This document shows, in pieces, positions 1-64,000 of a stretch of 64,000 nt of DNA. Origin of the DNA: Eledone cirrhosa (taxonomy: Eukaryota); contig OZ024755.1 of the NCBI GenBank assembly GCA_964016885.1, positions 27,714,001-27,778,000 of the forward strand, in the 5' to 3' direction. Below the pieces are notes generated by a model. The model had not been told where the DNA came from. It did not search any database and worked only from the letters and a program-made list of their open reading frames with translations. The position numbers and the translations under genes are program-made. The stretch's first letter is position 1. The number at the start of each line of letters is the position of its first letter.

Positions 1-924
1 TACCAGAGATAATGTTAGATTAATCTAGTATTACCAGAGATATTGTTAGATTAATCTAGGAGTATTACCAGAGATAATGTTATATTAATCTAGTATTACC
101 AGAGATATTGTTAGATTAATCTAGGAGTATTACCAGAGATAATGTTAGATTAATCTAGTATTACCAGAGATAATGTTAGATTAATCTAGTATTACCAGAG
201 ATATTGTTAGATTAATCTAGTATTACCAGAGATATTGTTAGATTAATTTAGGAGTATTACCAGAGATATTGTTAGATTAATCTAGGAGTATTACCAGATA
301 TATTGTTAGATTAATCTAGGAGTATTACCAGAGATAATGTTATATTAATCTAGTATTACCAGAGATATTGTTAGATTAATCTAGGAGTATTACCAGAGAT
401 AATGTTAGATTAATCTAGTATTACCAGAGATAATGTTAGATTAATCTAATATTACCAGAGATAATGTTAGATTAATCTAGTATTACCAGAGATATTGGTA
501 GATTAATCTAGTATTACCAGAGATATTGTTAGATTAATCTAGTATTACCAGAGATATTGTTAGATTAATCTAGCAGTATTACCAGAGATAATGTTAGATT
601 AATCTAGTATTACCAGAAATAATGTTAGATTAATCTAGTATTACCAGAGATAATGTTAGATTAATCTAGTATTACCAGAGATATTGTTAGATTAATCTAG
701 GAGTATTACCAGAGATAATGTTAGATTAATCTAGTATTACCAGAGATATTGTTAGATTAATCTAGGAGTATTACCAGAGATAATGTTAGATTAATCTAGT
801 ATTACCAGAGATATTGTTAGATTAATCTAGTATTACCAGAGATAACGTTAGATTAATCTAGTATTACCAGAGATAATGTTAGATTAATCTAGTATTACTA
901 GAGATATTGTTAGATTAATCTAGA
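1..924. repeat. Minisatellite, 31/34-bp unit (TATTACCAGAGATAWTGTTAGATTAATCTAG[GAG])
   Basis: Head-to-tail near-identical units with no spacers; each contains the 12-bp palindrome TAGATTAATCTA. Confidence 0.95.
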
Positions 925-1875
925 ATAAAGTGATGAATGGTGAAGTGATGAATGATGAAGAAGTATGACCAGAGATAATGTTAGAATGATTAATAAAATA
1001 TATTTAAAAATAAAACAGAATGATCAGCTTAGGATATTTTTAGTGAATTGATTGTCCTTATGATAATAATATATAAACTGATGCTGGTGACAGTAAGTAG
1101 TCTATAATAAATATATATATATTATAACAAATATATATATGATAATAGATATCTATTATGATAGAAATATATTATAATAGATATATGATATAATTGTTTC
1201 TACTTTTGACACAAGGCCAGGAATTACCCAGTACATTACTGATTCTTTATTTTATCGACCCCGATGGATGAAAGTCATAATGAATATATATTATAATAGA
1301 TGTATGTTGTAATAAATATATATTATAATAGATATGTTATAATGAATATATATTATAATAGATATATGTTATAATAAATATATATTATAATAAATATATG
1401 TTATAATAAATATATATTATAATAAATATATATAATGAATATATAATAAATATATATTATATAAAATATATAAAATATATAAAATATATAAAATATATTT
1501 AATATATAAAATGATAATAAATATATAAGTCTGAGTTCAAATCACGCCGAGGTTAGCTTTGCTTTTCATCCTTACAGGGTCGATACAATAAAGTACCAGT
1601 AATGACCCGAGTTAATTGCTGGCCTTGTGCCAAAAGTAGAATATATATTATAATAAATATATAAAACAAATTAAATAAGAATCAAGCAAACCAATCAAGA
1701 GGAGAAACAGATGGTTAGTTATGCAGATTACGGGCCAGTAGAGAAAATGCTAGTGTGCTCGATACATATAGATTGTTAGACTAGTAAACCAAGCGAGTAA
1801 ATGGAAAGCAGTGTCTAGCAAAATTATTATAAGCAGAGCAAAAAATCATAATAAAATGCTGCAGAGAACAATAAT

Positions 1876-2059
1876 TGTTTCTACTTTAGGCACAAGGCCA
1901 GCAATTACCCAGTGCATTACTGGTACTTTATTTTATCTACCCCGTAAGGATGAAAGGCAAAGTCAACCTCGGCGGGATTTGAACTCAGATCGTAAAGGGA
2001 CGTAACTATGCTGGAAAACATGGCGTCCGACCCTCTACCGATACTGCCAATCCACCGCA
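1876..2059 (-). mobile_element. tRNA-derived SINE (dominant family, Meta-domain-like body), full length with TSD
   Basis: A-box TGGCAGTATCGG and B-box GAGTTCAAATCC on the minus strand; body GCCTTTCATCCTTACGGGGT.GATAAAATAAAGTACC; 15-bp TSD GCAGAGAACAATAAT at 1861-1875 and 2060-2074. Partial copies at ~1192-1275 (-) and ~1528-1642 (+). Confidence 0.9.
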
Positions 2060-2144
2060 GCAGAGAACAATAATGATTTACGAAGACATATATGTATTCA
2101 TTTTATTTATAAAACAAATTAAATGAATTAGTAGATATATATTA

Positions 2145-2471
2145 GTCTTAGTCTTAGATTCTTCCGCGCCGTTCGGCGCATCGAGCAGTAAGTACTCGCC
2201 AACGGTCGCGATCAGCGGCAACTTTTTCGAGACCGTGCCAGGTGATGTTGGCTGCCATCAGGTCCTTCCGGAACGTTCGTCGCCAGGTGATCCATGGGCA
2301 ACCCCGCCTCCGTTTACCGCCAGGCGGAGTCCAGTTCATCGCTGTTTTCGAATGCCGTTCATTTGGCAGACGCAGAATATGGCCAGCCAGCCGGCACCGA
2401 CGCTCCGTGACCACTCTCTGTAGCGTCCACGACTCGGCTCTCCGCAGGATCTCCTCGTTGCGCACTCGGTC
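2145..2471 (-). mobile_element. 5'-truncated RTE-clade LINE (ORF2 C-terminus)
   Basis: Translation RNEEILRR...RRCRLAGHILRLPNERHSKTAMNWTPPGGKRRRGCPWITW...AADRDRWR is typical of the RTE C-terminus; (TAAGAC)n tail; 11-bp TSD GATATATATTA at 2134-2144 and 2472-2482. Confidence 0.9.
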
Positions 2472-2584
2472 GATATATATTAATAGAAATAAAATTATAA
2501 GGTTGCGATAGGTTAAAGAAATCTGTATTGAATTGATGATGATTATGATGAAAATAAGAAATGATACTTAGTAATGGTGTATAA

Positions 2585-2690
2585 CAGAGGTTCTGAAACT
2601 TTTGGGGCCTCTGCTCCCCCTCACGGCCACGTAATACCCTCATTGTCACCCACCTCTATTTCCAGAGAGACCTGCCTACACGCAAATTGT
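2585..2690 (-). mobile_element. hAT-type MITE end fragment (same family as 53622-54332)
   Basis: CAGAGGTTCTGAAACTTTTGGGG...CCAGAGAGACCTGCCTACACGCAAAT is the reverse complement of the right end of the 53622 element. Confidence 0.7.
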
Positions 2691-2719
2691 AAATAATATA
2701 TAATAAATAAAATCGTTAA

Positions 2720-4320
2720 TTTATATATAATAAATATTATATATATTATGTATAAATAAATATTATGTATATTATCTATACATAAATATTATATATATTA
2801 TGAATACATAAATTGTATATATATTATGTATAAATAAATATATATATTATGTATAAATAAATATTATATATATTATATATAAATAAATATTATATATATT
2901 ATGTATAAATAAAGATTATATATATTATGTATAAATAAATATTATATATATTATGAATACATAAATATTATATATATTATATATAAATAAATATATATAT
3001 TATGTATAAATAAAGATTATATATATTATATTAAATAAATATTATATATATTATGTATAAATAAAGATTATATATATTATGTATAAATAAATATTATATA
3101 TATTATATATAAATAAATATTATATATATTATGTATAAATAAATATTATATATATTATGTATAAATAAAGATTATATATATTATGTATAAATAAATATTA
3201 TATATATTATGTATAAATAAATGTTATATATATTATACATAAATAAATATTATATATATTGTGTATAAATAAATATTATATATATTATATATATTATGTA
3301 TAAATAAATATTATATATATTATATATAAATAAATATTATATATATTATGTATAAATAAATATTATATATATTATACATAAATAAATATTATATATATTA
3401 TGTATAAATAAATATTATATATATTATGTATAAATAAATATTATATATATTATATATAAATAAATATTATATATATTATGTATAAATAAATATTATATAT
3501 ATTATGTATAAATAAATGTTATATATATTATACATAAATAAATATTATATATATTATGTATAAATAAATATTATATATATTATATATATTATGTATAAAT
3601 AAATATTATATATATTATATATAAATAAATATTATATATATTATGTATAAATAAATATTATATATATTAAAATATAAATAAATATTATATATATTATGTA
3701 TAAATAAAGATTATATATATTATGTATAAATAAATATTATATATATTATATATAAATAAATATTATATATATTATGTATAAATAAATATTATATATATTA
3801 TGTATAAATAAAGATTATATATATTATGTATAAATAAATATTATATATATTATATATAAATAAATATTATATATATTATGTATAAATAAATATTATATAT
3901 ATTATGTATAAATAAAGATTATATATATTATGTATAAATAAATATTATATATATTATGTATAAATAAATGTTATATATATTATACATAAATAAATATTAT
4001 ATATATTATGTATAAATAAATATTATATATATTATATATATTATGTATAAATAAATATTATATATATTATATATAAATAAATATTATATATATTATGTAT
4101 AAATAAATATTATATATATTAAAATATAAATAAATATTATATATATTATGTATAAATAAATATTATATATATTATATATAGATAAATATTATATATATTA
4201 TGTATAAATAAATATTATATAGATTATGTATAGATAAATATTATATATATTATGTATAAATAAATATATATATTATATATAAATGAATATATATATTCTA
4301 TGTATATATAAATATTATAT
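2720..4320. repeat. AT-rich minisatellite, ~26-bp unit (TATGTATAAATAAATATTATATATAT)
   Basis: Direct tandem repetition over ~1.6 kb. Confidence 0.95.
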
Positions 4321-4558
4321 ATTGTTTATTTTACTATATATATATATATAATATGTATCATTTGTATATTAAATATACTATTATATCATATCTCCCGCCC
4401 GGAGGAGGAGGAGGGGTGGAGGATGGTAGGTGAATGGATATCAATTAATAGAAAATATGTGAATAAGAATGTTGAGTTTGATAATCATCTAACTACTAGA
4501 GAATTGATGACTAAGAGTGGTAGTGTTAAGCTGAACAATTTCTTGAGGTATATGTATG

Positions 4559-4639
<81 letters not shown>

Positions 4640-4645
4640 AAATAT

Positions 4646-5112
4646 GATAATAATGGAGCTGCGGCGTTGCAAATGGGTTACATATGAAAAAGTAAGTCCT
4701 TCATCAGTGGCCTTCCAACCGTCCTAGGCATTTCATCACTTTAAACTCTCTCTCTCTCTCTCGTCTGCGACTTCACAGAACTTATGTTTACCGAATTCGC
4801 AGACCAGACCCCTTCTTCCTCCCGTTAGACCTGTGCGAAATTCCTTCCTTGCTCACATTTCAACCAGGTTTGATGGTCTTTAGTCTCTCGTTCACGATTT
4901 CACCGAGTTTATATTCATAGAAATCTGGGACTTGTCTCTTTCTTCTCACTTTCTGTTGCTTAAACCATTTTGTTTGTTCACCCCAGCGTCCCCTTTATTT
5001 ACGTGTCCCAACGACTTTTTTTAGCCGTTGTTCGCACCAACCTGAGGTATATGGCCTTTAAAGTGATGAAATGCCTAGGACGGTTGGAAGGCCACTGATG
5101 AAGGACTTACTT

Positions 5113-5120
<8 letters not shown>
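4646..5120 (+). mobile_element. Family A non-coding retroelement (Penelope-like/retrozyme-like) with an inverted partial terminal repeat
   Basis: 4681-4745 is the inverted copy of ~5057-5120; flanked by (TA)n; homologous to 6877-7756, 8633-9175 and 55896-56402. Confidence 0.75.
5037..5113 (+). ncRNA. Predicted non-circularly permuted hammerhead ribozyme (family A)
   Basis: AGGTAT-A(H17)-TGGCCTT ... GAT-GAA-ATGCCT ... AAGGCCA-CTGATGA-A: stem I TGGCCTT/AAGGCCA, stem III AGGTAT/ATGCCT, distal helix CCAACC/GGTTGG. Confidence 0.75.
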
Positions 5121-5154
<34 letters not shown>

Positions 5155-5156
<2 letters not shown>

Positions 5157-5634
5157 CGTTTCTGAATTTGTTTAGCAAGATTCTTTATCTGAAAACGTGT
5201 GTTGAAACCGATATAGTTATACTTTGGGAGGGTCATGTTGCCAATAAGAAACACGCGCACCAGTTGCTTTCACTTCAATTTATTATAAATAAAATTTATA
5301 AATTTAGGAATTTATAATTTTCCGGTTGGTTGGTTGGTTCCACAACCAGATGATTGTTCATATATATATGAACACACACAAAAACAAGATGGCGTAGGAC
5401 AGAACAAAGGAGAGGCACAAAAACAAAGAAAAGAATCCCCAGTCACTGAAGAGGTCACAGAATGTGTGACGAAAGAACTTTGACAATATATGAACAATCA
5501 TCTGGTTGTGGAACCAACCAACCGGAAATTTATAAATTCCTAAATTTATAAATTTAATTTATAATAAATTGAAGTGAAAGCAACTGGTGCGTGTGTTTCT
5601 TATTGGCAACATGACCCTCCCAAAGTATAACAAT
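5155..5634. mobile_element. Family C element with ~150-bp inverted repeats around an HHR
   Basis: ~5212-5368 is the inverted copy of ~5487-5634; fragments also at ~24720-24770, ~50845-50900 and ~53970-54180; (TA)n flanks. Confidence 0.7.
5442..5484 (+). ncRNA. Minimal type I hammerhead ribozyme motif
   Basis: GTCA-CTGAAGA-G-GTCACA(GAATG)TGTGAC-GAAA-GAAC-TT-TGAC; stem I GTCA/TGAC. Confidence 0.75.
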
Positions 5635-5714
5635 ATATATATATAGTAATAATAATTGTTTCTACTTTAGGCACAGTAATAATAATATATATATATATAT
5701 ATATATATAGTAAT

Positions 5715-5897
5715 AATTGTTTCTACTTTAGGCACAAGGCCAGCAATTACCCAGTGCATTACTGGTACTTTATTTTATCGACCCCGTAAGGATGAAAGGC
5801 AAAGTCAACCTCGGCAGGATTTGAACTCAGATCGTAAAGGGACGTAACTATGCTGGAAAGCATAGCGTCCGACCCTCTACCGATACTGCCAATCCAC
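5715..5897 (-). mobile_element. tRNA-derived SINE, full length
   Basis: Same family as 1876-2059; TSD ATAGTAATAAT at 5707-5717 and 5898-5908. Confidence 0.9.
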
Positions 5898-5986
5898 ATA
5901 GTAATAATAATAGATTTGAAGACTAAAATCCAAAGAGGGCTCGATAAGGATAAATATATATCAGATATATAAGAACCGTAGAGCAA

Positions 5987-6123
5987 ATATTTATTAAAAT
6001 AACAGATTAAAGTTTAAGCAAAGAATCGCTGCTTTCACCCTTAACAGGATCTTCTGAAGATCCCGTTAAGGGTGAAAGCAGCGATTCTTTGCTTAAACTT
6101 TAATCTGTTATTTTAATAAATAT
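5987..6123. repeat. 68-bp-arm near-perfect palindrome centred on an HHR core
   Basis: Symmetry axis at 6055; the right arm reads CTGAAGA-T-CCC(GTTAA)GGG-T-GAA-AGCAG...TTGCT-T; a single-arm homologue lies at ~32155-32216. Confidence 0.85.
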
Positions 6124-6454
6124 ATATATATATATGACAATTATTTATATATATAGACAATTATTAAATATATAAATAAATAAATAAATGCCATAGTTAA
6201 TTAATAAATAAATTAACTAATACCCCAACACTTCACACAAAGTAAAATATTTTGTTTTAAACATTTTCTAACCCAGAAAAAAGAGAAAAAAAATAAAAAG
6301 GAAAAAAAATATTTTTCTTCCTAATAATCGTATTTTTCTCCCTGTTTTCAGAGTACTCAATACTTTCAGTTCCAGAGTACTCAATACTTAGGGTAGTAGA
6401 GTGGGTAATATTTTTTCCTATATATATATACTCAACATTTGATATATATACTCA

Positions 6455-6508
6455 ACATTTGATAAGATGAATTTTAATATTTTAATAATACATCGAAACC
6501 GGTAATAT
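6455..6508 (+). ncRNA. Hammerhead-like motif, U3/A8 core variant (second copy 8367-8412)
   Basis: TTGATAA-GATG...CATC-GAAA-CCGG-TA with palindromic ACCGGT stem III; stem I is weak. Confidence 0.5.
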
Positions 6509-6521
6509 TTTATATACTTTA

Positions 6522-6589
<68 letters not shown>

Positions 6590-6809
6590 AATATAATTTC
6601 AGCGAGATTCGGATTTCGGCAGTGGTCGAAAACAAATCGAAACGCAATATTCGAGTTATGCTGGCAAGCGCTCCATAGACCAAATTAGGACCAGAGCAAT
6701 AAACATAGGTTATAGAGGCCAAAGAAACTGAGATGGCGTTCAAGAAGCTATCAACCACCTAAGCCAAACAGGTCAAACACAATAATTAAATATTTACCCG
6801 TGTGTGTTT

Positions 6810-6876
<67 letters not shown>

Positions 6877-6882
<6 letters not shown>

Positions 6883-7756
6883 AATAATGGCTGCGCGTTG
6901 CAAATGGTGGTGCATATGAAAAAGTGAGTCCTTCATCAGTGACCCTCCAACCGTCCCAGGCATTTCATCGCTTTAAGGGCCATATGCCTCAGGTTGGTGC
7001 GAACAACGGCTAAAAAAAGTCGTTGGGACACGTAAATAAAGGGGACGTTAGGGTAACAAACAAAATGGTTTAAGCAACGGAAAGTGAGAAGAAATAGACA
7101 AGTCCCAGATCTCTATGAATATAAACTCGGTGAAATCGTGAACAAGAGACAAAAGACCATCAAACCTGGTGGAAATGTGAGAAAGGAAGGAATTTCGCAC
7201 AAGCCTAACGGGGGGGGAAAGAAGAAGAAGAAGAAGAAGAAGAAGAAGAAGAAGAAGAAGAAGAAGAAGAAGAAGAAGAAGAAGAAGAAGAAGAAGAAGA
7301 AAAAGAAGAAGAAGGGGTTTGGTCTACGAATTCGGTAAACATAAGTTTTGTGAAGTCGCAGACGAAAGAGAGAGAGAAAAAAAATTCCATACCAGCTTGA
7401 CCAGGACGCGCGAGAAAAGAATTTCACACAGGTCAAACTTGAAGGAGGAGGAGGAAAGAGGAGGAGGAGAGGTAGTGACAGAGAATGGGTGAGTGAAAGT
7501 TGAGGAGGAGGCTAACAGAGAGAGAGACTGCTAGAAAGGGTAAAATGTACAAAGAACGAGAAAGGGTAAAGGTACAAAGGACGAAACGGACGGGTAGCAG
7601 CAGAAGAAAAATTATGTGTAAATATGATAATAATGGCTGCGCGTTGCAAATGGTGGTGCATATGAAAAAGTGAGTCCTTCATCAGTGACCCTCCAACCGT
7701 CCCAGGCATTTCATCGCTTTAAGGGCCATATGCCTCAGGTTGGTGCGAACAACGGC
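6877..7756 (-). mobile_element. Family A element with ~133-bp direct terminal repeats (746-bp period), retrozyme/pLTR-like
   Basis: 6877-7009 matches 7623-7756; each repeat holds a permuted HHR (6921-6997 and 7667-7743); (TA)n flanks; internal (GAA)n tract at ~7218-7313; no credible ORF. Confidence 0.8.
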
Positions 7757-8155
7757 ATATATATATATATAAACACACACATATGTGTGTATTGTTATAT
7801 ATACACCCCCACACACTATATATATATATACACACATTCCCTAAAACCATATTCCAATAATAGAATTTCTCTTACACTCCTGCTGCTACCACAGAACTTA
7901 CCTCAAGCTTACAATTCCCCATCCCCTTTTCAACTCTTGACCAGTCAATTAATACACTCAGATATACACATATATTTACAGGATGTTTCCCCAAAACATC
8001 TTTGTTCTGTAAAGAAACACAGCTGCTGCTATCTTCACTACCACCTCTCTATTAACAAGAACTCATTCTCCAGCCAAATTTTGAGCAAGAAAGATGGAAG
8101 AAAACTTACTCCAACATTTGATTTTAATTTGAAATCTTTAATTTTTAGTTTTTAA

Positions 8156-8339
8156 GGATTGCCAGTATCGGTAGAGGGTCGGACGCCATGCTTTCCAGCA
8201 TAGTTACGTCCCTTTACGATCCGAGTTCAAATCCCGCCGAGGTTGACTTTGCCTTTCATCCTTACGGGGTCGATAAAATAAAGTACCAGTAATGCACTGA
8301 GTAATTGCTGGCCTTGTGCCTAAAGTAGAAACAATTATT
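8156..8339 (+). mobile_element. tRNA-derived SINE, full length
   Basis: Same family; A and B boxes present. Confidence 0.9.
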
Positions 8340-8632
8340 TCTTTTTAATTTTTATTTCAATACTCAACATTTGATAAGATGAATTTTAATAATACATCGA
8401 AACCGGTAATACTTTATATACTTTATAAAACTTTTTTTTAAAAAGAATTGTCCCGCTAATTTTTTCAATAATCTTCTCAATAATGTCACTTTGACGAATC
8501 AAAGAAAGGATAAAAAAAGAAAAATAGACCATTAAATATATCTTCCGTGCTTCCAACTTCACCTTTTCTCTACATCCACTGTTTTGTATAGAACCTTACT
8601 TCCCTTTTCTAATATATATATATATATAAAAA

Positions 8633-9476
<844 letters not shown>

Positions 9477-9694
9477 CATATATATATTCTTTTTTCTTTT
9501 TTCTTTTTCTTTCTTTATCTCTCCCTTTCTTTCTCCACTTTTCTCTCTCTCGGTTTTTTCTCTCTCTCCGTCTTCCTTCTTAACACAACGACTTACTAAG
9601 ATAAACAAATCCACTATCCCTGATGTCTTCCAAAAGTAACGGTTGCATTTTGAAAGGGTATGTCAATATTTATTTATAAAACTGGTATATATTG

Positions 9695-9759
9695 TATTTT
9701 GTCTGATGAAAGCATACCATAATTTAACATGGTATCCTTGAAATATGTATAATAAAATA
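9695..9759 (+). ncRNA. Type I hammerhead ribozyme motif
   Basis: TATTTTGT-CTGATGA-AAGcATACCAT(AATTTAAC)ATGGTATcCTT-GAAA-TATGTA-TA-ATAAAATA; 8-bp stem I and long stem II. Confidence 0.85.
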
Positions 9760-9799
9760 GATATGGTTTTATAAATATAGTTTCCATTTGTTAATATCG

Positions 9800-9930
<131 letters not shown>

Positions 9931-11009
9931 GATCGATTCAATTGCGAAGCTTCTACCCACCGGTCTGACCGGCTAGAAATAGCATCCAAGGTTTCTTCAA
10001 AGTACAACTAGTTATATTAAATATAGAAAGACACACCACCACCACCACCACTATCATCATCATCATCAACATCAACATCATCATCACCACGAGAGTCAAA
10101 ATTATTGTCTCCCTTTCAATGTTTTCCATGGGTTGGACAGGTCTACCACCAACGCACAACTAGTTATATTAAATATAGAAAGACACATTGGATGATGTAG
10201 TTTTAGATAAATACGTTGTGGGTGGTAACGGTTGGAACGTCTTTGATCAAGGATCAGTTCAATCAGATCTGAGCTATGATTAAATAACATCACCAACAAC
10301 AACAATAACGGATAGGAATTAGATTAACTTCGAGTTCCGTCTGCCAGTTTATCTGATATCAGTAAGTTTAATGTTTGATGTAAGTATACTATTTAATGTT
10401 ATTTATATATAAGTTGTATAGATAAGATATTACTGGTTAAGACAAGTAAGACCATTATTCAACAAAGTATAGTGTCGATGTTATAGGAAAGAAAGTCTAG
10501 ATGACAAAATGAGAAATTAATCTGGCTGGATTAATTTCTCATTTCGTCATTGAAACGGTTTAAGCGTGACCACAGGGTTTTGTTTCTTATAATATGTAAG
10601 TTATATATACTTGGTGTGGCAATAAAGTCGTTAGAAGAGTAGGCTGTGTGCCGTATATAGCAGTAAATGTAACTAATTAATTGCAATTTGAACATTGTCG
10701 TAGACGTGTGATATTCTGTATGAATGTTGTATTTTGTCACAGGCCTATGTATAATTATTTTGCGAAAGGGATAGAAATAGTTGTAGAAGACAATTACTAA
10801 TGTGTGTGTGTAAATGTGTGAAAATGTGTGTATATGTGTGTGTGTGTGCTTCTTTAAATATGTAAAATAATAACAAAACTATGAGGTCAGAAGTATAACT
10901 TGTGAGAAATCGATTTAAACTGTACTTGAATGTACAATTACATTAAACACAACCACAAGGATTTCGCTGTCATTCTTGTGAGTTTATAATACACGTATCG
11001 AACTGCTCA

Positions 11010-11275
11010 ATCCACAAAATATTTTTTCCAGAAGAGAACTGTGGCAATGATCAAACAATCCCCCTATTGTCCCGACTTAAATTTGTGCAATCATTGGGTG
11101 TTCAAGTTATTAAAGCGACATCTTTGGAAATTTGTTTTCGCTTCATTAGAAGAGGTGGTAGATGAATCGTTGCGTTGGTTTCAACAATTGCGGAAGGAAC
11201 GGTTCCAGAAAGAGATAAATGCTTTGCATAAAAACTGTAGAGATGTTATTGCATTCAATGGAGATTGTGTTTTGC
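11010..11275 (+). pseudogene. mariner transposase C-terminal fragment
   Basis: QSPYCPDLNLCNHWVFKLLKRHLWKFVFASLEEV...VIAFNGDCV resembles the mariner PYSPDLAPxDF...LK.L.G.RF...NGDY region. Confidence 0.75.
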
Positions 11276-11376
11276 AGAATAAAAACATTTTTAGTTTCAA
11301 TATGTTGTGCATTTTCATTTAAAGGGTTCTTCTAAAGACTTTATTGCCACAGCAAGTATATGATTTTATAGTATAA

Positions 11377-11468
<92 letters not shown>

Positions 11469-11765
11469 ATGTGTGTAAGTGTGCGTGCATGAGTGTGCGC
11501 GTGTATATGCTTTTGTGTGTGAGTATGTGTATGAATGCGTGTGTGAATGGGTGTGAGTGCGGATGTTATATATAGAACGAAGGAATTGTGGTAAGGAACC
11601 AGATGGACTATAACGCACCAGAGTACTCAATACTTAGGGTAGTAGAGTGGGTAATAGGAAAAAGTATGACCCCGATGGCAGAGCTCAAGCCGTTTCGACG
11701 GCTATTTCTTGACATAAATAGCCGTCGAAACGGCCTGAGCTCTGCCGTCGGGGGTCATACTTTTT

Positions 11766-11815
<50 letters not shown>

Positions 11816-11816
<1 letters not shown>

Positions 11817-11945
11817 GATGATTTCCTTCGATTGAAACAGTTCTAGTCCTGTAAAAGTCCTTTCTGTATTAAATATTGTATATACTCTACTATGTATTGC
11901 GTACCTTACTTACTGTATTTACCCCAGATTGAACCCGGGATACAC
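11816..11945 (+). mobile_element. HHR-bearing repeat fragment, 5'-truncated inside the core (homologous to 31958-32085)
   Basis: TGATGA...GAAA-CAG(TTCTAGTC)CTG-TA followed by the same downstream sequence as 32003-32085. Confidence 0.65.
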
Positions 11946-12042
11946 ATATCTATCTATCTATCCCCCCTCTCTCTCTCTATATATACACACACACACACAC
12001 ATACAAACACACACACGTACATATATATATATATACATATAC

Positions 12043-12093
<51 letters not shown>

Positions 12094-12102
12094 CGTACAT
12101 AC

Positions 12103-12198
<96 letters not shown>

Positions 12199-12281
12199 GT
12201 ATGTATATGTATGATATGTCCCCAAGGCTCTGATACCACCAACACCATAAACACAGAGCTGGCATATCTAAGAACTGACTA

Positions 12282-12337
12282 ACTGCCTGATGAGGTCATA
12301 GCCATTCAATATCTATCATCGAAATATATATAGCAGT
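12282..12337 (+). ncRNA. Type I hammerhead ribozyme motif (partly degenerate stem II)
   Basis: ACTGC-CTGATGA-GGT...ATC-GAAA-TATATA-TA-GCAGT; element ~12212-12385 is homologous to 34051-34220 (-). Confidence 0.75.
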
Positions 12338-12382
12338 AAATAAAGGATTATGAGTTCATGCAATTGACTTATGTTTCGTCAC

Positions 12383-12414
<32 letters not shown>

Positions 12415-12450
12415 TTACAGTAATCAAAGTTCAGTTTAAGTCATTTATTT

Positions 12451-12495
12451 GCTTACAATTGTTTCCTCCAAACCGAGGTTTGGATTCTTCGGAGC
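12451..12495 (-). ncRNA. Hammerhead motif, CCGAAGA (U4C) variant
   Basis: Minus strand GCT-CCGAAGA-aTCCAAACC(TC)GGTTTGGAg-GAAA-CAATTG-TA-AGC. Confidence 0.65.
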
Positions 12496-12800
12496 AGTTA
12501 TTTATAACATACTTGACCTCCTTTTCAACCCAAGAGACACATAAAACATATGTGCATATTGATCAACAGTGGGGTGACATTCATCAAATGAAATAGCATG
12601 GCAATTTACATATAAAGTGTTACATGATAAAAATAAAAATATTTTTTATATATAAGAAATAGGATTTTTTTAATTATAAGTTGAGCCAACTTATGCAGCT
12701 TCATATGCAAATGAGATTAATCACATCATTTACACAGACGAGAAATGTATATATTCTCGGCTGTCTTCTAGTCCAGCAGTCGCAAGCGGTGGGAGGGACC

Positions 12801-12838
12801 GTCCTGACGAAGGCCAGTTAAGCCTGAAATGCATAGAC
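12801..12838 (+). ncRNA. Minimal type I hammerhead ribozyme motif
   Basis: GTC-CTGACGA-AGGC(CAGTTAA)GCCT-GAAA-TGCA-TA-GAC; palindromic ATGCAT stem III as in dimer-forming minimal HHRs. Confidence 0.85.
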
Positions 12839-12944
12839 CGTTGTTCCCCTTGCTTCTGCTGGACATCACCAGAGGGTGTTAGCCCCCCCCCCCCCCGGTG
12901 TTTGCATAGCTACGGCTTCCTAAAACCGTATTTCTTTGGAGATA

Positions 12945-13013
<69 letters not shown>

Positions 13014-13577
13014 TTTTGGTCACGGAATTAAATATTTGTATATACAGGAAAGTGATTGGAATATATTTAGAAAATATTAAAATGGGTCGTACTGTCTCTC
13101 TACAAGAACATTGTATTAATTTATGATTATATCTTAATTAGGTTTTTCACTAAAAACTTTTTGATGTTTCATTTAACATTAGTTAGCAGTGAAAGTCCTT
13201 TATATGTTGTAATTAAGAAAGTTGACAGGTTTACTCCGTTATCTGTCCTTGAGGGTTAGAAAGCTGCTTGCTGACCCACGCAGTGAGTTCTATGTTCATA
13301 TTTCATCCTCCAAATTATTTACAGTGTTCAACAATCAAGTAACGTGAAGCTCTAAGCTATGTTGATTATATTTCATTTAAATCATTGTCATGCATTACAT
13401 TGACATGCCTCCAGCTTTCATACGGAAAGTAGCTTAAGGTAGGTAACGAATGTTGTAGCAATTAACTGAGCTATTGAATGATTGAATAAATGGTATTAAA
13501 ATATCTATAAAACATACAAATAGCAGGTTCTTGAGTTCAGTTATTGAAAGAACCATTTGTGGAAGCATTTCTGAATT

Positions 13578-13816
13578 GGGGGCGGTGAGAATGGCAAGGG
13601 CCGTAACTCTATGCATCAAAGCATGGCGTCTGACTCTCTAGCTTCGGTAGAGAGTCAGACGCCATGCTTTGATGCATAGAGTTACGGCCCTTGCCATTCT
13701 GAGTTCAAATCCCGCCGAGGTTAACTTTGCCTTTCATCCTTACGGGGTCGATAAAATAAAGTACCAGTAATGCACTGGGTAATTGCTGGCCTTGTGCCAA
13801 AAGTAGAAACAATTAT
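13578..13816 (+). mobile_element. SINE with an inverted duplication in its head
   Basis: 13588-13640 is the inverted copy of 13648-13700; a normal SINE body follows. Confidence 0.85.
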
Positions 13817-14098
13817 TTCAGAAATAAAGACCTTACAATCAATTAATAACTAATTCATTAACAGACTGTTTTAATTAATCTAGTTGATTGAAAATCGTGT
13901 CACAGCCTTTTGAACTCTCATTTCATTAGTTTTGGACATTCACCAGAGTTTCATAAGGAATCTCTTTTTTATTGATCTATGTTTCACAATATCATATATA
14001 TTGAGGTAACCCCAGTACGGTGGAGGATTTAAACTCGGAACTGTAAAGAGATGGAATAGAGACCGCTACTGCAAGACAGCTCATCTGATACTCTAGTT

Positions 14099-14397
14099 CA
14101 GTGGTTCACAACCTTTTGTGCACCATGCCCTACATCAACATCTAACATTAACATGAAAACAGCAATGATAAACTGCAAAGTGCAAACAAATTGGTGTATA
14201 AGTGGTGCCAAATGTACAATAACATGTGGAGGAGGTGAGACAGGAGTTTCCGACAGTAATGTGCACCAAAGTTGCTTGGTGTAAAAGTAATAAAGTAAAA
14301 CCTGAGGTTTGTTCTCATTAACATCATTTTCAAATGGTCTCCTTAAATATTCAAATTGCCCCACTGTGGGGTGTGCGCCCCACGTTGGAAATCACTG
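14099..14397. mobile_element. hAT (Charlie-like) MITE nested among old SINE fragments
   Basis: TIRs CAGTGGTTCACAAC / GTTGGAAATCACTG; 8-bp TSD CTCTAGTT / CTCTAGCT. Confidence 0.8.
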
Positions 14398-15648
14398 CTC
14401 TAGCTGTACCTCTAATTCATCGCTCCAGTACTTTATATAGCGACCCAGAAAGAATGAAAAGCAAAGTTGATCTCGGTGGTAAGGGAGTTTGAACTCAGAG
14501 CATACAAAGCTGGATCAAATACCGTAAGGTATTTTCTCCTGCCTTCTAATGACTCTGTCAGTTCCCCCATCTTAAAATCTAGATGATAAAAATGCATGCG
14601 TAGAAATGAACAGTAAGATGTATTTCAATATAAAATTATAGTTAATTTTTTCAATTGCCAAATACGTGAGTTTCCAAACGTGAACTATGTATTACTTCAG
14701 TGATTAGGTAGCTATGTTATGTGTAGACCATACTTCCCTAAGGAGCTCTAACAAGGTCTGAGTTTGTCACCATAACAAACATCAGAAACACAGCCCACTC
14801 GTTACAAATTATCTCCAATTATATTTCCAACTGAAATTTCAGAGTTCTTTTCCTTGTCTCTGTTCTGATAGATTTTTTTTTAACGATTTTGACGTTTTTC
14901 GCGTTACTAGTATAAATTCATTTTATTAAGACTACTTTGAACTTATTCAATTTTATTTTTATATTTTCAATTTAAAAAATGTGCAGCATTTTGTTTGATC
15001 TTCAGCGCGTCACAAAGTCGAAACCACTGAGATTTATAGGTTTAATGTCGTCTGACTCAATATCTAAAGATTTGTTAACTTCGACTGACAATTTAACAAG
15101 CAAAACATTTGCTTAAAAAAATTAGTTTTAATAGTGATTATTCTTTTCAATATATTCCCTTCTTTATATCAAATTCTGTGAGTTAATATTTAATGTTTTG
15201 CTGGGATTTCCATCAAAATCTATACACCAACACTAAAGGAACGTTTATGTGTTCGCTAGACATGTTAGATATAGTAGCTAAAACTTTTCAAACCACACAT
15301 CACTGTCTTAATACGGGATGGACAACGTTAGATTATATACTCATACTTGAAATGACAATATGGCCATGTCTATGGTCGCTTGACCTGCTAGAAATAACAG
15401 TCCACTATCTATCAAATCACACCATACCATCTTAGATAAAGAAGAGTGTATTAGACAATTCAGCTTCTAACATGAAAAATTATGGGATTGTCAAGTTTAG
15501 AAAGCATTTGATCATAAGTCTGTTCGAGTAGAGCTGACCTGGTGCTAAACAGGAGTAGCCCTTCATTGACAGAATGCATACTGTGGTACTCAACTAGATG
15601 AATATCAGGTAACTCTAAAGACGTGAGTTTATGGATCACATATTCCGA

Positions 15649-16093
15649 CTACCTACCTACCTACCTACCTACCTACCTACCTACCTACCTACCTACCTAC
15701 CTACCTATCTAGCTAGCTACCTACCTACTTACCTACCTACCTACCTACCTACCTACCTACCTACCTACTTAGCTACCTACTTACCTATCTAGCTAGCTAC
15801 CTACCTACTTACCTACCTACCTACCTACCTACCTACTTACCTACCTAGCTACCTACTTACCTATCTAGCTATCTACCTACCTACTTACCTACCTACCTAC
15901 TTACCTACCTACTTACCTACCTAGCTACCTACTTACCTACCTACTTACCTACCTACCTCCCTCCCTCCCTTCCTCCCTCCCTACCTACTTACCTACCTAC
16001 CTACCTACTTACCTACCTACCTACCTATCTACCTACCTACCTACCTACCTACCTACCTACCTACCTACCTACTAACCTACCTACTTACCTACC
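15649..16093. repeat. (TACC)n compound microsatellite
   Basis: Direct inspection. Confidence 0.95.
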
Positions 16094-16454
16094 AATACTG
16101 ACCTGGAGCACACACTGTTAATTATATGAGAAGTTAGAGAAATGAACTCTCTACTAATGAATGTAGGACTGGTAAGATTACCATCGAGTCAGTTATAAAG
16201 ATCTTATCCTCGACTTGTACTAACAAGGACGACTAAAAGTGTTCATGTGTTTGAAGAGAGTGCAGTTGAATACGTTTTAAAGAGCGAGAATAAATGTGTT
16301 TCGATACAAATATTATAAAATTGTCTAGTACCAGCTTAAAAAGAAAAAAAGAGCAGAATAGTTTGTCTTATTCTCAGAAAAGTTTTCTTTCTTTTCCTTA
16401 ACAGTTGAAATTGTCTGATAGTTCTGATCTGGGAGATGAGTTCTTTCCTTACCT

Positions 16455-16649
16455 CAGACCTATCAACTCTCCCCGTCAGACGGGGAGATTTCCTACCTAC
16501 TTTTGAGTGGGTGAGACATGTTTTCTCTTGTGAAAATGGGTCTAGCGTTTATTATGTGAAACCTACCCATTTGGCCCCATTTCTCCCCGTTTTGGGGCAC
16601 TTTCTTTCACGGTATTCCCCATTTGGCTTTTTAGAGTTTGGTAGGTCTG
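16455..16649. mobile_element. ~200-bp MITE with CAGACC termini and 6-bp TSD
   Basis: TIRs CAGACCTATCAACTCT / AGAGTTTGGTAGGTCTG; TSD TTACCT. Copies at 22903-23104, 28961-29260, 40613-41650 and 58949-59113. Confidence 0.8.
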
Positions 16650-16921
16650 TTACCTAGAAAAGAGGGTGATCGAGAGTCAAGAAACACTGACTCTATTATT
16701 AAGTTAGTTTATAGTTTAGTACCAATGTTGCCCTGATCAAGCAGAATTGTAATGAAAGACTTAACCAGTCATGAGCAAGCCTTCTATTTTCAGACACAGT
16801 GTCTCCATAATCACATCAGTTAAGTAATGTTGTTGATCTTATCAACTATACTGTTTCCCACACCAAAACATGTGGTTTCATGCTTATGTTAATAATTCAT
16901 GTTAGAAATCATCATTATCAT

Positions 16922-17089
16922 CTTGTTGTTGCTGCTGCTGCTGCTTCTGCTGCTGCTGTTGTTGTTGTTGTTGTTGGTGGTGGTGGTCTTCTTCTTCTTC
17001 TTCTTCTTCTTCTTCTTCTTCTTCTTCTTCTTCTTCTTCTTCTTCTTCTTCTTCTTCTTCTTCTTCTTCTTCTTCTTCTTCTTCTTCTT
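16922..17089. repeat. Trinucleotide microsatellite (GCT/GTT/GGT, then (CTT)n)
   Basis: Direct inspection. Confidence 0.95.
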
Positions 17090-17705
17090 GTGAGTTCAAA
17101 TACAACCGAGGTTAACTTTGACTTTTATCCTTACGGGGGTCGATAAATTAAAGTACCAGTAATGTACTGAAGTCGATTTAATCCACTTCCCCCTCTCCCC
17201 AAAATTGCTGGCCTTGGGCCTAAAGTAGAAATAATAATAATAATTGTTTCTACTTTTTGGCACAAGGCCAGCAATTACCCAGTACATTACTGGTGCTTTA
17301 TTTTATCGACCCCGTAAGGATGAAAGGCAAAGTTAACCTCGGCGGGATTTGATCTCAGAATGATAAGGGCCGTAACTCTATGCGTCAAAGCATGGCGTCC
17401 GACCCTCTACCGATATTAACTTTGCCTTTCATCCTTACAGGGTAGATAAATAAAGTACCAGTAATGCACTGGGATAATCGCTGGCCTTGTGCCAAAAATA
17501 GAAACATTATTATTATTATCATCGGCAGTATCAGTAGAGGGTCGGACGCCATGCTTTCCAGCATAGTTACGTCCCTTTACGATCTGAGTTCAAATCCCGC
17601 CGAGGTTGACTTTGTCTTTCATCCTTACGGGGTCGATAAAAATAAAGTACCAGTAATGCACTGGGATAATTGCTGGCCTTGTGCCTAAAGTAGAAACAAT
17701 TATTA
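17090..17705. mobile_element. Cluster of four SINE copies or fragments in mixed orientation
   Basis: ~17090-17235 (+), ~17243-17415 (-), ~17416-17510 (+), ~17520-17702 (+). Confidence 0.85.
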
Positions 17706-17749
17706 TTATTATCATCATTATATTTTTATATTTTCATTGTTAAATTAGT

Positions 17750-17850
17750 CTTGCCATTGTGCACTTTTACTCGACCTTATTGTAAACCCCCACTGTCCCT
17801 GTCTTTGTATTGTCCCCTACATGTCGGCCCTTGTGGCTAATAAATGAAAT
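17750..17850 (+). mobile_element. Tx1-like LINE 3' UTR fragment
   Basis: GTCTTTGTATTGTCCCC...GCCCTTGTGGCTAATAAA matches the 3' end of 39191-39644. Confidence 0.6.
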
Positions 17851-19628
17851 CATTATTATCATCATTGATGTCTAAGATTTAATGCTTCATTATACAAAGT
17901 GGGTGTCTTAGACATACTCACGTCTTCTAAAAGTGCTAAAATTATCTGCTACTGAAATTTTTCTACGTCTGTTTACAGGTAATAAATATATTTTTTAACA
18001 ACTTTCATTGATTTTAATGCATATAAAAGTTTATGGCACCGTTTAATTTCTACAGAGGTTTATATAGAATAGAGAGTAGATTGTTTGACCAATGAAGTAA
18101 AGATTTGGAAGAAAGTATGTAGCTGGTAAGAGTGTCAGGCACCATGTGTTGCGACCCGAGTTAAGACAATTTGAAATCTTTTCCACCATTAATTGTTAAA
18201 AAACAAGTTAAAATCATTTAGTCGTCCATTTGTATCGAACATTACACTTTAGTTACATCTACACACATCTACACGTAAATACATAAACAGATACAGACAA
18301 CAGAAGGAAAAGGCTGGAGCTGGTGAAACGCTATAGTGATGTGTGTTGCGTCCCTTTAGGGTTTACCGCTACGTCGCCTATTCGTAAAGTTTTGACAATT
18401 TGTATCCTGTCAACGGCATTGTGCTGTGTACATGACAATTGACTTTCACTGGCATTACAAACTAGTCAACTACAATGATACAAGATACAACTGTAGATAA
18501 AGTGAGAGCCTTGTATAATTTAACTAGTGTTTCCATAACTTGCCAGTGTTGTGTGCTTCTCGTGCGCTTCAAGTATAAATGAATGTCAGGAAGGATTTAT
18601 TGCCGTTTGATTTTATCACTGTAAGTTATTTCGTCGGTGAGATGTGTGAGATAGACAAAATCTACCTTGGCGGAATTTAAAGAAATACAAATGGGGAATT
18701 ATTGACCCCATCTGGAAGAAAAATTATCCCAATGCCCTTTGAAAGTCTTTTGATACCGGGAAGTTAGATGTGATTTAGCATCTCTCTTGAATAGTTGCAA
18801 GTTGATGGTTACACGAAAGAAATCATATACAAGGAAAGAATTCTAAAGATCCAATGATGAGGAAAGAGCCCGGCATGAAATACTAGACCTGGTGGTGGAT
18901 TCAATATTTGTCACAAGGGAGAGAAAGGAGTGTGTTGGAAGATCCTAAATGCGGCTGGCACGAGATCAACCAGACTGAAGAACCGAGGTCATTATAGTAG
19001 CGGTAACAAAAACACAGAAATAAATACAGTATGTTTATGAGTCAACATGCTTTTTCAAAAGCAGAAACATTACACTTTAAAATTTGCACCTTATTCATTT
19101 TAGAATACGGGGCTGTTATGTTTCATCATTAAAAGTGTAAGTAATATTATATTTATTTTATTTAACTATCGTCGATATAGTTGCTTGACTTTGAGAGTTG
19201 AGAGAAGTGTTATATTTCTCAAGGATTTTAGATAAGTCTACTGTGAAAGGAAATTAGGTCGCATAATCGATTTTCCGTGAATTTACCGTCAACTATATAA
19301 AATCTTACATTAACAAAAGATGTTTCTTCTTAAACTGGTGTGATGTCAAAACGATAGTTTTGCAGGTCCGTTTATAATTATTAAGATAAGATCTAGAACA
19401 TGAAATAATACTTAACTGATAAGTGTACGTGTTCATGTGTGTGCGTTTATGCGTGTGTATACACACTCAGATATATGAATATATCTGTTTCTTCGCCTAT
19501 CTTTGTGTGATAAAGATTTTGGATGTCCACATATAATTAGATCGGTTTGTGAGTGTATTTGTATTTAAGATTATCGCTCTGAAATGGTGCTATGTTGTAT
19601 ATGTCTCCGTGTTTTATAATGGTTACAC

Positions 19629-19745
19629 CAGAGGTTCTCAAAATTGGCGCCACTACCCCCCCCCCCACCCTCCAGGGGACGTTGAGAAGGTCCAGGGGTC
19701 ACTGGGGCCTAAGGGGGTGGTAGGGATGATATAATAGTATACTAA
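19629..19745 (+). mobile_element. hAT MITE left end (53622 family)
   Basis: CAGAGGTTCTCAAA...GTTGAGAAGGTCCAG...GATGATATAATAGTATACT matches 53622-53737. Confidence 0.7.
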
Positions 19746-19904
19746 ATATCAAATGATACATATTATATATAAATATAGTAAAATAAAAACATATATAATA
19801 TTTATTTATACATAGTATATATTATATTATTTATTATATATAAATTAACGATTTTATTTATTATATATTAAATAAAAGGTGGCCGTGTAGGAAACACGGT
19901 GAAA

Positions 19905-20090
19905 AGGCTCCCAGTCCACACTGTAAATGTGGTTGGTGTTAGGAAGGGTATCCAGCTGTAAAAAAACCTGCCAGAGACGCTTCCGTGCGAGCGAGGCATG
20001 GTCTCCCGACCATTCCCGCATCAAATGGAACAAAACCGTCTAACCCATGCTAGCGTGGAAGATGGTCGTTAAACAATGATGATGATGATA
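19905..20090 (+). mobile_element. Second SINE family, 3' part with (GAT)n tail (also ~63760-63936)
   Basis: Both copies share GGTTGGTGTTAGGAAGGGYATCCAGCTGTA...CCGTCTAACCCATGCTAGCGTGGAAGA and a TGATGATGAT tail. Confidence 0.75.
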
Positions 20091-20342
20091 TTTATAACAA
20101 AATCTTTACAACATATCCAATAACCAAAGCAACAGTATGATAATGTCTTGAGTTTTCGAACATTTAATTTTCATTCGTTACCAATAGTTGGAAAACAATC
20201 CAAAACCAGTAAAACCAACAACAACTAAATTATACATTTAGCTACTTATGTGGTTTTGTGCTTTGGGAATATTTGAATATTTTTTAGATATTATGGTTCT
20301 TTGATGATTTAGTGAACATTTAATTAAGATATATAAGGTCTA

Positions 20343-20542
20343 NNNNNNNNNNNNNNNNNNNNNNNNNNNNNNNNNNNNNNNNNNNNNNNNNNNNNNNNNN
20401 NNNNNNNNNNNNNNNNNNNNNNNNNNNNNNNNNNNNNNNNNNNNNNNNNNNNNNNNNNNNNNNNNNNNNNNNNNNNNNNNNNNNNNNNNNNNNNNNNNNN
20501 NNNNNNNNNNNNNNNNNNNNNNNNNNNNNNNNNNNNNNNNNN
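20343..20542. other. Assembly gap (200 N)
   Basis: Run of N. Confidence 1.
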
Positions 20543-20571
20543 TATGCATATATATATGTGTGTCTGTGTGC

Positions 20572-20604
<33 letters not shown>

Positions 20605-20644
20605 TGTATGTATGTATGTATGTATGTATGTATGTATGTATGTA

Positions 20645-20679
<35 letters not shown>

Positions 20680-21729
20680 ATGTATGTATGTATGTATGTA
20701 TGTATGTATGTATGTATATGTATGTATGTATTTATTTATATATATGTAGTCATAGTGCTTTCAATTAAAAACTATTTCATTCGTTGCACCGTCATCGAAA
20801 TCTGTTGAATGTATTTTATATGGAATATAATTAAGTCTATAGATGACATCGTGTAATATTACAGCTCGTCTCTTTGTTCCGCCCAATATTTCCCATGAGT
20901 CATCAGTATGTTTTCAATAATTAGCCGGTCCCTTGACATATCTCGCAAAAAGCTATCATTTTTAACAGAGACATAAAATGCCAAATGTCTTTTGAACGAT
21001 ACTTTTAGTTAGAAAGCCATTTCTTTTTTTAAATTCTCATTGAAACTGGGAGTCAAGTACACTCATTTTTCTTTCAAATCTTTCCTATAAGCAACACAAG
21101 CCTCATCGACTTATTATAAGTTCTTGAATGTCACCATTTTTTTAAAACACTTCATATAGATCCTGGTGTTGAACGTGAATGAATTTATAATACCATTTTT
21201 TTTCGTTGATGAACGGGAAATGACAGAAACAGTACTCTATAGAGTAGATGTCGTAGAGTGCTTAGTGTAGTTTTAATATATTTTGAGTTCCTATCTAAAC
21301 GGTTTCCGATTTTAGCTTTCATCTGAGTTACTTCGATGAAACAACTACCCATATTTTACTCAGATCTATTAGACACATACATTGAAATTAAAGCACGCAA
21401 TACAGTCTTAGAAAATTGGTAGTGCTCTGCATCAGAAAACATTATACAGTGAACTTAATCTAATCTGATCTAATCTGGCCGAGTTTACACTCGCAAATAA
21501 GAAGAACCAGGGCCGCCCTTATGAGCATTGGATTTGGTGTATTTCATATTTGTTTCGGTTGCTGAATGCAATCAGGGATCGCTGCTTCTCCAGCGCGACC
21601 GCCTTTCCATTGTCAATTTGCATTGATCATCTGCAAAGAGTTTCCTTAGATTTGTATATCGTGGAATGAAGAAGCAGCTGATATTTCGAAACAGTTCTTT
21701 CATTTCAGTGAAAATAATTTTCAAATGTA

Positions 21730-22392
21730 ATATTTCTCCGAAGGGTCGTTGAGTAATGTTACTCGATAAAGTGAGATGAGAGAATCACTCCAGGTAGAGC
21801 CGCTACTTCTCTGAATTGAGAGATCATAACTCCGATACTATGGACACGTGGTTAGAATGTCTCAGGAAAGATTCACTGGAGAGTCACTCCAGGTAGAGCC
21901 GCTACTTCTCTGAATTGAGAGATCATAACTCCGATACTATGGACACGTGGTTAGAATGTCTCAGGAAAGATTCACTGGAGAGTCACTCCAGGTAGAGCCG
22001 CTACTTCTCTGAATTGAGAGATCATAACTCCGATACTATGGACACGTGGTTAGAATGTCTCAGGAAAGATTCACTGGAGAGTCACTCCAGGTAGAGCCGC
22101 TACTTCTCTGAATTGAGAGATCATAACTCCGATACTATGGACACGTGGTTAGAATGTCTCAGGAAAGAATCACTGGAGAGATTTTACGGGCAAAACCAAC
22201 AGGTAGAAGACCCAGGGGTAGACCCCGAATAAGGTGGTTGGCTAACATCCATGAGCTTGGCTGGTCACGCTTGGGGATCTAGCCAGATCAGTTGGAGACG
22301 GTTGCTTCTAACAGGGCCTGCTGGTGGAAGTGTTTGAGGACTCTGCCCCCAATGACCCTCTCATGAATAAGTGGACGAAGAAGAAGAGAAGA
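21730..22392 (+). mobile_element. RTE-clade LINE 3' fragment with an internal 99-bp tandem repeat x4
   Basis: Translation EMRESLQVEPLLL*IERS*LRYYGHVVRMSQER...ILRAKPTGRRPRGRPRIRW...LGI...VASNRACW; (GAA)n tail; CACTCCAGG at 21786, 21885, 21984 and 22083. Confidence 0.88.
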
Positions 22393-22484
22393 ACTTTAGA
22401 TAGAACTTAGAATATTCCGGGATATAGTAAGAAAGAGGAGAGAGGGGGGATAGATCTACAAACTGGATGTAAATAATGTATGAG

Positions 22485-22812
22485 GGACAGATCTATAATC
22501 TGAGTGTAGATATTGTATAAGGGACAGACCTATAAACTGGGTGTTAATATTGTATAAGAGGCAAACCTATAAACTGGGTGTTAATATTGTATAAGAGGCA
22601 GACCTATAAACTGAGTGTAGATAATGTATAAGGGACAGACCTATAAACTGGGTGTTAATATTGTATAAGAGGCAGACCTATAAACTGAGTGTAGATAATG
22701 TATAAGGGACAGACCTATAAACTGGGTGTAGATAATGTATAAGGGACAGACCTATAAACTGAGTGTAGATAATGTATAAGGGACAGACCTATAAACTGGG
22801 TGTAAATAATGT
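22485..22812. repeat. 38-39-bp minisatellite (GACCTATAAACTGRGTGTAGATAATGTATAAGGGACA)
   Basis: About 8 tandem units. Confidence 0.9.
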
Positions 22813-24240
22813 GTTATATACAAAAATAATTAAAAACTTGAATTGAGTCATATGATTTCACTCTTTCGTACAGGGTTAACATTTTTGCACTAGAGCCGAA
22901 TGCAGATCTATAAACCTCTAAAAACCCAAACAGAGGAGTGCCATGAAAAAAAGTGCCCCCAAAACGGGAAGAAAGGAGGCAAAATGAGGAAATTTTATTT
23001 TACATAACGAAAACTATACCTATTTTCATAAGAGAAGACATCTTTCACCCACCCCAAAGTGGGTGGGAGATCTTCCCGTCCAACGGGGAGAGTTGACAGG
23101 TTTGTAAATGTAGGGACAGTTCTTTAGTTGTTTTAACCAAATCCAATATATTGCTATTAGCTATTGATCTTGTTTATATTCTTTAGACTCAAATCAACTG
23201 AGATCGAGTAGAACTATGATTAAAGGCGTTCCAACTGCGACCACCTTTCTTCTCATGTTACGATCAGTGTACTCTTGGACAAGATTTGAACTCACAACGT
23301 AAACGAACGCAGCAAAAATATTGCATGGTATTTTATTTTTCATCGGACACTTTAGATTTTCGCACCAGTTACCTCATACTTTGAGGATAAATATTATCCA
23401 ATACTTCCTTCATTTTAAGATGATAGGGACCGCTTTGAAGGGGGATTTGACTTACAATATTTTAGTTGGCCATGTGATTGCATAGAGCAGGGTTTACCAA
23501 ACTTTTTCAATCGCGGAGCTCATTTTGGTTCAGAAACTTTTGGGGGGGAACTCCAAAGTCTAAGACTGTACCTTTGTTTCACAGAGCCCCAGATACTCCT
23601 TTGCTGAACCCTTTTTGGTGGAGAAACTTTTGGGGGTACCATACTGTTATATGGTCGTAATATAAATATATTCCTCTACCTTTTTTTCACGGAACCCCAA
23701 AAACTCCTTTGCGGACACCACTTTGAGAGTCTCCATCATTATCTCATATATTACAACTGGTAGTTAATCCTCTAAACGCTATTATTGTTATCAAATAACA
23801 CCCTTTTCAGTTAATTATTCATAAAATGGTAGTTATTTCATTAGTTAGTTCATTGACTTTAGAAGGATGAAAAACAAGTCGTCTTGAAATCCAGTTTGAG
23901 CTCAGAACATACAGGGAAACAGCAAGGATTGCAAATGGCATATTTATTCTAACGCTTTATCGTTTCCTACGAGTCACCCCTTACATTGAGGTTAACCATT
24001 GATGCTAGAAGATCAATGTTCTGTTATTTAACTTTTTTAACCCCTCTCAGTATTTTTGATTTCTATTCAGATAGAGCAACACTCGCACAGATCCTGTCAT
24101 CTATAATGATGTGCACGTACACACTATGGACATAGATAGAAAGTGACCTTGTGTGTACGTGGGTGGCTCAATCACCATCGTTATCCTCCCTTAACGTCCG
24201 ATTTAACGTGCATATGGCTGTCTGTTTGCTCCATCTCTCT

Positions 24241-24416
<176 letters not shown>

Positions 24417-24417
24417 A

Positions 24418-24529
<112 letters not shown>

Positions 24530-24647
24530 GATCTGAGTTCAAATCGCGCCGCGTGGTTAACTTTGCCTTTCATCCTTACGGGGTTGATAAAATAAAGTAC
24601 CAGTAATACACTGGGATAATTGCTGGCCTTGTGCCAAAAGTAGAAAC

Positions 24648-24723
<76 letters not shown>

Positions 24724-24764
24724 CGTTTCTGAATTTGTTTAGCAACATGACCTTCCCAAAGTAT

Positions 24765-24814
<50 letters not shown>

Positions 24815-24873
24815 ATATATATATGCATTATATATATATATTATATATGTATATACATATTATATATATATAT

Positions 24874-24951
<78 letters not shown>

Positions 24952-25179
24952 TATTATATTATATAATATATATATTATATTATATTATATTATATATATA
25001 TATATATATATATATGGAAGTAAGTATTTATAATGTATGAAGAAGCCATGAACACGCCCACTTACCCACACACACGTATCCGCCCTCACACACACATCCA
25101 GAAGTAATTGTATATATTATAAACTCTTTTCAGGAAACACGTGTACATATACACACACTTATCCATACATACATATGCA

Positions 25180-25237
<58 letters not shown>

Positions 25238-25250
25238 TCTCCACTCCCAC

Positions 25251-25312
<62 letters not shown>

Positions 25313-25327
25313 CATATATACATATAT

Positions 25328-25392
<65 letters not shown>

Positions 25393-25496
25393 GCCCTTGG
25401 AAGCATCTCAGCTACCATCAAACACACACAACATATATATATATATATATATATATGTGTGGGGTGGGGGTGGAAAAAAGAGAGAGAGAGAGATAG

Positions 25497-25535
<39 letters not shown>

Positions 25536-26583
25536 GAGATGGGGTGGGGTGGGGGAGTCAGACAGACAGTCAGACATGTGTGTATATATATCCATGTGTA
25601 CGTATGTCTGTAGTGTTTGTTGTGTTCTGGAGGAGGTGTGTTTCCTGTGTGTGAAGTTAGCTGATCCACATAGCTGACCAATTGATGGAGGCTGTAGATG
25701 TGCGATAAAACATGTCGACTGTATATCGGTCAGAGAATTCAATCTATCTGATTCAGAGAGAACATAATGAACCACTTGCAAGACAACGAACAACTTGTAG
25801 CTTTCATAGCGTTGATATCATCTCATAGATATTTTGAACACAATTGCTCTTGATCAGAGAGAGAGAATACTGTTTCTACGGCACACTATACTGCCTATTA
25901 AGGCCACCTGCGCAACTTCACATACACCCACGCACACACAGACACGCACACGTGCTCATGCACACACACACACTCACGCACATACACACACACTCATGCA
26001 CACACGCACACGCATATGCACACACACACACACACACGCATATGCACGCACACACACACACACGCACTACCACTCACACACGCACCCGCACACACACACA
26101 GACACACACACGCACACACTCACACACATACACACACTCATGCACACACGCACACGCATATGCACACACACACACACGCGCACTATCACTCACACACGCA
26201 CCCGCACACACACACAGACAGACAGACACACACACACACACACATGCACATACTCACACACACGCACAATCTCACACTCTCTCTCTCTCACACACACACA
26301 TGCACACTCATACATATACACAAACACACACAAACGTACACACACACACGCACGCACACATACACACATGTATACACACGTCACTCACACACATATACAT
26401 ACACATTCACATACACACACACACAAGCACACCCACCCATACACACACTGGAGTTTCCTGGACTATAAGCCAGCTGATTGGATACAATAAACTGTCCAAT
26501 GACTCGCTTTAACGTCAGTAATTAGGATCATCTATATATATTAAACTGTAGTTGTCTGTGTGTGAGTGTGTGTGTGAGTGTGT

Positions 26584-26627
<44 letters not shown>

Positions 26628-26663
26628 GCGTGTGTGTGTGTGTGTGTCTGTGTGCGTGTGTGT

Positions 26664-26708
<45 letters not shown>

Positions 26709-27279
26709 TGTGAGTGTGAGTGAGTGAGTGTGTGTGTGTGTGTGTCCTCATTTTTGCAAAGTCTATACAAATGCACATTTCTACTCCAATTGACTTCAAA
26801 CTTGTATTTATACATTCCTTGCGGTCTAAAGATATTAACTGCAGATTTCATTTTTCAAATTTCTGTTGTTAAAGGGGTGTTAGGCGCCGGTTATCGATCT
26901 CCGTCGCACCCTTATAATATCTGTATAAATATATATATATGTCAATCAATTTCTAGTTGATATAAAATGCTCGGATCTATTCATTGGAATCTTTGAGCTT
27001 ATTCTACGGTGGATATGGCGCATGTCTCGGGCATGACTCCCTTAATTTAATTTAATTAAATTTATTTCAGATATATAAATATATATAAAACAAAGGAATT
27101 GTGGTAAGGAATTAGATGGACCATAACGCACCAGAGTACTCAATACTTAGGGTAGTAGAGTGGGAAATAGGAAAAAGTATGATACCGACGGCAGAGCTCA
27201 AGCCGTTTCGACGGCTATTTCTGGACTCAAATAGCCGTCGAAACAGCTTGAGCTCTGCCGTCGGCGTCATACTTTTTCC

Positions 27280-27349
<70 letters not shown>

Positions 27350-27766
27350 CGTTGTGTGTGTGCGTTGTGTGTGTGTGTGTGTGTGTGCGTGTGTGTGTGC
27401 GTGTGTGTGTGTGTACTTTTCTCTATATGCTGATATATATATATATATGTATATCTAGGGCGGGTAAAATACCCGAGATCCATGTTCCTTGTTTCTTTTC
27501 AGTGGCTGATAATACCTTCCCGGCGCCACTAGAATAAGGTAATTATTTAACCCATATATATATATATATAATGCGCCGAAACATCTGTGACCCGTAGTTA
27601 ACTACTGACGAAGGGATACTGTCCACCTCTTGTTTGTGTCCCCTTACCTTCTAACACCCGTTATCAATAACCACACAGCCCTCATCTTATCTATATTATA
27701 TATATATATGTTAAGCGATGAAATACCAATGATGGTTGGAAGATCACTGATGAAGGACTAACTTTA

Positions 27767-27816
<50 letters not shown>

Positions 27817-27883
27817 CAGGTGGACCACAACGCACCAGTTCGGATCTAGCTGCCGAAACGGCCGGAGCTCAGCCGTCGGGGTC

Positions 27884-27993
<110 letters not shown>

Positions 27994-29280
27994 CAATATC
28001 AGAGAAAGCTTTTTAGCGATACTCCGGCCAAATTCCAACTCACTCAACAAACATTAGGAAATAAGTGATTATATTCCCAATTATGCGTTCGGGGTGCTAA
28101 CTAAAAGTATTGCGTGGAAAATTGGCTATATTATTTCATATGAGACATATCTAATATATCTCTTCCCAGACGGACGTCTCGTTTCATTATAGGATTCCTA
28201 CAATTTGAGTGAAATTATACCAATTTATGTAGGAGCTTGTATACCATCAATAGATATATATTCAATTTATAGATATAGAAGTGTGGTGGGTGTGTAAGTG
28301 TGTGTGTGTGTATATATATGTATTTACATGTGTATGTATTATATACAGTTGTGTTTATGAACATTGAACACCCGCCGGATATGTTCAATGTAAATTATGA
28401 GATCAATACGAAGTCGCCAAATGTGATATCGAATATTGGTTCCTCGATAACTTCAGCCTTTAAAGAAAACTAATTTTCTCTCTTCGGTTGTTTTACTTTC
28501 GTAAATTTCGTTATTCTAAATAAATAATTTACTATAAATAATTGTTTCTACTTTTGGCACAAGGCCAGCAATTACCCCAGTGCATTACTGGTGCTTTATT
28601 TTTCGACCCCGTAAGGATGAAAGGCAAAGATAACTTCGGCGGAATTTGAACTCAGACCATAGAGGGCCGTAACCCTATGCTGCATGATTTCTGATTTAGG
28701 CACAAGGCCAGCAATTTTGGGGGAGGGGAAAGTCGATTAAATCGACCCAGTGCATGACTGGTACTTTATTTGATCGTTAGCTGGCAGGTGAAGGGGTATA
28801 CTGTCTGTTGGCTGGTTGTAACGTCTGGCAGGGGCACCACCGCTTTTCTGGTGATAAGGGCTGGAGTTTGAACTCGGGATGTACAGAGCTGAAACAGATA
28901 CAGAAAAGCATCCAATCCGACTCATTTTAACGATTCTACGAATCCACTATCTCTGGATTGCAGACCTACCAACCTCTAAAAGCCCAAACGGGGTACCATG
29001 AAACGGGTTACCATGAAAAAAAGTGCCCCAAAACGGAGAGAAATGAGGCAAAATAGGGAGATTTTATATAATGAAAAGCTAAACACCGCCATTACTGTTT
29101 TTGTTTCAATTAGAAGGTTTCAATTAATTTCAAAAGTAATCAATAATTTGGTGAGATTTAATAAAATATATCTTTATCATTATTAAGTTTCAGTATAGAA
29201 CATAACTTAGCAAAGTGGGTGGGAGATCTCCCCGTCCGACGTAGAAAGTTGACAGGTCTGGGATTCGTACTAACCCTTAA

Positions 29281-29500
29281 CCCTTTAGCATTCACATTAT
29301 TTTATATATACTATTATATTTTCATGGTAAAGGCTTTACCTCACATAATTATCTCACATAATATCGAATCTATGAGATTTTGAAAGTATTTATTTTGAGA
29401 ACAATACTTTAACATCAGTTTGAGCGACCAGTTACAGCCAGTTTCAACAGAAAATGGTAGAGAATTCTGGCCGGTTTCGGCCGGTTTGAACACTAAAGGG
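29281..29500. mobile_element. piggyBac-type MITE
   Basis: TTAA TSDs at 29277-29280 and 29501-29504; TIRs CCCTTTAGCATTCA / TGAACACTAAAGGG. Confidence 0.8.
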
Positions 29501-29805
29501 TTAATAGATCAAACTGAATGAATATTTGTCTCATTGTCCTAATATTATCTCCAGTTTATAAGTTATCCTTTCTCTCGAGTTTTCTTGGTTGTCCATCGTA
29601 AACGATGACGACATCTTCTTTATTGTCGTTCCCGTCTGCCGTGGGCACGAAGGTGGCCGTGGAGGCCGATCCTTGACTTGCAGGTCCGGTAAAAACTTAA
29701 AACTAAAACTGAATACTAACTAATACTTATTACTAATTTATACTTATTCCTAATTAAACTATTTTTCAGTGGGAAAAATTTGTCAGCATTTTCTTTTCCT
29801 TTTTA

Positions 29806-29906
<101 letters not shown>

Positions 29907-29931
29907 AATATATATATATATATATATATAG

Positions 29932-29990
<59 letters not shown>

Positions 29991-30017
29991 AATATATATA
30001 TATATATATATATATAG

Positions 30018-30232
<215 letters not shown>

Positions 30233-30331
30233 AAAAACATGGGGAGAAGAATACTGCATGGTTGCACATGGATTACATATTATAAAATTAGTCCCTCATC
30301 AGTGATTTGCCAACCATCATTGGTATTTCAT

Positions 30332-30392
<61 letters not shown>

Positions 30393-30583
30393 TCGATATT
30401 AATTTAACAGTGAAAATAATAACTTGACTTTGTTGTTAAATTAACATCGAATATCCGACTCTGTATTTATGGAATTAAGTTAGTGGAACACGGAACCTCT
30501 CTATGGATTACACTGGATTATTCGCTATCAGATTACATTGAGTTCTATCTACTGTACGGAGCCTACCACGAAGGGTAGACGAC

Positions 30584-30647
<64 letters not shown>

Positions 30648-30696
30648 AAAAAATGGGGAGAAGAATACTGCAGGTTGCACATGGATAACATGTTAT

Positions 30697-30773
30697 AAAA
30701 TGAGTCCCTCATCAGTGATTTGCCAACGATCATAGATATTTCATTGCATTAAAAATCATATACCTCACGTTGG
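30697..30773 (-). ncRNA. Permuted HHR, diverged family A copy
   Basis: CCAACG/CGTTGG, AGGTAT/ATATCT and TGATTT/AAATCA helices around intact GAAA and CTGATGA. Confidence 0.7.
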
Positions 30774-31086
30774 TGCAATAATAACTAAATTAAGTTATTA
30801 GGACAATTAAAACGCGTAAAGCGAGTGAGACAAGTAAACAATAAAGAGGAAAGCTAACCGTAGATAGGAAGGGAACAAGCTACATAGTTATTCTGTTAGC
30901 ATAAGCTAGGTGAATATATGAGCGCTTAGATATATATATATATATATATATAACGAAGGAAATGTGGTAAGGAACCAGGTGGACCATAACGCACCAAAGT
31001 ACTCAATACTTAGGGTAGTAGAGTGGGTAATAGGAACGAGTAGGACCCCGACGGCTGAGCTCAAGCCGTTTCGACGACTAATTCTG

Positions 31087-31131
<45 letters not shown>

Positions 31132-31273
31132 TCTTCTCGTCATTTGATTTGCCGGACTTAAGCCCACAAGATTCATTGACTTGTCTCTCTTTTCCTCTCT
31201 TTACGTTGCAGTACTACCATGTTGTTTGTTTACTTTCCTCTGTCCCGATAACTTAATTTAGTTATCGCTCGTA

Positions 31274-31345
31274 CTGATTTCAGGTATAGTCTTTAATGCG
31301 AAGAAATACCAATGATAATCAGCAGACTACTGATGATGGACATTC
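31274..31345 (+). ncRNA. Permuted HHR, highly diverged family A copy (2-nt deletion near the cleavage site)
   Basis: CTGATT/AATCAG distal helix, GGTAT/ATACC, (TA)GTCT/AGAC(TA), A-GAA and CTGATGA-T; inverted partial copy at ~31400-31477 across a (TA)n tract. Confidence 0.65.
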
Positions 31346-31364
31346 CTGCTACTCGGTCTATTTT

Positions 31365-31402
<38 letters not shown>

Positions 31403-31621
31403 AAAATAGACCGAGAAGCAGGAATGTCCATCATCAGTAGTCTGCTGATTATCATTGGTATTTCTTCGCATTAAAGAGGTCGGCCGCCTTCAAGAGTATA
31501 TATATATATATATATACTCTTGAAGGCGGCCGACCGAACTAGAAACTGCTAAATGTGTGGCCGCCTTCTTGTCTCTCTGCCTTTTCAGCCCCATCGATTA
31601 TATTCCTTTGTTAAATTTCGA

Positions 31622-31679
31622 ATACCTGATGATGTCACCGGATTCATACGGAACCCGGTCATTGAAATGTTCATAGTAT
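31622..31679 (+). ncRNA. Type I hammerhead ribozyme motif
   Basis: ATAC-CTGATGA-tgtcACCGG...CCGGTcatt-GAAA-TGTTCA-TA-GTAT. Confidence 0.7.
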
Positions 31680-31745
31680 AATAAGCCTTTAAGGAATTAC
31701 ACCAGTCCATCCTCCTGTTATTTTATTATATATATATATATATTT

Positions 31746-31785
<40 letters not shown>

Positions 31786-31951
31786 TTATTTACTTATTTA
31801 TTTATTTCAAAAAAGCACTCTGGCTAATTGACCACTCCCCAAAGAAAAAAACGGCCTGTGCCATGAAGTGGTCCTGTATACCTAAATACCCCCCCTCCCC
31901 CTCCCTTACCATTACCTAAATGTATAAATACCAGAACTTAATATGACACCC

Positions 31952-32002
31952 AGCTTCCTGAAGATTTCATCTGAATGAAACAGTACTAGTCCTGTAGAAG
32001 CT
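31952..32002 (+). ncRNA. Type I hammerhead ribozyme motif
   Basis: AGCTTC-CTGAAGA-tTTCA(TC)TGAAt-GAAA-CAG(TACTAGTC)CTG-TA-GAAGCT. Confidence 0.85.
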
Positions 32003-32088
32003 CCTTCTATAAAATAAAAAAAATTTACTCTACCATGTATTGAGTACCTTACTTACTGTGGTTATCCCCGACTCAACCCGGGACCTAC

Positions 32089-32150
<62 letters not shown>

Positions 32151-32273
32151 ATATATATTTATTAAAATAACAGATTAAAGTTTAAGCAAAGAATCACTGC
32201 TTTCACCCTTAACGGGTGATATATATATATATATAATTCTTATCGAGCCCTTTTCGGATTTTAGTCTTCACAC

Positions 32274-32352
<79 letters not shown>

Positions 32353-32353
32353 C

Positions 32354-32430
<77 letters not shown>

Positions 32431-32437
32431 CATATAC

Positions 32438-32529
<92 letters not shown>

Positions 32530-32535
<6 letters not shown>

Positions 32536-33433
32536 AGATCAAAAGATGGTTAAAGGAGTTCCATATATTTTATTATGCGCATTTCAAAAACAAACATCAT
32601 CAAGCAATAATATTTGTGTTTTCATCAGATAAAACAGGAGAACATGATATGAAGGCTAAAAAAACACTTGTTGATAGTGCAGTTTTAAATCAACATAATA
32701 TAAGATCAAAAGATGGTTAAAGGAGTTCCATATATTTTATTATGCGCATTTCAAAAACAAACATCATCAAGCAATAATATTTGTGTTTTCATCAGATAAA
32801 ACAGGAGAACATGATATGAAGGCTAAAAAACACTTGTTGATAGTGTAGTTTTAAATCAACATAATATAAGATCAAAAGATGGTTAAAGGAGTTCCATATA
32901 TTTTATTATGCGCATTTCAAAAACAAACATCATCAAGCAATAATATTTGTGTTTTCATCAGATAAAACAGGAGAACATGATATGAAGGCTAAAAAAACAC
33001 TTGTTGATAGTGCAGTTTTAAATCAACATAATATAAGATCAAAAGATGGTTAAAGGAGTTCCATATATTTTATTATGCGCATTTCAAAAACAAACATCAT
33101 CAAGCAATAATATTTGTGTTTTCATCAGATAAAACAGGAGAACATGATATGAAGGCTAAAAAACACTTGTTGATAGTGCAGTTTTAAATCAACATAATAT
33201 AAGATCAAAAGATGGTTAAAGGAGTTCCATGTATTTTATTATGCGCATTTCAAAAACAAACATATATGTTGATTTAAAACTGCACTATCCACAAGTGTTT
33301 TTTAGCCTTCATATCATGTTCTCCTGTTTTATCTGATGAAAACACAAATATTATTGCATGATGATGTTTGTTTTTGAAATGCGCATAATAAAATACATGG
33401 AACTCCTTTAACCATCTTTTGATCTTATATTAT
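32530..33433 (-). mobile_element. Tandem 166-167-bp retrozyme-like array (4 full units, 1 partial, 1 inverted), each full unit with a minimal type I HHR
   Basis: AAGATC at 32535, 32702, 32868, 33035 and 33201; HHR TTTTAT-CTGATGA-long stem II-GAAA-TGCGCA-TA-ATAAAA at 32568-32634, 32735-32801, 32901-32967, 33068-33134 (-) and 33327-33393 (+). Confidence 0.9.
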
Positions 33434-33516
33434 GTATACTCCAGTCCTACAAACTGTAGAGTGCTTCTTATCCGATATCTGCATTGCTTTATTGTACTAC
33501 AATAAAACTCACCTCC

Positions 33517-33596
<80 letters not shown>

Positions 33597-33759
33597 AAGA
33601 GTCAGGACTCTGACGGTTGAGCTCCGGCCGTTTCGACAGCTAGATCCGGATCTCAACCGTCGGGGTCCTGACTCTTTCCCTACTACCCACTCTACTACAC
33701 TAAGTATCGAGCACTCAGGTGGGTTATGGTCCACCTGGTTCCTTACTACACTTTCTTCG

Positions 33760-33801
<42 letters not shown>

Positions 33802-33824
33802 TATATATATATAATATATATATA

Positions 33825-34055
<231 letters not shown>

Positions 34056-34096
34056 CGAAACATAAGTCAATTGCATGAACTCATAATTCTTTATTT

Positions 34097-34152
34097 ACTG
34101 CTATATATATTTCGATGATAGCCATTGAGTGGCTATGACCTCATCAGGCAGT
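34097..34152 (-). ncRNA. Type I hammerhead ribozyme motif
   Basis: ACTGC-CTGATGA-GGTcATAGCCA(CTCAA)TGGCTATcATC-GAAA-TATATA-TA-GCAGT. Confidence 0.88.
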
Positions 34153-35254
34153 TAGTCAGTTCTTAGATATGCCAGCTCTGTGTTTATGGTGTTGATTGTA
34201 TCAAAGCCCTGGGACATATGAGCTTGTTAGGAATAATCTAATGTTGTCAGCAGGAATAATATTAATTCTCATTGGTCAGTTTGTAGATGCTTGTAGGGTT
34301 GGTATTTGACCTCAAAGAGGCGGGTGGTGTTGTAAAGTTCAAACCATCAGGCAAGATGACAATAGTTCCATATGACTGATTTTCACAAAAAGCATTCCGG
34401 GTCAGATATATATTCAATTGGGGTTTATAGTATGAAATTCGATACTACAGGTCAATCTTAAATTGAGGAATTTATGTAGGGTGGTACTACTGAAAATTAT
34501 GGTTAGAGTAGAATACTAGAAAATTTACATATAAAAAGACTTATGTTGGTTGACTTGCACATACATTCACACCCACCCCCACATCCACACATACAAATTG
34601 AGGAATTTATGTGGGGTGATAATACTGAAAATTATGGTAAGAGTCAAATACTTAGAGAGTTTAGAAATAAAAAGACATATGTTGGTTGACTTGTACATAC
34701 ACTCACACCTACCCCCTCATACACACACACACACATCTACACACACAAATCCATACAGGTGTGTATATATATATATATGTACGCACAAGTGCATATATAT
34801 ATACGACAGAGGCCCCCAAATCCAAGTATAAGGTAGACATAAAACTAGGTGGGTGTTATTTTTAAAGAAAAGTAAAGTGGGTGTTTGGAAAAGTTATTGT
34901 TTAGACTAGACAAAATAGCGTGTGATATATATCTTCACAGCAATAGCTTAGGGGCTTTGGAGCTTAGGCGAATCCCTTAGTACAGATACACATACCCAGC
35001 CACACTTTTATACCTCTGGATGCGCGTGTATGTCTATATACACATGTGCACTCATACAAGAGAGCATATACAAACATACTCCTAAGCATACACTTGAACA
35101 TTTTTCAAATGCAACCTGGGGTATTAGTATTTCGTTGCGTTCACATGAGTGTGTACACTCACGCAATCCTAGTATACACACACTATGTACGGTTGCGGGC
35201 ACTCATTCATGTGTATAGGGTTAGTACCTTGGTATTATATATATATCTATATTA

Positions 35255-35600
35255 TATATCTATCTATCTATCTATCTAAGGCGGGTAAAATTCCCGAGAT
35301 CCATGGACGAGTTCTCTCCAGCGGTCTCTGTCCCTCATTATCGCTGCCATGTCCTGCATCTCCAACAGACCAGTGTCTGTCCTTAGGGCATCAACATACG
35401 TTAACCTTGGTCTTCCTCTTCTAGTGTGTCCATGTAGGGGCTCCCAAAGGAGTACTGAGTGCAATGTCAACTCTGGATGTCGGTGAGCATGTCCAGCTAA
35501 CCTCAATCTCCTCTGTGTCACTTTTGAGCTGACTTTTGGGATGCTCCCATACAGCTCTGAGTTTTTCATCCTCAGTGTATACTGATTAATGTTCAGAGCC
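35255..35600 (-). mobile_element. RTE-group LINE 3' fragment
   Basis: NSELYGSIPKVSSKVTQRRLRLAGHAHRHPEL...LLWEPLHGHTRRGRPRLTYVDAL..DTGL...MRDRDRWR; (TAGA)n tail. Confidence 0.88.
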
Positions 35601-35636
35601 ATTCATATATATATATATTATATATATATATATATA

Positions 35637-35827
35637 GGGCGGTGGATTGGCAGTATCGGTAGAGGGTCGGACGCCATGTTTTCCAGCATAGTTACGTCCC
35701 TTTATGATCTGAGTTCAAATCCCGCCGAGGTTGACTTTGCCTTTCATCCTTACGGGGTCGATAAAATAAAGTACCAGGAATAACACTGGATAATTGCTGG
35801 CCTTGTGCCTAAAGTAGAAACAATTAT
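35637..35827 (+). mobile_element. tRNA-derived SINE, full length
   Basis: Same family. Further copies at ~24530-24652, ~28540-28770, ~39790-39950, 40139-40295, 40305-40493, ~43040-43145, 44234-44419, 47870-48054 and a cluster at ~51538-52270. Confidence 0.9.
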
Positions 35828-36261
35828 ATATATATATCCAGGAAAATTGCGAACTAAAATTGAGAAGAGCAACAACACCAACAGAAACTCAAAGCATTAT
35901 GCTGTAAATGAAACAGATATTAACGTTTCGGGCAGTTAACCTTTGTCAAGACAGATGGAGAGGAAAAAGTATATAAAAAAATATATAGAAAGAGAAAAAA
36001 AATGTGCATATGGTTATCAAAAATTAAACTGACGTTGATCGCTTTACAAGCTCGTGAATTAGACCAATGTGACATTATATGATCTTTTAAGCATACAGAA
36101 TATATCACCGGATCTCTCAATAACCCTATTATACAGTCTCACTTATACATCGAATATACATATATTGACTATATTGACACATACATATACTTACATATAT
36201 ATATACTGCTATAGAAGTACATGAATGCATAAAATGTACCCCACACATGCCTACACATATA

Positions 36262-36299
<38 letters not shown>

Positions 36300-36345
36300 T
36301 ATATATATATTATTTATATATGTATATATATGTATATATTATTTA

Positions 36346-36416
<71 letters not shown>

Positions 36417-36418
36417 TG

Positions 36419-36468
<50 letters not shown>

Positions 36469-36506
36469 AATATTATGTATATATATTATATATAAATGTG
36501 TGTGTT

Positions 36507-36551
<45 letters not shown>

Positions 36552-36562
36552 AAATATGTGTA

Positions 36563-36609
<47 letters not shown>

Positions 36610-36622
36610 AAATATGTGTGTA

Positions 36623-36675
<53 letters not shown>

Positions 36676-36686
36676 AAATATGTGTA

Positions 36687-36736
<50 letters not shown>

Positions 36737-37340
36737 CTAAACCAAGATATACACCCAGATACGTGAGTCATGTAATATAGACTGTTCGATTCCTGTATTT
36801 ATTTATTTATGTATAAATAATTCATGACTCCTTAATTGTAAATGTCGTTCAATTTGCATGTTAATGTAATGTCAAGCAAATGACAGTAGATTGGAAGAAT
36901 TGGTAGAGCAACGCAAATGTGCCTTGCAACGCAAATGTGCCTTGCGTTATTTATTTCGGTCTCAATAACGCTTGGAACTCTAATCTCACTCAAGTCAATG
37001 TTTACTTTCTTTCTTCTGAAATCGATAAAATATTCTCAGGCTGATTTTATTCACAATTAGGGGTCATTTCACACACTAAATCGCTAAATGCCATGTGAAA
37101 GCCATATATATCACAACATGGGAATTAATCTCTTATAAAAATTCAACGATTCCTGCCTTCCTAAAAAAGTTTTAAACTAAAACAATTCTTCGAAATATTT
37201 TTCCCGAATGGGTTTAATAGCATAACATACAAAGAACTACACTCAATCAATTGAAGATATTTATATATAACTACACCACCTTTTCCGTTTTTTTTTTTTA
37301 CATATAAACATATTCTCATATTGCAGGATAATATAGATTA

Positions 37341-37902
37341 CTAGACCACCCGTGACCCGTTGAGTCACGTTCACTTCAAAATATCTTTTAAAAATCATGT
37401 TCACTTAAAAATAATTTTTAAATAATTAAAATGTACACAGACGTGTTTGTATATAATGTGAAATGAAACTGGAAGGCCCATATATATACGTGTGTGTGTG
37501 TATATATATAAATGTGTGTGTTTGTATATATATATGTATGTGTGTGTGTATATATGGGTGTGTGTGATCTATATACACTGGTCATAGACACACACACACA
37601 CACACACATACACATACATACATACACACACATATATACACAACAACAGCACCAGCTCTCCCTCTCTTCCATGTTTCCTCTCCCTCTCTCTATGTCTCTC
37701 TTTCAATCTACTCTCTCACAACCACTATCTTTCTCTCTCTCTCTGTTTATGAAGGTACCCGAAAAACCCCCATATCTCAGGAACCCGTCCTCCGATTTAC
37801 GCGAAACTTGTTTTATTCCATTTGGCACCTTCCTTTCAAAGTATTTTCCCATTATTGCCCTTTTGACAAGCAAGCAATCACAGAGTTTTAGTAGTATATA
37901 GA
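37341..37902 (-). mobile_element. Non-autonomous Helitron
   Basis: Minus strand begins A|TCTATATACTACTAAAA and ends CTAG|T, with subterminal hairpin CGTGAC(CCGTTGA)GTCACG at 37351-37369. Confidence 0.7.
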
Positions 37903-38592
37903 TAGATATATAAAACAATATAATCTTAAATATATAAGAAGAAAAAACACTGAAGGTTGGAATGCCTTTGATCGTAGATCAGCTTAACTAGCGTTAAATG
38001 ACAAGAACACAACAACAATATAGTTTGAGATATATTTCAGTATTTTGCCATTATATAATCTAACATATATTACCACACTGTCATGCCACATTCTGATGTC
38101 CTTTAGCGTTGTCAGAAATAGGGGCTCTTTTACGACTGCAGCTATTACTACGCCATTTATTTTTAAAACGTCTGTTACAAAACCTTTCATTTTGTAGTGT
38201 TCATATTTAAATTAAAATATTCTATCATAATTTTATGTTTGAACCCTTTGCTAAGTTATGTTCCATACTGAAACTTAATAATGAATAAGATAGTTCTTTC
38301 ACTAAATCTCACCAAATTATTGATTACTTTTGAAATTAATTGAAACCTTCCAATTGAAACAAATAAACTAAAGGCGGTGTTTCAACAAGGTTTTGACCGT
38401 GATGGCTAAGAACTAAAGAAGATACTCAGTATCTCCAGGTCTGAACACAGACGTTTTTTTTTTCTGTAGAGGAAGACCCCAGTACTGGGCTGGTACTTTT
38501 TTTTTATCGACCTCGAAAAGATGAAAAGCAAAGTTGACCACGGCAGGATTTGAACTCAGGGTGCGCAGTGAGGTGGGACGAATACCGCAAAG

Positions 38593-38791
38593 AAGGCATG
38601 TCAAAGATGCGGCCCTTTACAAGCACACATGTGGCCCGCACAACGGTTTTTAAAGAGCGAGCATGTTTATTCTTCGTAATATAAAATTTAAAAAAATAGT
38701 TGTAATGTGTGCAATTAGTTGTCGTGTGACCCTCAGACAACACAAATGTGACCCATGTGGTCCTCGGGGGACCCTCAGTTTGACATGCCTG
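38593..38791. mobile_element. hAT MITE nested in a minus-strand SINE (~38470-38840)
   Basis: TIRs AGGCATGTCAAA / TTTGACATGCCTG; degenerate 8-bp TSD CCGCAAAG / TCGTAAAG. Confidence 0.75.
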
Positions 38792-39190
38792 TCGTAAAGC
38801 ATTCTATTCGACGTCGTAATGACTCTGCCAATTCGCTGGCTACACTATGTAAAATACCCCCGGCCAATATATCTTAGATGTTATCATTGTAAATGTTAAC
38901 ACAGTATATAGTTCATCTTACTGTATCAGATGACACATAACTACAGTATCACAATAGTACTTCCTACAACTTGCTATTTTAGCTCAGTCTCTTCACAGCT
39001 CTATATTTTAATATCGATTATTCTACTAGAAGCTGGATGCTAGGAATGTAGTAGGTTACAACAGAATGTTTTGTAATATTTACTTAAGCTCCTTTATGTT
39101 CTGTGTTAAAATCCACCGAAGTAAACACTGTCTTACGTCTTTTCAGGTTTGATAAAATAAAGTGCTGTGGTCTATCTAATCAACTGTGTT

Positions 39191-39644
39191 GGCTATGGTG
39201 AAAGAAGTTATATGGTGGACGAGGTTGAGAGGACTGAGGACAGATGCCTTTCTCTCCGGACAACAATTGATTCCCTTCTTTAAGTATCACTTTAGAAGGA
39301 GAATCAGGGTGGAGAGAGAGGCACTGCACCCCAGTAAATTTACTGAAAGGTGGGTGAATGAAGCGAAAATGGCCCGAGTGATTGGGCCTTCTCTGTTTAT
39401 AAGCCTGTAGGTTGAGGAAGAGAGCAAAAGGAAGAAAGGAGCACTTGCACAACACGCTCCTCGAGTTGAGGGTTGTTCTATCGACGGGGTATTAAACAAC
39501 CCATTTGTGGCGCCTCCCCTCTATTGGGGATTTCGATTGTTGAAATTGTTTGTTTTTATATTTTTTACACGACTGTATGTAAAATCGCCGGCATGTCTTT
39601 GTATTGTCCCCTTTCTTGTTGCGCCCTTGTGGCTAATAAAGAAA
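39191..39644 (+). mobile_element. 5'-truncated L1/Tx1-clade LINE (ORF2 C-terminus plus 3' UTR)
   Basis: AMVKEVIWWTRLRGL...FFKYHFRRRIRVERE...FTERW; AATAAA at the 3' end; 20-bp TSD TCTATCTAATCAACTGTGTT at 39171-39190 and 39645-39664; related fragment at ~43940-44130 (-). Confidence 0.8.
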
Positions 39645-40693
39645 TCTATCTAATCAACTGTGTTCTATTCAAGAATGTGTGGTGTTCTGCTTATATAATA
39701 AACCATTGCATCGTATATTAACACAACTTAACTTATTATATTTCAATTCAACGAAAGTTTTTTGTTTGTGTATTCGTATAATGTATGTTGAGGTGGCGAA
39801 TTGGCAGCAGAGTCGTTAGAACGTCGGATAGAATGCTTTGTGGTATTCGTTCTGGTTCTCTGCCCTCTGAGTTCAAATCCCACCGAGGTCAACTTTGCCT
39901 TTCATCCTTTCAAGGTCGATAAAAAAGTACCAGTCTAGTACTGGGGTCGAGTCTTCCTCTATATCTCTTTTTCATTTCCCCTCTCTCCCACTTTCTATCT
40001 TTCTCTGGTAGAAATCGGCTGTACTCGGGCCTGGAGAGGGGTGGACTCCGCCAGGCTTTAAAAAAATGCCCAAGTTACGCCGTATGTCAATACGGCGCTC
40101 CTGTGATTCTCTCAGGAGTTACAGGATCATACATACATAATTGTTTCTACTTTTGGCACAAGGCCAGCAATTACCCAGTGTATTACTGGTACTTTATTTT
40201 ATCGACCTCGTAAGGATGAAAGGCAAAGTTAACCTCGTAAGGATGAAAGGCAAAGTTAACCTCGGCGGGATTTGAACTCAGAATGGCAAGGGCCCATACA
40301 TACATAATTGTTTCTAGTTTAGGCACAAGGCCAGCAATTATCCAGTGCATTACTGGTACTTTATTTTATCGACCCCGTAAGGATGAAAGGCAAAGTCAAC
40401 CTTGGCGGGATTTGAACTCAGATCGTAAAGGGACGTAACTATGCTGGAAAGCATGGCGTCCGACCCTCCACCGATACTGCCAATCCACCGGCCCATACAT
40501 ACATAATGTATGTTAACACTTTTCTTAAGAAGCAATTCAAGTGGCTAACAAAGGTGATTTCACTCTAACATTATATCCCAGTCTATTACTTTCTGTATTA
40601 CTATAGTGTATCCAGACATATCAACTCTCCCTGTCCGACGAGGAGATCTCCGACCTACTTTAAGGTGGATGAGAAATGTCTTCTCTTGTGAAA

Positions 40694-41519
40694 TCCTGGC
40701 TTCTAACAATAGGGGACAGGATGATTGTGGGCCTAGGGTTTTATATCCTACCTTCCTGGCTTCTAACAATAGGGGACAGGATGATTGTGGGCCTAGGGTT
40801 TTATATCCTACCTTCCTGGCTTCTAACAATAGGGGACAGTATGATTGTGGGCCTAGGGTTCTATATCCCACCTTCCTGGCCTCTAACAATAGGGGACAGG
40901 ATGATTGTGGGCCTAGGGTTCTATATCCCACCTTCCTGGCTTCTAACAATAGGGGACAGGATGATTGTGGGCCTAGGGTTTTATATCCTACCTTCCTGGC
41001 TTCTAACAATAGGGGACAGGATGATTGTGGGCCTAGGGTTTTATATCCTACCTTCCTGGCTTCTAACAATAGGGGACAGGATGATTGTGGGCCTAGGGTT
41101 TTATATCCTACCTTCCTGGCTTCTAACAATAGGGGACAGGATGATTGTGGGCCTAGGGTTTTATATCCCACCTTCCTGACTTCTAACAATAGGGGACAGG
41201 ATGATTGTGGGCCTAGGGTTTTATATCCTACCTTCCTGGCTTCTAACAATAGGGGACAGGATGATTGTGGGCCTAGGGTTTTATATCCTACCTTCCTGGC
41301 TTCTAACAATAGGGGACAGGATGATTGTGGGCCTAGGGTTTTATATCCTACCTTCCTGGCTTCTAACAATAGGGGACAGGATGATTGTGGGCCTAGGGTT
41401 TTATATCATACCTTCCTGGCTTCTAACAATAGGGGATAGGATGATTGTGGGCCTAGGGTTCTATATCCCACCTTCCTGGCTTCTAACAATAGGGGACAGG
41501 ATGATTGTGGGCCTAGGGT
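40694..41519. repeat. 60-bp tandem array (~13.8 units) inside MITE 40613-41650
   Basis: Unit TCCTGGCTTCTAACAATAGGGGACAGGATGATTGTGGGCCTAGGGTTTTATATCCTACCT; the long ORFs here are repeat artefacts. Confidence 0.95.
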
Positions 41520-42395
41520 CTTCTCTTGTAAAAATGGATATAGCTTTTCATTATGTAAAATCTCCCCATTTTGCCTCATTTCTTTACATTTCTTGGAGCC
41601 CCTTTTTTATGGTACTCCTCGTTTGGATTCTTTAGAGGTTGGTAGGTCTGGTCTATCTATACTACCATGTCACATTTAAAAAACAAATATCTTACTGCAG
41701 TATACATTAGCACGACTTATTTTCTACATTATATTATACAATCTCACACAGTTTGTTAAACCAAAACGTATTTCAGCGGACAATAACTAGATCGTCTCTA
41801 TTATCTTCATTTCCATATCTCTGCATAAATTAACGACTGAATACATTTACTTTTGAATTAATACAGTGTGTGTATGTCTGTACATGCCTGTGTGTATGTG
41901 TGAGTGTGCGTGTGTGTGTGCGAGTGCGTGTGCGCGTGTGCGTGCGTGCGTCTGTGTGCGTCTGTGTGCGTGTATGTCTGTGTACGTGTATGTGTGTCTG
42001 TGTGAAGCTGTGCATGCCTCTCTCTCTCTGTGTGTGTGTGTGTGTGCATGCGTGCGTGTGTGTGTATGTATCTGTGTGTATGTATCTGTGTGTATGTATC
42101 TGTGTGTATGTATCTCTCTGTGTGTATCTGTGTGTGTGTGTGGTGTGTATCTGTGTGTATGTATCTGTATGTATATATCTGTGTGTGTGTATATGTGTGT
42201 ATGCATCTGTGTGTATGTATCTGTGTGTGTATCTGTGTGTATGTATCTGTGTGTATGCATCTCTCTGTGTGTATCTGTGTGTGTGTGTATCTGTGTGTTT
42301 CTACTATGAGTTATTTTTATTCAATGACCAAGAGACACTGGAGCTGATCACCACAAGACCACAACACTGACTCTTTTATACACAACGTCCATAGA

Positions 42396-42867
42396 AAACT
42401 ACCAACAATAAAACTACCAACAATAAAACAACCAACAATAAAACAACCAACAATAAAACTACCAACAGTAAAACTACCAACAATAAAACAACCAACAATA
42501 AAACAACCAACAATAAAACAACCAACAATAAAACAACCAACAATAAAACAACCAACAATAAAACAACCAACAATAAAACAAACAACAATAAAACAACCAT
42601 CAATAAAACTACCAACAATAAAACTACCAACAATAAAACTACCAACAATAAAACAACCAACAATAAAACAACCATCAATAAAACTACCAACAATAAAACA
42701 ACCAACAATAAAACTACCAACAATAAAACTACCAACAATAAAACTACCAACAATAAAACAACCAACAATAAAACAACCAACAATAAAACAACCAACAATA
42801 AAACTACCAACAATAAAACTACCAACAATAAAACTACCAACAATGAAAACTACCAACAATAAAACTA
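42396..42867. repeat. 15-bp minisatellite (CCAACAATAAAACWA)
   Basis: Direct inspection. Confidence 0.95.
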
Positions 42868-43229
42868 GTATCACTCAAGCAATTTATGTTACTGTATCAA
42901 GCATAGTGTCATTATAATTGGTATCTTTTCCCAAGACATTCAATGACGAAATAAATGTAACTTGATACAGTTTCGTTATAGAAGGGCAGTCTGTAAAACA
43001 ATTAACAAACGGCAACTGTTATATAGAATAATTTTATATAATTGTTTCTACTTTTGGCACAAGGCCAGCAATTACCCAGTACATTACTGGTACTTTATTT
43101 TATGGACCCCGTAAGGATGAAAGGCACAGTTACCCTCGACGGGTTTATAGTTGTATATAATACTACACATGCTTTCAATAGAATGGGATATAAGACATAA
43201 AGTGAAGCTAAGTTTTCCTAGGTTTTCTT

Positions 43230-43255
43230 CACTGCTACTGCTACTACTACTGCTG

Positions 43256-43322
<67 letters not shown>

Positions 43323-43329
43323 CACCACC

Positions 43330-43388
<59 letters not shown>

Positions 43389-43407
43389 CACCACCACCAC
43401 CACCACT

Positions 43408-43478
<71 letters not shown>

Positions 43479-43482
43479 CACC

Positions 43483-43568
<86 letters not shown>

Positions 43569-43581
43569 CACCACCACCACA

Positions 43582-43652
<71 letters not shown>

Positions 43653-43659
43653 CACCACA

Positions 43660-43709
<50 letters not shown>

Positions 43710-43716
43710 CACCACT

Positions 43717-43802
<86 letters not shown>

Positions 43803-43825
43803 CACTACCACCACCACCGCCGCCG

Positions 43826-43911
<86 letters not shown>

Positions 43912-43938
43912 GATGCTGCCTACGCCGCCACCACCACC
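43230..43938. repeat. (CTA)n/(CCA)n compound microsatellite
   Basis: Direct inspection. Confidence 0.95.
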
Positions 43939-45803
43939 TTTGAAAAAGTTGATGAGGGATTGGCCAAAGAGAAAAGTATGTGCCTTCAGTCCTTTCAGCC
44001 TCATCCACCGCACAACCGCTTTTGCTACAACCACCAGACAGAGGAAAACTGCCTGTCATCTCCATTTCAAACGGTTTCCTTTAACCAACATGTTAAATGT
44101 GTGGGTTCCAATTTAAATGATATGACAGGACAGTCACTCATCTTAACAGTAACTCCATGTTGTGCGCTGCAGCGGATAAACGACTGCTGCAAACAGTACA
44201 CGGAGTCACCAAAGGAATTGAATGTGATTCAGATAATTGTTTCTACTTTAGGCACAAGGCCAGCAATTACCCAGTGCATTACTGGTACTTTATTTTATCG
44301 ACCCCGTAAGGATGAAAGGCAAAGTCAACATCGGCGGGATTTGAACTCAGATCGTAAAGGGACGTAACTATGCTGGAAAGCATGGCGTCCGACCCTCTAC
44401 CGATACTGGCAATCCACCATGCCTCTAGGCAAACTTTAAGACAGAAAAATTAACTAAGACCACTAACATCATAGTAGATAAAATAACAGAAATAAGGGAA
44501 TTGCAATAGTAAGTAACGGAATGTTGTAAAATAGAACCCCCACACAATAAATATTCTTTTTGTGCACTCGTACTCCTGACATCACAGTTTCACCAATTAG
44601 GAGTTCATAACATCTCCAAACAACTATTTTTAACTATTTGTTTGAGTGTAATAATATTGTTACTATTATAATGTTCCTGAAGGAATAGATTGATATTTCA
44701 CTCTGTATTCGCTATTATATATGATATATATTCTCTCTATCGCCCTGTATTTCTCTACGCCTGATCGCTATATACACGGCAGTATCAATATAACTTTATA
44801 TGGTGTCAATTAAACTGCTGAATTTGAAAAAAAATAAAAAAATTACGAAACAAAATTAGTGATCAAAAGTTATTGAGCCGATATATCAATAATCTAGAAG
44901 TTTTGAAAGTTTGCTGTACTTAGCTTCAAGCGGATAAGAGTTTCGTTGAAAACTGTACAAATTATAGAGCAAGTACACTATAGATTTTCCCCCTATCGTC
45001 CACAGGTGTATATAGATTTTATATTGGTTTATCTGAAATTGTTGCTGTTGCTGTGTCGCCGCTAGTACTCATGTATTTACAAAACAAATAGAATGGATTT
45101 GGTTAAAGTAATCGATGAAGGTCATTGCTGTTGGCTTCAGGAAATACACAAACCAAATCAGCGGTCGTAATTTTGTTAGATATCTTATGAAGCATCATAT
45201 CTATCCAAATATCTCCTTCTAAAATCCTCTGCAGCCCACACCATGCTAGATAAACGTTTGTGTGTTCTGTAATGTTCAGCAAACCTGCCAAATACATTTT
45301 CTCTATTTTGTTCACATTGACGCAGCATGCCTGAATGATTAAAAGATTCGCTTCGCAACGCTTAGAGCCGAGGTTTGATCTCATTGTGTAGGCATAGCTT
45401 CAGATTAACTCGGGCCTTGTGAATGAAATTGGGTAGACAGAAACTGATTGGAAGCCCGTCGGATGGATTTGTACCTGTAATTCAAAGGGGAGCAGATAAG
45501 TCATACAACTGTCACATTGAATCATCATGTGTATTAAGTTATAGGTACACGTGTCTGTGGAATGCTCAACCACTCACACGTTAATTTCATGAACAAGCTG
45601 TTCTGTTGATCGAACAACTGGTCGAACACTCATCGTCGAAACCGACGGACTTCCATTCCATTCTGTTCTGTATCCATGCCATTATTGGGTGCCATGGTTG
45701 ACCCGTGGCCTTTGCATTTGTCAACCAGCTTTATGATAGAAAAGTCTACGATGCAGTAAATAGATGGACTGTTTCCCGTTATTTGGTGATGGATAAGGCG
45801 AGG

Positions 45804-46182
45804 GATTGGCAATATAGAAGGTCGGACGCCATGCTTTCCAGCATAGTTACGTCCCTTTATAGTCTAAGTTCAAATCCCCTCCCCCCCCGAGGTTAACTTT
45901 GCCTTTCATCCTTACGGGGTCGATAAAATAAAGTACCAGTAATGCACTGGAATAATTGCTGGCCTTGTGCCAAAATTAGAAACAATTATTTGGTGATGGA
46001 TTGGCAGTATCAGTAGAGAGTTGGACGTCATGCTTTGCAACATAGAGTTACGTCCCTTTACGGTCTGAGTTCAAATCCTACCGAGGTTAACTTAGCCTTT
46101 CATCCTTACGAGGTCGATAAAATAAAGTACCAGTAATGTACTGGGATAATTGCTGGCCTTGTGCCCAAAGCAGAAACAGTTA
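45804..46182 (+). mobile_element. Two tandem SINE insertions
   Basis: ~45804-45989 and ~45999-46182; flanking motif TTATTTGGTGATGGAT at 45779 and 45986, with a variant at 46180. Confidence 0.85.
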
Positions 46183-48844
46183 TTAGATGATGGTTTTGAG
46201 AAAATACACTGCAGATTTTCATTAGGACAATCAGTTTGGTGTTGAGGGGTCCTTTCTGAATCATATCTTGCATGTATTCTTTAGTTGGGATACTTGATGG
46301 GTAAAGTTGAATATCAACTCTATATATTTTGGGTTAGTTTTCTGTTGAAAACCGACTTTTGTGGCCATCTCTGAACATGCTTCTCTCTGTATTTCTGGGT
46401 TTTCAGGTCTTGATGTCAGTATACCTTTTACATCAAGCCTATTGTCATGAACATAGCTTGTAGTAGTACAGGTATCTAATGAGTCTGCTGTGATATCCTG
46501 CGTACCGGATCTAATTGTTGCCGATACTGCTGGAAGCCAATCACAAATAACAACCGCATCTTCTCTTTTTTGTTCAACATTCAATTCAAGCGTGTTTTGT
46601 TCACCGGATTTGTGTTGGGAAGATGACATGACAGAAATTCTAGAAGCAATGAAAAAATGTAACAACCAAGAGCAATAATAATAATAAAAAAAAAAAAAAA
46701 CCACCATCCATTTCATTTGTTGGATTGAGGGAGTCTGAAACTTCAAAACAAAGTTGCTATGGAAACAACCTAATATAAATTCCATGATGAAAACATTAAA
46801 TACGTCTTATTGGCCTTGAAAAACGTAAAACGGAAGCATGCAGAGGTTGAAGCTAGTCCACGGGAATTATCCGTGAAACGGAATAGTTGTTTGGGGCATT
46901 CAAAGAGGATATATGCAAGTTAATTGGTCGTCTGGTTGATGACGTAGTGGGCCAGGTGATTGATCACGTGATTGATAGTGTTGTGAGAGGTGAATTGATT
47001 TAATTCGTGTACCAGATTTTTGAAGCATTAGATTAGAGCTATCGTATGCTTGTAATTGCTTTCAATATTGGTTTCCCACCCTTGCAAGCAGGGAAAGGCG
47101 GACGTAAAATAATAATAATAATGATGATGATGATGGTGGTGGTGGTGGTGGTGATGATGGTGGTGGTGGTGATGGTGGTGGTGGTGGTGGTGGTGGAGAT
47201 GATGATTGGTTTCGTAATCTATCTTCTACATTTATGTGGGTGTTTTTTTTTCCATAAATTTGTAACTTAATACATCTGTATTAAAGCTGATATTAAAAAG
47301 AAATGTGATATTAGCTACACTCATTACTAATTGTTTAGGCTAAATTACGCCTCTCAGGTTAATTAAAGGCGTGTTGAAAATATTAAATGCTGGGGGTAAA
47401 TTATTGAAAACCATGTGTATCGATATAGCATCATTAATTTCTTCTTAGATATCACACTGAACCTAATTACAGACAAATATGAACCATAAGACAAACTGAA
47501 AAATTATTGATGTATATTAATGTAGATTCCAGCCACTCATCTAAAGTTTCTTCAGTAACATTAGTAGGCATATCTTTAACTAATGGACATACATATATTA
47601 TTAAATACTAGTGGTTGTTGTGTTTTTTAAATATAACTACCAGAAAAACCACCCTTCGAGTGGTTTTCTGCTAGCATGTGTAGTGTGTATATTGATATTA
47701 TACGCAAGTATATATACATGTAGATATGATACGTCAAATAAAATCGTAATTGACAATATATAATACATAGAAATTGAACGAAGACTGCGTTACACTGTCT
47801 TATGTAATCAGTAACGTAATCCATGATACATTAAAAATAGACGATATTATATATAAACTGCATTAGCGATGGATTTGGCAGTATCGATAGAGGGTCGGAC
47901 GCCATGCTTTGATGCGTAGAGTTACGGCCCTTGCCATTCTGAGTTCAAATCCCCCCGGGGTTAACTTTGTCTTTCATCCTTACGGGGTCGATAAAATAAA
48001 GTACCAGTAATACACTGGGTAATTGCTGGCCTTGTGCCTAAAGTAGAAACAATTATATATAAAGTGCATTAGGAGAAAGTTAGTATGTTTATTTAAGCAA
48101 TGGCCAACCGGAAGTGTCGACTTTTCAGAAATTTTAAAGAAGTGAATCTTTAAATAAACAAAATATATTTAATCTACAGCCACGAAATTTAGTAGATAAA
48201 TTATGTAATATTCATTCATTATTTATTCAAAGTAACCCAACTTATTTTAGTAATGGGATAAAAAATTATAAACCATACGCAGTCCCGCGCTCCTTACTTT
48301 ATTATAGTTTAGATGTCAATAAAAACGTGCCATCCACAAACAGTAAAAGATCATCGTAATATTATCTGGATGTTAACCTTAATAAATAAGTGTCCATCCG
48401 TTAACTACAATTACATAAGAATATTTCATACATCATAAAAACTATGTTTTTTTTTTGACATAAATCATTCTCTCTTTATCATCTTCGATTTTTTTCCCGC
48501 CTTTCTTTTTTAGTTTATGTCAGGTCAATCTCGAGTGCTACTGGTAACATGTAACCCAGTACAACCTGTCGCATGGTCAGGTCGTCGGCGACTAAACCGG
48601 CAACCCCACCAAGTTTACTTGGTTAGAAGGGTGATTTTGGACACCCTGCAGGACAAAAAACAAAACATGACAAAGGGCGGAAGAACTCATAAGTGTCAAC
48701 GGCCATCCAAAAGTGTGTAAATATGTATATACCTATATATGTATATATATAGGAACGATCGACTTTCGTCAAATCGGACCGACGGGACAATGTTTCCGTT
48801 GGTCTTTCCAATTGCTAATACTATCTATCGGTCGCAACTCCAGG

Positions 48845-48968
48845 TAGAAGGAGCAACGTGAAATAAAGTGTCTTGCTCAAGGACATAACGCATCGCCTGG
48901 TCCAGGAATCGAACTCACAACCTTACGATTGCGAATCCAATTCCCTAACCACTCAGCCACACGCCTTC
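48845..48968 (-). mobile_element. tRNA-derived SINE head (third family)
   Basis: Minus strand GTGGCTGAGTGGTTAG...GAGTTCGATTCC...GTCCTTGAGCAAGACACTTTATTTCAC. Confidence 0.75.
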
Positions 48969-49487
48969 ACTGTATATATATATATGCAAGAAAGACATCG
49001 AAAGACATCGAAATCAATGGGTGGCAGTAGTTCCAGCTGCATGTATCAAAACAGTTGTGTAGTGGTTCTGAGAACAATGCAGCTTTGCAGATGATCAATG
49101 CAAATTGACAATGCAAAGGCGCTCCCGCTCGAGTTAGAAGAGAACTATTGACCTTCAGGAGAAGCAGCGACCCCTGATTGTATTCAGCAACAGAAACAAA
49201 TATGAAGTAGACCAAATCCAATGCTCCTAGGGGGCGGCCCTGGTTCTTTTTATTTGTGAGTGTAAACTCGGCCAGATTCCTGTTAAGGGTGCGTTATAGA
49301 AACATAAACCGACCCAATAATTGTTTCCTCGGTCCGATTTGACGAAAGTCGATAGACTGTCGATTGTCTTTAAAAAGAAAACAGTAGCTAACAACAAACA
49401 CACCAATAACAAACATTGAGAAAATGTGTTCTTTTTCTTGCGGTATAATGTAAAATTGAAAAACATGAAAGCTATCATTTGCTAATA

Positions 49488-49663
49488 CAGGTAAATTTCC
49501 ATTATAACGAATACCATTATAAGGAATTTTTCAGTATAACGAATTTTTTTCAATCCCCGGCCACATGCTCGATTTGTTTCGGTCGATCTCGTTATAAAGA
49601 ATTTTTCGTTACAACGAATTTTTTTTTATACCCCGTGAATTTCGTTATAACAGAATTTCTCTG
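49488..49663. mobile_element. Tc1/mariner-superfamily (pogo/Tigger-like) MITE
   Basis: TA|CAG...TTATAACGAA and TTCGTTATAA...CTG|TA imperfect TIRs with internal TTATAA-type repeats. Confidence 0.7.
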
Positions 49664-50602
49664 TATTATCATATTTTAATTTGCATTTCATTTTACGTTT
49701 TGCTAAACAAGAAAGTCCCAAACAAGAGGAACTAACTTAGTCTAAACTACAGTTCAGACATATGTACTGCTATATACTCACATAGATTCACAAACGTACC
49801 TAATACACTAGGAAAATTGCATATGTAAACACACACACACATACACATAACTACACATATATATATATATATTTACACGCACGAAGATACATACTTGCCC
49901 CTTCAGGCAGATACACCAAAATCACACACATGCACACACATACACACATACACACATACATACACACACACACACACATACATACATACATACACACATA
50001 CATATACACATGCATAAACGCAAACATACGCACATACACACACATACACATAGACACACATTCATACATATGCACACACATACATACACACACATGCGCA
50101 TGCATACGCACATGCATACACACATGCATACACACATGCATACATACACACACACACAACTACACATATACACATATACACATACACACGTACATGCATA
50201 CACACACATACATACATACACATACACAACTACACATATATTTACACGAAAATACGTACTTGCCCCTCAGGCAGTTCACCCAAACACACACGTACACACA
50301 TATACACACACATACACACATACACATACACATATATATATACACATACACATGCATGCACATGTATACACATACACACATACATATATACACACACACA
50401 CACACAAACACATACATACATATACACACACACATACATACACACATATACACACACATATATATACACATAAACACATCTACACACACACATATACACA
50501 CACATACATATACATACATCGGAGTTATATATTTTTAGGTATTGATTCGTCAGGATGAGGAACACTATAAGGTTTCTATTTACTACAGAGTTTTCAGAAG
50601 GA

Positions 50603-50766
<164 letters not shown>

Positions 50767-50952
50767 TATAAATATATAAATATATTTAAATATATATATA
50801 TATAAATATATAAATATATATATATAAATATAAATATATATATATATTTCGTTTCTGAATTTGTTTAGCAAGATTCTTTATCTGAAATCGTGTGTTGAAT
50901 ATATATGTATTTATGTGTGTTATATATATATAAATATATATACGATATATAT

Positions 50953-51011
<59 letters not shown>

Positions 51012-51017
51012 TATATA

Positions 51018-51094
<77 letters not shown>

Positions 51095-51108
51095 ATACAC
51101 ACACACAG

Positions 51109-51144
<36 letters not shown>

Positions 51145-51180
51145 GTATTTATGTGTGTTATATATATATAAATATATATA

Positions 51181-51263
<83 letters not shown>

Positions 51264-53621
51264 AACCGAAACAAACCTGGTTTCATCAGAAATTAATATA
51301 AAGTTTATAAAACCTTAGTAATCTAATTACATATTTTTTAGTGAATACTTCAGGCTGTAATGCTAAATACATATACTAAGGTATTAGACGCAAATAACAA
51401 AAGTGCTATAATGTAAAATAATTGGAATCTTAAACCAATATGGAATAACTCTGATGAAACCAAAATCAATATTTTTCTTCACAATCTGGATTATTCTTTT
51501 TTTTCTTCATTGATTATTGTTGTAATTCTTTTTGTGATTGGCAGTATCGTTAGAAGGTCGGATGCCTTGCTTTGCAGCATAGAGTTACGTCTCTTTATGG
51601 TCTGAGTTCAAATCCCGCCGAGGTTAACTTTGCCTTTCATCCTTACGGGGGTGGATAAAATAAAGTACCCGTAATGTACTTGGGTGGATTTAATCAACTT
51701 TTTGCTCTCCCCCAAAATTGTTGGCCTTGTGTCTAAAGCAGAAATCATTGTTAACACAATACACAAGGGTGGTAATTGGCAGAATCTGTAGCGCGTCAAA
51801 CACTATGCTTTGCGGCAGAGAGTTACGGGCCTTTATGTTCTGAGTTCAAATCCCGCCGAGGCTAACTTTGCCTTTCATCCTTACGGAGTCGATAAAATAA
51901 AGTACCAGTAATGCACTGGAGTAATTGCTGGCCTTGTGCCAAAAGTAGAAACAATTATTAATAGAATACACAAGGGCAGTGGATTGGCAGAATCTGTAGA
52001 GCGTCGAACATCATACTTTGCGGCATAGAGTTAAGTCCTGTTACAGTCAACACCTTTATACGTTTCACAATCAAATTGGAACACAGATATTATTTTGATC
52101 ACATATTACGGGGTCGATAAAATAAAGTACCAGTAATGCACTGGGTAATTGCTGGCCTTGTGCCTAAAGTAGAAACAATTTTTGATCACTTATTACGGGG
52201 TCGATAAAATAAAGTACCAGTAATGCACTGGGGTAATTGCTGGCCTTGTGCCAAAAGTAGAAACAATTATTAATAGAATACACAAGGGCAGTGGATTGAC
52301 AGAATCTTTAGAGCGTCGAACAGCATACTTTGCGGCATAGAGTTAAGTCCTGTTACAGTCAACACCTTTATACGTTTCACAATCAAATTGGAACACAGAT
52401 ATTATTTTGATCACATATATTTGGAACCTTAAATCTAATAACTCAATCTTTGACATCAAATACGATTTAATATGTTGTCACAACCTTTCATCATTTCTAC
52501 AGGATTTGTATGCTTTACATTTCGGAATGATATGGAATATTAATTTTTATTCTTTCTCTGTTGACCAGCCTCTCAGAGATAGTCGGTGTTTCTTTTGAAT
52601 GCGTATACGATTCAGAAGGCTCTGATATTTCAAAACGTTAATCAGACCACATAAAAGAATATAGTCTATTACAGTAATGTTTCCCTTTCTATGCAACGTC
52701 TTACTAAATAGAAAGAGTTTTCTAATATGACAGCCATAATTATACGAGAATCATTCTCTGTCCTACTGACATCTTTCGACTCAACTTCTGAATAATTAAA
52801 CTCACTTCGACTTTCATAACCTTGCATCAATTTATATATACCTGTTTACAGCGATTTATTTCCTACACTGTTGATAATCCAACTGCCCTTTACTTTCATC
52901 TTCGTTATATATTTCTCTCCTACTACTCTTCCATTAACCCCAAGCAATCATTAAGAATGCAATATTTTTCATTAGTTTATTCATCACTGTATAAAAACAT
53001 CGACAGATGAAACTACAATATAGTAAATTATAAACTTTCATCATGTTCATTAAAATGTACCAGTAATGCACTGGGTTATTGCATTAAATATCTACATCTA
53101 AACTCTCTTTATCTCTGTCTTTCCCCTCTTCCTCATCACCTAGGTGATCAGACAATCAATATCAGCCGAGGTGTACAAATATAGAGGCAATGTACTTGTG
53201 CATAAGCTCTTGGATTTGTTCCTTTTGATTTGGAAGAATGGCAAGCCTCCTAGGGAGTTTAAGGACTCTTCTTACTAAATTTGTGATTATTATGATTTAT
53301 TTTAGTAATTTTGGACATGTTTTAATCCTATTACAACTCCTCAGTCAAGCATAGATTTTCCGTATTACTTAAACGTTAACTAGTTTGAAATAATTATCTG
53401 TTTTCGGAGTTTCTATGTGCCAGGTTTATCTTGAAGTTTAGTACTAGACCTGGGTTTAGATATAGTCCAAAATATTGATAAAAGGGAGTGAAGTTATAGC
53501 TGTCGTGTATGCCTTTGTCTGCCTTTCTCGAGTAGACATTATCCATGTCCAGATTTCTATTTAGATATGCTTTAAGAGAAATTTGGCTGTTATTTTTAGT
53601 AGGTCGAATAATCAAGTAAAG

Positions 53622-54332
53622 CAGAGATTCTCAAAGTGGGTGCTACCGCCACCCGGAGGCGTTGAGAATTTCCAGAGGGCCTTGAGGGTTAATGGGGCAG
53701 TGGTGGTGGGGAGGTAGAGATGATATAATAGTATACTGCTACTTTGCTACTTTGACACTAAACTCCGCCAGTTGCAGACTGCGCATCAATATGAGATATT
53801 TTTCTCCGCAAAGTTCGATCACCAACACCAAGAGCAAAGATTAAATCCAGTCCATAGGTTGACATTATCAAGTCATCGTTTCGGCTGCCAATTTCTGCTT
53901 CTCTTACCAGCCAATCTTCCTTCCAGGCATAATCTACTATTAAATGATAGTATATATTATATTATTTACTTTTGAATTTGTTTTGCGAGATTTTTTATCT
54001 GAAAACGTGAGTTGAAACAGATATTGTTATACTTTGGGTGGGACATGCTGCCAATAAAAACACATGCATCTGTTGGTTTTCAACCAACCAACCAACCGGA
54101 AATTTATAATAAATTGAAGTGAAAACCAACTAGTGCGTGTATTTTTATTGGCAACATGACCCTCCCAAAGTATAAACATTATATTATTTATTATATATAA
54201 ATTAGTAATTTTATTTATTATATATTATTTACGATTTGCGTGTAGGCAGGTCTCTCTGGAAATAGGGGTGGGTGGGTGGGTGGGTGGGGGTGCTGAAGGT
54301 ATTCGGTGGCCCCAAAAGTTTGAGAACCTCTG
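53622..54332. mobile_element. hAT MITE with perfect 8-bp TSD, carrying a nested family C fragment
   Basis: TIRs CAGAGATTCTCAAA / TTTGAGAACCTCTG; TSD AAGTAAAG at 53614-53621 and 54333-54340. Confidence 0.85.
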
Positions 54333-55663
54333 AAGTAAAGGATCCTTCATTGAGTCGGGACGATTACTTCCTTAAGATAATAAAAAGCAATAAAAGAAAT
54401 TAGAATCATTGTCGATATAACATTCAACTTCATGAAAATATGACAAGTGACGTTACAGATCTATACCAAAGAATCTAACCTTATTTCTCAAAGTTCGATC
54501 ACTCAGCAACATACCAACTTGATCAGACATGGTCTCCTCTTTCTATATTCACATCCGGCAAAGTAATTATTGAAACAAGACATTGATTAGTCAGTGTAAA
54601 TGATTGGTAAGTAAGTTGATGTAGTATCATTAATGATTAACAAGAATGAAACAAAGATAGAAAGATAGTTGGAGAAAGGGAGTGGGGTGAGAGAGAATGT
54701 TGAGAGAGGGGGGTTGAACGCGGGGGTGTTGACAGAGGGGGTTGAAAGAGAGGGGGTGAGAGAGAGGGAGGGCTTGAGAGAGAAAGGGTGAGAGAGAAGA
54801 GGTGAGAGAGAAGGGGTGATAGAGAGGGGGGGTGAGAGGGAGAAGGGTTGAAAGAGAGAGAGGTGGTTGAGAGAGAGAAGGGGTGCGAGTGGGTTGAGAG
54901 AGAGACAGAGAGAGATGGTTGAGAGAGAGAGAGAAAGAGAGAGAGAGGGAAAGAGAGGATGAGAGAGAGAGAGAGAGAGAGAGAGGGCGTTGAGAGAGAG
55001 GGGTGAGGGGGAGAGAGAGGGAGGGAAAGAGAGGATGAGGAGAAAGGATAAGAGAGAGAAGTCTTTATTACATTTCAGTTCCGTTTATCAGAATTAGCAT
55101 ATTTATGAAAGACGATTTAACACTATTGTCTTACCAAAACAAATATTACTCAATTATAATAGATAATAGTGCAAACCTATAAAGAAACAGGGAATTATAT
55201 GTTCAGATACTTAAAATGAATATTTTACACTGACTATTGTATATATATTAGGACAAGTAAGTTACACAAGGGAGTTGATTTTAATATCCTGGACTATTGT
55301 TTTAAACTTAACTGACCATCTCAAGAGAACTGTTAAGAGGTATGGTAATGTTTGACGAGGATATATCAAGGGAAATTAGAACTGTATTTTCATATGAAAG
55401 AGATAATGCTCGGTCGAAGTGCGATGCTTTGTCACCTTATATCTTTAGCGCCTACATTTCTATATTTTGGCATTTTAACATGTTATTCGTATATGGCATG
55501 CATGCAATGGTCACGTAACTCATGAAAGGGTTGTTGGGGCAACATATTGATATATGGCGGTCCCAGGGCATTTTAAAACCCTGGTGGATGCAGATTTCTT
55601 CCAGAGGCAGATTTCTTCCAGAAGCAGATTTCTTCCAGAGAAGGAGAGAGAGAGAGAGGGAGA

Positions 55664-55743
<80 letters not shown>

Positions 55744-55832
55744 GAGTGTGAGAGTGTGAGAGAATGGAAGTGATAAAGACATATCGAGGAAGAATCGACC
55801 TCAGGAGGATGAAAGACAAAGTTGACACACAC

Positions 55833-55895
<63 letters not shown>

Positions 55896-55900
<5 letters not shown>

Positions 55901-56399
55901 GAAAAATGGAGTGCTGCATGGTTGCACATCGATTACATATGAATAAAATTAGTCCTTCATCAGTGATCTTCCAACCTTCATTGGTATTTCATCGCTATAA
56001 AAATCACTTTATACCTCTGGTTGGTGCGAGCAATAACTAAAGTTATTGGGACAAGTAAAATAGCGTGAAGCGAGCGAGACATGTAAACAAACAAAGATGG
56101 TATTGCAACGGAAAGATAGTAAGAGACAAGTACATGATATCTATAAGCTTAAGCTTGGTGAATTCATGGACGAGAGATACAGACCATCCGACATGGGTGA
56201 GATGTGAGCGAGAAAAGGATTTCACACAGGTCAAACGGGAGGAAGTGAGAGAGGGGGACAAGCAGAGAGTGAGTGAGTGGAAGTGTGAGGAAGAGGCCAG
56301 CCGAGAGAGAGAGTGTGACTGGCAGAGGGAGTAAAAAGATTTTTAAAGCGATGAAATACCAATGAAGGTTGGAAGATCACTGATGAAGGACTAATTTTA

Positions 56400-56402
<3 letters not shown>
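55896..56402 (-). mobile_element. Family A element with a permuted HHR (55945-56024, minus) and an inverted partial copy (56338-56402, plus)
   Basis: Homology to other family A copies; (TA)n flanks. Confidence 0.8.
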
Positions 56403-56444
<42 letters not shown>

Positions 56445-56552
56445 AAGGTATACATTGAGTTAGGAACTCAAAATAGTCTCTTACGCTAATATGTATGGCA
56501 CACTATTCAGTTTCTTAATATACTTAGAAGTGTCTAGGATACTAATTTATCC

Positions 56553-56619
56553 CCCACTGATGAGCTTGGATTGGTAATTCTATTCACAATTAACATTGCG
56601 AAACAACAAGTTGTCTGGG
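56553..56619 (+). ncRNA. Type I hammerhead ribozyme motif
   Basis: CCCA-CTGATGA-GC...GC-GAAA-CAAC(AA)GTTG-TC-TGGG. Confidence 0.8.
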
Positions 56620-56794
56620 TGATTGGTAGTTACCACAATTTCGGTTTGTATTTATTTTCCTGATTTTTTCTTAAATTGAGACAAGCAAACCCAATTGTCT
56701 ATAGTTAGTATTATTTTCACCTTAGCGAATCAGGTCCCTTATGATTTGAACACATATAAGTATATATCTGTGTTCGTTTTTCTTTTATATTCTA

Positions 56795-57723
56795 CTAGCA
56801 GTAAAGCCCGGCGTTGCTCGGGGTCGCTCAGTAGCTGTGTTAAAGTTACAATGTTAAGTTTCTTTCTTGGCTTAAAAACTGTAGTGTCTACTGTGCAGAC
56901 TTGCATGTGGTGTTTTTGATTAATATTCCCTCAACCAACAATATGCCTTATGAAGTTAAGAAAACATAACGATAACCCGAATGTTATAACAAAAGAGGAT
57001 GCTGGGGATAGAAACTGCACTGGTTATTTATTAACAAAGATCGAAAATGTAAACACTGCAACGCAGAGAAAAACATTAGCGTAACCAAATTATCAGTTAT
57101 GTCTGTCTGCACGCCTATATCACCTCTCTGCACGACTGTCTGTCTGCACGCCTATATCACCTCTCTGCACGACTGTCTGTCTGCACGCGTATATCACCTC
57201 TCTGCACGACTGTCTGTCTGCACGACTGTCTGTCTGCACGACTGTCTGTCTGCACGCCTAACGACGAAATATTTGCTTGTTTTACGTAGTCTTTAAATAG
57301 ACTTGTTTTCAAGTAAAAATATTGTTTTAAAATGCTTTTAAATGGAAATGAAGCAAAACGGAAGCTTAGTGTTCGAACTGATGAATTTTGCAGGTCAATA
57401 TTTTGCTGGCTCGACAACTGTCTGTTCGTGTATTGTGTTAATGTCATTTTAAACGCTGAGAAAGCCAGCGTAATTTTTTACGTAAGACGCTCAATGTAAA
57501 CAGAACAAAGGGAAATAACTGATAACTTACGCTCAAAAATCGATACATTATATTCGATTTCGTCACATAGGGTGGGTCAATTTGAAATATTTTTTTCCCG
57601 ATGTCTTCGCTAGGGCTCAATGTACAAGTATAGCAATTTCGGTGCAATTCCGTGAGAGATTCTAAGAGGAGATGTGTGCCAAAAATCGATAGACAGACAG
57701 ACAACCACAGTTTTATATATATA

Positions 57724-57725
<2 letters not shown>
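56795..57725 (-). mobile_element. Non-autonomous Helitron
   Basis: Minus strand begins A|TCTATATATATAAAA followed by (GTCT)n and ends CTAG|T, with hairpin CCCG(GCGTTGCT)CGGG at 56807-56822; internal short tandem repeats at 57100-57256. Confidence 0.8.
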
Positions 57726-57805
<80 letters not shown>

Positions 57806-57857
57806 AATGAAAATTGACAACTCTGGTCATATGTATATGTGTTTGAATGTGTGAGTA

Positions 57858-57941
<84 letters not shown>

Positions 57942-58390
57942 AGTGAGTGAGCTGTGTACACACGTGTACGTGTGTCTGAATGTAGAAATAGAACGTGGAG
58001 TGAAATCTTCTCTCTTTAAACCGGAAAAACCAGAAGGCGTTATTTCTTTATTCTCATTATTATTAAGCTCCTCTCTCTACGTTTAACGTCATGCAGAAAA
58101 TTAACATGGACTGGTGCCAAACTATCACAAGCTAATGAGTTTTTCTTCCTGTTAGTGGCTGTGTGTGGTTGTTTGTGGCTGTATGTGGTGGTGTGTGGTT
58201 GTTTGTGTGTGTGTGTGTGTATGTGTGTGTGTGTGTGTGGCTGTTTGTGTGTGTGTGTGTGCGTGGTTGTGTGGCTGTATGTGGTTGTGTGTGTGTGTGT
58301 GTGTGGTTGTGTGGCTGTATGTGGTTGTGTGTGTGAGTGTGTGTATGTGTGTGGTTATGTGTGTGTGCGGGTATGTGTGTTTGGTTGTGT

Positions 58391-58421
<31 letters not shown>

Positions 58422-58422
58422 C

Positions 58423-58483
<61 letters not shown>

Positions 58484-59918
58484 CGTGTCTCTTTAGTGCC
58501 TTTCAGCGTACAACATGACATTTGTTTGTTAGAAACCATTTTAGTTCAATTGATAATCTAGTAAATGCAAAACAATATTGAAAGGATAAAAATAAAAAAA
58601 AAACTGATAAAACGGAAAATTATAATTTTTCAACAATTCAGATTTTCCAACAAATTATTGGAGCAATTAATTTTTAAATACCTGTGTTGTTTCAAAAGGT
58701 CTACCTAGACAACAGTAACAACAGCAACAGCAACAGCAACAACAAAAGCTTCAACAACACCAAAACCTTTTGACGTTGAACATTTAACAGTGGAGTTTTC
58801 CGGCGTTTCTAGTCCCCGTAAAATCTCCCTACTCACTGCTATCGGGAAAGAGTTGGCCACTCGCAGCAGGAGTGTACCCAACGAGTTTGAATGGCAATTT
58901 CAATACGTCTCCTTCACTATTTTCCGCGGCAACATTTTCTCCATTCTGCAGACCTGCCAACCTCTAAAATCCCAAACGGGAAGTACCATGAAAAAAATTG
59001 ACACAAAACGGGGAGAAATGAGGCAAAACGGGGAGATTTTATTTTATATAATGAAAGCTATACCAAAGTGGGTGGGAGATCTCCTCGTCGGACGGAAAGA
59101 GTTGACAGTTCTGATTCTGTCCGCTGGGACACCAGGGGTGTCACAACAACGCCCCTATGACTTGAGCTTCCAGACGGATGTCTGGAATCATCGGTGCATA
59201 GAGAATGTTTAAACAGGTAATTAAAATCCTAGTCTTCAGAACATTTATATAGTTACATAACTATTGCCAGTGTCAGTGACATCATATAGAAAAGCAGGAG
59301 TTACAAAAGGATGTTATGCTACAGAAAACAGAGTATAAGGAGAAATAGTGGAAAGTGAAATATTGAGCATATTATATATAAAAAGATATTGTTTAAGGTA
59401 ATACATGTGCAAAAGATACAAGCAAAAAAATGTAAGATAAGATAGATACAAGATATCATAGCATTGAAAAGCAGGTAATGTTAAGGGTATATAATGCAAA
59501 AGTTAATAAAATTAATAAAGGCATGCATGAGGTAAGAGTTATATAATAAATGAAGCAAGCATATTTCATATAGAATGTAAAAGTATGTTAAAAGTGTTAG
59601 AAATGTTTAAATTTTTTTAAATGGCATGCAATATGGTAGAGAGATATGTGGTGATAAAATGGATAGATGTTATGTAATGCAAAAAACGTAATTAAATTAG
59701 ATAGGTAATTGTCATTCAAATTTAATTATTCAAATTTAATTCGACCAATCCCACTCTCTGAGCATCGAAAACATTACCCGAAAAGGAGAACTGGTCAACA
59801 TCATCGGATGCTTCCGAAGTCGCAGGTTTTCTTTCAGAGTTTCCCTCTCTTAGAAAGGTGTTGTGACAAAAAGGTAAAAAAATAAAACAAACAAAAAAAA
59901 AATCTCTATATATATGTG

Positions 59919-59957
<39 letters not shown>

Positions 59958-59962
<5 letters not shown>

Positions 59963-60477
59963 AAGTGTTAACATTTTAGTTTAGAACATTTATTTGCTGA
60001 CAATTGTTTCTTCCAGAGGGAAGTCTGGAATCATCGGAGCATATGGAATGTCGAAACATGTGACTAAAATCCTAGTCATTTAGAACATTTAGGGTACATA
60101 ATTGTTGTTAGTGTCACAGGCATCATGTGGAGAGTCAGGAGTTAAAAAGATGTTTTGCTTGAGAGAACACAATTACAGGCAGCACTGGTTGAAAGTGTAG
60201 GAGGTACAAGCGAAGAGTACAATAAAAAAAATACAGGCAAAAAAGTTATAAGCAAGGAAAATTGGTGTACAATGCAGGAGTCAGTACAGTCAATAAGGCA
60301 TGATGCCTATGACACTAACAACAATTATGTACCCTAAATGTTCTAAATGACTAGGATTTTAGTCACATATTTCGACATTCCATATGCTCCGATGATTCCA
60401 GACTTCCCTCTGGAAGAAACAGTTGTCAGCAAATAAATGTTCTAAACTAAAATTTGATCGTTTTAACACTTTGTATC
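59958..60477. mobile_element. (TA)n-associated element with ~170-bp inverted repeats, each with a CCGATGA-variant HHR (59995-60041 minus, 60385-60431 plus)
   Basis: TGCT-CCGATGA-TTCCAGA(CTTCCC)TCTGGAA-GAAA-CARTTG-TC-AGCA; related fragment at ~59165-59310. Confidence 0.8.
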
Positions 60478-60601
60478 TCGGCTCTGTAAAACACTTGAAA
60501 ATTTGCATTGAGCCTTTTATCATACCGGTAACCGCTAGTACTTAGCACTACCCTCCATATTTATAGTTGTATTAAACATATATAAATATAAATATTCTTA
60601 T

Positions 60602-60664
<63 letters not shown>

Positions 60665-61920
60665 CACACAAGAAGAACAAAATAAGTGAAGCTAAGCGTC
60701 CATTCTGTTAACGCGTTTCATTAAAGAAGAAAAAAGAGAAATATAGAGATATGACAGCTGAAGAAGATATGTGAACTCATGTTATATTCAAGTTATCCAT
60801 TCTTGTAATTTTCTTGCATTCCCTATAGAATTTGACAACTGTTTTTATCACTAAAGATACAGACATGGTGCAATAGTCCACTATCTTGTCGGCATTTATA
60901 CTATAAGTCAGCCTTATGTTATTTGAGAATCTGTTAGTGTCAAAACATTTCAGCCATGATTTATAATAGCTTAAGAAAAACAGTAAAAATTGATAAAAAG
61001 GAAAATAAAATAGATAATAACTATATTCATAGAAATTCTGAGAGGACATTTCTGAATATGTCAAAGAATTTAATTTTCTTCGTAGCCGTGTCTAATAAAT
61101 AATACAAAATAATATTTTGCCATTCCACCTCATATTCAATTAAGTACTAAGCTTACATTAATCGCGCCAGCAATCTGATGATATTTTCGCCATTTTCTCC
61201 TCATCTTCTGCTTATACAGAAATATTACTAATATCAGTTTTATCATTCAGAATAAAAAACGTGTAATTGAAATCATTATTAGTAGGCTGTTCCATAATAA
61301 TAGCGAGCCAATTTGTCTTCTAATAACTAATTCAGTGATCAGCTGTCTATATATTTATCTATTAGTTGAGGAGTGGATATTTCGTTTTATGGAGTTGTGT
61401 TATTTTATTACTTATAATGTGAACAATATACACGAATTATTACTTCTGTTCTTTTGCTTAGTTTTTTATTGTTTACTTTATAATATTTGTTCGAGATCTA
61501 AGATCCTTGTGGGCTGAATTTTTCTCCTTTTGGTATCGGTATTAATCGTATTATAACATAAGCTGAGCGTTGATATATTGTAAATATTTCAAAGATAAAT
61601 GTGATTGCACACATATTGAAGGAGCATTTATCAAAATATTGGGTTTCAAACCTAAATTACACTTTGTTTCTGCCTTCGAAACAATCCCGTGTTATAACGC
61701 ACACACACATGCTTACGCGCGTGCACAAGTATAGCACTTTTTACAAAACATTTTTTTTTTCCATTATCCACTTTTCTAAAAAATAAATCATACATAAAAC
61801 GCCAGCATCAACAATTTTGCAAGAGATGTCAACATGAATGGATCTGTTATTTTTATCTAAACACATTTTTTCCAATTCCACCCCGCCCGTCCCCTCAATC
61901 TATTTTACTTTTCATTCTTT

Positions 61921-61955
61921 CTTCTGATGAAGGACTAGCGTCCGAAACGTTAACA
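61921..61955 (+). ncRNA. Degenerate minimal HHR (Penelope-type CTGATGAAGG...CCGAAACGTT)
   Basis: CTGATGA-aGGAC(TAGC)GTCC-GAAA-CGTT; stem I is poor. Confidence 0.55.
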
Positions 61956-62042
61956 ACCCTCTTCCTGCTAATCAAGCATTAACCTAATATATTACTTCCA
62001 TATACTGTACCGATTGTGTTGTTATTCCTGTTTACCTTTTAC

Positions 62043-62075
<33 letters not shown>

Positions 62076-63657
62076 CAGTGCCCCGCAAAAGTTTACAACA
62101 CATTAGGAAAAATACGGTTTTAGGTATTTTTAATAAAGTTAGGGTAATGAAAATTTAACTACTGATAGAACATATAATGAGGCATTTAATGATACAATCA
62201 TATTTTAAAAAAAATAACAAGGAAATAACTAATGAAGAAAGATCAATATTTTTATAACGCAAAAGTTTACAACACATTTTATATTTATCGCTTTTTTTCA
62301 AGAAAATTCTTAAAATTTCAGATTTAAAATTCAGTAGAATGTTCTAGATTAGGTTTAAGGTAACTTCTAAGGACTATTAAAAACATTACGCCATTATTTG
62401 TCTGACAACCATCCTGTAAACATTGACAACCGTCCTGTAAACATTGACAATATGGGGAAAAATAAACTGATTGATCAAGACCTCCGTAAACGCATTGAAG
62501 ACCTTCATACAAATGGTGTTGGTTATAGAAAGATATCTTGTCAGTTAAATGTGCCATTGAGTTCAGTTAGTACTATAATTCGTCACTGGAAATCTCATCA
62601 TTCCATCTGTCCTCTAATTAGATCTGGTCGTCCTAGAAAGATAACGGAACGTGCAGCTCGGTTATTGATGAGAAAGGTTGGCAACGAACCCCCAGTGTAC
62701 TCTTAAAAATCTTCAGGATGACCTAGAAGGAAGTGGAGTAAAAGTGAGCACAGATACAATTAGTCGTTCACTTCGTCGATATGATATCTTCTCGAGGTCT
62801 CCAAGGAAAACACCACTTCTTACGAGGAAACACGTTCTTCGTCGATTAAATTTTGCAAATGAGCATCTCATCAAACCTGCGTCATTTTGGGAAGGTGTAC
62901 TTTGGTCGGACGAAACAAAAATTGAACTTTCTGGTCGAAATGCTGTGGCAAAAGTCTGGAGAAAGAAAGGTACTGAATATTCGCCGAAGAATACTATTCC
63001 AACTGTAAAATTTGGAGGTGGATCAATCATGGTCTGGGGTTGCTTTAGTGCCACAGGTGTAGGAAATATTGAAATAATAGAAGGAAGAATGGATGGCGCT
63101 TATTATAGATGTATTTTGCAAAAGGAATTTACATCAAAGTGCACATTCTCTCAGCTTAAAGCCAGGTTGGTTTTTTTCAACAAGATAACGATCCAAAGCA
63201 TACTGCAAAGCTAACACAATCTTGGTTAAGTACGAATGGAATAAATGTTCTAAAATGGCCAAGTCAGTCTCCAGATCTTAACCCGATCGAAAATTTGTGG
63301 AGAGAACTGAAACTCAGAATTCAAAAAAGGAAACCCCAAAATATCCCTGAACTAAAGAAGATTTGTTATGAAGAATAGAAAAATATTAGCCAAGAAACAT
63401 GCAAGAAATTAGCAACAAAGGTTACGCTACGAAATATTAAGAGATGATTTAATAAATGTGTTGTAAACTTTTGCGTTATAAAAATATTGATTTTTCTTCA
63501 TGAGTTATTTCCTTGTTATTTAAAAAAAAATATGATTGTATCCTTAAATGCCTCATTATATGTTCTATCAGTAGTTAAACTTTCATTACCCTAACTTTAT
63601 TAAAAATACCTAAAACCGCATTTTTCCTAATGTGTTGTAAACTTTTGCGGGCCACTT
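62076..63657 (+). mobile_element. Full-length Tc1 DNA transposon, IR/DR type
   Basis: ~204-bp TIRs at 62076-62279 and 63454-63657, each bounded by the direct repeat GCAAAAGTTTACAACACATT; TA flanks within (TA)n. Confidence 0.95.
62452..63440 (+). pseudogene. Tc1 DD34E transposase, disrupted by frameshifts and a stop
   Basis: Paired-like HTH, GRPRK, WSDETK, VWGCF and QQDNDPKH...SPDLNPIE (34 residues between D and E); frameshifts near 62690 and 63120-63178, stop at ~63376, C-terminal deletion. Confidence 0.93.
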
Positions 63658-63934
63658 TATATATATATATATATATGAAAACCCGACTTCCCACGGGTAC
63701 AAGCCGAAGCTGAAGCATATAGACAATATTCCCCCACCCCCTACCACTGCAAAATAGCACCCACCACTCACTGTAAATGAGGTTGGTGTTAGGAAGGGCA
63801 TCCAGCTGTAGAAATCAAGCCAGAATCAGTTCCCGTATGAGCAAGACGAGGTCAGCCGTCGGGCACTGCCCACAACAGGACAACCCGTCTAACCCATGCT
63901 AGCGTGGAAGAATGGGCGTAAAATGGTGATGATG

Positions 63935-63976
<42 letters not shown>

Positions 63977-64000
63977 GTGAGGTTTTTTTTACAAAATGAG

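What the first reader, a model, noticed from the sequence alone, without database searches (positions are those of the whole stretch)
56338..56402. Truncated family A copies all start just downstream of the predicted cleavage site
Seen: five partial copies lack the upstream substrate strand and begin about 1-11 nt into the sequence 3' of the predicted scissile UA. They start at 56338 (GATTTTTAAAGCG), 4745 minus (TTTAAAG), ~31476 minus (TCTTTAATGCG), ~27711 (TTAAGCG) and ~30334 minus (GCGATG). Inference: these are reverse transcripts of RNAs whose 5' end was made by self-cleavage, which would be independent genomic support that the permuted ribozyme worked in vivo.
Basis: partly seen in the sequence, partly recalled or inferred. 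Interest (0 to 1): 0.75.

Follow-up and report, generated by a model that had tools for sequence, protein, structure and literature searches.

The report
Faint ribozyme-cut footprint in retrozyme copies
These are front-shortened copies of a small non-coding jumping repeat that carries a scrambled-order hammerhead motif predicted to cut its own RNA; most copies run straight through the predicted cut, but about five times more than at nearby control positions stop in the dozen bases just after it, which likely records occasional self-cutting in the germ line.

Summary
The five partial copies are real and start at +2, +6, +4, +8/10 and +10/12 after the predicted cut. "All" is wrong: 8 of the 13 family-A cores in the window cross the cut, and in a sample unselected for truncation 252 of 267 do. 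Family A is a 500-750 bp tandem, (TA)n-targeted, Penelope-type non-coding element with a strongly covarying S-G-C (non-circularly permuted) hammerhead. Genome-wide, the inference partly holds. (TA)n-joined 5' ends at -2..+12 occur in 6.7% of copies, 4.6-fold above -8..-18 per base, with a one-sided drop upstream. In 7 of 13 short fold-back junctions the longer arm fits +1 exactly, and none passes -3. But the main hump lies at +8..+12, not +1, on an AT-rich palindrome, and an unrelated hotspot near -300 is half as strong. Best reading: a minority of templates were cleaved RNAs, most were uncut or circular (0.55). Cleavage is untested. The scan noted this ribozyme, its Naiad link, and similar cut-site excesses before, on other DNA of this genome.

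The parts
56338..56404 (+). Inverted short arm of a two-armed insertion; starts at +2 (+2..+4), holds the G and C blocks, ends in (TA)n
55889..56339 (-). Long arm of the same insertion; 5' end near -331, crosses the cut, with a 3-base insertion (56007-56009) exactly at the predicted cut
4630..4745 (-). Inverted short arm starting at +6
4753..5124 (+). Long arm, 5' end near -299 (the CTCT hotspot), full ribozyme, cut predicted at 5051/5052
27711..27771 (+). Short copy starting at +8..+10 after a TA run
30221..30334 (-). Short copy starting at +10..+12 after (TA)28
31395..31477 (-). Short copy of a diverged subfamily starting at +4
31230..31372 (+). Copy of the same diverged subfamily that crosses the cut; appears to lack 2 bases at the cleavage triplet; 5' end not mapped
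9009..9116 (+). Complete S-G-C hammerhead with four-way junction and pseudoknot; cut predicted at 9059/9060; this copy starts at -64
8630..8996 (-). Head-to-head partner of the 9009 copy, 5' end near -296, crosses the cut
6864..7756 (-). Partial tandem (one whole 746-bp unit plus a second core); starts at -28 and crosses the cut twice
30636..30930 (-). Copy with 5' end near -173, crosses the cut
27571..27625 (+).

Best explanation
Family A is a non-coding, tandem 500-750 bp Penelope-type (likely Naiad-driven) repeat whose copies mostly run through the predicted hammerhead cut, and the modest excess of copies that start in the 12 bases after it likely comes from a minority of templates whose 5' end was made by self-cleavage. 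SHOWN: two fixed 3' ends, (TA)n targets, partial tandems, inverted arms, dispersed 5' ends, a covarying S-G-C hammerhead fold, a 4-5-fold one-sided excess of ends at -2..+12, and fold-back arms stopping at +1. INFERRED: a Penelope-type reverse transcriptase starts at one of two internal sites about 73 or 120-130 nt 3' of the cut. On uncut or re-circularised RNA (roughly nine events in ten) it passes the site and stops at scattered places or makes tandems. On cleaved linear RNA it runs out at +1; the cDNA end is then trimmed or annealed at the nearest TA/AT overlap with the target (+8..+12), or folds back on the TTTAAA palindrome.
For: (1) (TA)4 within 14 nt upstream of an anchor, reverse strand, one match per site: +26..+12 168/5350; +12..-2 402/6015; -8..-18 85/7919 over 11 nt; -49..-63 36/3540. 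Per base against -8..-18: 2.1, 4.6 (3.6-5.8), 1, 0.7. The -49..-63 control has its own TA/TAT overlaps. (2) All 43 listed -2..+12 sites were read: none has the substrate strand upstream in the same orientation, so none is a TA expansion inside a full copy (one is an internal deletion). (3) Sample step: 3.4 ends per 1000 nt at +28..-4 against 1.1 at -5..-84, P 6e-5 (bins chosen after seeing the data). (4) Short head-to-head junctions: 56 with anchors at +16, 13 at +7, 5 at -14. Of the 13, the longer arm fits +1 exactly in 7 (10 allowing filler) and none passes -3; null 0.11-0.17, P<=0.003 (by-eye reading). (5) 21 of 23 hits have an unambiguous junction at +1, roughly 2-3 times the upstream level by my estimate. 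(6) The element's best overlap with (TA)n (TATAT, -4..+1) is not the hotspot, as expected if those templates lacked it. (7) Fold: 93% of cells paired, 19 of 35 pairs with two-sided changes, 6 of 7 in stem I, which fixes the cut register (16 hand-picked copies). (8) Precedent: R2 templates with a ribozyme-made 5' end give slightly truncated insertions (PMC11331408, passages) and variable microhomology junctions (PMC3774820, abstract).
Against: The hump is at +8..+12 (24 of 38 independent ends; about 8-fold) while the cut class -4..+2 is only about 2-fold, interval 0.9-4.0. That patch is AT-rich and palindromic, and about 13 of the 50 listed +16 fold-backs centre on it. A hotspot near -300 reaches 63/1980 = 3.2%, no lower than the cut window in the GCC-type subfamilies (68/1811 = 3.75%, ratio 1.2, 0.8-1.7). 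In the sample the target bin was only 15 against 8.2 expected (P 0.02), and two other bins had higher rates. One subfamily sample gave 1 of 30. No ligation scars: 1 clear insertion at the cut in 249 read-through copies. The canonical stem II is only one base pair. For the Penelope element PAc, unprocessed RNA is the main template and no RNA-seq reads ended at the ribozyme site (PMC11167929). The fold-back set is small and read by eye. Cleavage has not been assayed.
Confidence: 0.55

Rival explanations
1. Sequence hotspot without cleavage: the U-rich, AT-rich, palindromic patch at +4..+11 makes the RNA:cDNA hybrid fray and offers overlaps with (TA)n and with itself, so uncut templates are abandoned there more often.
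For: The hump sits on TTTAAA/TTTTAAT. Subfamilies that include the longer U run show twice the rate (7.9% against 3.75%). The -300 hotspot is also a pyrimidine tract.
Against: The TA-containing control at -49..-63 gives 1.0%. The U7 loop at -38..-28 has 3 ends in the sample against 7 at +1..+12. The 5-base TATAT overlap at -4..+1 is not the hotspot. The rival does not predict fold-back arms that stop at +1 and never pass -3.
Confidence: 0.3
2. A transcription start (or another non-ribozyme RNA end) near +8..+12, with a second near -300, defines the 5' ends.
For: Two humps of similar shape. TA at +8/+9 fits a pyrimidine-purine initiator (recalled consensus, not tested).
Against: Ends at +1..+7 are also raised and fold-back arms reach +1. 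A start at +9 would leave out stem I.
Confidence: 0.08
3. One reading: truncated copies in general are reverse transcripts of self-cleaved RNA.
For: 5 of 13 window cores start at +2..+12.
Against: 252 of 267 sampled cores that retain +12 cross the cut, and 77 of 287 run a whole unit further.
Confidence: 0.02
4. Chance plus selection: 5' ends are uniform and five were picked.
For: The five were chosen afterwards, and the sample excess alone is weak (P 0.02).
Against: 402 against about 90 expected genome-wide on one strand. The sample histogram is non-uniform (chi-square 64, 30 df).
Confidence: 0.05

Closest known systems
Type-SGC hammerhead ribozyme (HRIMA-1 and variants; Eckert et al. 2023, PMC10085705; text parts 3-5 of 8 and passages read)
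   Same: Block order S-G-C, intact CUGAnGA, GAAA and UH, a short linker between stems I and II, and an extra helix tying stem I to the stem II side.
   Different: There it was found only in metatranscriptomes, none in genomes of known organisms; here it is in more than 14,000 genomic copies. Stem II is one pair opening into a four-way junction that needs an upstream strand. Cleavage was shown there and is untested here.
Metazoan non-LTR retrozymes (PMC7229834, passages; bioRxiv 10.64898/2026.07.22.740005, parts 1-2 of 5)
   Same: Short non-coding tandem units, one hammerhead per unit, dispersed monomers to multimers, proposed to be moved by Penelope-like elements.
   Different: Those carry type I hammerheads and were shown as linear and circular RNA. 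Here the ribozyme is non-circularly permuted and no RNA was examined.
Naiad / Penelope-like elements (Craig et al. 2021; bioRxiv passages, PMC8557442 supplement hits)
   Same: 5' truncation, partial tandems, inverted 5' arms, a tail between two 3' ends, (TA)n preference. The supplement record ending just before Naiad_Ovul (Naiad_Obim by file order) ends in the same S-G-C layout, by eye.
   Different: Family A encodes no reverse transcriptase or endonuclease (longest ATG frame 144 aa). Naiads were reported to lack hammerheads.
R2 elements with 5' HDV-like ribozymes (PMC3774820 abstract; PMC11331408 passages)
   Same: A ribozyme-made RNA 5' end leaves variable, slightly truncated, overlap-guided junctions.
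   Different: In R2 the cut defines the element's 5' end. Here only a minority of copies end near it.

Membership tests
Type-SGC hammerhead | Blocks in order S, G, C | tested here: met
   128 distinct descriptor hits (nearly all of the top 45 shown are this family or its sisters) against 0 in 1.55 Mb of resampled sequence
Type-SGC hammerhead | Core CUGAnGA, GAAA and UH conserved | tested here: met
   Invariant or nearly so in 16 hand-picked copies; H is A or C
Type-SGC hammerhead | Stems I and III with covariation | tested here: met
   Two-sided changes in 6 of 7 and 2 of 6 pairs
Type-SGC hammerhead | Stem II formed directly between the G and C blocks | tested here: inconclusive
   Only one pair (U-A 8, U-G 4, A-U 3 of 16); the flanks pair with an upstream strand in a four-way junction
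Type-SGC hammerhead | Helix linking stems I and II | tested here: met
   6-bp pseudoknot, 5 of 6 pairs with two-sided changes; equivalence to the published helix is inferred
Type-SGC hammerhead | Site-specific self-cleavage | not testable with these tools
   Only the indirect end distribution
Non-LTR retrozyme | Short non-coding tandem units, each with a hammerhead | tested here: met
   80 tandem spacings of 413-848 bp; no long frame
Non-LTR retrozyme | Type I hammerhead | tested here: not met
   Order is S-G-C; GAAA precedes CUGAnGA
Non-LTR retrozyme | Expressed as linear and circular monomer RNA | not testable with these tools
   No run on record as RNA was available to test it
Penelope-like (Naiad) non-autonomous element | Two 3' ends separated by a tail | tested here: met
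   81 of 207 terminal cores end 25-34 nt and 115 of 207 end 70-90 nt after the start of CTGATGA
Penelope-like (Naiad) non-autonomous element | Partial tandems and inverted 5'-truncated arms | tested here: met
   77 of 287 cores read through a unit; 63 of 210 ends abut an inverted arm
Penelope-like (Naiad) non-autonomous element | (TA)n target preference | tested here: met
   100 of 210 5' junctions are microsatellite; 3' ends run into TA repeats
Penelope-like (Naiad) non-autonomous element | An autonomous partner in this genome with the same 3' end | not tested
   Only a by-eye match of the layout to a published Naiad end

The most novel reading that the evidence does not exclude
A non-circularly permuted hammerhead with a four-way junction, so far known only from environmental RNA, is active in an animal germ line. 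Its cuts are recorded in the genome as on the order of a thousand mini-insertions that start within 12 bases of the scissile bond. Naiad-type elements then use a mix of cleaved-linear and uncut or circular templates, in a ratio that differs between subfamilies and can be read from the genome.
Probability: 0.45. Interest if true: 0.78.

Novelty: new variant of a known kind. Interest (0 to 1): 0.52.

Why it matters
What hammerheads do in Penelope-like elements is open: in vitro the uncut RNA is the main template and no cleaved ends were seen in RNA-seq (PMC11167929). A countable genomic footprint gives an estimate of how often cleaved RNA is copied (about one event in ten or fewer) and a way to compare subfamilies. 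It would also be indirect in vivo support for a scrambled-order hammerhead in a named group of animal mobile elements thought to lack one. The footprint is modest and has a serious sequence-based rival, which caps the score.

Tried and rejected
Rfam scan of the window: 133 sub-threshold matches, mostly hairpin artefacts, no hammerhead family. Terminal-inverted-repeat (MITE) reading of 55939-56404: rejected, the repeat is an inverted arm of a tandem unit. TA expansion inside full copies: rejected. Ligation scars: not found as a class. Position-chosen 10-kb stretches (40 on C1-C4, 20 beside the window) gave too few copies, so positional lists of exact-pattern hits on C1 were used. Rows left out before the count, from 306 anchors: 4 non-family, 4 duplicates, 11 in the window; L001-L010 were excluded beforehand as selected for full length. 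The -15..-29 window (59 sites) has no normaliser and is not used as a rate. The exact-junction control at -10 (9 hits, 3 true ends) excluded TA flanks while the +1 search did not, so the two are not compared. One search ran on a tally of 7/7/23 of 37; a recount gave 7/7/24 of 38. numbers negative positions one higher than used here. Sequencing runs: no RNA holder listed; contigs of two unlabelled runs showed nothing on RNA ends. Literature: five answered searches listed no title or abstract opening on an S-G-C hammerhead in an animal or a Naiad; bioRxiv supplements were closed and those of PMC10085705 were not opened.

Full report
Observation. With +1 as the first base after the predicted UH cut, they start at +2 (56338), +6 (4745), +4 (31477), +8..+10 (27711) and +10..+12 (30334). 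The window has 13 family-A cores. The other eight cross the cut; six start at -28, -64, -173, -296, -299 and -331, one runs a whole unit, and one was not mapped. So 'all truncated copies' is a selection.

What family A is. The window lies in a 3.0-Gb genome. Five exact subfamily patterns count 1264, 4300, 5351, 1979 and 1813 copies. Units are mostly 500-750 bp and occur as partial tandems, pyrimidine-rich, with no ATG frame over 144 aa. The 3' ends are fixed: 81 and 115 of 207 terminal cores end about 30 and 70-90 nt after the start of CTGATGA. This matches the two internal start sites and tail described for the Penelope element PAc (PMC11167929, part 2 and passages). Of 210 5' ends, 100 abut a microsatellite and 63 an inverted arm, the structure described for Naiads and other Penelope-like elements (bioRxiv 2021.04.23.441226, passages).

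The ribozyme. The blocks come in the order substrate, GAAA, CUGAnGA: type SGC of Eckert et al. (PMC10085705, parts 3-5), reported there only from metatranscriptomes. A descriptor gave 128 distinct hits against 0 in resampled sequence. On 16 hand-picked copies, 93% of cells pair and 19 of 35 pairs change on both sides; slid controls give 30-48% (related sequences inflate the shuffle test). Stem I covaries in 6 of 7 pairs, which fixes the cut register. Stem II is a single covarying pair opening into a four-way junction, and a 6-bp pseudoknot ties it to stem I. Earlier scan notes linked this fold to Naiads; I checked one published end by eye and saw the same layout (PMC8557442 supplement hits). 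Cleavage is untested.

Sample histogram. I took loci by position from lists of hits to the C block, which does not select for truncation upstream of +37, plus position-chosen stretches. Of 306 anchors, 287 remained after removing 4 non-family, 4 duplicate and 11 window anchors. 77 run a whole unit and 210 end at scattered places. The bin -4..+12 has 15 ends against 8.2 expected (P 0.02); +13..+28 has 14; bins near -300 and -445 have higher rates. Of 267 cores that retain +12, 252 cross the cut. A further subfamily gave 1 of 30 at +8. The strong form of the claim fails.

Genome-wide counts. I counted anchors with (TA)4 within 14 nt upstream, on the reverse strand, where the lists show one match per site. 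+26..+12: 168 of 5350. +12..-2: 402 of 6015. -8..-18 (11 nt): 85 of 7919. -49..-63: 36 of 3540. About -290..-304: 63 of 1980. Per base, the window after the cut is 4.6-fold (3.6-5.8) above -8..-18. Anchors differ in subfamily mix: GCC-type subfamilies give 68 of 1811 (3.75%) and the rest 7.9% by difference. All 43 listed sites were read; none is a TA expansion within a full copy. After collapsing duplicates and one internal deletion, 7 of 38 fall at -4..+2, 7 at +3..+7 and 24 at +8..+12 (by eye): about 2-, 2.6- and 8-fold over the upstream level. The excess is real and one-sided, but its mode is 8-12 nt from the cut.

Sharper tests. Short head-to-head junctions number 56, 13 and 5 with anchors at +16, +7 and -14. 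In the +7 set, where an arm could reach -9, the longer arm fits +1 exactly in 7 of 13 (10 with filler) and none passes -3; the simulated null is 0.11-0.17, P at most 0.003. About 13 of the 50 listed +16 junctions centre on the TTTAAA palindrome, which needs no cleavage. A search for unambiguous junctions at +1 gave 23 hits: 21 true 5' ends, one internal deletion ending at +1, one single-base insertion at the cut; its control was not matched. Scars at the cut are not a class: 1 clear case in 249.

Mechanism. Most likely the reverse transcriptase usually copies uncut or circular RNA, as found in vitro for PAc, and sometimes a cleaved linear RNA. In that case it runs out at +1 and the cDNA end is resolved at the nearest overlap with the (TA)n target or with itself. 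R2 offers a precedent for slight truncation and overlap-guided junctions after a ribozyme-made 5' end (PMC3774820 abstract; PMC11331408 passages). The main rival is a sequence hotspot on the AT-rich palindrome. It explains the mode and the -300 hump, but not the floor at +1 or the low rates at other TA- and U-rich places. I put cleavage at 0.55, the hotspot at 0.30, a start site at 0.08, chance at 0.05.

Novelty. Five answered searches listed nothing on this permutation in an animal or a Naiad. Within the scan, the ribozyme and its Naiad link were noted repeatedly, and cut-site excesses were noted for repeats elsewhere in this genome, once judged ordinary; these are unchecked notes and not support. 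Verdict: observation partly confirmed, interpretation partly supported, new variant of a known kind, interest 0.52.

Noticed in passing
L238 and L247 (two places): A propagated deletion variant joins the base just before the predicted cut directly to about -319; the breakpoint is exactly the 3' end of the predicted 5' cleavage product.
   Followed up: no
window 56007-56009 (-); L345; L339; window about 31286: Single cases of change exactly at the cut: a 3-base insertion, a 1-base insertion, a deletion ending at +1, a 2-base loss. Not enriched as a class.
   Followed up: partly
unit position about -290 to -305 (window about 4753 and 8996): Second 5' end hotspot on a T/CT tract, 3.2% genome-wide; could be a transcription start.
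   Followed up: partly
window 27571-27625; L010, L171, L333: Distant sister family with the same S-G-C order and four-way junction but different sequence.
   Followed up: partly
window 61915-61960: A canonical-order hammerhead-like motif (CTGATGA, 4-bp stem II hairpin, GAAA) of another family.
   Followed up: no
window 12795-12835: Another canonical-order hammerhead-like motif (CTGACGA ... GAAA).
   Followed up: no
window 1193-57000, many places: An abundant 110-190 bp SINE-like repeat in about 20 copies.
   Followed up: no
whole window against 200 kb beside it: Family A is unusually dense here: 11 of 14 anchors in 264 kb fall in the 64-kb window.
   Followed up: no
L172-L180: A nine-core tandem array of about 740-bp units.
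   Followed up: no
L058, flank 3' of the copy: Flank resembles a reverse-transcriptase coding fragment by eye; not translated or tested.
   Followed up: no
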